Source of the DNA: an uncultured Hormoscilla sp.
GTDB taxonomy: Bacteria; Cyanobacteriota; Cyanobacteriia; Cyanobacteriales; Desertifilaceae
Direction of reading: 5' to 3'
Assembly: GCA_963921275.4 (NCBI GenBank)
Contig: OZ001293.3
Location: forward strand, 4,928,001 to 4,992,000
Length of the DNA stretch: 64,000 nt
The notes under the pieces were generated by a model. That model saw only the letters and a list, made by a program, of their open reading frames with translations, did no database searches and was not told the DNA's origin. Shown one piece after another: positions 1-64,000 of the stretch. The position numbers were made by a program, and so were the translations under genes. Position 1 is the stretch's first letter, and each line of letters opens with the position of its first letter.

Positions 1-14
1 AGTTTTAACCTATT

Positions 15-832
15 TTATTCTTCCAGGACTCCCTGCAAGAATGGTGCCAGTTCTTTATTTAATTGACCGGCCCGCACGAATTCGGCGTAGGTGTCTGCTT
101 CTATGGCTAGTAGTTCCTCCCGTAACTGTTCGATCGCATACTCCCGCGCTTCGGGATGTTCCTCGCGCAGTTTGCGAATATCTGCTTGCAGGCTATCGTT
201 TGTCCTTGCACTAAGGCTGCTCGATCGCGATAATATTCTGGCTCAATTTCTGGCCGTTTGTCAACCTGTTGCAGGCGTTCCATCACGCGGTTGAGGGCTA
301 CCCGACGGGAGACAGCTTCTAGATATTGCCGCCGCAGGGGTTCGTCTCCTAACAAGTTTAACTTTTCTAGCAAGGGTTTCGTAGTCAATCCTTGCACTAA
401 GAGGGTAAACAGCACTACTCCAAACACCGTGGCGATGATTTCATCTCGCCCTTCTAATGCTATGGGCACGCTTAATGCTAGGGCGATGGACACCGAACCT
501 CGCAACCCTCCCCACCAGATTACTGTTTGCGATCGCCAGTCTATATCTGACTTAGCAATGCCGTTACTGAAGGCCCCTAAACCATAGATGGCGATCGCCC
601 TAGTTAGGATGACTGCGATGATGGCGATCGCAATTTCATCGAGATTTTCTGCCAAGCTATCGAAATCAATTTGGTCGCCGATCGGCAAGAAGACGATCAA
701 ATTGACAAAGAAGGCGATAAATTCCCAAAACTCGCTAACAACTATTCTGGTGCGGGGGTTCATGCCAATGCGAGAACCAAAGTTCCCCAATATCAAGCCC
801 ACAGTGACAGTACCTATTACCCCAGAACCGCT
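15..832 (-). pseudogene. CPA1/NhaP-type Na+/H+ antiporter, 5'-truncated and frameshifted
   Basis: Motifs WWGGLRGSVSIALALS and FTLLVQGLT. The frame shifts near 200 and the C-terminus (EELLAIEADTYAEFVRAG) continues in another frame to a stop at 15-17. The N-terminal half is missing. Confidence 0.8.
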
Positions 833-833
833 G

Positions 834-1025
834 TTAATCTATGCTTGCGACTGTAAACATCCAGCCTTTGAGCGGAAGTATCACTAGCATCAAAGCATTG
901 CGGTCCATCAAGGAGCGCAGGCTATCGTAAAAATCATTATTGAATTCGTTGGCTCTCTCAAAGAGTTCTTCGATCTTATCCAGACAGAGGATGGGTAGTA
1001 CCCCTCGATCTTTCCACTCGTTCAT
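834..1025 (-). pseudogene. Fragment of a P-loop/AAA-like ATPase (Walker B region)
   Basis: PILCLDKIEELF...FYDSLRSLM resembles a degenerate Walker B segment. It abuts the truncated antiporter. Confidence 0.45.
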
Positions 1026-1420
1026 TGCGTCGGCGAAGGTTTGCCTGGATAAAGCCCCCCCCGTTCAGGGGTATTCTCAAGTCTGAGTTGCCCTGCACGG
1101 AAGGTCGAGCGAGCAGCTTCCGGGCGACAGCAAGATAAAGGGGTGTGGTCAAAAGTAGTTGATAGCTAGGTGCATCGCCCGATACATGTATAGCCCGCGC
1201 AGGAAGCTGCGCTCGCAACGACATTGCTTTGTTCATATAGCTGGGCCCTGAGTTCCCACGGCAGAGCCGCCGTCTTCCCCATGCTCTTGTCCTGAAGGAC
1301 GAGCCATAGGACAGACACCGGCCCTTCACTGGCCCGGCTACTGTCTCCTACCAACGGGCGCAAGACCACACCCCAATAGCAGTCAAAGGCCCCCCAGGGA
1401 AAACAACAGCCTTACCGTAA

Positions 1421-4400
1421 CTAAACAAAATCAGAAGCACCAATAAGACTAGAATCAACCCCCGACAAAATCCCCAACAGTTCCCCAGAAGCACTGACCT
1501 TAATAGAAGTCGAACCGTTCTGAGAATCAATTCCTAAATCAGCAAAACTCAAACCTCCTTCTAACCGGATAAAGTCCGTACCATCTGAAAAGTCCTGGAT
1601 GGTATCCCCGCCCATGCCCCGGGCCAAGACAAAAGTATCACTACCGGAATTGCCGTAAAGCATGTCGTGCCCCTTACCCCCATTGAGAATATCCTCTCCC
1701 TCGTCGCCATAGAGAATATCGTTATCGCTGCCCCCTAAAAGGCTATCGTTGCCCCCGTATCCGCGAATCCAGTCGTTTCCGTTACCCCCATTGAGGGAAT
1801 CGTTTCCTGTTCCCCCTTGAAGGTAGTCATTGCTCCCCAGGGTAATGCTGCCTAGCAGCGCTTGGTTATTTCCAGAACGCTGAACCAGAACATCATTGTT
1901 TTGCCCACTGCCGGAGTAATCGGCAATATACAGTTGCCCGCTTTGACTGAAAAACTGAAGCGCAGAAGGGAGCAGAGATTCGGTAAAATTGCGCCCATCA
2001 TTTGAGGACAATACCTTCAGGACGCGGGACAGATCCCCTTGGGCCGATTTTTTTTGAACCAGAATCTCATCTCGGCCATCACCATCCAAATCTTCTATAT
2101 ACAACTTGATCAAGTCGCCCTTGAGCTCGAAACTATCAGGAAGGGTGGTGCGGGTAAAGTTGCCGTTACCTTGGGATAAGAGGACTTCAGCAGTCCTTAC
2201 GGCATCGTCCTTGGACCAACTGCCCTTTTCTTGACGGAGGATATCGCTTTTCCCGTCTCCATTAAAGTCACCGACATACAAATTGGTAAAGTTGCCATTG
2301 AGAGCGAAACTATCAGGAAGGGTGGTGCGGGTAAAGTTGCCGTTACCTTGGGATAAGAGGACGTCAGCAGTCCTTACGGCATCGTCCTTGGACCAACTGC
2401 CCTTTTCTTGACGGAGGATATCGCTTTTCCTGTCTCCATTAAAGTCACCGACATACAAATTGGTAAAGTTGCCATTGAGAGCGAAACTATCAGGAAGGGT
2501 GGTGCGGGTAAAGTTGCCGTTACCTTGGGATAAGAGGACTTCAGCAGTCCTTACGGCATCGTCCTTGGACCAACTGCCCTTTTCTTGACGGAGGATATCG
2601 CTTTTCCCGTCTCCATTAAAGTCACCGACATACAAATTGGTAAAGTTGCCATTGAGAGCGAAACTATCAGGAAGGGTGGTGCGGGTAAAGTTGCCGTTAC
2701 CTTGGGATAAGAGGACTTCAGCAGTCCTTACGGCATCGTCCTTGGACCAACTGCCCTTTTCTTGACGGAGGATATCGCTTTTCCCGTCTCCATTAAAGTC
2801 ACCGACATACAAATTGGTAAAGTTGCCATTGAGATAGAAATAAGATGGAAGGGTGGTGCGGGTAAAGTTGCCGTTACCTTGGAATAAGAGGACTTCAGCA
2901 GTCCTTACGGCATCGTCCTTGGACCAACTGCCCTTTTCTTGACGGAGGATATCATCATGATTGTCCCCATTAAAGTCACCGATGTACAAATTGGTATAGT
3001 CGCGATTGAGGGCGAAACTCCCAGAAAGGGTGAAGCTAGTGGGACGCGATACTGTAATATTAAATTCATCCTCTCCCCGGTACCACGCCCTATCCGTTGC
3101 TGTTACCGTCACGGTAAAACTGCCCTCAGTAGTAGGAGTGCCGCTGATCACCCCAGTAGTGGAGTTAATGGTTAAACCGTTTGGCAAACCATTAGCGCGG
3201 TAGCTACTAATGTTGTTGTTGAGGTCGCCGAAGTTCCCGCTGACATTGAAGTTGAATTTCTCACTACTGAAGGCATTGACGTCGGGAATTTGAATTTCCA
3301 CATAGGGAGGGTTTTCCAATTCTTTGTCTGCTGACAAAGCGTTGATACTGTTGGGGATCGTACCGCGAAAGTCGTTGTTGTACAGCCAGAGGGATCCCAA
3401 ATTGCTGAGGGAGCCTAACTCCGAGGGGAGGGTACCGCTCAGGGAGTTGCTCTGCAGGTAGAGGCGTCGCAAATTGCTGAGGGAGCCTAACTCCGAGGGG
3501 AGGGTACCGCTCAGGGAGTTTCTCTGCAGGAAGAGGGATCGCAAATTGCTGAGGGAGCCTAACTCCGAGGGGATCGTACCGCTCAGGGAGTAGTTTTCGT
3601 CCAGGTAGAGGCGTTGCAAATTGCTGAGGGAGCCTAACTCCGAGGGGATCGTACCGCTCAGGGAGTTTCTGTCCAGGGAGAGCTCTTGCAAATTGCTGAG
3701 GGAGCCTAACTCCGAGGGGATCGTACCGCTCAGGGAGTTTCTGTTCAGGGAGAGCTCTTGCAAATTGCTGAGGGAGCCTAACTCCGAGGGGATCGTACCG
3801 CTCAGGGAGTTGTTGTTCAGGGAGAGTTCCGTCACCCGATCGCCCACTACCGTCACCCCATGCCAGCTATTAACACTAGCAGAGGGAGGAGTTGGGCTGC
3901 TGACATCCCAGCCTCTCCTGTTCCTCCAATTCTCCCCAGAAGTACTGTTATAGAGAGCCTGAAGGGCGGCGTAATCACTTGCATTGAGAGGAATCGATAC
4001 CGTAATATTAAATTCATCTTCTCCCCGGCCTCCCGCCCTATCCGTTGCTGTTACCGTCACGGTAAAACTGCCCTCAGTAGTAGGAGTGCCGCTGATCACC
4101 CCAGTAGTGGAGTTAATGGTTAAACCGTTTGGCAAACCATTAGCGCCGTAGCTACTAATGTTGTTGTTGAGGTCGCCGAAGTTCCCGCTGACATTGAACT
4201 TGAAGTTCTCACTACTGGAGGCATTGACGTCGGGAATTTGAATTTCCACATAGGGAGGGTTTTCCAATAGTTTGTATGCTGACAAAGCGTTGATACTGTT
4301 GGGGATCGTACCGCGAAAGTCGTTTTTGTACAGCCAGAGCTCTTGCAAATTTCTGAGGGAGCCTAACTCCGAGGGGAGGGTACCGCTCAGGGAGTTGTTG

Positions 4401-4870
4401 TACAGCCAGAGCTCTTGCAAATTTCTGAGGGAGCCTAACTCCGAGGGGATCGTACCGCTCAGGGAGTTGTTGAACAGGTAGAGGCCTCGCAAATTGCTGA
4501 GGGAGCCTAACTCCGAGGGGATCGTACCGCTCAGGGAGTTTTGGTCCAGGTAGAGGCCTCGCAAATTGCTGAGGGAGCCTAACTCCGAGGGGATCGTACC
4601 GCTCAGGGAGTTTTTGCTCAGGGAGAGTAATTGCAAATTGCTGAGGGAGCCTAACTCAGAGGGGATCGTACCGCTCAGGGAGTTGATGTTCAGGGAGAGT
4701 TCCGTCACCCGATCGCCCACTACCGTCACCCCATGCCAGCTATTAACAACACTAGCAGAGGGAGGAGTTGGGCTGCTGACATCCCAGCCTCTCCTGTTCC
4801 TCCAATTCTTCCCAGAAGTACTGTTATAGAGAGCCCGAAGAGCGTCGTAATCACTTGCATTGAGAGACAT
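1421..4870 (-). CDS. Secreted LRR protein: LRRNT-6xLRR-Ig-like, LRRNT-7xLRR-Ig-like, FG-GAP/VCBS-like repeats, RTX Ca-binding C-terminus
   Basis: 24-aa plant-type LRRs ([17 protein letters not shown]), He_PIG-like [31 protein letters not shown] repeats and GGxGND nonapeptides. Confidence 0.9.
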   Translation of the reverse strand: MSLNASDYDALRALYNSTSGKNWRNRRGWDVSSPTPPSASVVNSWHGVTVVGDRVTELSLNINSLSGTIPSELGSLSNLQLLSLSKNSLSGTIPSELGSLSNLRGLYLDQNSLSGTIPSELGSLSNLRGLYLFNNSLSGTIPSELGSLRNLQELWLYNNSLSGTLPSELGSLRNLQELWLYKNDFRGTIPNSINALSAYKLLENPPYVEIQIPDVNASSSENFKFNVSGNFGDLNNNISSYGANGLPNGLTINSTTGVISGTPTTEGSFTVTVTATDRAGGRGEDEFNITVSIPLNASDYAALQALYNSTSGENWRNRRGWDVSSPTPPSASVNSWHGVTVVGDRVTELSLNNNSLSGTIPSELGSLSNLQELSLNRNSLSGTIPSELGSLSNLQELSLDRNSLSGTIPSELGSLSNLQRLYLDENYSLSGTIPSELGSLSNLRSLFLQRNSLSGTLPSELGSLSNLRRLYLQSNSLSGTLPSELGSLSNLGSLWLYNNDFRGTIPNSINALSADKELENPPYVEIQIPDVNAFSSEKFNFNVSGNFGDLNNNISSYRANGLPNGLTINSTTGVISGTPTTEGSFTVTVTATDRAWYRGEDEFNITVSRPTSFTLSGSFALNRDYTNLYIGDFNGDNHDDILRQEKGSWSKDDAVRTAEVLLFQGNGNFTRTTLPSYFYLNGNFTNLYVGDFNGDGKSDILRQEKGSWSKDDAVRTAEVLLSQGNGNFTRTTLPDSFALNGNFTNLYVGDFNGDGKSDILRQEKGSWSKDDAVRTAEVLLSQGNGNFTRTTLPDSFALNGNFTNLYVGDFNGDRKSDILRQEKGSWSKDDAVRTADVLLSQGNGNFTRTTLPDSFALNGNFTNLYVGDFNGDGKSDILRQEKGSWSKDDAVRTAEVLLSQGNGNFTRTTLPDSFELKGDLIKLYIEDLDGDGRDEILVQKKSAQGDLSRVLKVLSSNDGRNFTESLLPSALQFFSQSGQLYIADYSGSGQNNDVLVQRSGNNQALLGSITLGSNDYLQGGTGNDSLNGGNGNDWIRGYGGNDSLLGGSDNDILYGDEGEDILNGGKGHDMLYGNSGSDTFVLARGMGGDTIQDFSDGTDFIRLEGGLSFADLGIDSQNGSTSIKVSASGELLGILSGVDSSLIGASDFV

Positions 4871-5016
4871 TTCTTACTTCCTCCCAAAAAGTTATTCGTT
4901 ATCTTGGGTCTCGCCGTAGCTCAAATGGCCAGCAATCAAGACCTTTTATCCGCTGAGGACATCTTAACCAGATCAAACTCAAGTCCAGAATGTCTACTGG
5001 TACTGATCTATATGTA

Positions 5017-5163
5017 ACCCAAGTTGCTCCTCAGAGAAATCTATCTTAAGATAGATTTCTTGAGAAAGACAATCGAGGCGAGAATGAAGCTCATAGTGGA
5101 TATTGGAACTAGAAAACAGCAGGGGAGTTGATTTTGCCTGTTTGTGTAGGTCGCAACTTTGGT
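5017..5163. mobile_element. IS982-like MITE (147 bp), copy 1
   Basis: Ends ACCCAAGTTGC and GTAGGTCGCAACTTTGGT resemble the IS982 TIRs in this window. Flanked by TATGTA/TATGCA; contains an internal palindrome. Confidence 0.7.
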
Positions 5164-5270
5164 TATGCAGTGATTTGACTAGTGTCCCGAGTTGCCGGTG
5201 CTAAAGTCACTACAAGAGACTGGCTACCTTCATTGACTACATCAGTTTCTTGCTCTTTTACGGACAATTA

Positions 5271-5402
5271 TCAAAAATCACCGTCGTGGACTACATCTTG
5301 TAGCGCTGATGACAGCAGTTGAGGTTCGGGATCTGCTGCTTCCAAGATTGTCTCGATATAGGCAGCAGCCTCTTCGGGGTCTTTGAGAGATTCAATCAGA
5401 TA
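5271..5402 (-). pseudogene. Fragment of an antitoxin-like DNA-binding protein
   Basis: YLIESLKDPEEAAAYIETILE...LLSSALQDV resembles addiction-module antidote proteins. Its 5' end is replaced by duplication copy 2. Confidence 0.5.
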
Positions 5403-5832
5403 GCTAGGTGCATCGCCCGATACATGTATAGCCCGCGCAGGAAGCTGCGCTCGCAACGACATTGCTTTGTTCATATAGCTGGGCCCTGAGTTCCCACGGC
5501 AGAGCCGCCGTCTTCCCCATGCTCTTGTCCTGAAGGACGAGCCATAGGACAGACACCGGCCCTTCACTGGCCCGGCTACTGTCTCCTACCAACGGGCGCA
5601 AGACCACACCCCAATAGCAGTCAAAGGCCCCCCAGGGAAAACAACAGCCTTACCGTAACTAAACAAAATCAGAAGCACCAATAAGACTAGAATCAACCCC
5701 CGACAAAATCCCCAACAGTTCCCCAGAAGCACTGACCTTAATAGAAGTCGAATCGTTCTGAGAATCAATTCCTAAATCAGCAAAACTCAAACCTCCTTCT
5801 AACCGGATAAAGTCCGTACCATCTGAAAAGTC

Positions 5833-8800
5833 CTAAATGGTATCCCCGCCCATGCCCCGGGCCAAGACAAAAGTATCACTACCGGAATTGCCGTAAAGCA
5901 TGTCGTGCCCCTTACCCCCATTGAGAATATCCTCTCCCTCGTCGCCATAGAGAGTATCGTTATCGCTGCCCCCTAAAAGGGTATCGTCGCCCCCGTATCC
6001 GCGAATCCAGTCGTTTCCGTTACCCCCATTGAGGGAATCGTTTCCTGTTCCCCCTTGAAGGTAGTCATTGCTCCCCAGGGTAATGCTGCCTAGCAGCGCT
6101 TGGTTATTTCCAGAACGCTGAACCATAACATCATTGTTTTGCCCACTGCCGGAGTAATCGGCAATATACAGTTGCCCGCTTTGACTGGAAAACTGAAGCG
6201 CAGAAGGGAGCAGAGATTCGGTAAAATTGCGCCCATCATTTGAGGACAATACCTTCAGGAGGCGGGACAGACCCCCTTGGGCCGATTTTTTTTGAACCAG
6301 AATCTCATCTCGGCCATCACCATCCAAATCTTCTATATACAACTTGGTCAAGTCGCCCTTGAGCTCGAAACTATCAGGAAGGGTGGTGCGGGTAAAGTTG
6401 CCGTTACCTTGGGATAAGAGGACTTCAGCAGTCCGAATGGCATCGTTATCCCAATCGCCCTTTTCTTGACGGAGGATATCGCTTTTCCCGTCTCCATTAA
6501 AGTCACCGACATACAAATTGGTAAAGTTGCCATTGAGAGCGAAACTATCAGGAAGGGTGGTGCGGGTAAAGTTGCCGTTACCTTGGGATAAGAGGACTTC
6601 AGCAGTCCTTACGGCATCGTCCTTGGACCAACTGCCCTTTTCTTGACGGAGGATATCGCTTTTTTCGTCTCCATTAAAGTCACCGACATACAAATTGGTA
6701 AAGTTGCCATTGAGAGCGAAACTATCAGGAAGGGTGGTGCGGGTAAAGTTGCCGTTACCTTGGGATAAGAGGACTTCAGCAGTCCTTACGGCATCGTCCT
6801 TGGACCAACTGCCGTTTTCTTGACGGAGGATATCGCTTTTTTCGTCTCCATTAAAGTCACCGACATACAAATTGGTAAAGTTGCCATTGAGAGCGAAACT
6901 ATCAGGAAGGGTGGTGCGGGTAAAGTTGCCGTTACCTTGGGATAAGAGGACGTCAGCAGTCCTTACGGCATCGTCCTTGGACCAACTGCCCTTTTCTTGA
7001 CGGAGGATATCATCATGATTGTCCCCATTAAAGTCACCGATGTACAAATTGGTAAAGTTGCCATTGAGAGATATACTATCAGGAAGGGTGGTGCGGGTAA
7101 AGTTGCCGTTACCTTGGGATAAGAGGACTTCAGCAGTCCTTACGGCATCGTCCTTGGACCAACTGCCCTTTTCTTGACGGAGGATATCATCATGATTGTC
7201 CCCATTAAAGTCACCGATGTACAAATTGGTAAAGTTGCCATTGAGAGCGAAACTATCAGAAAGGTTGAAGCTAGTGGGACGCGATACTGTAATATTAAAT
7301 TCATCCTCTCCCCGGTATCCCACCCTATCCGTTGCTGTTACCGTCACGGTAAAACTGCCATCAATAGTAGGAATAGTAGGAATGCCGCTGATCACCCCAG
7401 TAGTGGAGTTAATGGTTAAACCGTCTGGCAAACCATTAGCGCCGTAGCTACTAATGTTGTTGTTGAGGTCGCCGAAGTTCCCGCCCACCTTGAAGTTGAA
7501 TTTCTCACCACTTAAGGCATTGACGTCGGGAATTTGAATTTCCACATAGGGAGGGTTTTCCAATCGTTTGGATGCTGACAAAGCGTTGATACTGTCGGGG
7601 ATCGTACCGCGAAAGTCGTTGTTGTTCAGGTAGAGCTCTTGCAAATTGCTGAGGGAGCCTAACTCCGAGGGGAGCGTACCGCTCAGGGAGTTGTTGAACA
7701 GGTAGAGGTCTTGCAAATTGCTGAGGGAGCCTAACTCCGAGGGGAGCGTACCGCTCAGGGAGTTTCTGTCCAGGTAGAGGTTTTGCAAATTGCTGAGGGA
7801 GCCTAAGGTTGAGGGGAGCGTACCGCTCAGGGAGTTTCTGTGCAGGGAGAGCTCTTGCAAATTGCTGAGGGAGCCTAACTCAGAGGGGAGCGTACCGCTC
7901 AGGGAGTTTCTGTGCAGGGAGAGCTCTTGCAAATTGCTGAGGGAGCCTAACTCCGAGGGGAGCGTACCGCTCAGGGAGTTTCTGTCCAGGGAGAGGCGTT
8001 GCAAATTGCTGAGGGAGCCTAACTCCGAGGGGAGCGTACCGCTCAGGGAGTTGAAGTTCAGCCAGAGGTTTTGCAAATTGCTGAGGGAGCCTAACTCCGA
8101 GGGGAGCGTACCGCTCAGGGAGTTGGAGTTCAGCCAGAGGTTTTGCAAATTGCTGAGGGAGCCTAACTCCGAGGGGAGCGTACCGCTCAGGGAGTTTCTG
8201 TGCAGGTAGAGCTTTCGCAAATTGCTGAGGGAGCCTAACTCCGAGGGGAGCGTACCGCTCAGGGAGTTTCTGTCCAGCCAGAGCTCTTGCAAATTGCTGA
8301 GGGAGCCTAACTCCGAGGGGAGCGTACCGCTCAGGGAGTTGAAGTTCAGGGAGAGGACTTGCAAATTGCTGAGGGAGCCTAACTCCGAGGGGAGCGTACC
8401 GCTCAGGGAGTTGTTGAACAGGGAGAGTTTCGTCACCCGATCGCCCACTACCGTCACCCCATGCCAGCTATTAACACTAGCAGAGGGAGGAGTTGGGCTG
8501 CTGACATCCCAGCCTCTCCTGTTCCTCCAATTCTCCCCAGAAGTACTGTTATAGAGAGCCTGAAGGGCGGCGTAATCACTTGCATTGAGAGGAATCGATA
8601 CCGTAATATTAAATTCATCTTCTCCCCGGCCTCCCGCCCTATCCGTTGCTGTTACCGTCACGGTAAAACTGCCCTCAGTAGTAGGAGTGCCGCTGATCAC
8701 CCCAGTAGTGGAGTTAATGGTTAAACCGTTTGGCAAACCATTAGCGCCGTAGCTACTAATGTTGTTGTTGAGGTCGCCGAAGTTCCCGCTGACATTGAAC

Positions 8801-9471
8801 TTGAATTTCTCACTCTTGAAGGCATTGACGTCGGGAATTTGAATTTCCACATAGGGAGGGTTTTCCAATTGTTTGGAAGCTGACAAAGCGTTGATACTGT
8901 TGGGGATCGTACCGCGAAAGTCGTTGGATAACAAAAAGAGGAATTGCAAATTGCTAAGGGAGCCTAACTCCGAGGGGAGCGTACCGCTCAGGGAGTTGAA
9001 GTTCAGGGAGAGGCCTTGCAAATTGCTGAGGGAGCCTAACTCCGAGGGGAGCGTACCGCTCAGGGAGTTTCTGTCCAGGTGGAGGAATTGCAAGTTTCCA
9101 AGGGAGCCTAACTCCGAGGGGAGCGTACCGCTCAGGGAGTTTCCGCTCAGGGAGAGTAATTGCAAATTGCTGAGGGAGCCTAACTCCGAGGGGATCGTAC
9201 CGCTCAGGGAGTTTCTGTCCAGGTAGAGGTATCGCAAATTGCTGAGGGAGCCTAACTCAGAGGGGATCGTACCGCTCAGGGAGTTTCCGATCAGGGAGAG
9301 TTCCGTCACCCGATCGCCCACTACCGTCACCCCATGCCAGCTATTAACAACACTAGCAGAGGGAGGAGTTGGGCTGCTGACATCCCAGCCTCTCCTGTTA
9401 CTCCAATTCTTCCCAGAAGTACTGTTATAGAGAGCCCGAAGGGCGTCGTAATCACTTGCATTGAGAGACAT
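5833..9471 (-). CDS. Paralogous LRR protein (6+12 LRRs, Ig-like, FG-GAP, RTX) with a premature stop removing ~58 C-terminal residues
   Basis: Same architecture as 1421-4870. The paralog's CAG codon is TAG here (5833-5835), while homologous coding sequence continues to ~5659. Confidence 0.88.
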
Positions 9472-9617
9472 TTCTTACTTCCTCCCAAAAAGTTATTCGT
9501 TATCTTGGGTCTCGCCGTAGCTCAAATGGCCAGCAATCAAGACCTTTTATCCGCTGAGGACATCTTAACCAGATCAAACTCAGGTCCAGAATGTCTACTG
9601 GTACTGCTCTATATGTA

Positions 9618-9764
9618 ACCCAAGTTGCTCTTCCGATAAATCTATCTTAAGATAGATTTTTTGAGAAAGACAATCGAGGCGAGAATGAAGCTCATAGTGG
9701 ATATTGGAACTAGAAAACAGCAGGGGAGTTGATTTTGCCTGTTTGTGTAGGTCGCAACTTTGGT
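9618..9764. mobile_element. IS982-like MITE, copy 2
   Basis: Same ends and TATGTA/TATGCA flanks as 5017-5163. Confidence 0.7.
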
Positions 9765-9939
9765 TATGCAGTGATTTGACTAGTGTCCCGAGTTGCCGGT
9801 GCTAAAGTCACTACAAGAGACTGGCTACCTTCATTGACGCTACTGCTGTTGACGATATTGCCAACAATCATGACGAGCTGGAGTCGGATTTTCTCAGCTT
9901 TTTTTCCGAGGCGATCGGTTATACTTGGAGTATCACGGC

Positions 9940-10068
9940 CCGCCGTTCAAACCCCCGGCTAATAGCTAAAGGAAGGTTTTAACCGACTGAAAACCTTGTA
10001 GAGAAAGTGTTTAGTAAACGAAGCGTGGACTCTCACTATGACGCGGGGGTTTGCAACCAGAGGCGGGT
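9940..10068. repeat. Dispersed palindromic repeat/MITE family (GTTCAAACCCCCG...TTTTAACCGACT)
   Basis: Related sequences at ~33595-33670 and ~39576-39630. Confidence 0.55.
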
Positions 10069-10125
10069 GATTGCGACAGGTGCAAGATGTGAGTAAAATA
10101 GAAATGTATCCATATTACTATTACT

Positions 10126-11601
10126 ATGCTGAGTAGAACCAAACAACCCAACTGGAAAGCGATGGTCAAAGAGTTTGAACGTGCCATTGGCAAGCAGGGG
10201 GTCGTGCAGCGCAAAGAAGAGTTGCTGACCTACGAATGTGACGGGTTAACTAGCTATCGCCAACGCCCGAAAGTGGTACTATTGCCCCGCAGTACGGCAG
10301 AAGTGGCAGCGGTTGTCAAAATATGCGATCGCTACCAACTCCCCTGGGTGGCACGGGGGGCAGGCACTGGTTTATCCGGGGGTGCTTTGCCCGTGGAAGA
10401 TTCGGTATTAATTTGCACGGCAATGATGCGGCAAATTCTGAACATCGACTTAGAAAACCAACAAGTAGTCGTCCAACCCGCTGTCATCAATAACTGGGTA
10501 ACTCAAGCAGTCAGCGGTGCGGGTTTTTACTACGCCCCGGACCCTTCCAGTCAAATTATCTGCTCCATTGGTGGGAATGTAGCGGAAAACTCTGGGGGCG
10601 TCCATTGCTTCAAATATGGAGTTACCACCAATCACGTGCTGGGATTAAAATTAGTCCTGCCCGATGGTTCCATAGTCGATGTGGGCGGCGAAGTTCCCGA
10701 ACAACCCGGTTACGACTTAACCGGGCTATTTGTGGGTTCTGAAGGCACCTTGGGCATTGCGACAGAAATTCGCCTGCGGATTATCAAGCAAGCAGAAGCG
10801 ATTCGCGTTCTGTTAGCAGATTTTACCAGTATAGAAGCAGCGGGGGCAGCGGTGTCCGATATTGTCAGTGCGGGAATTATCCCCGCAGGAATGGAGATGA
10901 TGGATAACTTCAGTATCAATGCCGTAGAAGATGTGGTTGCTACTAACTGCTATCCCCGAGACGCCGTTGCCATTCTCCTGGTAGAAATAGATGGTTTAGA
11001 AGTAGAAGTGGCCCAAGCAACCGATCGCATCAGTGCCATTTGCCGTCAGAACAGGGCCCGGGAGATTACAGTAGCCACGGACCCCGAAAAACGCGCTTTA
11101 CTCTGGAAAGGACGGAAAGCTGCTTTTGCGGCCATGGGTCGTATTAGTCCGGATTATTACGTCCAAGATGGGGTGATTCCTCGCACCCAGTTGCCCGACG
11201 TGCTGCGGGAAATCGATCATCTGAGCAAGGAACATGGCTATGATATTGCTAATGTTTTCCATGCTGGGGATGGCAATCTGCATCCGATCGTTCTTTACAA
11301 TAACTCGGTTCCGGGTGCCTTAGAAGCAGTGGAAGAATTAGGGGGTAAAATCCTCAAGCTTTGTGTAGCAGTAGGGGGCAGCATTTCGGGAGAACATGGT
11401 ATTGGTGCTGATAAACGCTGTTATATGCCCGAACTGTTTACAGAGGCCGATTTAGAAACCATGCAATGGGTCCGTCAGGTGTTTAATCCCAAAGATTTGG
11501 CAAATCCTGGTAAAATATTCCCGACCCCCCGTACCTGTGGGGAAGCTGCCAAGGCGAAGCAGGAGATGACCAAACAGTTTGAGGGGGTGGAAGTATTTTG
11601 A
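10126..11601 (+). CDS. glcD: Glycolate oxidase/dehydrogenase FAD subunit GlcD
   Basis: ARGAGTGLSGGA, PDPSSQ, HAGDGNLHP and ISGEHGIG motifs; glcE and glcF lie downstream. Confidence 0.92.
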   Translation: MLSRTKQPNWKAMVKEFERAIGKQGVVQRKEELLTYECDGLTSYRQRPKVVLLPRSTAEVAAVVKICDRYQLPWVARGAGTGLSGGALPVEDSVLICTAMMRQILNIDLENQQVVVQPAVINNWVTQAVSGAGFYYAPDPSSQIICSIGGNVAENSGGVHCFKYGVTTNHVLGLKLVLPDGSIVDVGGEVPEQPGYDLTGLFVGSEGTLGIATEIRLRIIKQAEAIRVLLADFTSIEAAGAAVSDIVSAGIIPAGMEMMDNFSINAVEDVVATNCYPRDAVAILLVEIDGLEVEVAQATDRISAICRQNRAREITVATDPEKRALLWKGRKAAFAAMGRISPDYYVQDGVIPRTQLPDVLREIDHLSKEHGYDIANVFHAGDGNLHPIVLYNNSVPGALEAVEELGGKILKLCVAVGGSISGEHGIGADKRCYMPELFTEADLETMQWVRQVFNPKDLANPGKIFPTPRTCGEAAKAKQEMTKQFEGVEVF

Positions 11602-11604
11602 GTC

Positions 11605-12095
11605 CTACCTTCTTGAGAAACCCAGTAATAGTAATTCCAAACCGTCATTCAGTTGGTCTTTGTTTGCTGGTGGGGCTGGTAGTGGTAGTGGGATAGTACC
11701 CGGTATGTCTTGCCAGGGTTCATCGATCCGCGGAATCGGCCGTCGAATCCAATCCCGAATCCGATCTACTACAGCGTCGAGGAGAGCGAGGAGATCGCGA
11801 CTGAAATCGGCGGAATCGGCCGTCGAATCCAATCCGGAATCCAATCTACTACAGCGTCGAGGAGAGCGAGGAGATCGTTTCCGTAAAGCCTGTCCTTGCC
11901 TGCTAAATCTCGGATTGTTTCTCCGCTGGCAGTACCCCGGAGAATGCCGTTTTTGGGAGTGCTCGCGGTGGGGGACAATGACAATACAGCGGCAAGATCA
12001 GTAGCCAAGACCTTGCTGACAGCAGCCGAAGCTTGACCCGTTATTGGATCTGTAGATGGATCGCGATCCAGTAAAACGCTTTCGCCGCATTCACC
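11605..12095 (-). pseudogene. Degenerate paralog of the 12880-14592 gene leader with a different payload and an 80-bp internal duplication
   Basis: 11997-12087 matches 14316-14404, and 12088-12120 matches 14585-14617. Direct repeats start at ~11730 and ~11810. Confidence 0.6.
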
Positions 12096-12465
12096 TCAAT
12101 CTGTTTTTTCTGGCCTTTAAAAGTTCCTGACATTACCACGCTAGCGCGGTGATATGTTGCAGATGTTACTGATAATTTTATTGAATTTTGAATAAATTTT
12201 TTATACCAATATTAATATTGTGTGATGATAAACACCTGTCGTTCCATGGACACGAGGTACAGTTTAGGGGAACGAGTGCTAGTTGTGCTTAACGCGGTCT
12301 CGTTGTACTTAACGCGCACGGCTCACTATGGTCTGCCCATAGGTCACTACTCAACGCGCCCAGGTCCAATCTTAACGCGCCAAGGTGCAAGCTTAACCCA
12401 ACCCAGGTGGAGCTACAACGGGCACGGGTCTGTGCTCAACGCGCAGGGGTGGAGATCTAACTCCA

Positions 12466-12685
12466 ACCCTTGACTACCCAACGCCGACCCTTGACTACCC
12501 AACGCCGACCCTTGACTACCCAACGCCGACTCTTGACTACCCAACGCCGACTCTTGACTACCCAACGCCGACCCTTGACTACCCAACGCCGACCCTTGAC
12601 TACCCAACGCCGACCCTTGACTACCCAACGCCGACCCTTGACTACCCAACGCCGACCCTTGACTACCCAACGCCAACCCTTGACT
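12466..12685. repeat. 21-bp tandem repeat (ACCCTTGACTACCCAACGCCG) x~10.5, preceded by degenerate 21-periodic units from ~12285
   Basis: Directly visible in the sequence. Confidence 0.95.
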
Positions 12686-12899
12686 GAGACACCGGACTGC
12701 ATCGTCTATCCAAACAGTCCAGAGGAACTGGACGCAGTCTTACAACTGGCATCGGAGCAAAACTGGCGGGTGCTGACCTGTGGGAATGGAAGTAAGATCG
12801 ACTGGGGAGGTTTGGTGCATCCTGTAGATACGATCGCCAGCACTGCACAAACCAGTCGATCGAACACGCCGTTGATGACTTAACCTTGACAGTAGCAGC
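12686..12899 (+). pseudogene. glcE: Partial duplicate of the glcE 5' region
   Basis: Near-identical to 15099-15316, with a small deletion. Confidence 0.85.
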
Positions 12900-14592
12900 T
12901 AGGCAAACGACCTTCAGATCGTCCATGCTGATCGTAATGGTCCCGTCCACTGGCAAAAGCACCAGCAGCTACTACAGCGGCAACATCGGGATACTGAGCT
13001 AGATAAAAGGCTTCGTCAAAATCTTCATTTGTCTCACTCCCGGACCTGGATCCTAGCCTACCTTCAGATCGTCCATGCCGATCGTAATGGTCTCGTCCAC
13101 TGGCAAAAGCACCAGCAGCTACTACAGCGGCAACATCGGGATACTGAGCTAGATAAAAGGCTTCGTCAAAATCTTCACTTGTCTCACTCCCGGACCTGGA
13201 TCCTAGCCTACCTTCAGATCGTCCATGCCGATCGTAATGGTCTCGTCCACTGGCAAAAGCACCAGCAGCTACTACAGCGGCAACATCGGGATACTGAGCT
13301 AGATAAAAGGCTTCGTCAAAAAAGCGAGGTACGTCTTGCCAGTCCTCATTAGGTACCGATACATCATCATTCGGCGGAAAGAGATCTAATGGACCTTTTC
13401 CAGCTTCTCTCGGATCGTGCTCATATACTCGCTCACCATTGATGTAAAGCTCGTATGCTGGAAATCCATCATGTGAACCTGATATTCTATACTGAGCTTC
13501 TTCTCCCTCTTCTTGACGAATTTCAACCGTAATGTCGGCATCAATATTTGGAGTTAGCAATTCTGGCACTAATGGAATACCTCCACTCAATTTAAGTTGA
13601 GTTCTGACTATGTTATTACTAAGACGACTTACTTCAACAGAGTTATTGTCATCCGTAGGCGTTAAAGTACCCTCTTCATCTACAAGCTGCCCAAGTTGAA
13701 TCCGATCCGGGAGAAGCGGGAGAAAGTCGGGGATGTCGATGTCAATAATCCCTCCAGTCAATGGACCATCAGCCATAAACGTACCCCACTCGACTACAGG
13801 ATCGTTGACTTTTTCATCTCGATCTGCTGGATCTGCAGTTACAACTACTTTTTGTTTGCTTCTATGTGTTCCGTCGTTGTAATGAAAATCGCGATCGTCA
13901 CCAAGAAGAAATGTCGTCTCAGCACGATTTACAATATCCTCGACAATATACCCGACAACAGGACCTACAACAGGAATTGTTCCAACCAGTCCAACAGGCA
14001 CATTAATTAAATCCGAGTTCACCAAGAATTCCCAGCTATCTTCAAGTATATATCCATCAAATAAGTCCTCCAGCCCAACTTGTCGATCGGGGATAAAAGT
14101 CCTAAGTTTAATTTCAACTTCATCATAATCATAAGCCGTCCCACTTTTTGATTCGGATTCAAATCTAGGCAAACGACTTTCAGATCGTCCATGCCGATCG
14201 TAATGGTCTTGTCCACTGGCAAAAGCACCAGCAGCTACTGCAGCGGCAACATCGGGATACTGAGCTAGATAAAAGGCTTCGTCAAAATCAGGTAAGGCTT
14301 CATTAAAAGCAGGTTCAGTAGCCAAGACCTTGCTGACAGCAGCCGAAGCTTGACCCGTTATTGGATCTGTAGATGGATCGCGATCCAGTAAAACGCTTTC
14401 GCCAGTATAGGGCATCAGCATGTCGTTAATGTCAATTATGTCTTGACTGACCCCAACTCCTGAGATACTCCTGTTTTGGGGAGTAATGATGTCCGCCGGT
14501 GGCCTTATATAACCTGCATCAAGAGGATGGACAAAGGAAGTCAACAAGTCATTCTGGTTCGTATCTGGTCCAAGATTAATCACAGCATTCAC
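12880..14592 (-). CDS. Protein with four FDEAFYLAQYPDVAA...HY..HG repeats and a central DUF3238-like domain; 3' end fused to the glcE fragment
   Basis: Repeats visible directly; TFIP, GDDRDF and HDGFPAYELYING motifs. Start uncertain: GTG at 14592 chosen, ORF open to 14862. Confidence 0.65.
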   Translation of the reverse strand: MNAVINLGPDTNQNDLLTSFVHPLDAGYIRPPADIITPQNRSISGVGVSQDIIDINDMLMPYTGESVLLDRDPSTDPITGQASAAVSKVLATEPAFNEALPDFDEAFYLAQYPDVAAAVAAGAFASGQDHYDRHGRSESRLPRFESESKSGTAYDYDEVEIKLRTFIPDRQVGLEDLFDGYILEDSWEFLVNSDLINVPVGLVGTIPVVGPVVGYIVEDIVNRAETTFLLGDDRDFHYNDGTHRSKQKVVVTADPADRDEKVNDPVVEWGTFMADGPLTGGIIDIDIPDFLPLLPDRIQLGQLVDEEGTLTPTDDNNSVEVSRLSNNIVRTQLKLSGGIPLVPELLTPNIDADITVEIRQEEGEEAQYRISGSHDGFPAYELYINGERVYEHDPREAGKGPLDLFPPNDDVSVPNEDWQDVPRFFDEAFYLAQYPDVAAVVAAGAFASGRDHYDRHGRSEGRLGSRSGSETSEDFDEAFYLAQYPDVAAVVAAGAFASGRDHYDRHGRSEGRLGSRSGSETNEDFDEAFYLAQYPDVAAVVAAGAFASGRDHYDQHGRSEGRLPSCYCQG

Positions 14593-14960
14593 CTCAATCT
14601 GTTTTTTCTGGCCTTTAAGAGTTACTGTAATTACTAGAATAGCGCGGTAATTTTGCAGATGAAATTGATAATTATACTGAATTTTGAATGATTTTATATA
14701 CCAATATTTATTAATACTGTGTGATGATAAGAGTCGATTATTATTCAAATTATCTTCCCCCCGAAGCAATCTCCTGCTGCTGAACAGGGGAGATTGCTTC
14801 AGGGGGGAGGTTAACTCGGTTCCGCATGAGTTAATCGCTCGTTCCCCTCCTCGCAATAACAAAGAGGAGGTTTCGGCTTAAGTCAGTGCCATTCAATGTA
14901 GGTTGTGAATGGAGAATGAGAGTTGACTCTTGACAATGATGAAAGGAAAATGGATAATAA

Positions 14961-16286
14961 ATGATAGTAAATGATATTCAAAAAATGAACCAGATCGCCC
15001 CTCAATTAGAAAGCATAGTCAGTCCATCATCTGTGGTCAGCTTCTCGCGCCTGGAAGTAAGGCAACGAGAAAGGTTCCAACGGGCATTAGCGCCAGGGGA
15101 GACGCCGGAGGTCATCGTCTATCCAAACAGTCCAGAGGAACTGGGCGCAGTCTTACAACTGGCATCGGAGCAAAACTGGCGGGTACTGACCTGTGGGAAT
15201 GGGAGTAAGATCGACTGGGGAGGTTTGGTGCATCCTGTAGATACGATCGTCAGCACTGCACGGCTGAACCAGTTGATCGAACACGCCGTTGATGACTTAA
15301 CCCTGACAGTAGCAGCGGGGGTGAAATTTGTCCAGATAGAAGAGATGTTAGCAGGTCACAATCAATTTCTGGCCCTGGACCCCGCCTATCCCGAAGATGC
15401 TACCATTGGCGGGATCGTTGCTACTGCTGATACTGGTAGCTGGCGACAGCGTTATGGTGGCGTCCGCGACAGGTTAATCGGCATTTCTTTCGTTCGCAGT
15501 GATGGTAAAATCGTCAAAGCTGGCGGTCGGGTGGTGAAAAATGTGGCGGGTTACGATTTGATGAAGCTGTTGACTGGTAGCTATGGAACCTTGGGGGTCA
15601 TCAGTCAAGTTATCCTGCGCCTTTATCCTCTACCCGAGGCGTCGGGAACGGTGGTGTTAGCAGGAAAAGCAGAGGCGATCGACCGAGCAACCCGCACTCT
15701 GTTAAACTCGGCCTTAACCCCGACAGCAGCAGACCTGACTTGTGACAGTGAGGGGATAAAATTAATTGCCCGTTTCCAAAGTATAGCAGAAAGCGTTAAA
15801 CAACAGTCAGATAGACTACTGGAAGTCGGACAAGCGCTGGGTTTAGAGGGGATTTTGTATTCGGAGACAGATGAGGTTAATCTATGGAAAGGATTACGAG
15901 AACCAATCTGGAAATCTGGCGCAACAGCCCCAATTATCTGTAAAATAGGAGTAAGACCGACGGCAGCTGTGGGTACCATGACTTTCTGCCAGAAAATGTC
16001 TGCAACCTCGATTTTTCGCGCAGCGTTCGCAAGTGTAATTCATGCCCGCACCGGGTTAGGACTGTTGCGATCGGATGCCATGCGGTCTACCCAGCTGCTG
16101 AAAATGCGATCGCACATAGGGAGTAAAGGCGGTTTCCTCACAGTTTTATCAGCACCGGTAGAGTTAAAGCAAAAGATAGATGTTTGGGGTTACAAGGGGA
16201 ATGCAATAGAGATTATGCGGGGCATCAAACAGCAGTTCGATCCCCAAAATATCTTGAGTCCCCACCGTTTTGTCGGTGGGATGTAA
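14961..16286 (+). CDS. glcE: Glycolate oxidase FAD-binding subunit GlcE
   Basis: GGRVVKNVAGYDLMKL and FDPQNILSP motifs; operon context. Start may be 14985. Confidence 0.9.
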   Translation: MIVNDIQKMNQIAPQLESIVSPSSVVSFSRLEVRQRERFQRALAPGETPEVIVYPNSPEELGAVLQLASEQNWRVLTCGNGSKIDWGGLVHPVDTIVSTARLNQLIEHAVDDLTLTVAAGVKFVQIEEMLAGHNQFLALDPAYPEDATIGGIVATADTGSWRQRYGGVRDRLIGISFVRSDGKIVKAGGRVVKNVAGYDLMKLLTGSYGTLGVISQVILRLYPLPEASGTVVLAGKAEAIDRATRTLLNSALTPTAADLTCDSEGIKLIARFQSIAESVKQQSDRLLEVGQALGLEGILYSETDEVNLWKGLREPIWKSGATAPIICKIGVRPTAAVGTMTFCQKMSATSIFRAAFASVIHARTGLGLLRSDAMRSTQLLKMRSHIGSKGGFLTVLSAPVELKQKIDVWGYKGNAIEIMRGIKQQFDPQNILSPHRFVGGM

Positions 16287-16393
16287 TCAAAGTAAAAATG
16301 AAGCCACCAGGTTTTGACAAAAAACCTGGTTTCTGGGCTAGAATAGGGCAGGCAATAGATATTAGCTGATCGTACATCTATATTACCAAAAAA

Positions 16394-17773
16394 ATGCAAA
16401 CTTTAGAAAAGTTAACAAATGATTTCAGGCCAGCTAAAGAAAGTAAATTCCTGCGGCAAAACCCCCATATTAACCCAGGTTTTGACGAGCAAAACCCTCC
16501 GAAACAAGAGTTAATAGATGCTTGCGTTCACTGCGGGTTTTGTTTATCTAATTGTCCCAGCTATCGGGTAATTGGTAAAGAGATGGACTCTCCCAGGGGG
16601 CGAATTTATCTCATGGATGGAATCAATAAAGGTGAGGCCCCCTTGGCGGAGGTCACATCTCAACATTTTGATTCTTGCTTGGGTTGTCTTGCCTGTGTTA
16701 GTACCTGTCCTTCTGGCGTTCAGTACGATAAACTGATTTCGGCCACTCGTCATCAAGTCGAACGCAATATCCCCCGGACTTGGCCCGATCGCCTGGTGAG
16801 AACTCTGATCTTTAACCTGTTTCCCTACCCTAACCGCTTGCGGACCTTATTAGCGCCCCTCTATCTCTATCAGAAATTGGGGTTGCAAAAAATGGTGCGC
16901 TCGACAGGTTTATTGAACAAAATCTTCCCGCGCCTAGGGGCGATGGAGGCAATTTTACCACAGATTAACTTGAGTGCTTTCTGGAATACATTACCAGATG
17001 TAATTCCGGCCCAAGGGGAAAAACGCTACCGGGTGGGAGTAATTTTAGGTTGCGTGCAACGGTTATTCTTTTCTCCCGTGAATGAAGCTACGGTGCGGGT
17101 TTTAACAGCGAATGGTTGTGAAGTTGTCATTCCCAAAACCCAAGGTTGCTGTGCGGCGCTACCGGAACATCAGGGACAAACAGACCAGGCCCAAGCATTG
17201 GCCAGACAGATGATAGATAGCTTTACCGGGACGGGGGTAGATTATATAATCATTAATGCCGCAGGTTGCGGTCATACCCTGAAAGAATACGGACATATGC
17301 TGGCAGATGACCCCAATTATAGGGAAAAAGTGAAAGCATTTGTCAGTAAAGTCAGGGACGTGCAAGAGTTTTTGGCAGAGGTAGGATTGACGGCGCAACT
17401 TTCACCATTGCAGGATGGAGAGTTAACAATAGTATATCAAGATGCTTGTCATTTATTGCACGGACAAAAAATTAGCGTGCAACCGCGTCAGCTATTGCAG
17501 CAAATTCCGGGAGTCAAGCTGCGGGAACCCCTAGATGCAGCCTTGTGCTGTGGCAGTGCGGGGGTTTATAATATGCTGCAACCAGAAGTGGCCGATGAAT
17601 TGGGACAGCAAAAGGTGAAAAATTTGTTAAATACGGGTGCGGAGTTAATAGCTTCTGCTAACCCCGGTTGTTCCTTGCAAATTAAGAAGCATTTGCAAGG
17701 AAAGGAAATGACGCTGATGCATCCGATGGAATTGTTGGATTATTCCATTCGCGGGATGAAGTTGCCAATTTGA
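16394..17773 (+). CDS. glcF: Glycolate oxidase Fe-S subunit GlcF
   Basis: CVHCGFCLSNCP, CLGCLACVSTCP, and CCG domains. Confidence 0.92.
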   Translation: MQTLEKLTNDFRPAKESKFLRQNPHINPGFDEQNPPKQELIDACVHCGFCLSNCPSYRVIGKEMDSPRGRIYLMDGINKGEAPLAEVTSQHFDSCLGCLACVSTCPSGVQYDKLISATRHQVERNIPRTWPDRLVRTLIFNLFPYPNRLRTLLAPLYLYQKLGLQKMVRSTGLLNKIFPRLGAMEAILPQINLSAFWNTLPDVIPAQGEKRYRVGVILGCVQRLFFSPVNEATVRVLTANGCEVVIPKTQGCCAALPEHQGQTDQAQALARQMIDSFTGTGVDYIIINAAGCGHTLKEYGHMLADDPNYREKVKAFVSKVRDVQEFLAEVGLTAQLSPLQDGELTIVYQDACHLLHGQKISVQPRQLLQQIPGVKLREPLDAALCCGSAGVYNMLQPEVADELGQQKVKNLLNTGAELIASANPGCSLQIKKHLQGKEMTLMHPMELLDYSIRGMKLPI

Positions 17774-17777
17774 ATTA

Positions 17778-17810
17778 AGAAACCCGGTTTTTACAGAAAA
17801 CCGGGTTTCT
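17778..17810. repeat. AGAAACCCGG-loop-CCGGGTTTCT palindrome (REP-like, possible terminator after glcF)
   Basis: Family members also at ~16303-16334, ~25580-25607 and ~27723-27768. Confidence 0.75.
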
Positions 17811-18111
17811 GGGCTCCGAAGCGAATATGGCAGTAGCTTTCATTGAGATGCACCCGATGGCGCCGCCCTCACCCGTTCCCAGGCTCCGCCGTGGGAACGA
17901 GGGGTGGGACTACATGAACAAAGCAATGTCCGGAGCGAGCGTAGCATGGCAACCTTCCTGCGATGTCTCCTGTGTGCCGATAGCGCTACGCTGGGGGCGC
18001 AGCCATGTCCCCTGGGACAAGAGCTCTGGCAGAGATATCGAAGCGGGCTTAATTTCAAAATTGAGATGAGCCCAACAATATCTACTATATCGAGTTCTTT
18101 AAGTATAAAGG

Positions 18112-18909
18112 GTGATGACTGAATCTAGCAGAGATGAAGAGTATGTCAGACTCATAACCAGCCCACTTTTGAGCTGTATGAGATACAGACCTAAGTTTGG
18201 TCGCGGTGCAGGATTAACGCTAGAAGAATTTCAAAGATTGTATCAGGCTGACCCTTTTTACTCGTGGTTTGGCTTAGACTCGCCTCTAATGTACTCTGCT
18301 CACAAAGCTGCTGGTGGTATAACATCAGTTTATAGACAAATTAGTCTTGGTTGTCAGCGGCTTGTTCAACGCATTTTCATGGATATCCTTAGTCTAACAG
18401 AAGCAGAATCAACCTGGTATTACCAGATTCAAGCAACAAGTGGGAGGACCAGAACTCTGTCCCTTGACGCCAGAATACCGATAGCCGCTGTGCCAGCTTC
18501 ACACCAACAAAGATTCGTTAGCTGGCTGCAAGATGCTTGCCAAGCAACACAGGTATCAGAGGATGTGAGCAGAATTATTAAAGGAGCTGTTTTTGAGGTC
18601 AGGCAAGGCTATAAAAGTAAAGACTCTAAGCGTCAGAACGCTGATATTGCCAATGCAGCCGCCGCCTACTCAGAAGCATATTTACCAGTTATACTTTTGC
18701 TTTCGATACAGATGGATATTAACGTTGCTTACCGTTACAGAAATGCACGCTGGTTAATTCTTTATGGTACAATCACAGGAGCGACAACAGATTCCACCTA
18801 TGAATTTTTTCGTCAGGTACTGAACTACGACTTGGCAGATTTCTTTCAACACCACTCCTCTAGGTTTAGGCAGGAAATGGAATCAGTCCTGCAAACTCTG
18901 CTACAGTAA
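18112..18909 (+). CDS. Putative type II restriction endonuclease
   Basis: PD-(D/E)XK-like LDARI...FEVRQGYK; lies 10 bp upstream of a methyltransferase. Confidence 0.6.
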   Translation: MMTESSRDEEYVRLITSPLLSCMRYRPKFGRGAGLTLEEFQRLYQADPFYSWFGLDSPLMYSAHKAAGGITSVYRQISLGCQRLVQRIFMDILSLTEAESTWYYQIQATSGRTRTLSLDARIPIAAVPASHQQRFVSWLQDACQATQVSEDVSRIIKGAVFEVRQGYKSKDSKRQNADIANAAAAYSEAYLPVILLLSIQMDINVAYRYRNARWLILYGTITGATTDSTYEFFRQVLNYDLADFFQHHSSRFRQEMESVLQTLLQ

Positions 18910-18919
18910 CCACAGTAAC

Positions 18920-20134
18920 ATGATTTCTCAAAGATCCGATCTAACATTCAAACATAATCTCAAGCAAGGAAGGCATGGTTGGCTGCGCCTGACTCCTGCC
19001 TATTCAATCAAGATAGTTCAGAATGTGCTAGCTTCTACAGGCAAACCCGAATTTGTCCTCGATACCTTTTCTGGAACTGGGACTACAGGATTAGTATGTG
19101 CTGAACTGGGAATCAAAAGTGACCTAGTAGAAATAAATCCATTTTTAGTTTGGTTAGCAGCAGCAAAGACTGCCCATTATCATGCTGACGAACTAGATGC
19201 AGCTAATGCATTAGCTCGTGATGTTGCCTCCAAAGTATGTCATAATATGACTGTTGAAGATCTGTGGATTCCGCCTCTCAATTATATCGATCACTGGTGG
19301 CTTCCAGGAAGATTGATCGTCTTGGCAAATCTCTTCGATCAGCTGAAAAACATCCGCACCCGAGGTGAAACTGCCGCCGTGAAACTATGTCTCATAGCCT
19401 TCTGTAAAGTAGTTATTAACTGGTCGAATGCGGCTTTTAATCATCAATCGATGTCATTTAAGAAGCATCATCAGAGGTTTTTGCCAGAAGAGCGAGATAT
19501 GATAATTAATGATTTTATCACTCAAGTCCAGCAGATTACCGCATCAGCAAATCTACCTGTTTTGAGCAAAGTTACCATCCATCAAGGAGATTCTCGTTGC
19601 CTCGATCGCCTGTTATCTAGAACCTATGACTGCGTAATTACTTCACCTCCTTATCCTAACAGGATGAGTTATATCCGAGAAGTGCGACCCTATATGTATT
19701 GGTTGGGTTTTCTTAAGTCAGCGCGGGAAGCAGGAGAATTAGATTGGCAAGCAATTGGCGGCACTTGGGGGATAGCTACATCCCGCTTGCGATCGTGGCA
19801 ACCTGGAAATATGAAAATCCTTCATGAAGGATTTGAGAATACGATCGAACAAATTTCCGTTCAAAGTCCTATCCTTGGTAATTATGTCCACAAGTATTTT
19901 GGCGATATTGCCACTCACTTCGATCGCCTCAGTCGAGTTTTGGCAGCGGGGGCGAAAATATGCTATATTGTAGGAAATTATAAGTTTTACGATACCCTGG
20001 TGCCAGTGGAGCAGATTTACATGAGCTTGCTGAGGGAATATGGATTTAGTAATGTCAGCAGTGCTGTGCTGAGGAAGAGAAACTCGAAAAAAGAACTTTA
20101 TGAATTTGCCGTGTCCGCAGACTGGTTAGGATAA
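18920..20134 (+). CDS. Amino-DNA methyltransferase, likely N4-cytosine, alpha motif order
   Basis: Motif I DTFSGTGTT near the N-terminus, followed by motif IV TSPPY. Confidence 0.85.
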   Translation: MISQRSDLTFKHNLKQGRHGWLRLTPAYSIKIVQNVLASTGKPEFVLDTFSGTGTTGLVCAELGIKSDLVEINPFLVWLAAAKTAHYHADELDAANALARDVASKVCHNMTVEDLWIPPLNYIDHWWLPGRLIVLANLFDQLKNIRTRGETAAVKLCLIAFCKVVINWSNAAFNHQSMSFKKHHQRFLPEERDMIINDFITQVQQITASANLPVLSKVTIHQGDSRCLDRLLSRTYDCVITSPPYPNRMSYIREVRPYMYWLGFLKSAREAGELDWQAIGGTWGIATSRLRSWQPGNMKILHEGFENTIEQISVQSPILGNYVHKYFGDIATHFDRLSRVLAAGAKICYIVGNYKFYDTLVPVEQIYMSLLREYGFSNVSSAVLRKRNSKKELYEFAVSADWLG

Positions 20135-20154
20135 TTGGTAAACTGTCAATTTAG

Positions 20155-20565
20155 GTTAACTTTTAATCAGCTGACTGGGAGTGAGAATACGAGAAGTAAC
20201 CACCTGTGTGGGAAAATCTTGGGGGTTGCGGGTGATGATCGCCTCCAAATTATTCACTACAGCAGTAGAACACTGAATAGCATCCTCCAGTCAGTGACAT
20301 CAGCATTTAGCGCCATTTCTATTGCCGCGTGGTTGACGGTAGCAATTTGGGAGTACGTGACTAACCATGTCAAAAAATCCCTTGTCCATCCTCGACCTCT
20401 TCCTCTCCGGATAATATAATAGATATCGCTAAACGTCGAGGCGGAAATATATCCTTCAATTTCCCCCTGAACGACCAGCAATAAAACTTGTTGACTCGCC
20501 TCAAAATGTGGCAGACTTTCAAGGGCAACGTCTACGATGACATTGGTATCTAGCAGTATTCTCAC
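20155..20565 (-). pseudogene. PIN-domain (VapC-like) toxin, frameshifted
   Basis: MRILLDTNV start; the conserved EDAIQ...IITRNPQDF continues in a shifted frame near 20290. Confidence 0.8.
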
Positions 20566-20855
20566 AGGTTATGCTGGGTCTTCAAATATTCCCATTTCGC
20601 TCGCTCTGGGTCAAAGTCAGTCGGAAGCGATGGGGCACTTGCCAGTAAATCTCTGAGTGATTTGATCTGAGATGGGCGTTGTTGTTTAGAGATCTCCGCT
20701 TGCGCTACAGTAGCTGGCATTGGATCATTGGACACTACTGCTACTGGTTGCAAGACGACGATCGCTTCCACCTCTCCGGGGGACATTTTAATCGGTGACC
20801 GAATAATTAAGTAACCGTCACTGTCGATCGTGCCCTTCATTTTATATGCTTGCAT
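20562..20855 (-). CDS. Putative antitoxin partner
   Basis: 97 aa, overlaps the PIN start by 4 nt; ends AKWEYLKTQH. Confidence 0.6.
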   Translation of the reverse strand: MQAYKMKGTIDSDGYLIIRSPIKMSPGEVEAIVVLQPVAVVSNDPMPATVAQAEISKQQRPSQIKSLRDLLASAPSLPTDFDPERAKWEYLKTQHNL

Positions 20856-21685
20856 CTTTCCCCTCCATGTTTTTCTAGTCTAGCATGGTTCTTTGCTTTT
20901 AGGTGCAAAGCTCGATCGAATTTGCTACAATCGTAAATACGGCTTTTGCCTCATCCCAACAACGCGCCCAGTCTCTCTCAGAGAATACAGTGCCATGATC
21001 CAACCCAGACCCCAACCCATAACCTTTAGCGAACCCATTGCGTCCGGGCACAGGGTCGCGCCGGGGCACGGCGGTATTACATTGATAAAATTTGCCGATC
21101 TTGAGTTGATGCCGTCGTGTCTCTCGGGAGATCGATGTCTCCTGGGTAGTGCGAATAGCGCTCCCAGGAGACATCGTAGTCGCACTACCCGAGAGACATC
21201 GCCCCCACATTTCTTTTGCTCACCCATACCATCTGCCGTTTCGAAACCAACTGGTGCAAGACCACACCCGAACTTGAGCAATGTGATACGACTCTTCCGT
21301 TCCCGGGCGGGTGGCGAATTTGTTTGACAGTATATTGTTGAAAAAGATGACATGGCTTTCTTTATTTAATCCGTAACAGCTTTTCAGTTTAGTCCCAATC
21401 TAGTTATACCAGAATTTCTCATTATTGCCAGTCAAGCTTGTCCAAACCTTGTTTCTGGGATATTTGGCTAGTTAACAAAGTTCATGACGGACTCGGCGGC
21501 GATCGCCCCTTAACAACCCAGAAGGCGATCGCCTTTTTCTTATTCCAAAAGTTTCTCGATCGAGACTCCAATTTGTCGAAATGCCAGGGGTATAACTTCT
21601 CCTCTTTTAACAGTCTGTTTTGTCATATATTTACCATTTTGGGATTCTCTAAACACGACCATCTGCTGGGCAGTGTCTCCTGGTC

Positions 21686-21770
21686 GCTCGATGTCTCCGG
21701 AGAGCTCGATGTCTCCGGAGAGCTCGATGTCTTCTGGGAGCTCGATGTCCCCAGCTCGATGTTTCCCGGG
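21686..21770. repeat. 18-bp tandem repeat GCTCGATGTCTCCGGAGA, ~5 degenerate units
   Basis: Directly visible in the sequence. Confidence 0.8.
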
Positions 21771-22082
21771 GCGAGGCGTCTCCTGATCGACTTTTATTAT
21801 ATTATTTGAGAAAAAGATTCTTACAAATGAAAGTCTGTAATCGATAAATTTTCCAAGTAATAAACAGCACTCGATCCCCCCAAACCCCCCTTAAAAAGGG
21901 GGGCTATGAAAGCCTTTCAAGGGTATGTTTTTTAGATTTGGCAACCTTCACAACTACTCGCGCAGGCTGAAACCCTGAATTTTACGTTGTGGAGGGAACT
22001 CTCCGAGAAATCGAGGCTAAATGGCTCGATTAAAAAGTTGTTAGTTGTTAGTTGTCAGTTGTTAGTTGTTAATTTTCAATTC

Positions 22083-23237
22083 TCAATTTTCAGTATCTAA
22101 GCGCTGCCAAGTCAGTTTTCTAGTCGATTCATCTAGATGCCAGCGGAGTAAAGAAGCAGGTAGATCGGGTGCCAAACCCAAAAGCCCGATCGCCCGTCTG
22201 GGTGCTTCTGTGGCCCAGGCGATCGCCTCTGGTACTTTATGAATGCCCCATTTTACCAAATTCTGCACCCCTGCCAACAGGGGCAAAGTCGTCCCCGCCA
22301 GGGTTCCGTCCAACAATCTTGCCGTACCATTTTCCACCTGAATCTGACGCTTATCCCAAGGATACATCCCATCAGGTAATCCCAAAGGTGCCAGAGCATC
22401 GCTAACTAAAAATATCCCCTGGGGGCGAGTGCGTGCCAACAAATCCATCATCGTCGGACAGACATGCCGACCATCAGCAATTAAACCGCATTGTACCCGA
22501 TCGTTAACCAGGGCAGCACCTAACAATCCCGGCTCCCGATGATGTAAACTAGGCATAGCATTAAAAGCATGAGTTACCATTGATGCTCCTCCTGCAAAGG
22601 CCAGATTCGCTTCTGCTGCCGTAGCTTGAGAATGTCCCAGACTCACTTTAATACTCAACTCTCGTAAATAAGGAATTACCTTACCCGTAGCATCTAATTC
22701 TGGTGCCAGAGTCATCACCTTCACCACCCCAGGGTAATCTCCCAGCACCCTCTTGACATTTTCTATTGTTAGTGGTAATAAATATTCAGCTCGATGAGCG
22801 CCGCGTTTGGCGGGATTCAGAAATGGTCCTTCCAGATGAACGCCCAAAATTTGGGCCCCCTGCTGTCCAACGCCCGCGCACTCCGAGAAGATCGAGAGCG
22901 ATCGCTGGATTTTTTCTACCGCCGTCGTCATCAGGGTGGGCAAAAAAGCATCAACACCCTGATGCCAGAGGAATTGACAAATTTCTCCGACCTTGGTAAT
23001 GTGTTCAGAATCGACATCGGTAAAAGCTAAACCCAAGGCACCATTAATCTGTAAATCGACGCCACCCAAAGAAAGCCAATCTCCTGCCATATCTAGCACT
23101 TGGGTAGCCGCAGTATCAGACTTGTTGGTACTCATGGGAGCTATAGATGCGATCGCCCCTCTGCGGATCCGAAGCATCTGTTTAGACTCGTATCCAGGCA
23201 ATAAGGCATTAATAAGATCTATCTGATATTCTTTCAC
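22083..23237 (-). CDS. nagA: N-acetylglucosamine-6-phosphate deacetylase
   Basis: [21 protein letters not shown] and IADGRH motifs. Start uncertain (ORF open to 23297). Confidence 0.9.
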
Positions 23238-23284
23238 CTTCTTCCAACCTCCGGGCAGGCAATCCGCCCGCCCTACGTAATAAC

Positions 23285-23806
23285 ATGAATCAACCATTAA
23301 TTGGCATCATCATGGGCAGCGATTCTGACTTGCCCACCATGAAAGAGGCGATCGCAGTCTGCGAAGAATTCGAGATTGAATGCGAAGTCGCGATCGTTTC
23401 CGCCCACCGCACCCCAGAGAGAATGGTAACATATGCTCAGCAGGCGCACAAGCGGGGTTTAAAAGTGATTATTGCCGGTGCCGGTGGAGCGGCCCATCTC
23501 CCCGGGATGGTAGCTTCCCTCACCCCCTTGCCAGTGATCGGCGTTCCCGTACCCACTTGCCATCTGCAAGGGGTGGACTCTCTCTATTCCATCGTGCAGA
23601 TGCCCCGAGGCATCCCCGTGGCCACCGTGGCCATCGGCAATGCCAGAAATGCTGGCTTACTAGCCGTGCAGATTTTAGCAACCGGTCAGCCAGAATCACA
23701 AGAGCGAGTGCAGCAATATCGCCAAACTCTCACCCAGTCAGTGATGGCAAAGCAGGAACGGCTGGAGGATCTAGGATATCAACAATATCTCAGCCAAATG
23801 TCTTAA
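23285..23806 (+). CDS. purE: N5-CAIR mutase
   Basis: [16 protein letters not shown] and [11 protein letters not shown] motifs. Confidence 0.95.
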
Positions 23807-23832
23807 AAAATCCTGTATAAGGTAAAATTAAC

Positions 23833-23862
23833 AATATTCTGTATCTCAATATACAGAATATT
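23833..23862 (+). promoter_or_regulatory. NtcA binding site (GTA-N8-TAC at 23841-23854) inside an extended palindrome upstream of amt
   Basis: AATATTCTGTATCTCAATATACAGAATATT; amt genes are established NtcA targets in cyanobacteria. Confidence 0.75.
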
Positions 23863-24009
23863 CCACAGAGACTTGATGCAATCTATGTATCTTGCTTCTC
23901 GCTCATCTGTGTCATTTGATTATAGATGGCGGTGAGAAGGAAGCTCATACATGTGAGCAATGGAAATTAACAGCTGATATAATTTGCCATTGTCAGTGCT
24001 TTCCTTTTG

Positions 24010-25518
24010 ATGTCTAAACTAATGCCAAAAAACAAATTGAAAAATAGCAAAGTTCGGGAATCTTTGAGCTTTGATGCCAGGAATATCCTAGGAAAAATAG
24101 GAGTGGGAAAATTATCATATAGCTGGCTCGCATGCATTCCCCTAACAGCCCTGATTGTTGGAATCTGGAGTTTGGCAGCTACGGCCCAAGAAACAGCCGA
24201 TCTGTCAGATGTTCAATACGTTCAGGGGGTATTAAACGCCATCTGGATAGTAGTAGCAGCCGTGCTGGTGATCTTCATGAATGCTGGTTTCGGCATGTTA
24301 GAAACGGGCTTCTGTCGCCATAAAAATGCCGTCAACATTCTGGCCAAAAACCTGATCGTATTTGCGATCGCCACGATCGTATTTTGGGCGTTGGGTTTTG
24401 CCTTGATGTTCGGTCAGGGCAGTCCCTTCATGGGATTTAGCGGCTTCTTCTTGCTCAGTGAAGACCCCGCGACCTACGGACTCGATCCCTTTCCCGCAGG
24501 CTTGCCCATATCAGTCTTTTTCCTATTTCAGGTAGCTTTTGCTGCCACCGCAGCCACGATCGTATCTGGGGCAGTAGCCGAACGGATTGAGTTCATCGCC
24601 TTTTTAATCTTCAGCGTCTTGATCGTCGGGATTTCCTACCCGATCACCGGACATTGGGTATGGGGTGGCGGCTGGCTGGGGGAAATGGGCTTCTCCGACT
24701 TTGCTGGCTCTACGGTTGTCCATTCAGTCGGTGGCTGGGCGGCCCTAGTGGGAGCATTCTTGCTCGGGCCACGAGGCGGCAAGTACGATGAAGACGGTAA
24801 ACCTCGGGCCATTCCCGGTCACAACATGAGTATTGCTACCCTGGGCTGCTTGATTCTGTGGATCGGCTGGTTTGGCTTCAACCCAGGTTCGCAATTAGCT
24901 GCCGACGAGACAGTTCCCTTTATTGCGGTAACCACCAACTTAGCTGGAGCTGCAGGGGGCGTGACCGCAACCTTCACCTCTTGGGTCAAAGATGGTAAGC
25001 CCGACTTGTCGATGATAATCAATGGTATCCTGGCAGGCTTAGTGGGTATTACCGCTGGTTGCGATGGTGTTTCTTACTTGGGCGCTGTAATTATTGGTGC
25101 CATTGCGGGGGTCATCGTCGTGTTCTCCGTCGGCTTCTTTGACAAGATCAAAATTGACGACCCGGTGGGGGCAACCTCCGTTCACTTGGTTAATGGTATT
25201 TGGGGAACCCTTGCAGTGGGACTCTTTAATACAGAGTCGGGCTTGTTTTATGGCGGCGGTCCCCAGCAACTGATGAACCAAATCATTGGCATTGTGGCGA
25301 TCGGAGCCTTTACAGTCATTACAAGCTTCATCTTCTGGAAGGCGATCGAAGCAACTGTGGGTATGCGGGTCAGCGAAGAACATGAATTTGAGGGTTTGGA
25401 CATTTCCGAACATGGCATGGAAGCCTACAGTGGGTTCCTCAAGGAGAGTGGTGCTCTAGGGGGCGGTGGCGAAATGGCAGGTAGCCACGGCGATTTCACA
25501 GGTACTCGGCTCCAGTAA
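24010..25518 (+). CDS. amt: Ammonium transporter
   Basis: [21 protein letters not shown] and [10 protein letters not shown] motifs. Confidence 0.95.
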
Positions 25519-25711
25519 CAATTGTACCAATTGTTAATTGTTCATCTGCCTTGAGCCATTTGAAGGGAAATAGACCTCTAACCCGGTTTTTGTCAAAACC
25601 GGGTTTCTCAATTTAAGCAAATCCTCCCGGTTGAGAGTGCCAGACAGAATATAGAAAGCTATAATGGAATAGTTGCGGCTTAGAAGGGTACGATAATCTA
25701 GGAGATCAATT

Positions 25712-26392
25712 ATGGTAAAATCAGAATCTTCTTTACGTTGGCTTACTAGCGACGAGCTACCAGGCTCGGACGAAACTCCTGTGGATAATGAACTGCAGAA
25801 TTTAGTCCCCAACCTATTGGGGTTAATATTAGGCTCCCTCTGGGGAAACCGCTGGGATTGGTTTTTTGGAGTAGATATGGGGATTTATTTCCGAAGCTCT
25901 TGGGCCAATCCCCGAGTGCCGATTGTCCCGGATGGTTTTCTCAGCTTGGGGGTAGATCGGGTGAAGGGCAATAGATTAAGAAAGAGTTACTTTGTTTGGG
26001 AAGAGAAGGATATTATTCCTACGCTGGTCCTGGAAGTGGTATCGGAAAAATATGGAGGGGAATACCAGGAAAAAATGAACAAATATGCCCGGTTGGGGGT
26101 GCTGTACTATGTGATTTACAATCCGGAGTTTTTCGCCAGACATAAAGAACAACCATTTGAGGTGTATAAGTTAGTAAATAAAACTTATCGACTACAGTTG
26201 GGAGAACTAGTATGGATGCCGGAGATTGGTTTGGGAATCGGTCGCGGCACGGGAACTTGTTGGGGATTGACTCAAGAGTGGCTGTTTTGGTATGACGAGC
26301 AGGAAAATCGGTATCTCACTCCAGAAGAGACGGTCACAGAAATGTCTCAACTGCTAGCTCGCTATCGAGAGCAGTTTGGGGAATTGCCATAA
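25712..26392 (+). CDS. Uma2 family (DUF820) endonuclease-fold protein
   Basis: LPGSDETPVDNELQ, VPDGFLSLG and LEVVS motifs. Confidence 0.85.
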   Translation: MVKSESSLRWLTSDELPGSDETPVDNELQNLVPNLLGLILGSLWGNRWDWFFGVDMGIYFRSSWANPRVPIVPDGFLSLGVDRVKGNRLRKSYFVWEEKDIIPTLVLEVVSEKYGGEYQEKMNKYARLGVLYYVIYNPEFFARHKEQPFEVYKLVNKTYRLQLGELVWMPEIGLGIGRGTGTCWGLTQEWLFWYDEQENRYLTPEETVTEMSQLLARYREQFGELP

Positions 26393-26502
26393 AGATAATA
26401 GGCGCGGTGAGGGGGTGACGGCTCCCTCACCGCTTCAACCGGGCAAGGCGCAATCTCTGAAGATCGCCTATAATAAAAATTAGCAATATTAGCCAATAGC
26501 CA

Positions 26503-27699
26503 ATGGATACTAAAGCATTTACCCGTGCTCTGAAACAGTCAGAAAACTATCATCGTAAGGGATTTGGTCACGCCGAGGAAGTTGCTGGCGTGATGAACTC
26601 CGCTTATCAAAGCAATCTAATTAAGGAAATCCGGACTAATAATTATACCCTGTCTCGCGGCGATGTCACCATCCGCCTGGCGGAGGCATTTGGTTTTTGC
26701 TGGGGTGTGGAACGGGCGGTGGCGATGGCTTACGAAACCCGCCAGCACTTCCCCACGGAACGGATCTGGATCACTAACGAAATTATCCACAATCCCTCAG
26801 TTAACCAGGATCTGCGGGATATGCAGGTTGGGTTTATCCCTCTGTCGAAAGGCAAAAAGAACTTTTCTGTGGTTGACAAGGGTGATGTGGTGATTCTCCC
26901 CGCCTTTGGTGCTAGCGTCCAGGAAATGCAATTTCTGAATGATAAGGGTTGCAAAATTGTCGATACCACCTGTCCCTGGGTGACGAAGGTCTGGAATACG
27001 GTCGAGAAGCACAAGAAAAAGGCTTACACTTCTATAATTCACGGCAAGTATAAACATGAAGAGACTGTTGCTACCAGTTCCTTTGCAGATAAGTACTTGA
27101 TCGTACTGAATATGGCAGAAGCAGAATATGTCTGCGATTATATTCTTAATGGTGGCGACAAGCAAGAGTTCATGGCTAAATTCCATCGCGCCTCTTCGGC
27201 TGGCTTTGACCCCGATCGCGATTTAGAGCAGGTTGGCATTGCTAATCAGACTACCATGCTGAAGACCGAAACGGAGCAAATTGGCAAGCTGTTCGAGCGG
27301 ATGATAATGAAAAAGTACGGTCCGGAACATTTACATCTGCATTTCCAAAGCTTTAATACTATCTGCGATGCGACTCAAGAACGCCAAGATGCTATGTTGC
27401 TGTTGGTAGAAGAACAGTTGGATTTGATGGTGATTATCGGTGGGTTCAATTCTTCTAATACTACTCATCTGCAAGAAATGGCGATCGCCCGTAATATTCC
27501 TTCTTATCACATTGACAGTGTGGAGCGGATTTTACCGGGAAATCGCCTGGAACACAAACCTTTGCACGAGGATTTAGAAGTGAAAGAAAATTGGTTGCCA
27601 GAGGGCCAGATTATCGTCGGGGTCACTTCTGGTGCTTCTACTCCTGATAAAGTTGTCGCTAATGTGGTGGAGAAGATTTTTGCCCTGAAAGCTGCTTGA
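26503..27699 (+). CDS. ispH: 4-hydroxy-3-methylbut-2-enyl diphosphate reductase
   Basis: [26 protein letters not shown] and SGASTPD motifs. Confidence 0.95.
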
Positions 27700-27999
27700 A
27701 GAGCGGCGATCGGTAATTATTAAGAAACCCGCTAAGAAACCCGGTTTTTCCCAAAAACCGAGTTTCTGGGCTGCTGATGAATAAGCAAAAAACCAGCTCG
27801 AACATGGTATAGCAATTTTCAATTATTCGTGAAAGTTTAGAAACCCGGTTTCGCAGTTTCTGGGCATCGTTTGCAAATCATTTATGCTTGCTATAGAGTT
27901 TGGTTTCGTTCCGAAACCAAACCTACAGGATGACATTTTTCATGCTCTTTGGTTTATAATAGGATTGTACCCAATATCGATTTGGGCGAGGAGAATAAA

Positions 28000-28905
28000 A
28001 TGAAAACAGACAGTCTGTTACATAACATATTTATCAAGTTACCATCGTTGTTTTTTGAACTGATCGGCCAGCCAGATATTAATCCTCAAGCCTATAAGTT
28101 TGACTCGGTGGAAGTCAAGCAAACAGGTTTTCGCATAGATGGGGTATTTGCCCCGGTGACAGCAGGTTCGGATCTAAAGGTTTATTTGTCTGAATTCCAG
28201 TTTTACTCAGATGAGAAATTTTATCGCCGCTTCTTTGCGGAAATATTTCTGTATTTGCGCCATCATGATGATGTTGAACGCTGGCAGGCAGTTGTTATCT
28301 ATCCCACAATAAAATTAAAGCCACAGGATACATTTGCCTATGAGGTATTGCTCTATAGTTGGCAAGTGCAGCGGATCTATTTAGATGAATTGTTGGCATC
28401 GATACCATCGGATGCGATCGAGGGCTCCCTGGGATTGAAAATGATGGAGTTGATTATAGAAAAGAAAGAAACAGCCATGGCCAGTGCGAAAAAATTGAAG
28501 GATCTGGTTTCCCGGGAAGTGGCATCGGGACAAACCGATCGGCAGATGTTAGAATTGATAGAGACGCTGGTGTCGTACAAATTGGCTACATTCACTAAGG
28601 AGGAGTTAAAAGCAATGATCTATACAGAGACAGAGTTCAAAGAGTCAAAGCTTTATCAAAGCATTAAAGAGGAATGCTTTGAAGAGGCTAAGCTGGAAGG
28701 TAAGCTGGAAGGTAAGCTGGAAGGTAAGCTGGAAGGTAAGCTGGAAGGTAAGCTGGAAGGTAAGCTGGAAGGTAAGCTGGAAGGTAAGCTGGAAGGTAAG
28801 CTGGAAGCTGTCAACGGGTTGCTGGCGCTGGGGTTGAGTGCAGAACAAGTGGCTGGGGTATTTGAACTGACGGTGGAACAAGTTCGGCAAGCGGCCAAAA
28901 GTTAG
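28000..28905 (+). CDS. Rpn/DUF2887 family PD-(D/E)XK protein with KLEG repeat tail
   Basis: MKTD...F.SVEVKQ..FRIDGVF...EFQF...FYRRFFAEIFLYL; RBS GAGGAG upstream. Confidence 0.85.
   Translation: MKTDSLLHNIFIKLPSLFFELIGQPDINPQAYKFDSVEVKQTGFRIDGVFAPVTAGSDLKVYLSEFQFYSDEKFYRRFFAEIFLYLRHHDDVERWQAVVIYPTIKLKPQDTFAYEVLLYSWQVQRIYLDELLASIPSDAIEGSLGLKMMELIIEKKETAMASAKKLKDLVSREVASGQTDRQMLELIETLVSYKLATFTKEELKAMIYTETEFKESKLYQSIKEECFEEAKLEGKLEGKLEGKLEGKLEGKLEGKLEGKLEGKLEGKLEAVNGLLALGLSAEQVAGVFELTVEQVRQAAKS
28690..28807 (+). repeat. 12-bp coding tandem repeat AAGCTGGAAGGT x~10
   Basis: Directly visible in the sequence. Confidence 0.95.
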
Positions 28906-29126
28906 TCTAATTGATCTCGGGCTAAGGCCCTCACGCCCTCGGTTCTCTCTGTGAGGGCATCTCACTTTTGAATGCGTAGGCTGGACTGCCAGCCTACATG
29001 TTATAGTTTTGTTAGTCAAGTAGAAGCACTATCCCTTGTTTCTGGTTCATCTTCACCAGAGATATCAATTTTATGACCAGAGAAACCCGGATCCACAGAC
29101 TCGCTAGGAGAAAATTAAATTCAAAA

Positions 29127-29955
29127 TGATTAGTCTTTTCGCTGGTGTTATCTATCGCCTGTTTTTCAGATTACCATCAGTTTTTTTGAAATCATAGGTC
29201 AGCCAGATGCCAAACAACGAGTAGATCGAGTAGACTCTACAGGAGACTATCTGGATACGCTATTTATCCCGATCGTCAAAGATGAGCAGGGTCTAATGGC
29301 TGATTTTGCCGAAGTCCAGTTTCACATAGACGATCGATTGTTCAATCGCTTCTTTGATTGGATGTTCCGGTATCTGCGCGATCGGGAGGATATCGAACGG
29401 TGGCACGCAGTTATCATCTATCCGACGCGGACCATAGAGACAAAATATAAATTGGCCCATGAGGTATTGCTCTCTAGTCCGCAAGTGCAGCGGATATATT
29501 TGGATGAGTTTTTTGCCTCATCACCATCTTCAGCAATATCGATCGAAGAATCTTTGGCATTGAAAATTTTGGAGTTAATCATAGAAAAAGAAGAAACAGT
29601 CCTTGCCAGTGCTAAGAATTTGATTGGGCGAGTTTCCCTGGAACTCGATGAGGATCTCGCTTGGGAAATGTTAAAATACATTGAGACGGTGGTGTCATGC
29701 AAGTTGAGGCTATTCGTCAAGAAGGATTTAGAGGCAATGCTTTATACAGAGACGGATGTAAAACCTCTTTTAAGTTTTGATGAATTTTTTAAACGGAAAA
29801 GGATTAAACAATGCAAGCAGGAAGCAATTGAAGAGGGCTTGCTGGAATTAGTACCCCGGTTGCTGACCCTGGGGTTGACTGTAGAAAAAGTGGCATGGGT
29901 GTTGAAACTGACGGTGGAACAGGTTCGGCAAGCTGCCCAAAGTCGGTATAATTGA
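29127..29955 (+). pseudogene. Second Rpn/DUF2887 paralog with a decayed 5' part (open frame 29296-29955)
   Basis: EVQF...RFF...YLR and WHAVIIYP motifs; the upstream RLPSVF-like segment is out of frame. Confidence 0.7.
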
Positions 29956-29975
29956 TGCTGGGCCAGAGTGCGATC

Positions 29976-30268
29976 GATCAACCTGACCAGATTCTTCTCC
30001 TCCCAGGGGTGGGAGGACGATCAACCTGACCAGATTCCTCTTCTCCTAGGCTAGGTTGATGATCAACCTGACCAGATTCCTCTCCCTCCTGGGGTGGGAA
30101 GACGATAAACCTGACCAGATTCCTCCCTCCAGGGGTGGGAGGACGATAAACCTGACCATATTCCTCTCACCCTAGGCTAGGTTGATGATCAACCTGACCA
30201 GATCTCTCTCCTTCCTGGGGTGGGAGGACGATAAACCTGAGCAGATTCCTCCCGGGGCTGGGAGGATG
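29976..30268. repeat. Array of 7 units of ~41-43 bp with a conserved core GAT(C/A)AACCTGACCAGATTC and two alternating tail types
   Basis: Directly visible in the sequence. Confidence 0.9.
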
Positions 30269-30353
30269 GCGATCGGGCGGCATCCCATCTGGGCAAGGCT
30301 ACTGGCGATCGGTAACAAAATTCCACAGGGCATTAATGCTACTGCCGTTTAAT

Positions 30354-33300
30354 CTATTCTATGACAGCGGGGAGAACATCGGACTGATTTTTGCCCAAAT
30401 TGCCCAAGGCAAATGCTGCACTCCTACACACATCAGAATATTCATCCTTTAGCAGCTGAATTAGGCCCGAGACCACCTGTTCATCCCTGGCGCCCGATTT
30501 GCCCAAGGCTTCTGCTGCACGATTACACACCAAAGAATCTTCATCCTTTAGCAGCTGAACCAGGGCCGAGACCATTTTTTCATCCCTGGCGCCCAATTTG
30601 CCCAAGGCTTCTGCTGCACTCAAACGCACATAATACTCTTCATGCTTTAGCAGCTGAACCAGGCCCGAGACCACCTTTTTATCCCTGGCGCCCAATTTGA
30701 CCAAGGAATCTGCTGCATTATCACGCACATGATAATATTCATCCTTTAGCAGCTGAACCAGGGCCCAGACCACCTTTTCATTCTTGGCGCCCAATTTGCC
30801 CAAGGCTTCTGCTGCACTCAAACGCACATAATACTCTTCATGCTTTAGCAGCTGAACCAGGGCCGAGACCACCTTTTCATCCCTGGCGCCCAATTTGCCC
30901 AAGGCTTCTGCTGCACTCAAACGCACCCAAGAATCTTTATTCTTTAGCCACTGTTCATCCCTGGCGCCCCTGGCGTCTAATTTGCCCAAGGCTTCTGCTG
31001 CACTCCCACGCACAGAATAATCTTCATCCTTTAGCAGCTGAACCAGGGCCGAGACCACCTTTTCATCCCTGGCGCCCGATTTGCCCAAGGCTTCTGCTGC
31101 ACACAGAAAAAAATCATCCTCTAGCAGCTGAACCAGGGCCGAGACCACCTTTTCATCACTGGCGCCCAATTTGCCCAAGGCTTCTGCTGCACTCAAACGC
31201 ACATAATACTCTTCATGCTTTAGCAGCTGAACCAGGGCCGAGACCACCTTTTCATCACTGGCGCCCAATTCGACCAAGGCAAATGCTGCACGATTACACA
31301 CCAAAGAATCTTCATCTTCTAGCAGCTGAACCAGGACCGAGACCACCTTTTTATTCCTGGCGCCCGATTTGCCCAAGGTTTCTGCTGCACTCTCACGCAC
31401 AGAATAATCTTCATCCTTTAGCAGCTGAACCAGGGCCGAGACCACCTTTTCATCCCTGGCGCCCAAATTGATCAAGGCATCTGCTGCACTCCCACGCACA
31501 TGATAATATTCATCCTTTAGCAGCTGAACCAGGGCCGAGACCACCTTTTCATCCCTGGCGCCCAATTTGCCCAAGACTTTTGCTGCACTCCCACGCACCC
31601 AAGAATCTTCATCCTTTAGCAGCTGAACCAGGGCCGAGACCACCTTTTCATCCCTGGCGCCCAAATTGATCAAGGCTTTTGCTGCACTCTCACCCACCGG
31701 AGGATATTCATCCTTTAGCAGCTGAACCAGGGCCGAGACCACCTTTTCATCCCTGGCGCCCAATTTGATCAAGGCTTTTGCTGCACTCTCACGCACCGGA
31801 GGATATTCATCCTTTAGCAGCTGAACCAGGGCCGAGACCACCTTTTCATCCCTGGCGCCCAATTTGCCCAAGACTTTTGCTGCACTCTCACGGACAGAAT
31901 AATCTTCATACTTTAGCAGCTGAACCAGGGCCGAGACCACCTTTTCATCCCTGGCGCCCAAATTGATCAAGGCTTTTGCTGCACTCTCACGCACAAAATA
32001 ATTTTCATACTTTAGCATCTGAACCAGGGCCAAGACCACCTTTTCATCCCTGGCGCCCAAATTGACCAAGGCTTTTGCTGCACTCTCACGCACCCGAGGA
32101 TATTCATCCTTTAGCAGCTGAACCAGGGCCGAGACCACCTTTTCATCCCTAGCGCCCAAATTGACCAAGGCTTTTGCTGCACTCTCACGCACCCGAGGAT
32201 ATTCATCCTTTAGCAGCTGAACCAGGCCCGAGACCACCTTTTCATCCCTGGCGCCCAAATTGCCCAAGGCTTTTGCTGCACTCAAACGCACAGAAGAATC
32301 TTCATCCTTTAGCAGCTGAACCAGGGCCGAGACCACTTTTTCATCCCTGGCGCCCAATTCGACCAAGACTTTTGCTGCACTCCCACGCACCAAAGAATCT
32401 TCATCCTTTAGCAGCTGAACCAGGGCCGAGACCACCTTTTCATCCCTGGCGCCCAATTCGACCAAGACTTTTGCTGCACTCCCACGCACCAAAGAATCTT
32501 CATCCTTTAGCAGCTGAACCAGGGCCGAGACCATCTTTTCATCCCTGGCGCCCAATTCGACCAAGACTTTTGCTGCACTCTCACGCACAGAATAATCTTC
32601 ATCCTTTAGCAGCTGAACCAGGGCCAAGACCACCTGTTCATCCCTGGCGCCCAATTCGACCAAGACTTTTGCTGCTCTCAAACGCACCCAAGAATCCAAA
32701 AGAGATTCATCCCAAAAATTTTTATCCTTTAGCAGCTGAACCAGGGCCGAGACCACCTGTTCATTCCTGGCGCCCAAATTGACCAAGGCTTCTGCTGCAC
32801 TCAAACGCACAGAAGAATCTTCATCCTTTAGCAGCTGAACCAGAGCCGAGACCACCTGTTCATCCCTGGCGCCCAAATTGACCAAGGCTTCTGCTGCACT
32901 CAAACGCACAGAAGAATCTTCATCCTTTAGCAGCTGAACCAGAGCCGAGACCACCTGTTCATCCCTGGCGCCCAAATTGACCAAGGCTTGTGCTGCACTC
33001 CCACGCACCAAAGAATCTTCATCCTTTAGCAGCTGAACCAGGGCCGAGACCACCTGTTCATCTCTGGCGCCCGATTTGCCCAAGGCTTCTGCTGCACTCC
33101 CACGCACCAAAGAATCTTCATCCTTTAGCAGCTGAACCAGGGCCGAGACCACCTTTTCATCCCTGGCGCCCAATTCGACCAAGGCTTCTGCTGCACTCAA
33201 ACGCACCCAAGAATCTTTATCCTTTAGCAGCTGAACCAGGGCCGAGACCACCTGTTCATCCCTGGCGCCCAATTTGCCCAAGGCTTGTGCTGCACTCCCA

Positions 33301-33449
33301 CGCACCAAAGAATCTTCATCCTTTAGCAGCTGAACCAGGGCCGAGACCTCCTTTTCATCCCTGGCGCCCAAATTGACCAAAGCTTTTACTGCTTCTTCTA
33401 AGGCTACCTGATATTTCCGCGATTTACTTTCGTCAATGTCTTGGGTCAT
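30354..33449 (-). CDS. HEAT (PBS-lyase/alphaRep-like) repeat protein, ~32 x 31-aa repeats; C-cap probably truncated
   Basis: 93-bp repeats encoding VR.SAA.AL..LGARDEKVVSALVQLLKDE. Confidence 0.9.
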   Translation of the reverse strand: MTQDIDESKSRKYQVALEEAVKALVNLGARDEKEVSALVQLLKDEDSLVRGSAAQALGKLGARDEQVVSALVQLLKDKDSWVRLSAAEALVELGARDEKVVSALVQLLKDEDSLVRGSAAEALGKSGARDEQVVSALVQLLKDEDSLVRGSAAQALVNLGARDEQVVSALVQLLKDEDSSVRLSAAEALVNLGARDEQVVSALVQLLKDEDSSVRLSAAEALVNLGARNEQVVSALVQLLKDKNFWDESLLDSWVRLRAAKVLVELGARDEQVVLALVQLLKDEDYSVRESAAKVLVELGARDEKMVSALVQLLKDEDSLVRGSAAKVLVELGARDEKVVSALVQLLKDEDSLVRGSAAKVLVELGARDEKVVSALVQLLKDEDSSVRLSAAKALGNLGARDEKVVSGLVQLLKDEYPRVRESAAKALVNLGARDEKVVSALVQLLKDEYPRVRESAAKALVNLGARDEKVVLALVQMLKYENYFVRESAAKALINLGARDEKVVSALVQLLKYEDYSVRESAAKVLGKLGARDEKVVSALVQLLKDEYPPVRESAAKALIKLGARDEKVVSALVQLLKDEYPPVGESAAKALINLGARDEKVVSALVQLLKDEDSWVRGSAAKVLGKLGARDEKVVSALVQLLKDEYYHVRGSAADALINLGARDEKVVSALVQLLKDEDYSVRESAAETLGKSGARNKKVVSVLVQLLEDEDSLVCNRAAFALVELGASDEKVVSALVQLLKHEEYYVRLSAAEALGKLGASDEKVVSALVQLLEDDFFLCAAEALGKSGARDEKVVSALVQLLKDEDYSVRGSAAEALGKLDARGARDEQWLKNKDSWVRLSAAEALGKLGARDEKVVSALVQLLKHEEYYVRLSAAEALGKLGAKNEKVVWALVQLLKDEYYHVRDNAADSLVKLGARDKKVVSGLVQLLKHEEYYVRLSAAEALGKLGARDEKMVSALVQLLKDEDSLVCNRAAEALGKSGARDEQVVSGLIQLLKDEYSDVCRSAAFALGNLGKNQSDVLPAVIE

Positions 33450-33849
33450 GGTTATCCTCCAAGTTACCTTGAACTAATCATATTATATTGTCGCAAGTAG
33501 GTTGAATTTGAGATATTTTATCTGTCTCGTTAGGCCGCAGGCCCGCCTTCGCGAGATCTTGGGAGCGCTATTCGCACTACCCAGGATCTCGCGAGGGTTC
33601 AAACCCCCGCTTTGGCGGAACCAGGGAACGAGGCTCAAGTCGGTTTAAAACCGACTATAAACCTTGTATGTTAAGCTTTCAGTCCACTTAATACAGTTTT
33701 ATTCTCCACATCTTTTGACGGAGGCGTCCGCGTAGCGTGCGCGCAGCGCATTCGCCCGGCCTCTCCCATACAGCGGTACCGCCTCCCCACTCTAAGCCCC
33801 GGTTTAGAGTGGGGAGGCGAGATGTGTTAACATTGGAAGTATGAGCAAA

Positions 33850-34596
33850 TTAAAACCAGCCTTCCAGTTCTAACTCTTCAATTAATTGTAGGGCACGCGG
33901 ATCGCCCACTTTCAGCAGGGCGGCCTTAGCGTCTTCCCGGACACCTAGATCTTCATCTTCGGCAAAAGACTCAATCAAAGCATCGATCGCCCCAGCATAG
34001 ACTACATTAGAAGGGAGTTCGCGGCAGAGTTCGCCCAAAGACCAAGCGCAGTTACTGCGGACAGCGGGTATGGAGTCTGTGCGCAAAGCTGTAATCAAAG
34101 GGGGAACAGCCTTGACTAATTCAGCATAACCCACTTCTGCCATCTGCGCCAGAGCACTAGCAGCCCAGAGACGCACCGCAGAGATATCAGTTGACAAAGC
34201 ATCCACCAGGGGTGGCAAAGCACGGAGGTCGCGACAGTTACCCAGGGCCCAAACCACCCCCTTGCGCACGTAACCATTCCAATCATTTTGCAGCTGAAGA
34301 ATCAAAGGAGTAACCGCATCGGGGCTGGGGTTGCGACCCAAAGCATAAGCAGCGCTAACACGCACCAAGGGACAGACATCGGCCAACAGCCCGATCAGGA
34401 GAGGAATAGCCCGCCCATCCTGAATTTCACAAAAAGCTCGGGCCGCCAACATCCGCTGCTGGGTTTCTGGTGCTGCCAGGAGAGCCAGCATCTCCTCTGG
34501 ATCCGGTAGGGGTTCCTCTTCAACCGGTTCCATGCGATCCAGAGGACTCTCCAGCTCTGTCTGGCCGTCTAGTAGGAATAGGTCATCATCGTTCAT
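33850..34596 (-). CDS. Conserved cyanobacterial HEAT/PBS-lyase repeat protein
   Basis: VRVSAAYALGR, GYVRKGVVWALG and VRSNCAWSLG motifs. Confidence 0.85.
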   Translation of the reverse strand: MNDDDLFLLDGQTELESPLDRMEPVEEEPLPDPEEMLALLAAPETQQRMLAARAFCEIQDGRAIPLLIGLLADVCPLVRVSAAYALGRNPSPDAVTPLILQLQNDWNGYVRKGVVWALGNCRDLRALPPLVDALSTDISAVRLWAASALAQMAEVGYAELVKAVPPLITALRTDSIPAVRSNCAWSLGELCRELPSNVVYAGAIDALIESFAEDEDLGVREDAKAALLKVGDPRALQLIEELELEGWF

Positions 34597-35039
34597 GATC
34601 GCAGTTTAGCAGACTATTGAGCAGAGTCGTTCGCGTAGCGTGCGCGCAGCGCACTCGCGATCGCCATCTTGCCCGTAACCGATCAATGCTGTCAAACCTC
34701 CTTTCTGGTAGGGTGAGCACCGCCCACCGGGGACTTTCTGGTTGCTAGGACCTGCCTGGTAACCCAAACCAGAGGCTCCTGCCTTAAATAGGGTATGACT
34801 TGATGAGGATATGTTCTCGTCAGCTGTCGAGAGTTTCCACCAGGGTCTGTCAAAGGGCGATCGCGAAAACAATTCAATAGTTTTTGACAATATTTGGCTA
34901 TTATAATAGTCATAATAGCCGCAGCTATATTTACAAGCTCAATTATACATAATTGAGCTGCTACTTACTGCGGTTGTATTTATTTTCATCTGACTATATC
35001 TGTTGCAATCAAGCCAGTATTGCTTTCATCTTTCCTGGC

Positions 35040-36025
35040 TCAATGAAATTGAGCATACCTACTAATTCCCCAAAGATTCTGTCCGATCTACCCGACGGGA
35101 TAATTGGCACTAATGCCCCGATCGCCTACCGCTCTAGCATTTCAATAAATCACCGCGACAGTAAACACTCTTTGGTCGGGACTTACAGGGTTTCATTTGT
35201 AGCATACATTTTTCTAAATGGTAATATACGGTGCAAACTTTCCCTAAGCTTGCTGTTGCTGGCCAGTGGGTTCTTCGATCTCGATCCAACTGGAACACTT
35301 GCACTAATGCCCCGATCGCTTTTGGAGAATCATTCCCTATTTTTCCTAAACTTTCTGCTACTTGCCGGCGCGTCTCTCCATTTCTACTATTCTCTAGCAC
35401 TTACACCAATGCCTCGATCGCTTCTGAATCACTATTCCCTATTTTCCCTAAACTTTTTGCTACTTGCCGGCGCGTCTCTTCTACTATTCTCTAGCACTTT
35501 CACTAATGCCCCGATCGTCGATACCGTGCAAATTTTCCCTAAGCTTTCTGCTGCTTCCCTGTCAGTTGATTCTGATTGATAATACTGTAGCGTAGTTTGA
35601 CCAGCAGCAATTTTCCCAATCAAAGCAATTCCCTTTTCCTTTATTTTCCCTTGCCCTTGGGCTATAATTTGACTCAATAAAGCTTCCTTCTCAAGCCGCT
35701 GCTTCTGCACCATTTCGTCGCGTTTAGTGCCCTGTTCGAGAGAAATATCTCCCTCCATTTTATCGATTTTTTGCTCTGACACCAGCCCTAGGGGAACATC
35801 AATCGGTTGTCGCTCTTTCTTCGCTTTCTCATTATTGTGAAACAGATAATTTCCGGCGATTACCGTATTGAGCATTCCCGCACTAATGTAGCGCCCGGCT
35901 CCCTGTCTTTCGCTCCTCGCATCCTGCCCCGAAACAATAATAGTTTTGCTTTCAATATGAACTTTACTGCCAGGGGCAGCAAAAGCGCCTATTTTCTCAG
36001 CCAACTTACCATATTCTATATTCAT
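35040..36025 (-). pseudogene. Internally deleted NACHT-HEAT (NLR-like) gene
   Basis: IDVPLGLV pre-NACHT segment and a degenerate Walker A (ALIGKIAAGQTTL) joined directly to HEAT repeats (AESLGKIG) in shifted frames. Confidence 0.6.
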
Positions 36026-36304
36026 AGCTAATCATCCCAATTTTCAAAATCTATCTTACAGAGATTACCACATTTTCAACCATCAATAACTTCCGCTCCG
36101 GATCCCTTGACCTAGCGCGATATAATATTAGATCGCGCATGTCAAGCGATCGGGGTGCATCTCATATTGGTAAATAGATAACTCAGGTAACGATATAATA
36201 AGGGTTTCAGCCTTCAAACCTAGTGTTTTTGCAAAGATGCACCCAAGTGATAAATGATACTGCCCTGGGAGGGCGACCTGGTAGACTTTTCAAACAACCT
36301 CTAA

Positions 36305-36745
36305 TTAAAAGCTCTGATGCTCAATTTTACCCGTACTGCCAGCTTGGACAAATTGCCCGATTTTATCGGCAAATTTGCCAAGATTAGACATGGATGGTTG
36401 TCGAAACTTCTGCTCATCTTTAATTTCTTGGAGAACTTCATATAGCATGGAATTTTGGTCAGCTTCTGCTTCTGCTGCTGTTGCCAATTCCTGCATCGCT
36501 TGGGCAACTTGAGGATTTCCCTTTGTTGCTGCTTCTATCTCCTGCATTGCTTTACTATAATCTAAAGGTAGTTCCCTCACCTGTTCAATGGCTATCATAG
36601 TACCTGGAGATTCTTCCTTGAGGGATTCTAGAAACTTTGCCGTCTGGTCAAATACTGCTTCTCCAACTTTTTCTCCTGTTTTTTCCAATGCTTTCGTAGC
36701 TAATACAGATCCAATAACTACAGCCGCCGTTGTTAAAGGTTCCAT
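36305..36745 (-). CDS. Small Bell-like helical protein with a C-terminal low-complexity motif
   Basis: MEPLTTAAVVIGSVLATKALEKTGEKVGE N-terminus; C-terminal motif shared with the downstream gene's N-terminus. Confidence 0.6.
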   Translation of the reverse strand: MEPLTTAAVVIGSVLATKALEKTGEKVGEAVFDQTAKFLESLKEESPGTMIAIEQVRELPLDYSKAMQEIEAATKGNPQVAQAMQELATAAEAEADQNSMLYEVLQEIKDEQKFRQPSMSNLGKFADKIGQFVQAGSTGKIEHQSF

Positions 36746-37322
36746 AATTCACAATCTCCTATCTGATACAGGTATTTAAATATACTCTGGAAGCCATTCG
36801 TGATTATACTTAAATAACCACAAATCAATATCCCGTGAGGGGGGATGGCAATAACCCCTCTTTTTAGCTAATTGCTGATGCAGCAAATTTTTACTAGCTC
36901 CAACAGCATACAGCACTCGCTCATCAATCATATTAAAAACCGTGCTCCCATTCTGCAACGGGGTGTCACCCCTCACTTCAGACAATTGCAGCAATTATTT
37001 TCTCATCTCCAACAGCAGGGAAGTCCAGGATGAGGCTTTCTCTGCCTCTGGTGTCGTTAAAGTTTCCATAATTCACAATCTCCTCTCCTATCTGATACAG
37101 GTATTTCAATCTACTCTGGGATATACTCGTGATTATACTCAATTTACCCCAAATAAATATACTGTGGAGTAATGGTAATAACCCCTCTTTTTAGCTAATT
37201 GCTGATGCAGCAAATTTTTACTAGCTCCAGCAGCATACAGCACTCGCTCATCAATCATATTAAGGAACTGCGCTCCATAGGAGCAACGGGGTGTCACCCC
37301 TCATTTCAGGCAATTGCAGCAA
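36732..37322. repeat. Imperfect ~265-bp direct duplication (36732-36994 / 37056-37322) of the upstream region and first codons of the Bell-like gene
   Basis: Shared CCATAATTCACAATCTCCT...GCAACGGGGTGTCACCCCTCA. Confidence 0.85.
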
Positions 37323-38087
37323 CGGCTTCATAGCTTACTGTGTGGGGGATGGCGTTGTAGGTCGGGCCACTTTTCGGTACATGATCGCACTTTACGCTCT
37401 GCAAGGGTTTTGCTACATTTTGGCCCAATTTCCAGGCAGATCGCAATAGGTAATATTGCCAGAAATCCAGGCAGTGTCAGCTTTTTAACTTTTTTCAGCA
37501 AGCCCTAAATACTATAAATAGGTGGACAAAAATATTTACACATTCGCTCGTTGGCTTAACCGATCAATGGTAGGCGGTGCCCACCCTACAGCCCACAGTG
37601 TAATTAATGGCTGTCCTATTACTTAGCCCGCGCCGGAAGGTTGCCACGCTGCGCACGCTGCGCGAAAAATCGGAATGACATTGCTTTGTTTGTATAGCCC
37701 CAGTCTTTAGGGCGATCGCCACAAAATAAATAAATATTATAGAATATATACATTGCTACTCTAGCTATGTTATCGGCAGTTCGCCGAACAATTGCCGATA
37801 TCTCGCCAGCAGTTCATCGGGAGTAGCATATCGCTGCCCCCGATCGTCTATCGCAATTAGCGAGCTGCCGCAGCACAGACAGAGGGACCACTGGCGATCG
37901 CACATAGCGGCACCCCGTACCATGTCCTTGATGCTTTGATGATGGTAAGCTGATTGGTGCTGTTGAGTACAGTCGCGAACTTATCTTTCCCTTAATCTCA
38001 GAACCAGTGACGGGCAGGCGATCCGCCCGCCCTACGCACCCCGGGCAGGCGATCCGCCCGCCCCACGGACCATTAACCACCGACATA

Positions 38088-39479
38088 ATGACAGAACTGA
38101 CACCCAACTCTAGCTTTAGCTTGAAGATTCGCCTAGAATTGCCTAATCGCGCCGGATCCTTGGCCAGCGTTACCCAGGCGATCGCCTCTGTGGGGGGCAA
38201 CCTGGACGAAATTAATTTGATCGATCGCACGCGCGAGATGACAGTGCGGGAGATCGTCGTAGATACCTCCAGTACGGAACATAGCGAGAAAATTGTGGAA
38301 GCGGTCAAGGCCCTGCCGGAAATTAAGGTACTCCAGATCTCCGATCGCACCTTCGACATGCACCAAGGGGGCAAAATCACCGTCGGCAGTAAGCTGCCAC
38401 TCAAAGGTCAGGGGGATCTGGCAATGGCCTACACCCCCGGCGTGGGTCGCATCTGTAGGGCGATCGCCGAAAAGCCCGAAGAAGTCTACAACTTGACCAT
38501 CAAGCAAAACACCGTCGCCATTGTGACCGATGGCAGTGCCGTACTCGGGTTAGGGAACCTGGGTCCAGAAGCGGCCCTGCCAGTGATGGAAGGCAAAGCG
38601 ATGCTATTCAAGGAATTCGGCGGCATTGACGCTTTCCCCATCTGCCTGGCCACCCAGGATACAGATACCATTGTCGAAACAGTCAAGCACATCGCCCCGG
38701 TCTTCGGCGGTGTCAACCTGGAAGACATCAGCGCCCCCCGTTGCTTTGAAATCGAACAGCGACTGCGACAGGAATTAGATATTCCCATCTTTCACGACGA
38801 CCAACATGGCACTGCTATTGTCACCCTGGCAGCTTTGTACAATGCCCTGAAGGTGGCGAAAAAATCCCTGGAGTCGGTGCGGATCGTCTTTAACGGTGCC
38901 GGGGCCTCGGGAGTGGCCGTCGCCCGCTTGCTACGTCAAGCTGGGGCCAAGACTATCTTGATGTGCGATCGCCAAGGAATTCTTTCCACTCAGCGCGGCG
39001 ACCTCACCCTAGAAAAACAAGAATTTGCCGTGTCCGCAGCCGGCACCCTGGCCGGGGCCATCCAAGGTGCAGATGTCTTCATTGGTCTGAGTGGTCCCGG
39101 TCTCTTGACCCCAGAAATGGTGCGATCGATGGCCAAAGACCCGATCGTGTTTGCGATGGCCAACCCCATTCCCGAAATTCAGCCAGAGTTAGTCGCAGAG
39201 GATGTGGCTGTTATGGCTACAGGTCGCAGCGACTATCCCAATCAAATTAACAATGTGTTAGCATTCCCCGGAGTGCTTCGGGGGGCTTTAGACTGTCGGG
39301 CCTCCACGATTACGACTAAAATGTATCAGTCCGCTGGGGCCGCGATCGCCTCCTTGATCGCCCCCACCGATCTGGACCGAGAAAACATCATCCCCTCCGT
39401 CTTCGATCCGCGCGTTGCTAGTGTCGTAGCTGCTGCGGTACAACGTTGCGCCCGTGAAGAAGGCATTGCTAAATGTTAA
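38088..39479 (+). CDS. ACT-domain malic enzyme
   Basis: AYTPGV, VTDGSAVLGLG, NLEDISAP, HDDQHGTA and TGRSDYPNQINN motifs. Confidence 0.93.
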   Translation: MTELTPNSSFSLKIRLELPNRAGSLASVTQAIASVGGNLDEINLIDRTREMTVREIVVDTSSTEHSEKIVEAVKALPEIKVLQISDRTFDMHQGGKITVGSKLPLKGQGDLAMAYTPGVGRICRAIAEKPEEVYNLTIKQNTVAIVTDGSAVLGLGNLGPEAALPVMEGKAMLFKEFGGIDAFPICLATQDTDTIVETVKHIAPVFGGVNLEDISAPRCFEIEQRLRQELDIPIFHDDQHGTAIVTLAALYNALKVAKKSLESVRIVFNGAGASGVAVARLLRQAGAKTILMCDRQGILSTQRGDLTLEKQEFAVSAAGTLAGAIQGADVFIGLSGPGLLTPEMVRSMAKDPIVFAMANPIPEIQPELVAEDVAVMATGRSDYPNQINNVLAFPGVLRGALDCRASTITTKMYQSAGAAIASLIAPTDLDRENIIPSVFDPRVASVVAAAVQRCAREEGIAKC

Positions 39480-39649
39480 TTGCGTTCCCAGGGTTCACAA
39501 AATAACGAGACTAATGACTAATGGCTAATAGCATTTTGTCAAAACAATGTACAATTAGTCTCAGGATTATCCTCTTAGTCGGTTTTAACCGACTTTAGCT
39601 ATTAGCCTCTGGTTTGAACCAGAGGCGGGCTGACAAATAATAGTGAAAT

Positions 39650-40423
39650 ATGGATGTAATACCCGCGATCGATTTACTAGAAGGCAAATGCGTCCGCTTG
39701 TATCAGGGAGACTACGAACAACAGCAAATATTTGATGAAAATCCCGTTGCCGTAGCTAAACAGTGGGTAGACCAAGGTGCTACTAGACTCCACCTGGTAG
39801 ACTTGGATGGTGCTAAGACCGGTAAACCTGTTAATATGAAAGCGATCGCCGACATTGTCCGAGCCATAGCAGTACCAGTGCAAGTCGGAGGCGGTCTGCG
39901 GGACTATGCCAAAGTTGCCAACCTCCTCTCCTTAGGAGTACAACAGGCAATTGTCGGAACAGTGGCCGTAGAACAGCCCCAATTAGTAGGGGAGTTATGT
40001 CGAGAATTTCCCGGACAAATTATCATTGGCATTGACGCCCGTCAGGGAAAAGTTGCCACCCGGGGTTGGCTAGAAACATCAGAAATATTAGCAACATCCC
40101 TCGCCCAGCAGATGGCAGAACAGGGGGCTGCTACTATTATCTATACAGATATCCAGCGGGATGGAACTCTCAAGGGTCCAAATATGGCAGCTTTGAGAGA
40201 AGTTGCGGAAGCAGTTGATATTCCGGTAATTGCTTCTGGCGGAGTTAGCAGCATCACCGACCTTTTGAGTTTGCTATCACTCGAACCCCTAGGAGTACGC
40301 GGCGTAATTATCGGTCGCGCCCTCTATACAGGTGATGTTATCCTCAAAGAAGCATTGCAAGCAGTTGGTCCAGGACGCTTGCAGGATGTTCCCCCAAATT
40401 TAGGATATTCTACCTTTGCTTGA
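39650..40423 (+). CDS. hisA: ProFAR isomerase
   Basis: [24 protein letters not shown] and [10 protein letters not shown] motifs. Confidence 0.95.
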
Positions 40424-40459
40424 TTCAATTTTAAATGGCAAATTGTGAATGGGAAATAT

Positions 40460-40484
40460 GTAGGGTGGGCAATGCCCACCTTAC
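40460..40484. repeat. REP-like palindrome GTAGGGTGGGCAATGCCCACCTTAC
   Basis: Identical copy at 46455-46479; related inverted copy at ~37569-37589. Confidence 0.8.
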
Positions 40485-40537
40485 GGCGACAACGAACATG
40501 GGATCCGCCTGTTTGACGCAACATCCTAGGAATAACC

Positions 40538-41158
40538 ATGACAGAAAAACAGAAAAAGAAAATATTTTCCAGCTTTGATGAAAAAAAAGCTTTCAAGCAA
40601 CTTAAGATTACCAAGTTATCTGGATGGGATCTAGAAGCGCAACCAGTACAGCCGAGTGAGTTCTTTCATCAACGTCTAACCAGACTGACACAGAGGTTTA
40701 ATTTGAAAAATTCGGAAAAAGCCAAAGAATTATTAATTGATGCGATTTGTGAAGAAGGCTTAGAAGGATTTAAAAATCTCATATTTTGGAAAGGTGCGGC
40801 TTTAGAAAGTGATGAATTAACGGGTAATGTAGACTATTTACTTACAGAAAATAAAGGTTATTTAGAAGCGCCATTTTTATGTGTAGTTGAAGCCAAAAAG
40901 GATGACTTTGAAAAAGGATTGGCTCAATGTATGGTGGAAATGCAAGCCTGTCAATGGAATAATCAACAACTCGGGAAAAATATAGATATTTTTGGCATAG
41001 TTACTAATGGTGAAGGCTGGAAATTTTACAAACTGACTGTAGCAGGCATGGTTTATGAAACCTTACTTTATTCTATCAGTAACATATCAGTAATTTTGGG
41101 AATATTACACGATCTTTTTCAACAATGCGAAAGTGCAATTATACCACAAGAGGAATAA
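40538..41158 (+). CDS. PD-(D/E)XK nuclease-fold hypothetical protein (HsdR N-terminal-like)
   Basis: G.VDY...VVEAKK...GLAQ...GIVTNG..WKF. Confidence 0.7.
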   Translation: MTEKQKKKIFSSFDEKKAFKQLKITKLSGWDLEAQPVQPSEFFHQRLTRLTQRFNLKNSEKAKELLIDAICEEGLEGFKNLIFWKGAALESDELTGNVDYLLTENKGYLEAPFLCVVEAKKDDFEKGLAQCMVEMQACQWNNQQLGKNIDIFGIVTNGEGWKFYKLTVAGMVYETLLYSISNISVILGILHDLFQQCESAIIPQEE

Positions 41159-41266
41159 GCGGTCCAGAAAAGCCCGATGGACAGTGGGGAGAAAATGCAG
41201 ATCCGGCGCGCGATGATTTGCTAAACTACAGAGAATCAAACCAGAAGGGAACATTCACCAAAGCTT

Positions 41267-43249
41267 ATGTCGATACCAAAATCAGTATCTAATGTCCTGT
41301 ATGAACTACTCCAGGGTGCTGTGGAAGGACTCACAGAAAAACTCAGGGCCACTGCGGGGGTCTCCTTAGATCCAAACCAACAATCATCTAACGTCCCCAC
41401 CCTACCCAAGAGTATCCAAGATGACCCCCGTTATCAACAAGCAATGGTAGCATATTGGCAGCTGCAAGCCGATATCAAGCAACAATTAAGCACCAACAAC
41501 ATCGAAGCAGTCAACCTGCTGCAAGCACAAGAGTCCGAAGCACGACGGCAACTTTCTCAACTGCGACGGGACCTGATCCGGGAGTCCCAACTGCAGAAAA
41601 TTGCTCTTAAACTCCAGGAGATGCCAGCCATTTGGCAAGCAGACAACTGGTTTGCTAAATTAAGTCGCACCGAAACCGAGCAGATCTTGCAACAGGCCCA
41701 GCAACAACATCGCTTGCTGATCTTGCTTGCACCCCCATTCCTGAGTTCCGAATGCCCAGCATCCTTCCACAATCATCTGCGAATTATCCTCAGCAATCAA
41801 GTTAACTCATTCCTCGGTCAGCATTACCCCCACAACTGCAAATTCCGCCCCGTTCATTTTTATGGCGACTATTTCCTAGAGCCGATCGCCTCCTGTGAGG
41901 TGCAAAAATTGCCCAAGCTTTTGGATCCTGTCCCCACCGGGATTCTTTACAGCGACATTAATGATGATGAAGTGATTTTTCATCTTGGGTTTTGGGCAGT
42001 TCTCTCTGGTGATGTGGCCCTGTTTGCCATGCCAGCTTGGAACTGGTCCGATGCCAAGCAAGCCCTAACAGCAGCTGGTTACTCTCAGAGGGACGCCCAC
42101 CGCGCGATCGGGGAAATGATCGTCACCGTTCACAAGCTGCTGGCGGCATTTCTCACAGACTGGTATTACCTGAATATTGACCCCAGCTACGAACCGCAAC
42201 TGTTTGAGTTATTGTCAGAATTTGACCGAGAAGAACAAAACTGGGCTCAACCCTACATCGCCACCCTGCAACAGATGCAGCAGGCGCAACTCCCCGTCTA
42301 CGAAAATCAGATGGAACAGTTAGCAGATGAAGCCTTTGAAAAACTGAAAGCCGACAACAACTGGCGTTCTGTACGCACCCTCATGGGGTCTAATATCGAC
42401 TTGGTTAATGGCCAGGCCATTAGCCCGGATAGCCAGAGTTTAGCCTGTGCCAGTCGGGACAATAACATCACAATTTGGCAACTAACAACTGGCCAATTAA
42501 TCCGCAGCCTCAGGGATCATTCCCTACCAGTTATGTCCGTCGCCATTACCCCCGATGGCGAGACCGTCGTCAGTGGCAGTCGCGACAGCAGCATCAAAAT
42601 TTGGCAACTGAAAAGCTGCAAATTGCTCCGCACCTTCAAGGGACATGCTAACTGGGTTTGTGCCGTGGCTATAACTCCGGATGGCGAGACAATAGTCAGT
42701 GGCAGTCGCGACAAAAACATCAAAATTTGGCAACTCAAGACCGGCAAATTAATCCGTTCCATCAAGGGACATTTACGGCAAATTAACTCCCTTGCCATCA
42801 GCCCCGATGGTCAATATTTTATCAGTGGTAGTTATGACAATACGATTAAAGTTTGGAAACTGAGTACAGGCCAATTAATTCACAGCTTGGAAGGGCATAC
42901 TGACTCGGTGAATACCCTCGCCATCAGCCCCGATGGACAGACAATAGTTAGTGGCGGTAGTGACAAAAAGATAAAAATTTGGGAACTGAGTACGGGTAAT
43001 TTAATCCGCAGCTTAGAAGGGCATTCGGAGGAAATTAATTCTGTCATTATTAGTGCTGATGGACAGATTATTGCTAGTGGCAGTAGTGACAAAACGATCA
43101 AAATCTGGGAACTTAATACAGGCAAATTAATCCGCACGATTACGGGTCATTCAGACAGTATTCTTACCCTCGCCATCAGTCCGTCGGGGCAGACAATAGT
43201 TAGTAGCAGTAGTGACAAAACTATGAAAATTTGGCGGTGTAGTAGTTAG
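41267..43249 (+). CDS. WD40-repeat protein (7 C-terminal repeats) with an unknown helical N-terminus
   Basis: GH...V..LAISPDG..IVSGS.DKTIKIW repeats. Confidence 0.9.
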   Translation: MSIPKSVSNVLYELLQGAVEGLTEKLRATAGVSLDPNQQSSNVPTLPKSIQDDPRYQQAMVAYWQLQADIKQQLSTNNIEAVNLLQAQESEARRQLSQLRRDLIRESQLQKIALKLQEMPAIWQADNWFAKLSRTETEQILQQAQQQHRLLILLAPPFLSSECPASFHNHLRIILSNQVNSFLGQHYPHNCKFRPVHFYGDYFLEPIASCEVQKLPKLLDPVPTGILYSDINDDEVIFHLGFWAVLSGDVALFAMPAWNWSDAKQALTAAGYSQRDAHRAIGEMIVTVHKLLAAFLTDWYYLNIDPSYEPQLFELLSEFDREEQNWAQPYIATLQQMQQAQLPVYENQMEQLADEAFEKLKADNNWRSVRTLMGSNIDLVNGQAISPDSQSLACASRDNNITIWQLTTGQLIRSLRDHSLPVMSVAITPDGETVVSGSRDSSIKIWQLKSCKLLRTFKGHANWVCAVAITPDGETIVSGSRDKNIKIWQLKTGKLIRSIKGHLRQINSLAISPDGQYFISGSYDNTIKVWKLSTGQLIHSLEGHTDSVNTLAISPDGQTIVSGGSDKKIKIWELSTGNLIRSLEGHSEEINSVIISADGQIIASGSSDKTIKIWELNTGKLIRTITGHSDSILTLAISPSGQTIVSSSSDKTMKIWRCSS

Positions 43250-43696
43250 TTGTCAAACCTAGGACAGGCGAGACCCCTGTCCTAAGACTGGGCCAAAGCA
43301 CGTAACTTCAGGTAGTTAAACAAATATTTACCAGATTGTAATTGCCCGGGGTGCATTTCAGATTTGCTTCTTGGGCAATTGAAAATTAGCGCAGCGTGTT
43401 CCCTGGCTCCCGCCAGGGAACGAGGAAAATTTTAAATTGCTCCATTTGACCTTCGCCATTCGCAATTAGCCATTCTTCGCAAATACAAATACAATTGAGC
43501 AATTGATGACCGAACTGACAAAAAATGTGACGATTTTGATCGTCACACGCCGCAGGCAGCAGGCAGCGCGATTTTCCGACTACAGGGCCTTTATGTACCT
43601 GGGCGAAATGTTGGAGTTCAGTTGCCAGTGGTCAGTTATCAGTGGTCAGTTGATGATTATGACCGGTTAGCTTTTGTTAGTCTGGGAGGTTTGTCA

Positions 43697-44809
43697 ATGT
43701 TAGAGAATTTTAAACTGTTAGCAAATCTGAACGATCGCCAGCGCCAAATAGTAGAGGATGTCTGCTTGCTGAGGTCCTATGAGGAGGGAGAATATATTAT
43801 CAAAGAAGGAGAAAGCACGACAGATATTTATTTTTTGATTTCCGGAAAAGTCGAGCTCTACAAAATCGAACCCAATACCCAGAATAATCTTAAATTCAAA
43901 GAGATGTCATCAGGTGAAAGTTTTGGCGAAATGTCATTTGTGGATGGATCGCCCAGAAGTAGCTCGGTCAAAGCTGCCACTCCGATTGCAGTTTATGTAT
44001 TATCGAAACAAGCGCTGCTCGATCGGGTGAGCGACCCTCAAGAAACCCTCAACATTTTAGGTGCAACAATAATTAATCAAGTGAACGACTACTTGCGATC
44101 CTTGAGCGATCTCCACATCATCGCTATCCAAAAGCAGATAGACGAGCTTAAAGAACGCAATCGGTTTGGCGTTTTCTTCGTTTCCACAGTAATTTTCTTA
44201 TTTGCCATCACGATCTTGAATGCGATCTTAGATGATTTCTTTCCCAATTATAACGTTGCTGGCCGATTGTTCAACTGGGCCTATCTTTTCATCTTCACGA
44301 TCTTTCCGATATTTTTAGCATTGAAGAAATCGAAATTGAAATTGTCTTTAGTTGAAATAGGAGTCACGCGCAAAAATATGAAAAAATCGGTTTTGGATGG
44401 ATTTATCTTCAGTTTTATAGGCATACTTGGCACTTATAGCCTAAGTTGGTTAATAGACATCATCAATCCCGGTTTGCAATTAAGAGAACAGTTCCTGCAA
44501 ATTTATATCCCGCTCACAGCAGTAATTTATTTCATGCATTCTTGGGTGCAAGAATTTGGCCGAGCTACATTGCAAATAGCGCTACAGAGATTTTTCCAAG
44601 ACCAAAAAGGTTACTATGCAATTTTGATTACTTCTCTGCTCTTCGCGATGGCACATTTTCACTTAGGGACAAGGGTGATAGTAGTGAGTTGGATAGCTAG
44701 TAACATATTTGGCCTGATCTACAACCGAACTTACAACTTAGTTGGCGTCACCTTGGTCCATTTTGTGATGGGTTGCATACTTTATTACTTTGCCTTACAG
44801 TTAATGTAA
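43697..44809 (+). CDS. Cyclic-nucleotide-binding domain fused to a CPBP/Abi (CAAX) intramembrane protease-like domain
   Basis: FGEMSFVDGSPRSSSV (CNBD); hydrophobic C-terminus with QEFGR, FAMAH and HFVMG; RBS GGAGG. Confidence 0.8.
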   Translation: MLENFKLLANLNDRQRQIVEDVCLLRSYEEGEYIIKEGESTTDIYFLISGKVELYKIEPNTQNNLKFKEMSSGESFGEMSFVDGSPRSSSVKAATPIAVYVLSKQALLDRVSDPQETLNILGATIINQVNDYLRSLSDLHIIAIQKQIDELKERNRFGVFFVSTVIFLFAITILNAILDDFFPNYNVAGRLFNWAYLFIFTIFPIFLALKKSKLKLSLVEIGVTRKNMKKSVLDGFIFSFIGILGTYSLSWLIDIINPGLQLREQFLQIYIPLTAVIYFMHSWVQEFGRATLQIALQRFFQDQKGYYAILITSLLFAMAHFHLGTRVIVVSWIASNIFGLIYNRTYNLVGVTLVHFVMGCILYYFALQLM

Positions 44810-44888
44810 CTCATTCCTTCGTAGTAAGCACGAAGCGTGCTTGCCGTTCGTAGTAAGCACGAACCGTGCTTCCTAGGCGCTTTCGCGC

Positions 44889-45761
44889 CTAGGAAGCTTC
44901 CATCCATTCAATGCACTGCTGCAACTGATGTTGCATGGTCCCAGCATCTGCATGGTAGCGGCGTCCGTGACCGGGCAATACCCACTCAAATGAGTAATTA
45001 GTTAACTGGCCCATAGACTTAATTAATTCTGACCAAGAGTACCAGCAAACATTTCTAAAAGCAATCAGTTGGTTTAACCTCGCAGACCAGGCGAGGTGGT
45101 CCCCAGTAAACAGGAATTCCTGCTTGTATAATAGGACAGTGTGACCTTTAGTGTGACCTGGAACTGGGATAATTAATAAGTCCTCTGCTAGGGTAAACGG
45201 TTCCCTGCCACTCAGCTGAATTTCGACATCGCGAGTCCCGACAGAAATATCTTCTTGGTGCAGGATGCGATCGCACCCAAAATGCTGCCGATATTTCCGA
45301 TGATCTGCCACATCATCTCGATGGGTGAGATACATATATTTAATCGGGCCCATTGACTGCAAACGCTGGACCAGGGGCGGGGCCCAGCGGGGAGAATCTA
45401 CCAAAACATTACCATCTGGGCGGACAATCAAATAACTTGCGGCACCAAAGGAGCTTTCCGCATGGTAGCCGCAGTGATAAACATTTTCTGCTACCATGAT
45501 GGGAAAAGTCAACTGGGCATCTTTGACATCTTTGGGCTTTTCTACGGTGCCGATGGAAGCGGTCGGACAAGCTAACAGGGCCTGCATCGCGTTTAATCGT
45601 TCCGTCCGATCGGCGGGTTGATGATAAACCGCCGACTGTTCCCCAGCGCGATGAAAGACTTCTGGAGCCATCCATCGGCAAGTATCGCAGTCGATGCATG
45701 TGCTATCCACGTAAAAATCACCCTGGGTATTTTGGGGGAGTCGTCTATTTAGTTGAGCCAT
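44889..45761 (-). CDS. Ferredoxin-fused MBL-fold metallo-hydrolase
   Basis: CIDCDTC...CP; THRDD, PGHTKGH, FTGDH and LPGHG motifs. Confidence 0.85.
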   Translation of the reverse strand: MAQLNRRLPQNTQGDFYVDSTCIDCDTCRWMAPEVFHRAGEQSAVYHQPADRTERLNAMQALLACPTASIGTVEKPKDVKDAQLTFPIMVAENVYHCGYHAESSFGAASYLIVRPDGNVLVDSPRWAPPLVQRLQSMGPIKYMYLTHRDDVADHRKYRQHFGCDRILHQEDISVGTRDVEIQLSGREPFTLAEDLLIIPVPGHTKGHTVLLYKQEFLFTGDHLAWSARLNQLIAFRNVCWYSWSELIKSMGQLTNYSFEWVLPGHGRRYHADAGTMQHQLQQCIEWMEAS

Positions 45762-45816
45762 TGGTAAATATCCTTTATGATTGTCTAGTTATTATATCTT
45801 CTGGGAGAGCAACAAC

Positions 45817-46056
45817 ATGCCAGAACTGATCGAAAAACCCACTCGCATTGAACCACCGGGGAATAAACCCAAACTGATAGACGAGTATGTCGGTCGCGTT
45901 AACAGTGAAACGGAAGCTGTTAAGCATTGCACATATGCGATCGCCCACTGGCTGGATGGAACCCGGTCAGCGCCCGCAGTTCGATGAATGCACTCTGGTC
46001 CTCAAGGGTATGCTGCGGGTGGAGTATGAAGGAGGTTATCTCGATGTTAACGCGGG
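45817..46056 (+). pseudogene. Cupin-domain protein, frameshifted and truncated
   Basis: GNKPKLIDEYVGRVNS then SIAHMRSP.GW.EPGQ.P.FDE in another frame. Confidence 0.7.
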
Positions 46057-46439
46057 ACTGTATCAAAGCTATCTGTTACTTCCAGCATCAACTTAGCATT
46101 GGCACGGGGGGCATTAGTGACCACAGCAGTTGGCAACTTATGAGTGTCGATCCAGGATAACATGTCCAGCAGTCCTCCTAGGGGTTTAAGGCTCAAAGCC
46201 AATTCCCGAAACCGAGCTTCTTTGCCCTCAGCGAGTTGCTCTCCTGCTGTTTTTGATAGCTGGGGGAGGATATCCTCCACTATAGCTGAATCTTGCCGTC
46301 CGCTGATGTGACGTCTGTAGAAGGTTTTATCCATTTCTATGCCATAGTCTTGGAGGATATCCTGCCAAACCTGGTAATGGAGATGGTCGGTGTTAACTAT
46401 TGTGCCATCCAGGTCAAGTAAAATTGCTTTGATCGTCAT
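46047..46439 (-). pseudogene. HAD-family phosphatase, C-terminally truncated
   Basis: DLDGT and VVTNA present; the downstream KP and ED motifs are missing. Confidence 0.75.
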
Positions 46440-46526
46440 GTACCGGGACTAAGAGTAGGGTGGGCAATGCCCACCTTACCACAATTTAATCCCCCTAACT
46501 GAGGCAAACGAAAATCTACTTGACCG

Positions 46527-46967
46527 TTAGTTACTGTTAGACAAGACCCGCTCCCAAAGTACATGATCAGTCAGTTGTTTGCCATCATACATAATGGGAG
46601 GAGTACTCAATAACAACCGATCGCCCTGAAATTCAAAGAAGCGTTCTTGGTCTACACCAACCCAGTTGGGAAATAGGCTAACTTCTACATGATGAATTAC
46701 CTTGCCATCTAGAATTTCATACTTACCGCAATAGGATATGTATGTCCCGGCGGCAGCGGCTTTTTCCTCCGTGCTGCCTCTGAGAATATTTTCCGTCGCA
46801 AACTTGGGCCGGTTAGCAGTCATAATTACCACAGACATATATCCGTCCTCTGCATATATTATATACCCGATCGCATCTTTACCCTATGGGTAGGTTACCT
46901 GACCATCTTCATCTCTAATTTCAAAAGATACCAGTTGCCAAGTGCCTACAAATTGACGCTCTGCCAT
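46527..46967 (-). pseudogene. Lipocalin-like domain protein with an in-frame TAG at 46884-46886
   Basis: VGTWQLVS...YP*G...GYIIY..DGYMS...SLFPNWVG. Confidence 0.75.
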
Positions 46968-46999
46968 TTTTTCTACCTTTTTTGTCATCAATGTTCTCC

Positions 47000-47580
47000 T
47001 CAATCTCCAATTCCCATCTGACCCCGAAAACCTGTAATAATACGAGTTCCATCCTGAAGGATGTGAATTTCTACTTGGTCGCTTGCCCAAGTAATTCGAT
47101 CTTGAAATTCCGGATTAAAAATGCGCACCTGCTGATTGCGCGAAGATACTGGTGAATCAGGGGAATTAATCGCCTGAGATTCTACATAGGGTTTGTCAAT
47201 CAGGATGTCCAACTCTGCTAATAATGCTTGGGAACCTGGGGGGCCTTGGCTGATCGCAGTTCGGACAAAGTAAATCCCGAAAAGGACATCACGTTCAGTC
47301 CCTTGACCTTGAGTTTTTTAGCCAATTCTGTTAACTCTGGTGCTTGCCAGAAGGGTTCCCCGCCAGAAAAGGTCACCCCCGTATTATTAGGATTGCTGAT
47401 TATTTTCTCGGCCAGTTCGTCGATGGCAATTAACTGATTAGCTGCAAAAGACCAAGACTCAATATTGAAACATCCGGAACATTCCCGATCGCATCCTTGC
47501 ACCCACACCACCGCGCGATTGCCAGGACCATTCACTTCCGAGGAGTCAACGTAACCCATAATGTTGAGATATACAGGTGA
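47000..47580 (-). pseudogene. NrdG-like 4Fe-4S radical SAM activase, frameshifted
   Basis: VNGPGNRAVVWVQGCDRECSGCFN and FSGGEPF; DILID...SSRNQQV in another frame. Confidence 0.75.
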
Positions 47581-47668
47581 AATTTATGTTGTCGAGCGAT
47601 TAACTGTTTGATTTGTCATCTTTTTCCTCTTTAGGGTCTCGGGAACGAAATATCTGTAGTCTCGCAAT

Positions 47669-48469
47669 CTAATGAGGTGGAAAACGCACGGGAATAGCAG
47701 TCGCGTTCTGAATTTCAGACGCAAACTTCTGCAAAATCTCGGCGCTGACGCACTTGAGTTGTTGTACTGCATAGGGTCGTTCCTCGGTACTGCTGTGATT
47801 TCCCCGTCCGTCTAGTTGACGTTTTAAAGGTTTGGGGCGCGTGGGAGTGTTCAGTTGTATTTCTGTAGGGCCGATCGCCCGCACTCGGCGAATATATTCT
47901 GCGATATCTTCTGCATCCCAGTTCGATAGCATCATCGTTTGGATGCCCAACTCACCGCTATATTCTGCTCTAAATTCGGAAATTCCCTCCCAAACATCGG
48001 CAAAATTCACTCCTGTTGCCGGTCGGTCAACCCCCTGCCACCGTCTGGGGGAAACTGCATCTATTTTCACAGATACCTTGTCAGCTATTGCCAACTCCTG
48101 ACGCACAGTTTTGTCTTTCAGCAAGGTAGCATTAGTCAATACTAAAGTTGGTCGTGAGGTGAGTTGTGCGATAGATGTGATAATTTCTCCTAAATTAGAT
48201 GCTAAAGTCGGTTCCCCACTACCGCTGAGGGTGATTACATCTACATCCCAAGGGGCAAACTCTTGCAACTCTTGGATGATTTTCTCCGTAGGGACGAACA
48301 GCGCCCGCTCGCGCGTTATCTGTTCTATTTCCCCCAGCTGACAATATACGCAGTTAAAGGAGCAAGTAGACACCGCACCTATGGGGTCGATACCGAGCGA
48401 TCGCCCATAGCGCCAAGACTTCACCGGTCCGTATACATAAGTAAACTCCGTACTCAATGTCGCTGACAT
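47669..48469 (-). CDS. Radical SAM protein
   Basis: YGPVKSWRYGRSLG, CSFNCVYC and SGSGEPTL motifs. Confidence 0.88.
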   Translation of the reverse strand: MSATLSTEFTYVYGPVKSWRYGRSLGIDPIGAVSTCSFNCVYCQLGEIEQITRERALFVPTEKIIQELQEFAPWDVDVITLSGSGEPTLASNLGEIITSIAQLTSRPTLVLTNATLLKDKTVRQELAIADKVSVKIDAVSPRRWQGVDRPATGVNFADVWEGISEFRAEYSGELGIQTMMLSNWDAEDIAEYIRRVRAIGPTEIQLNTPTRPKPLKRQLDGRGNHSSTEERPYAVQQLKCVSAEILQKFASEIQNATAIPVRFPPH

Positions 48470-48770
48470 CTTTTTTTCCCGTCGTCATACACTGTTATCA
48501 TTCTCCTATCCTCAAGGCCCCCGCCACTGAAAGCTTTAGATTTATTTTATCAAGTTTCATAGTCAAGCTATAACTTCGGTCATGACAGAGCTATAAACAG
48601 CATCAAAGAGGAGTTGCTCATCCCCAAATTGCCCGCGACAAGACTCGGAACTTAATATCGCTGACATCTCTTTCACCCGTCGCAATCGCTGTTTTTTCAT
48701 TCTACTCCCATTTAGACCATAGCTACTGTAATAAGATTGATACAGACGGTCCCATCTCAATCAAAGAATA

Positions 48771-48976
48771 GGGCGACATGAGCACTCAAAATCTTACTAG
48801 ATCAGGCTTTGATGCCAATAGGCTCGGACAAGATACAGTCGCATCACTACCATCCTTTTATTTCCATGAAGCTCAAACCCTTATAACTACGTCGTCTGTC
48901 TGCCCAAAACAGCATGTATCTTGTTGAAGCTTATGGGCTGAAATTCTTACGCTGGATTTCAGCAGGCATGTCGCCC
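48771..48976. mobile_element. Possible MITE / long imperfect hairpin
   Basis: Terminal GGGCGACATG / CATGTCGCCC and inner CAAGATACA / TGTATCTTG inverted repeats. Confidence 0.45.
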
Positions 48977-49034
48977 CCCCAGCCTCAATTGCTCATGGTC
49001 TGGTCAGCTATGAACCCGACCATGAACAAAAAGA

Positions 49035-49152
49035 TTATCTATGCTTTGTGCCATTAGGCATAATTGTTTCCTTCAAGTTAGCCCCATCCAAGTTAGCTTG
49101 TACTAGATTAGCATCAATCAAGTCAGCGCGAAGTAGGTTAGCCTTAATCAGG
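49035..49152 (-). pseudogene. Orphan 3' fragment of a pentapeptide-repeat gene
   Basis: Reads LIKANLLRADLIDANLVQANLDGANLKETIMPNGTKHR*; its last ~50 bp are repeated at 49502-49549. Confidence 0.7.
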
Positions 49153-49504
49153 ACCGACTCGTCTTCAGAACCGTTCGATAAATTCGTTTTTGTAGCTTGA
49201 AGACTCGGCCTTGCCTTGTGACAAGAATCTTCGCCTCGGTTCTGCGTTTCCAGGGATCGCCCGGGAACGAGTCAAATATGGGGCAAAGCATATTTGCTCC
49301 GGGGTAAATTATATTTGCTCTGGTGCAAATATGATTTGCACCAGAGCAAATCATATATTCCACCTAGTCAAACGACAGCTTGTCTCATTCCCATCTGGTA
49401 ACATCCCCAAACACTAGCCAAGAGACAAAATACCTACAGACAAGCCAGTTGTGCTCTACTGCACAACTGGACATCTCTCGGCAATAGGCATGTGAGCAAA
49501 GAGA

Positions 49505-50702
49505 TTATCTATGCTTTGTGCCATCAGGCATAATTGTTTCCTTCAAGTTGGATGGGGTCGAGCCGGGAATCGCTTCCCGACCCTCCCTTGAGGAACCGGA
49601 CTTGCGATTTTCACCGCATCCGGCTACTGGGTACTAGGCCCTTTTCATAGGTAGACTTAATAGGAATTACTTCCGTTAGCCCTTGCCGCCTGTCTTTTCT
49701 TCCCTTTCCTGGTTTAGCGAGTGGTTGTTCTGATAACCGTTAGTATCACCATTTTCAAGTCAGTTTTACCAGTTATCCATACCTTATCCTCCACTTGCGT
49801 TTCGGATTAGTTCCGTGGCTTTTTAGGATTACTCATTCCAGCAGCTTCCTAGTATCACCGACCCACGTCAGCGCTGGCTACCCAGCATCATCTACATTAC
49901 TGTAGATGTTATCCCAGGAATTACCCCGGGCATTCGCTTCTTGGGCCATCCCTCCCCCCGTGGCTTGCGCTTAACATCTAACTTGTCCTGATGGACAGCA
50001 CACGAGAGGTTACTTCGTTCCCTAACAACATTTCGCGATACCTTTAGGTCCACACTATACCCCGGGAGCTATTTGAGTACTATATTAGCCAGAGTCTAAA
50101 ACTAATACTAGCTACCATTTCCTTTTTAGGCCAGCGCATATAGCCTTATTTCGCTGGTTCCTTATAACGAGGCTTGCACATGTTTGCCTGCTCTAACCTT
50201 GGATATCTTTCCTAGCGGCGTCACCGGCTTAGGCTGCCAGTTATCCTACATTTGAGTCCTCGCTTAGCACCACGATGATGTCGCTTCGTAGCACCGAGGA
50301 CCGGTGTCACCCCCGTACCTGGGGGGAGGGGAATTTAACCCCCATGCGGTCAGAGTTCCCGGCTAATGAAACCGGGCTAGCGTTCCGTGTTTGACCACGT
50401 TAGGCTAGAACGAATCGCACAGCACCGCTAAGGTTAGCACCGCTGAGGTTAGCACCAATCAGGCAGGAACGAAACAAGTTAACACCAATCAAGTTGGCAC
50501 TAAACAGGTTAGCACGGAACAAGTTGGCACGAAACAGGCTAGCACCAGCCAGGTTGGCACGAAACAAGTTGGCACGAAATAGGTCGGTATCGCGAAAATT
50601 CCTTTCTCCTGCGGCATAACGTGTCAGAAGTTCATTGGCATTCATATTAGCGTTTGCAGTTGTTGCAGTTCTAGATCGTCTCATTTTCTCACCCAGCGTC
50701 AT
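49505..50702 (-). pseudogene. Pentapeptide-repeat gene interrupted by the group II intron
   Basis: Exon 1 ELLTRYAAGERNF...ANLSGA (50421-50702); exon 2 NLKETIMPDGTKHR* (~49505-49549). Confidence 0.75.
49552..50420 (-). mobile_element. ORF-less group II intron (~869 nt)
   Basis: 5' GTGCG at 50420; domain V AGCCGGATGCGGTGAAAATCGCAAGTCCGGTT; domain VI hairpin ending CGACCCCAT; no RT ORF. Confidence 0.85.
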
Positions 50703-50709
50703 GGATCGT

Positions 50710-51600
50710 CTATTTCAGCCAGTCCAAGATCGACTGATTGACTAGATCCGGGTATTCGTCATGGGGACAGTGACCTGCATTAGCAATAGGTAAAAACTTG
50801 ACATCTTCACGGCTGTTAGCTAACTGCTGATAAATCTTAGCACCAGCAATGGGCGTCCAAGGGTCATCTTCCCCCCACAACACCAGTAACGGAACATTCA
50901 CCTGGGGTAACAACTCAGCTGGTTTGGGACCGGGAGGCGCTGTGAGAATGGAGGCAAACACCTGCTGGGCACCCCGATCGCAGGCTGGGGCGTAGAGCAA
51001 ATCCACCAGTTCATTTGTGATGGCTTCCCGATTCCGATAGACTTGGTATAGGGTCTTCTTGATGCGATGTTTCTGACGGATGCGGTTAAACAGGAATGGT
51101 CCCGTCACGGGAGAACTTACCAGTTTAGTAAAGCCACCCATCACCAGTCGCAGGGAGAAATTCAGCTCATCGGGACGATGATTCAATCCCCCAGCACAGT
51201 TAATCAGTACCGCACCAGAGGCTATTTCCGGAGTATCTGCCGCCACCATCAGGCCCAAAAGAGCCCCGATCGAGTTTCCGATCCACACCGCTGGTGCTTG
51301 TACGCGGGCATTCCAGAAATCCTGAAGCAATTGATGCCACAACTCCATACTGTAATTCAGGAGTGGCTTATCCGAGCCGCCGAACCCCAGTAAATCCAGA
51401 GCAAACACCCGGTAGCCACTAGCAGCCAGCACCGGGATATTTTTGCGCCAATGGCCGATCGAGGCTCCAAAGCCATGAAGTAGCACCAAGGGGCGTCCGG
51501 TGCCCATGACCGTATATTTAATCTGGTGACCTTGCCAGTTCCAGGTGAATTCGGTAATGCTTGCGATCGTCAGTTCTGTCGTCACGGCGAATATTGTCAA
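50710..51600 (-). CDS. Alpha/beta fold hydrolase
   Basis: LLHGFGAS, DLLGFG.S, GNSIG and GHCPHDE motifs. Confidence 0.9.
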   Translation of the reverse strand: MTIFAVTTELTIASITEFTWNWQGHQIKYTVMGTGRPLVLLHGFGASIGHWRKNIPVLAASGYRVFALDLLGFGGSDKPLLNYSMELWHQLLQDFWNARVQAPAVWIGNSIGALLGLMVAADTPEIASGAVLINCAGGLNHRPDELNFSLRLVMGGFTKLVSSPVTGPFLFNRIRQKHRIKKTLYQVYRNREAITNELVDLLYAPACDRGAQQVFASILTAPPGPKPAELLPQVNVPLLVLWGEDDPWTPIAGAKIYQQLANSREDVKFLPIANAGHCPHDEYPDLVNQSILDWLK

Positions 51601-51619
51601 GTTTTATGAACTATTGTAA

Positions 51620-51856
51620 TTATGACAGCAACTGCTTGAGAAGGTTGAACTGATCGGGGCTGAGGGTAATTTTCACCTCCAGCTGTTGCTGCTTATCTCG
51701 CAGCAGTATAACGCGCTTGCCCACAACAATATCAGGATCGGACAGTTCAATCATCTGATATTTTACTTCCGGCGATGTCACCCCTATGACCAGATCCCGT
51801 TGAGACTGGGGATAGATCGTTAGCATCTGGTGGAGGCAAGAGAGTTCCAGCTTCAC
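51620..51856 (-). CDS. Hypothetical protein, possibly with a broken 5' end
   Basis: 78-aa ORF; an upstream in-frame ATG is separated from it by a TAA. Confidence 0.35.
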   Translation of the reverse strand: MKLELSCLHQMLTIYPQSQRDLVIGVTSPEVKYQMIELSDPDIVVGKRVILLRDKQQQLEVKITLSPDQFNLLKQLLS

Positions 51857-52817
51857 AGGAGTAATACTGCGCTTCGATTAATTTATTAGCATTTTCCGGC
51901 TTGTAGCTGTTTGGTTGCCATATGTTTTATTTCCATATTTGCGGAACTTTTTCTGCTGCCAATCTGTCCCATGGTCAAGATTGCATTTAATCCCTGGCAC
52001 CCTAGTAATCTAAATCACTGCCCAACAAGGCAAATAGTCACATAACTGTAGGTTATGAGATCACAATAGAGGTAGATTTTTCTCACATCCTAGCAAACTG
52101 TGAATCACCCTTGAACATATAAAAAGGACGGATATTGAAATTGTCGAGTTCAAGGCACCAACCATGTTACCCCAAATTGCTCTCATACCCGGTTTTATCT
52201 CGGAAATGCTAGCCACTGTCGCTGACACAAAAGTCCTGACTTTAGCTGACCGCTATGGCCTGATGGCTACCACCTTCTACTGCGATCGGTACTTAGGGGA
52301 CGAGTGAAGATAGTAGATCAACTCTCAACAGTGACATAATATGGGCGCTATCAGCGGTAATAGTATTTAGGAGCAGCATTTTGGCTTCTATCCGGATATA
52401 ACCAATTTAGTTAAATTCAAATGTCCCAGATTTATCGAAGCTTCAAGCTGGGCGTGTTTCGGGAATTTATATTGTTAACGCGCTCTGACAAGGAGGTCAA
52501 AAGGTAAGTCAATCAAACTGCTGAATTCCTACAAGTCGAAAGCTCAGAAAATTTGCAGTATCTGGCTAAGGCTATGGGTAAACTTCTTATTGTTAGCCTG
52601 GTCTGGTCTGGTACTGATCTGCTAAATAAAAATGTACCCACTACAGTCCTGCCTCGGGCCGAACCAGCTCAATAATTTAACTTGCTATACTGGGGCGATC
52701 GCCTTTTGATGTTTCCTGGGGCGATCGCCAACTTCTGTGAATTGCTAATTGTGAATTGCGAAGTGCCAATTGATGGGGCGATCGACTGCGCCCAGAGGTG
52801 ATTGCCGCCAGGGATCT

Positions 52818-53042
52818 GTGCGTCTGCATCGGATGGAGTGGATCAGGGTTCAAAATTTGCCCTTGACCGAAAGGAATAGCAGACTTGCCTTGGGTCTTAA
52901 AGGTCTTAGCCGTATGAGGGGATAACTCTCATGTACGGTTAGTCGGGGAGGGGAGAGAGGTGACTCTCAAACCTTACCCTCTAAAGTCTCACGTCCGGTT
53001 CTGGAGACTCCTCGGGGAGGCGACTCCCTGGCTTAGTTTAAT
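52818..53042 (+). mobile_element. Miniature group II intron derivative (52818-~52983) followed by the 3' end (partial DV + DVI) of a second intron
   Basis: GTGCG start; DV AGCCGTATGAGGGGATAACTCTCATGTACGGTT; DVI; then AAGTCTCACGTCCGGTTC...GCTTAGTTTAAT. Confidence 0.75.
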
Positions 53043-53048
53043 ATCTTA

Positions 53049-54060
53049 ACCTAAGTTGCGACCTATTAAAAAAAATATGAATTACCCACTTAGACTTTAC
53101 AGATATTTGGGATATTTCGTAGCTTTTGATACAAAATTATATTTTTTTTGTGCTAGACGGCGGGTTGGCTGTTTATAGGTTATAATGTACTAAAATAATA
53201 GTTAATTGCTGGGGGATGTAGATGATGGAAGATATGATTACAACAATTTTTGTTCTTTGTGACGAGCTACTAAAAGCGTTAAATATAAAAGAAGATCCAC
53301 AAGTAAAAATGAACAATGCCGAAGTGATGACAGTCGGATTAGTTGCTGCATATTTTTTCGGAGGACACCACGATCGCTCTTGTCAATTTATGGTCGAACA
53401 CAAGTATATAAAAAATCTGTTAAGTAAAAGTATGTTCAATCGTCGATTACACAATATTGACGAACCAATTTGGATGTTTTTCTTCCAAGTTATAGCTCAA
53501 ACATTTAAAGAGCTCAATCCGGGTCAAGAATATATTCTTGATAGTTTCCCGGTGCCAGTATGTGATAATATTAGGATTGATAGATGCCAAATTTATAACA
53601 ATGAAGAATATCGAGGGTATATTGCCAGTAAAAAACGTTATTTTTATGGATTAAGAGTTCATATGTTGGTAAACAAAAATGGAAAGCCAATAGAATTTTA
53701 TCTAGATCCTGGTAGTTATAATGATGTTAAAGTTTTGCAATCTTTTGGCTTTGACTTACCATCAAATTCAATAGTTTATGGAGATAAAGCTTATAATGAT
53801 TATCAATTAGAGGATTTACTAAAAGAGTCGTCAAGTATAATGTTAAAACCTTTGCGAAAAAAGAACTCAAAAAGAAAAGAATATTCTTGTTTTGAATATA
53901 TACAAAAAGTAACAAGAAAACAAGTTGAAACCTGTTTTAGTCGAATCACAAATTTGTTTCCCAAGTCAATTCATGCTGTTACATCTAAGGGATTAGAGTT
54001 GAAAATAATTCTCTTTATCATAGCTTTTTGTATCCAATTTTTATAGGTCGCAACTTGAGT
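53049..54060 (+). mobile_element. IS982-family insertion sequence (1012 bp), TSD TATCTTA
   Basis: TIRs ACCTAAGTTGCGACCTAT / ATAGGTCGCAACTTGAGT; 7-bp direct repeats at 53042-53048 and 54061-54067. Confidence 0.93.
53222..54046 (+). CDS. IS982-family DDE transposase
   Basis: LDSFPVPVC, GYIASKKRYFYG, GDKAY and R..VET.FS motifs. Confidence 0.92.
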   Translation: MMEDMITTIFVLCDELLKALNIKEDPQVKMNNAEVMTVGLVAAYFFGGHHDRSCQFMVEHKYIKNLLSKSMFNRRLHNIDEPIWMFFFQVIAQTFKELNPGQEYILDSFPVPVCDNIRIDRCQIYNNEEYRGYIASKKRYFYGLRVHMLVNKNGKPIEFYLDPGSYNDVKVLQSFGFDLPSNSIVYGDKAYNDYQLEDLLKESSSIMLKPLRKKNSKRKEYSCFEYIQKVTRKQVETCFSRITNLFPKSIHAVTSKGLELKIILFIIAFCIQFL

Positions 54061-54263
54061 TATCTTATTGAGAGGTGTCCGGCGGGCGTCTCGCCTGCTC
54101 GGGGTGCGTAGGGCGGGCGTCTCGCCTGCCCGTGGGACGGGAAACCCAATAGAAATTGATAGAGAGGTTGGGTTTCGTGCCTCAACCCAACCTACGGGAC
54201 ATGCAGGATGGGGCTGTTGGGTTTCGTATCTCAACCCAACCTACATTGATGAATTCATGAGAA

Positions 54264-54335
54264 AGCCCGTGACGAGGATTGAACTCGTGACCTCACCCTT
54301 ACCAAGGGTGTGCTCTGCCACTGAGCTACACGGGC
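54264..54335 (-). tRNA. trnT: tRNA-Thr(GGT)
   Basis: Cloverleaf GCCCGTG...CACGGGC; anticodon arm CCCTTGGTAAGGG; GTTCAA T-loop. Confidence 0.95.
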
Positions 54336-54362
54336 ACTATCTAAGTCTAATGTATATTGAGG

Positions 54363-54444
54363 TGGGCCGAGCTGGATTTGAACCAGCGTAGGCGTAGCCA
54401 GCGGATTTACAGTCCGCCCCCATTAACCACTCGGGCATCGACCC
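54363..54444 (-). tRNA. trnY: tRNA-Tyr(GTA)
   Basis: GGGTCGA acceptor arm; anticodon arm GACTGTAAATC; long variable arm. Confidence 0.95.
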
Positions 54445-54538
54445 ATTTATTTGCTTCTTGATCAACCTAACACATAAATTTTAAATGTCAAAGGTTTTTT
54501 TGAGATTTTTTTGGGGAGAGGCGGAAAATCGCCATTTT

Positions 54539-55813
<1,275 letters not shown>

Positions 55814-56702
55814 TTACAGTTTCTTGGTTATCCTCTGGGCGGGCTGGATAGCTGAGGCCGTTCGTAGTAAACGCTAAAGCGTTTGCCCTGTTGCGGTTGA
55901 GAGTGCCTCGTTACTGGTGGGAGGGGCGATCAAGCGGCTGCGGACAGATGCGCCAGCGACCCAATAACCGGGTGGATGGGAAAAACCAGGTTTCTTGATT
56001 TTTAGGGCGATCGCACAGGTCTAGGGAACGGGTGGGGCGATCGCGCCGTCAAAATCTACTTTTTGGCATAGGTCTAAGATCTACTCCGCGCGGTCATGAA
56101 TTGCGTCTTTCTCGCAATTGCCCCAAACCCTTAGATCGCCCCGCATTCCCCATCAGGGCATGGTAAACTTCAATTAACCACAGTGACATCATCATTAATC
56201 AGGGTCGAATCAATCCCCTGCAGGGTGGCCAGGGTTTCCCCTTCAAAATTAATCCAGGTATCGAGGCCCTGAGAACCTCCTGCTAGCCCGATCGCATAGC
56301 GTTCGCGCAGCCCCCCGATCGCGTAGCGTTCGCGCAGCCCGATCGCGTCCGTACCCTCTTCAAAGTCTATGATAGTACCCATGTCCGACTCCAGAACAAA
56401 AATATTGGCCTCTGATCCTTCGTAGAGACGATCGCTTCCATGGTTTCCGTAGACGCGATCTCTTCCCTCCCCGCCGATCAGAGTGTCCTCCTCCTCCTTC
56501 TCAAAGAGTGATAAAGTTAGGGGTTGGGGGTTGAGAGTTAGGGATTGACGAGTATTGCTGAAGTTAAGGTCAGTAGGAGAGTCGGCAACATTGTTCACAT
56601 TAATAATCAAAGCCTCCGAGTAACTGGCCCCAGTAACGTCAATAGTCTGAACGCGGATACTGTAACTAGATCGAATCTCCAAGTCCGGAGAACTGTTAAT
56701 TA

Positions 56703-57714
56703 ACCTAAGTTGCGACCTATTAAAAAAAATATGAATTACCCACTTAGACTTTACAGATATTTGGGATATTTCGTAGCTTTTGATACAAAATTATATTTTT
56801 TTTGTGCTAGACGGCGGGTTGGCTGTTTATAGGTTATAATGTACTAAAATAATAGTTAATTGCTGGGGGATGTAGATGATGGAAGATATGATTACAACAA
56901 TTTTTGTTCTTTGTGACGAGCTACTAAAAGCGTTAAATATAAAAGAAGATCCACAAGTAAAAATGAACAATGCCGAAGTGATGACAGTCGGATTAGTTGC
57001 TGCATATTTTTTCGGAGGACACCACGATCGCTCTTGTCAATTTATGGTCGAACACAAGTATATAAAAAATCTGTTAAGTAAAAGTATGTTCAATCGTCGA
57101 TTACACAATATTGACGAACCAATTTGGATGTTTTTCTTCCAAGTTATAGCTCAAACATTTAAAGAGCTCAATCCGGGTCAAGAATATATTCTTGATAGTT
57201 TCCCGGTGCCAGTATGTGATAATATTAGGATTGATAGATGCCAAATTTATAACAATGAAGAATATCGAGGGTATATTGCCAGTAAAAAACGTTATTTTTA
57301 TGGATTAAGAGTTCATATGTTGGTAAACAAAAATGGAAAGCCAATAGAATTTTATCTAGATCCTGGTAGTTATAATGATGTTAAAGTTTTGCAATCTTTT
57401 GGCTTTGACTTACCATCAAATTCAATAGTTTATGGAGATAAAGCTTATAATGATTATCAATTAGAAAATTTACTAAAAGAGTCGTCAAGTATAATGTTAA
57501 AACCTTTGCGAAAAAAGAACTCAAAAAGAAAAGAATATTCTTGTTTTGAATATATACAAAAAGTAACAAGAAAACAAGTTGAAACCTGTTTTAGTCGAAT
57601 CACCAATTTGTTTCCCAAGTCAATTCATGCTGTTACATCTAAGGGATTAGAGTTGAAAATAATTCTCTTTATCATAGCTTTTTGTATCCAATTTTTATAG
57701 GTCGCAACTTAAGT
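56703..57714 (+). mobile_element. IS982-family insertion sequence, copy 2, TSD TAATTA
   Basis: Near-identical to 53049-54060; duplication at 56697-56702 and 57715-57720 inside a cadherin repeat. Confidence 0.93.
56876..57700 (+). CDS. IS982-family DDE transposase
   Basis: One amino-acid difference (D/N) from 53222-54046. Confidence 0.92.
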   Translation: MMEDMITTIFVLCDELLKALNIKEDPQVKMNNAEVMTVGLVAAYFFGGHHDRSCQFMVEHKYIKNLLSKSMFNRRLHNIDEPIWMFFFQVIAQTFKELNPGQEYILDSFPVPVCDNIRIDRCQIYNNEEYRGYIASKKRYFYGLRVHMLVNKNGKPIEFYLDPGSYNDVKVLQSFGFDLPSNSIVYGDKAYNDYQLENLLKESSSIMLKPLRKKNSKRKEYSCFEYIQKVTRKQVETCFSRITNLFPKSIHAVTSKGLELKIILFIIAFCIQFL

Positions 57715-60700
57715 TAATTAGCAGTTGGTCCCCTACTATAGTGAAAGCAGCGTTATCATCGTCATCAAAACCCGAGATTAACCGGTAGGTAAAAGTATTT
57801 CCCCCGTCGGGATCGCTAGTAGAGAAAGTCCCCACGATCGCACCCGCACGGGAATTTTCATTGATGCTGCTGTTGCTAAGAACTATATCAGTAGGAGACT
57901 CAGCAACATTGTTCACATTAATAATCAAAGCCTCCAAGTAACTAGCCCCAGTAGAGTCAGTAGTCTGGACTAATATCCTGTAAATGGACTGAGTCTCAAA
58001 GTCCGGAACACCGTTAATTCGCAGTTGGTCCCCCACTATAGTGAAAGCAGCATTATCATCGTCACCGTCGCCCGAGACTAACTGGTAAATAAAGGTATCT
58101 CCATTATCGGAGTCGCTAGTTCCGAAAGTCCCCACAACTGCACCTGAGGGAGAATCTTCATTGAGGCTGCTGCTGCTAAGGACTATATCAGTAGGAGAGG
58201 AGTTCTCTGCAACATCAATAACATTAATAGTCAAGACCGACTCCAAATTGTTATTAGCAGAGTCAGTAGTCTGGACGCGGAGGCTGTAACTCGACTGAGT
58301 CTCAAAGTCCAAAGAACTATTAGTTAGCAGTTGATCCCCTACTATAGTGAAGGCATTGTTGCCCGAGACTAACTGGTAAGTAAAGGTATCTCCATTATCG
58401 GGATCGCTAGTTTCTAAAGTCCCCACAACTGCACCCCTAGGAGAGTTTTCATTGATGCTGCTGCTGCTAAGAACTATATCGGTAGGAGACTCGCCGACAT
58501 CGTTGACATTAATAGTCAAGACCGACTCCAAATTGTTATCAGCAGAGTCAGTAGTCTGGACGCGGATGCTGTAACTCGACTGAGTCTCAAAGTCCAAAGA
58601 ACTGTTAATTCGCAGTTGGTCCCCTACTATAGTAAAGGCATTGTTGCCCGAGACTAACTGGTAGGTAAAGCTATCTCCCTCGTCAGGGTCAGTAGTTCCG
58701 AAAGTCCCTACAACTGCACCTGAGGGGGAATTTTCATCGATGCTACTGCTGCTAAGGACTAGGTCGGTAGGAGACTCGCCGACATCGTTGACATTAATAG
58801 TCAAGACCGACTCCAAATTGTTATCAGCAGAGTCAGTAGTCTGGACGCGGATGCTGTAACTCGACTGAGTCTCAAAGTCCAAAGAACTGTTAATTCGCAG
58901 TTGGTCCCCTACTATAGTAAAGGCATTGTTGCCCGAGACTAACTGGTAGGTAAAGCTATCTCCCTCGTCAGGGTCAGTAGTTCCGAAAGTCCCTACAACT
59001 GCACCTGAGGGGGAATTTTCATCGATGCTACTGCTGCTAAGGACTAGGTCGGTAGGAGACTCGCCGACATCGTTGACATTAATAGTCAAGACCGACTCCA
59101 AATTGTTATCAGCAGAGTCAGTAGTCTGGACGCGGATGCTGTAACTCGACTGAGTCTCAAAGTCCAAAGAACTGTTAATTCGCAGTGAGTCTCCCACTAT
59201 GGTGAAAGCGTCATTATCATCGTCACCAACGCCTGAGACAAGCATATAGGTAAAGCGATCGTCAGCGTCAGGGTCAGTAGTAGAGAAAATGCCCACAACT
59301 GCACCCCCAGGGGAGTTTTCATCAATGCTACTGCTGCTGAGGTTGATGTCCGTCGGAGATTCGGCAACATCGTTCACGTCAATAATCAAAACCGACTCAA
59401 AAGCATTATTAGTAGAGTCGGTAGCTTGGACTGAGATGATGTAACTCGACTGAGTCTCAAAGTCCAAAGAACTGTTAGTTAGCAGTTGGTCCCCTACTAT
59501 CGTGAAGGCGTTGTTGCCGAAGACTAACTGATAGGTAAAACTATCTCCCTCGTCGGGGTCAGTAGTAGAGAAAGTCCCCACAACTGCACCCTCAGGAGAG
59601 TTTTCATCAATGCTGCTGCTGCTGAGAACTAAGTTGGTAGGAGACTCGGCAACATCATTGACGTTAATCATGAAGGCCTCCGTGTAACTGGCATCAGCAG
59701 AGTCAGTAGTCTGGACGCGGATGAGATAACTCGACTGAGTCTCAAAGTTTAAGGAACTGTTAATTCGCAGTTGGTCCCCTACTATAGTGAAGTCGGCGTT
59801 ATTATCGGCACCAGCGCCGGAGACTAACTGGTAGGTAAAGCTATCTCCCATGTCAGGGTCGGCAGTAGAGAAAGTCCCCACAACTGCACCATCAGAAGAG
59901 TTTTCATCAATACTGCTGTTGCTAAGGACTATGTCGGTAGGAGACTCGGCAACATCATTGACGTTAATCATGAAGCCTCCGTGTAACTGGCATCAGCAGA
60001 GTCAGTAGTCTGGACGCGGATGAGATAACTCGACTGAGTCTCAAAGTCCGGAGAACTGTTAATTCGCAGTTGGTCCCCTACTATAGTGAAGTCGGCGTTA
60101 TTATCGGCACCAGCGCCGGAGACTAACTGGTAGGTAAAGCTATCTCCCATGTCAGGGTCGGCAGTAGAGAAAGTCCCCACAACTGCACCCTCAGGAGAGT
60201 TTTCATTAATGCTGCTGCTGCTAAGGACTATGTCGGTAGGAGACTCGGCAACATCATTGACGTTAATAGTAAAGACCTCTGAGTAACTGGCCCCAACAAA
60301 GTCGGTAGTCTGGACGCGGATGCTGTAACTGGACTGGGTCTCAAAGTCCAAGGAACTGTTAGTTCGTAGTTGGTCCCCTACTATGGTGAAGGCTTCGTTA
60401 TGATCGGCACCCTCGCCTGTGACTAACTCGTAGGTAAAGCTATCTCCCATGTCAGGGTCGGCAGTAGAGAAAGTCCCTACGACTGCACCCTCAGGAGAGT
60501 TTTCATCAATGCTGCTGCTGCTAAGGACTATGTCGGTAGGAGACTCATCAATAATATTGTTGACGTTAATAGTAAAGACCTCTGAGTAACTGGCCATAGC
60601 AGCGTCGGTAGTCTGGACGCGGATGCTGTAACTGGACTGGGTCTCAAAGTCCAAGGAACTGTTAGTTCGTAGTTGATCCCCTACTATGGTGAAGGCTTCG

Positions 60701-62880
60701 TTATGATCGGCACCCTCGCCTGTGACTAACTCGTAGGTAAAGCTATCTCCTTCGTCAAGGTCGGCAGTAGAGAAAGTCCCTACGACTGTACCCTCAGCGG
60801 AGTTTTCATTAATGCTGCTGCTGCTAAGGACTATGTCGGTAGGAGACTCATCAATAATATTGTTGACGTTAATAGTAAAGACCTCTGAGTAACTGGCCCC
60901 AACAGAGTCGGTAGTCTGGACGCGGATGCTGTAACTGGACTGGGTCTCAAAGTCCAAGGAACTGTTAGTTCGTAGTTGATCCCCTACTATGGTGAAGGCT
61001 TCGTGATCATCGTTGTCGCCTGTGACTAACTCGTAGGTAAAGCTATCTCCCATGTCAGGGTCGGTAGTAGAGAAAGTCCCTACGACTGTACCCTCAGGGG
61101 AGTTTTCATTGATGCTGCTGTTGCTAAGGACTATGTCGGTAGGAGACTCGTTAACATTGTTGACGTTGATAGTAAAGACCTCTGAGTAACTGGCCATAGC
61201 AGCGTCGGTAGTCTGGACGCGGATGCTGTAACTGGACTGGGTCTCAAAGTCCAAGGAACTGTTAGTTCGTAGTTGGTCTCTTACTATGGTGAAGGCTTCG
61301 TTATGATCGGCACCCTCGCCTGTGACTAACTCGTAGGTAAAGCTATCTCCTTCGTCAAGGTCGGCAGTAGAGAAAGTTCCTACGACTGTACCCTCAGCGG
61401 AGTTTTCATTAATGCTGCTGTTGCTGAGTTCGAGGTCTGTAGGACGATAGTTGGTCCTGAATTGGTTGCCGAACAGGTCGTCACTGTTCAGCAAGGTGCC
61501 CGGCATGATGGACGCTGGAGTGGACGTTTCCACATTATTAGCGGCCAGATTTTCCGAGAAGGTTACATCTGTGAGGGTCACGGTCGGCAGGCTGGTGGGC
61601 AGGCCCTCGTTGTTATTTTTTTCATCTTCGATATTGATGGTGATGTGCAGGGCGAAAATGGCGCCCCCCAGACCTTGGCCGCCGGGTTTCCACCTTGAGC
61701 TTCATTGTCGTCAAACCTGCTGTTCAAAACGCTGAGCTCGCCCTCGCGGATGAATATGGCTCCGCCCATGCCTGCGCCGCCGCCGCCGGCTATTGTCAGC
61801 GTCGCCGCCGCCGAAGCCGGCGTCGCCTCTGGGGCCGCAGGGGCCTCTGCTGGCGCCGTCGCCGTCGTCGAGGCCGCCGAAGCCGCCGAGGCTGCCGAAG
61901 CCGCCTGTGCCGATGTCGTCGAAGCCGCCGCCTGTGGCGCCTGTGCCGCAGACGCCGCCGCCGCCGAAGCCGCCTGTGCCGCCCATGCCGCGAGAGCGGC
62001 CCACATCGCCCATGCCGCCCATACCGCCGTTTTCGCCGAAGAGGCCGGTGCCGCCCTTTTCGCCGATGCCGACGTCTGGCGTATTATTAGTAGGAATGAC
62101 GAAATTAGCATTACCACCTGCTCCACTGCTGCCGCCCTCGCCACCAATGGCGCTATTATTCTGGAAAGTGCTATCGGTCACCGTGACCGTCCCGTCAAAG
62201 ACAAACAGGGCACCGCCTATGCCTGCCCCGCCGCCGCCGCCATTGCCTCCTAGGGCCCGGCCATCGCTAAAGGTCAGGTCATCGAAATTGACTGTACCGC
62301 TTTTGACAAAGAACAGCCGGTACTGGTTTAAGCCATTAATGGTGTTGTCGTTCCCATTTATCGTCAGCCCGACGTCTTCTTCAATAAGGGGTAGCAACTC
62401 CGTCAGGGTAATATCTCCCGTGATGTTAATGGTATCTGCCTGAGTTTTACTATTGGAACTGGTGATGGCTTGGGATAGTTCTATTGCTGTGTCTACGTCA
62501 AATGTAGCCATAATTTCTCCTGGCGGTGAGCGAAGTTGAATGTAAAGGATGAACTTTTTTAGGGGTTGGTCACCGGCGACCTTGAGGGAAGATTTTAGCC
62601 CTCTTTTGTACACCGGTAACCTTTCCTGCTTTAACTACAGTCATTAATACATATTTTACGGAAATTATCATAATTTTTTTTGCCACTATACCGTCGGGGT
62701 GGGGTGTCTCTGTTCAATAACGATGTCTGTGTAGTTCCCATGTCGATCGCCAGTTATGCCCCATTATTGTTATACATCATATTCGCTGGCGATCCCTCCC
62801 TAGCCTTTTCAACAGGCGCTATTGAGCAATTTGCCTCCGGGGGCTGGAGGGGCTCTTCTTGCCAACGGGCGCAAGACCAC

Positions 62881-63584
62881 ATTTCTGATTTTACTCTGGC
62901 CTTGGAGGTGCTTACTCTGGCATTTGGTAATCTTGTATCACGTCAAAGCCAAAAGTTGTGACGCCACTGAATGACTCTCGTACTCGGTGGAATGATTCAG
63001 TTACTCCTGGAAATGAACAGTTAGCTCTGGAAATGAATAATTTTTCCCGGGAATGACTGAGTCGTTCCTTGGAGTGACTCAGTTATTCCCGGATAAAATA
63101 TTTCTATTGTTAAGGGGCGCGATCGCAGGCTGCGACCTTGGAGGCCAATGCCATTTAAAGAGAAAGCCCAGAGTCGGTTGAGATGCCTAAAGGGCGCACT
63201 ACTTGTATTGCTGGGCTGTATCACTTGACTGAATTTCTGATTTTACTCTGGCCTTGGAGGTGCTTACTCTGGCATTTGGTAATCTTGTATCACGTCAAAG
63301 CCAAAAGTTGTGACGCCACTGAATGACTCTCGTACTCGGTGGAATGATTCAGTTACTCCTGGAAATGAACAGTTAGCTCTGGAAATGAATAATTTTTCCC
63401 GGGAATGACTGAGTCGTTCCTTGGAGTGACTCAGTTATTCCCGGATAAAATATTTCTATTGTTAAGGGGCACGATCGCAGGCTGCGACCTTGGAGGCCAA
63501 TGCTATTTAAGGAGAAAGCCCAGAGTCGGTTGAGATGCCTAAAGGGCGCACTACTTGTATTGCTGGGCTGTATCACTTGACTGA
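62881..63584. repeat. 352-bp tandem direct duplication (62881-63232 / 63233-63584)
   Basis: Near-identical units with only a few substitutions. Confidence 0.92.
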
Positions 63585-63767
63585 GCCATGTTTCGGCTAA
63601 ACTGAATTGAGTGAGTTTGACGGAGGAAAAAGGCTGATAGCCTTGGGGACAGCAGGCGCCCTCAGGCCAACGGAGGGAAGGAGGGGTCGAAGATGTCTCA
63701 TTGACCGACCTGCCGATCTCCGATACTAGGTAATATCATAGATTAAGCTGCTGTTAGTTGCTAGTAT

Positions 63768-64000
63768 ATGAGCTATTGCCTAAGTCCAAATTGCACCAAA
63801 CCCCAAAACCCGCCTAGAACGAGCTTTTGCCAAAGTTGCGGGGCGGAACTGAGACTGCTGAAAGGTCGCTATCGCGTCATCAGCTTGCTCTCGGATCTGG
63901 GAGGCTTCGCGAAAACCTATCTGGCAGCGGATGTTGCTAGGGAGAATGCTAATTGCGCTATTAAACAACTTGTGCCATTGCCGGAAATAAAGAGCGATCG
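63768..64000 (+). CDS. Ser/Thr protein kinase with a 4-Cys N-terminal domain (partial, runs off the window)
   Basis: MSYCLSPNC...FCQSCG..L.GRYRVI..L...GGFAKTYLA.D...CAIKQL. Confidence 0.8.
   Translation, partial: MSYCLSPNCTKPQNPPRTSFCQSCGAELRLLKGRYRVISLLSDLGGFAKTYLAADVARENANCAIKQLVPLPEIKSD

Follow-up and report, generated by a model that had tools for sequence, protein, structure and literature searches.

Bell proteins are short, measuring about 120-140 aa, of which some 100 aa form an all-alpha domain; their N-terminal hydrophobic helix is of the 'MEPIS' type, in which the second or third residue is acidic (Dyrka et al. 2020). The 'MEPIS'-type region is also described in a later preprint (10.1101/2024.11.07.622273). 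The tag family that concerns us here, BASS5, was catalogued in 2020 (Dyrka et al., bioRxiv 10.1101/2020.01.06.895854). In intact pairs a NACHT-HEAT or NB-ARC-TPR receptor bears a BASS5 motif of about 25 residues at its N-terminus, and the gene just upstream encodes a small Bell protein that ends with the same motif. According to the model published for such pairs, ligand-driven oligomerisation of the NOD would gather the receptor motifs, which would take a self-templating fold and convert the tails of the Bell proteins, whose helical bundle would then release its N-terminal hydrophobic helix and damage the membrane. A relative from E. coli, the pair Bab/Agp, is an abortive-infection system by experiment (10.1101/2024.11.07.622273).

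The window, i.e. the whole stretch of 64,000 nucleotides analysed here, comes from an uncultured Hormoscilla sp. and carries on its minus strand a pair of genes of this type. A sequence-only reading had proposed that a Bell-type effector there adjoins an NLR-type gene with which it shares a terminal motif, and both family homology and the matching motif at the facing termini bear this out. The locus is likely to be the relic of a Bell/BASS5/NLR cell-death module, one that has lost its input and is leaving the genome.

The effector gene (36305..36745, minus strand) encodes 146 aa followed by a TAA stop. Its reading frame ends ...NLGKFADKIGQFVQAGSTGKIEHQSF-TAA, and NLGKFADKIGQFVQAGSTGKIEHQSF is the C-terminal BASS5 motif (36308..36385, minus strand). 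At the opposite end lies the hydrophobic helix MEPLTTAAVVIGSVLATKAL (36686..36745, minus strand; helix 3-19 in the model), corresponding to the 'MEPIS'-type region of Bell/Hell domains. The AF2 model of the protein (pLDDT 68, pTM 0.62) is made up of 8 helical segments, without any strand. Bell homologues are present in 48 of 401 cyanobacterial genomes; the protein of locus L015 is 63% identical to that of the window over the full length, and the N-terminus MEPLT... is conserved, 26 of the 31 aligned homologues starting with ME or MD. Thus, by its length, its all-helical model, its N-terminal helix and its homology to the published set, the 146-aa protein is a Bell-family effector. With this moderate-confidence model Foldseek returned nothing from the PDB at E <=0.001 (best E 0.43), and the wide VIA-align search reached at best a Z of 5.0, for unrelated helical proteins, with no match to MLKL, HeLo or Bab. 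No model of Pfam, NCBIfam or PADLOC matched the Bell protein, and its 31 members gave 0 consistent families. In the ESM Atlas it matched only cyanobacterial clusters of 'hypothetical protein'; PF20701 is assigned to 18% of the members of one cluster, and was set aside as the family of the protein, being unconfirmed by Pfam scans.

A 279-nt spacer (36026..36304, minus strand), with a terminator-like hairpin at 36262-36274, separates the effector gene from a 197-aa ORF (35432..36025, minus strand; start MNIEYGKLAEKIGAFAAPGSKVHIESKTI) which is what remains of the 5' part of a NACHT-HEAT receptor gene. Residues 4-29 of this ORF, EYGKLAEKIGAFAAPGSKVHIESKTI, are the receptor-side BASS5 motif (35939..36016, minus strand). 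A pre-NACHT segment, a decayed Walker A and HEAT repeats had already been seen in this second gene from the letters, and they align to the NACHT-HEAT receptor of locus L063 (1096 aa; NACHT at 133-289, HEAT, NCC-H). Partner residues 70-145 correspond to the pre-NACHT linker (..IDVPLGLV..) and P-loop of that receptor (35591..35818, minus strand; alignment to L063:1962-5252), after which the alignment jumps to the HEAT repeats. The Walker A (GxxxxGK[ST]) is broken, GEPGAGKT in L063 being GKIAAGQT in the window, with loss of the lysine. This mutated Walker A, GIALIGKIAAGQTT, occupies residues 132-145 of the 197-aa ORF (35591-35632, minus strand); the junction of the deletion follows immediately on its 3' side, and about 460 residues are absent from there to the HEAT repeats. 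The remnant of these repeats (35134..35490, minus strand), located by tblastn of the 305-aa in-frame orthologue P0001 from a Hormoscilla MAG, is in a frame different from that of the 197-aa ORF. Relative to P0001 it carries one frameshift (near 35474-35490) and one in-frame stop (35401-35403, minus strand), and the contigs of runs X1 and X2 agree fully over 34900-36350, the span that holds both lesions. Neither a NACHT nor an NB-ARC domain was found by profile search in the 197-aa ORF or in the 88-aa remnant, and no model of Pfam, NCBIfam or PADLOC matched the 197-aa ORF; a HEAT_2 match (E 2.7e-5, 24.8 bits for a cut-off of 27.7) occurs only in the separate 88-aa frame. The view that the receptor has lost its NACHT domain and that the effector ORF is intact therefore stands.

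Two paralogous pairs exist in the same genome. At locus L013 the partner is an uninterrupted 452-aa ORF without NACHT, in which GxxGxGKT is intact and HEAT_2 matches 7 stretches. Since L013 and the window copy have the same junction (..QYYQSESTDREAAESLGKI.. vs ..QQYDRWELTSREAAERLGKI..), the deletion of NACHT predates the duplication and has persisted. In the third paralogue, L014, NACHT was lost at a different junction and the Bell gene has a premature stop. Genome-wide there are 9 NACHT and 5 NB-ARC matches, 0 of them at any of the three Bell loci. The sister strains differ in their decay: in one Hormoscilla MAG the syntenic locus (L133) retains an intact Bell gene, a 305-aa partner with a 23-aa insertion and a spacer 80% identical to that of the window, and in another MAG the syntenic locus (L134) is devoid of the Bell gene and of the 5' half of the partner. 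In P0001 the Walker A is also mutated. The sequence-only account had mentioned neither the HEAT frameshift and stop, nor the differing decay of the sister strains, nor the two paralogous pairs.

Few substitutions underlie every selection count: between the window and L133 the pN/pS is 1.27 for partner codons 76-176 (15.5 nonsynonymous, 3.5 synonymous) and 0.69 for the Bell gene; between the window copy and its paralogue the Bell motif core (23 codons) shows 3 synonymous and 0 nonsynonymous changes, i.e. 23/23 residues kept; the partner-side motif keeps 25/32 residues between paralogues; and the dN/dS of the Bell paralogues is ~0.5. By these counts the partner linker appears to evolve neutrally, and the dN/dS of the Bell paralogues points to some constraint left on the effector.

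The C-terminus of the 146-aa protein and the N-terminus of the next same-strand ORF match without gaps, as had been noticed from the sequence, 11 of 26 residues being identical. The consensus then proposed, GK.A[DE]KIG.F...GS...IE, has 2 occurrences in the six-frame translation of the genome scanned (7,034,909 bp, i.e. 7.03 Mb), both of them here. The resemblance of the two termini could be fortuitous: with the Bell C-terminal 30 aa as query against 84,991 stop-to-stop genome segments, the window partner comes at rank 5 with an E of 3.4, which is not significant genome-wide, and the partner of the paralogue at rank 3 with an E of 0.013. Because the pairwise score is weak, the significance of the motif comes from its position (extreme C- vs extreme N-terminus), from adjacency and from recurrence elsewhere. 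M...A.KIG is common to 13 receptor-side N-termini, that of the window included, and a matching Bell gene lies upstream in 13/13. Conservation at paired positions, the check that had been suggested for cyanobacterial genomes, was thus observed in 12 further pairs (L013, L015, L016, L018, L020, L021, L024, L027, L030, L063, L075 and L106), one of which is paralogous. The recurrence of the pairing in other genomes refutes a chance origin, whose probability is practically nil, and the motif is moreover already present in the published set. The suggestion that it was not yet catalogued has to be abandoned: it falls in cluster C07 (50 sequences) of the published BASS set (supplement of PMC8086366), which, mapped by cluster order and size in Table 1 of that article, appears to be BASS5. 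The matching C07 entries are ..NLEKLADKIGQVVMPGGTGNIENMSF and MNDNFSKLADKIGAVALPGGTVQVN..; C07_s037 is, letter for letter, the Bell C-terminus of locus L015 (last 38 residues) and C07_s030 is the N-terminus of the L027 receptor. Whether such a motif acts as an amyloid is a separate matter, for it could be a homotypic adaptor in which BASS5 pairs helically, or otherwise without cross-beta structure. AF2 makes Bell residues 119-134 (SNLGKFADKIGQFVQA) helical, though with low confidence (pLDDT of the blocks 56-66). The grammar study (PMC8086366) places BASS5 nearest to disordered proteins (DisProt) and says of BASS5 and BASS8 that they 'were apparently not modeled properly', and the peptides tested in the 2020 preprint were those of BASS1 and BASS3 only, not BASS5 (bioRxiv 10.1101/2020.01.06.895854). 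The authors of that preprint nevertheless ascribe to all ten BASS motifs ArchCandy scores of the amyloid type as well as a predicted beta propensity. In its second half (G-S/G-x-x-x-I-x-x-x-x-F/I) the BASS5 motif is G/N/Q-rich and alternating, like other BASS families, and a templated fold cannot be shown by a monomer model. We consider a non-amyloid adaptor unlikely; amyloid templating, with membrane killing as its outcome, would be the mode of action of the module.

The NACHT-less BASS5-HEAT proteins may also be working parts, either as repeat-only sensors that seed Bell upon ligand or as caps or decoys that restrain the Bell tail. The NACHT-less form is indeed not unique to the window: the L013 partner is whole with its P-loop preserved, a Hormoscilla MAG has an in-frame orthologue of 305 aa, and two paralogues share the junction of a deletion that is older than their duplication and has persisted. 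The motif is kept between paralogues on both sides, fully in the Bell core, where synonymous changes alone are seen, and the dN/dS of the Bell paralogues goes in the same direction. There is also the precedent of Agp, a TPR protein which seeds Bab and is a working BASS-bearing partner without any NTPase (10.1101/2024.11.07.622273). Against this, a frameshift and a stop interrupt the window copy, the Walker A is mutated both there and in P0001, the pN/pS of the linker exceeds one, and one sister strain is without the Bell gene and the 5' half of the partner. The lesions differ copy by copy, and a protein of similar length with the same architecture was found once among 5.8 billion clusters. A function for these NACHT-less proteins thus seems to us quite improbable. 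As the tag family is catalogued and the sensor gene is broken, we take the locus to be a relic of a known type of suicide switch. With no NOD there would be no nucleotide-dependent oligomerisation, hence the switch has most likely lost its input and the pair is leaving the genome: a known system in decay, in which signalling has probably ceased.

The window pair is one more BASS5 Bell/NLR module, and it shows clearly how such modules die. The first part to go is the sensor NTPase, removed at least 2 independent times in one genome by an internal deletion that lies between P-loop and repeats; the small effector ORF and the two motif copies survive longer. This order of decay may help to interpret other 'orphan' Bell genes. 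The pair also raises the question whether a repeat-only, motif-bearing remnant is still able to seed or restrain the effector.

Another arrangement was observed in related Bell loci. At 50 of 86 such loci, drawn from 32 genomes, UGA-C closes the Bell-BASS ORF, with CUA or CUG in 45/50. An NB-ARC, NACHT or other ORF follows in frame, without the motif and without an early start codon of its own, and 42/50 have a 5-bp covarying hairpin 8 nt further on from the UGA-C end. A decayed paralogue of this UGA type is found in the genome of the window (G000:C1:5966203-5967783). We lean towards the view that the Bell family of this pair usually has, instead of two genes, a single reading frame interrupted by one UGA, a candidate for programmed readthrough. 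One mRNA would then yield plenty of free effector along with a small amount of effector-motif-receptor fusion, and this would determine the seed-to-substrate ratio in the switch; the split pair of the window and the decayed UGA-type paralogue would be two variants of this design. Selenocysteine at the UGA was rejected, SelA being found in 0/5 genomes with such loci (each 99% complete) with a positive E. coli control. Rfam gave no match at the junction in 8 UGA-type loci, and single-sequence fold z-scores of the hairpin (-1.5 to +0.3) are not significant, so that the case for it rests on covariation; an outer helix, given by RNAfold in 3/7 sequences, misfits the consensus and was dropped. A literature search combining readthrough with cyanobacteria, NLR, NACHT and UGA returned no paper that ties readthrough to these genes, and the terms readthrough, read-through, stop codon and in-frame are all absent from the main text of both Saupe-group preprints. 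In our opinion the junction of UGA-C and hairpin matters more than the window pair. If true, cellular bacterial genes would here provide a case of programmed stop-codon readthrough, and the annotation and modelling of these immune-type gene pairs would change.

Three described systems can be set beside the locus. HET-s/NWD2 of Podospora anserina, a fungal amyloid-signalling NLR pair, has the same logic as the window pair, with an adjacent NLR and pore-forming effector that share a short prion-forming motif at the facing termini. Its motif has no sequence relation to that of the window, and the fold searches with the moderate-confidence Bell model (Foldseek best E 0.43, VIA-align Z 5.0) brought out no similarity of the effector domains. 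Another is Bab/Agp of E. coli ECOR25 (10.1101/2024.11.07.622273): Bab is a helical, Bell-related effector that ends in a BASS, and Agp, like the window partner, has an N-terminal BASS and a repeat domain without a STAND NTPase. However, its motif is BASS11 and not BASS5, the Babybell domain of Bab is shorter (~80 aa) than the window Bell, and Agp carries TPR-GreA/B-C-PIN domains, whereas the window partner is a visibly truncated NACHT gene and not a dedicated architecture. The third system is that of the intact BASS5 Bell/NLR pairs of cyanobacteria, which share with the window pair a small Bell protein with an MEP.. N-terminus and a C-terminal ..KLADKIG....GG.G.I....F, and a downstream collinear receptor gene that begins with the same motif. 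At L063 a Bell of 145 aa and a NACHT-HEAT-NCC-H protein of 1096 aa are 17 nt apart; L015, L018, L020, L021, L024 and L027 are of the NB-ARC type. The spacer of the window is long, 279 nt, compared with <=10 bp in 57% of collinear pairs, and its repeats are HEAT, whereas NLRs are defined by TPR or WD repeats in the same study (bioRxiv 10.1101/2020.01.06.895854). Unlike these intact pairs, the window has a receptor with its NACHT lost, its Walker A mutated and its HEAT repeats frameshifted.

The Bell gene (36305-36745, minus strand) encodes a putative cell-death effector of 146 aa (MEPLTTAAVVIGSVLATKAL...SNLGKFADKIGQFVQAGSTGKIEHQSF) and ends at a TAA stop; after a spacer of 279 nt follows the partner ORF (35432-36025, minus strand), which encodes 197 aa with the N-terminus MNIEYGKLAEKIGAFAAPGSKVHIESKTIIVS. 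The C-terminus of the first protein matches the N-terminus of the second without gaps, 11 of 26 residues being identical, and in a six-frame translation of the 7.03-Mb genome the motif consensus occurs at two sites, both in this pair. Judged by BLAST score against the whole genome, the match of the two motifs falls short of significance (E 3.4, with the partner in 5th place among 84,991 segments). The case for a shared motif is therefore made by position, adjacency and recurrence. The sequence-only reading had proposed a terminal motif common to adjoining genes, a Bell-like effector and an NLR-like gene: the motif is real and the kind of system was correctly named. Directly upstream of the Bell gene some 327 bp are duplicated in tandem (36729-37380), so that the 5' leader is present twice together with roughly the first six Bell codons (ATGGAACCTTTAAC.. 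vs ATGGAAACTTTAAC..). Run X5 comes from a related strain of about 95% identity; its contigs skip 57 nt of the Bell gene (36469-36527), so that 19 codons of the helical domain are lost in frame.

The arrangement recurs. Two more copies, L013 and L014, are present in the genome of the window (G000). The Bell protein of L013 (G000:C1:5920112-5922048; L013:4113-6049) is 82% identical to that of the window, with the same last 23 residues, and a 452-aa partner ORF starting MNREYGNFADKIGAFAAPGGKVHIENQTIIVS lies downstream. Homologues of the window Bell protein, of about 125-170 aa and with a strongly conserved N-terminus MEP(L/V)T..., were found in 48 of the 401 cyanobacterial genomes sampled. All 13 receptor-side N-termini aligned, the window's included, have M...A.KIG in common, and all 13 receptors have directly upstream a Bell gene with a matching C-terminal motif. 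The 12 further pairs are L013, L015, L016, L018, L020, L021, L024, L027, L030, L063, L075 and L106, and their receptors are of the NB-ARC type (GMGGVGKTELA) or of the NACHT type. In alignment A4 the motifs of NB-ARC-type and NACHT-type receptors are more alike than either is to that of its own Bell partner (e.g. GKLAEKIGAFAAPGSKVHI in the window receptor and GKLADKIGAFAAPGSQVNI in L018), which suggests that a motif-coding 5' module may move between receptor classes.

The sequence-only reading had considered the motif possibly uncatalogued, but it is already in a published set. The supplementary archive of PMC8086366, in the part available, holds the Bell-side BASS training sequences; its cluster C07 includes PNPKLAEILAMPNLEKLADKIGQVVMPGGTGNIENMSF, the C-terminus of the L015 protein, MNDNFSKLADKIGAVALPGGTVQVNTQNIDGQK, the N-terminus of the L027 receptor, and KSQPSVINKFAKLAEEIKAEKGAMVA..., similar to the L014 Bell tail. 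We infer that C07 is BASS5, because cluster order and sizes agree with Table 1 of that paper, where BASS5 counts 50 sequences. According to the accessible text of the 2020 preprint (10.1101/2020.01.06.895854), BASS 3-6 occur in both Actinobacteria and Cyanobacteria.

No model of Pfam, NCBIfam or PADLOC covers the Bell protein family. The small protein of the window is assigned to it for three reasons: it is homologous to a member of the published Bell set, it has an acidic-then-hydrophobic N-terminal helix, and its AF2 model is all-helical (pLDDT 68). In the sections available of two preprints (10.1101/2020.01.06.895854; 10.1101/2024.11.07.622273), Bell/Hell-type domains are defined by such an N-terminal helix. 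Structure searches with the AF2 model returned nothing informative. Long proteins with a Bell domain exist but are rare: among P0084 (823 aa), P0130 (895 aa) and P0037 (700 aa), two are fusions to a dynamin-like GTPase look-alike (by eye: GxxGxGKS, DLPG) and one is a fusion to the post-NACHT helical part and HEAT repeats, devoid of a P-loop.

We extracted 86 Bell-homologue loci from 47 other genomes (29 first, 57 added). At 50 of them, in 32 genomes, the Bell ORF stops at TGA, and directly after it another ORF, 100 codons long or more, runs on in the same frame (L019, L023, L025, L029, L031-L033, L035-L038, L040, L041, L043, L065, L068, L070-L074, L077-L085, L088, L089, L091-L095, L097, L099-L105, L108, L110, L115, L116 and L119); four more loci have the same context with a short continuation. 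At all 50 loci a C follows the stop, against a background of 79/483 after the TGA of long frames in the window's genome, and the following codon is CTA (32), CTG (13), CCA (4) or CAG (1). GMGG[VIL]GKT is present in 25 of the 50 downstream ORFs (Pfam, run on 9: NB-ARC in 9, TPR in 8) and GEPG[AS]GK[TS] in 16 (NACHT in all 6 scanned); of the remaining 9, five were scanned by Pfam, with PsbP_2 in one, CHASE2 in one and no match in L035, L041 and L043. No BASS motif is encoded in these downstream ORFs themselves. In them the first ATG, GTG or TTG in frame comes 5 to 115 codons past the Bell stop, most commonly at codon 24, which places it inside or past ..TPDDWREVCRE.L.ERRKLTTNPLT.., a segment that receptors encoded separately, such as that of L063, have within their own ORF. 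Among 7 close relatives, codons 12-50 of the downstream ORFs have a pN/pS of 0.25, and synonymous diversity is minimal beside the stop (0.10 vs 0.38 further on).

A 5-bp stem begins 8 nt past the UGA in the 42 loci aligned, one duplicate and seven loci with diverged post-stop sequence and no equivalent stem seen being excluded. Of its 210 cells 98.6% are paired (shuffles: 81.8%; stem slid along the alignment: 50.5% or less), and it shows 40 double-sided changes against 11.3 +/- 3.8 (as many in 0/500 shuffles), figures which are flattering since the stem was derived from the same related sequences. Single-sequence folding energies are not significant. A covariance model of the hairpin, scoring 150 of about 1,600-2,200 first-look candidates per genome, matched at least 11 sites across five whole genomes, every one of them at the 3' end of a Bell gene; they include the decayed L014 locus, which is outside the training set.

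UGA-C terminates weakly, and in viral and eukaryotic cases readthrough is promoted by UGA-CUA when a structure lies 8 nt downstream. The junction is a candidate site of programmed stop-codon readthrough. Termination followed by reinitiation at a non-canonical codon, or a hairpin of purely regulatory role, would be the rivals; the strict in-frame arrangement favours readthrough over both. Among the best 150 of 470 Bell-family clusters, from 1.84 billion proteins, five are long (364-895 aa), and in none of the five does a sense codon replace the stop to fuse Bell-BASS to NB-ARC or NACHT. In the literature searched, the two Saupe-group preprints included, we found no report of readthrough at this junction. 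SelA was not found in any of the five carrier genomes searched, which argues against selenocysteine at the Bell UGA.

The receptor of L063 is intact, with 1096 aa (Pfam NACHT 133-289, HEAT repeats, NCC-H), and served as the reference for aligning the partner. The partner retains the motif and linker (..IDVPLGLV.. vs ..IYVPLALV..), has GIALIGKIAAGQTT at the P-loop site where L063 has YIALIGEPGAGKTT, and then skips about 460 residues of L063 to the first HEAT repeat. On this alignment the partner is best described as the wreck of a NACHT-HEAT gene. Its orthologue P0001 (305 aa), from a Hormoscilla sp. MAG, is identically truncated, carries a 23-aa insertion and stays in frame across three HEAT repeats; compared with P0001, the window copy shifts frame near 35474-35490 and meets an in-frame stop at 35401-35403. 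The loss of most of the NACHT domain inferred by the sequence-only reading is supported, and the decay goes further than it saw. Contigs of two runs, which may be the source sample, reproduce the window over 34900-36350. Of two syntenic loci in Hormoscilla MAGs, L133 has an intact Bell gene (133/146 residues identical to the window's) and the 305-aa partner, and L134 lacks Bell and the 5' half of the partner, retained from ..AGQTT onwards. Between the window and L133, pN/pS is 1.27 for partner codons 76-176 (15.5 nonsynonymous, 3.5 synonymous), 0.69 for Bell (13.5 and 5.5) and 0.53 for partner codons 1-74 (4.0 and 2.0); these counts are small, point the same way and would agree with decay.

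The third Bell locus of the genome, L014 (G000:C1:5966203-5967783; L014:4204-5783), is a decayed UGA-type junction. Its NACHT was lost at a junction unlike that of the window, pre-NACHT ..QIYVPLALVKRKK.. being joined straight to HEAT-NCC-H, and its Bell gene has a premature TAA 8 codons before the original TGA, with the hairpin still there. None of the 9 NACHT and 5 NB-ARC matches of the genome lies at its Bell loci. Further downstream, at a distance of 1.7 kb from the receptor remnant and also on the minus strand, a 1031-aa ORF (30354-33449) consists almost throughout of some 30 near-identical 31-residue HEAT repeats (HEAT_2, E 3.9e-245) and has no NTPase domain. Between the two lies a 248-aa HEAT-repeat gene (33850-34596, minus strand), broken into 136-aa and 145-aa frames at L133:3728-4475, a further sign of widespread gene erosion in the Hormoscilla lineage.

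The mode of pairing and the state of the partner each admit another reading. Prion and fibril formation was tested for BASS1 and BASS3 only, as far as the available text of the 2020 preprint goes (10.1101/2020.01.06.895854). AF2 predicts a helix, with low confidence, for the first half of the motif, and BASS5 behaves atypically according to the grammar paper in its accessible part (PMC8086366), which together leave room for a non-amyloid pairing. That the truncated partner retains a residual function we consider improbable. In its favour, the L013 partner is an uninterrupted frame of 452 aa with the BASS5 motif, an intact P-loop (GxxGxGKT) and 7 matched HEAT_2 stretches, without the NACHT core. 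The same deletion junction is found in the window copy, which means that duplication acted on an already truncated form and that this form was kept. The Bell paralogues have a dN/dS of about 0.5, with 3 synonymous and no nonsynonymous differences in the motif core. By analogy, in Bab/Agp a repeat protein lacking an NTPase triggers a Bell-type effector, as described in the available part of the preprint (10.1101/2024.11.07.622273). The window pair itself is a degenerate example of an already known kind of system.
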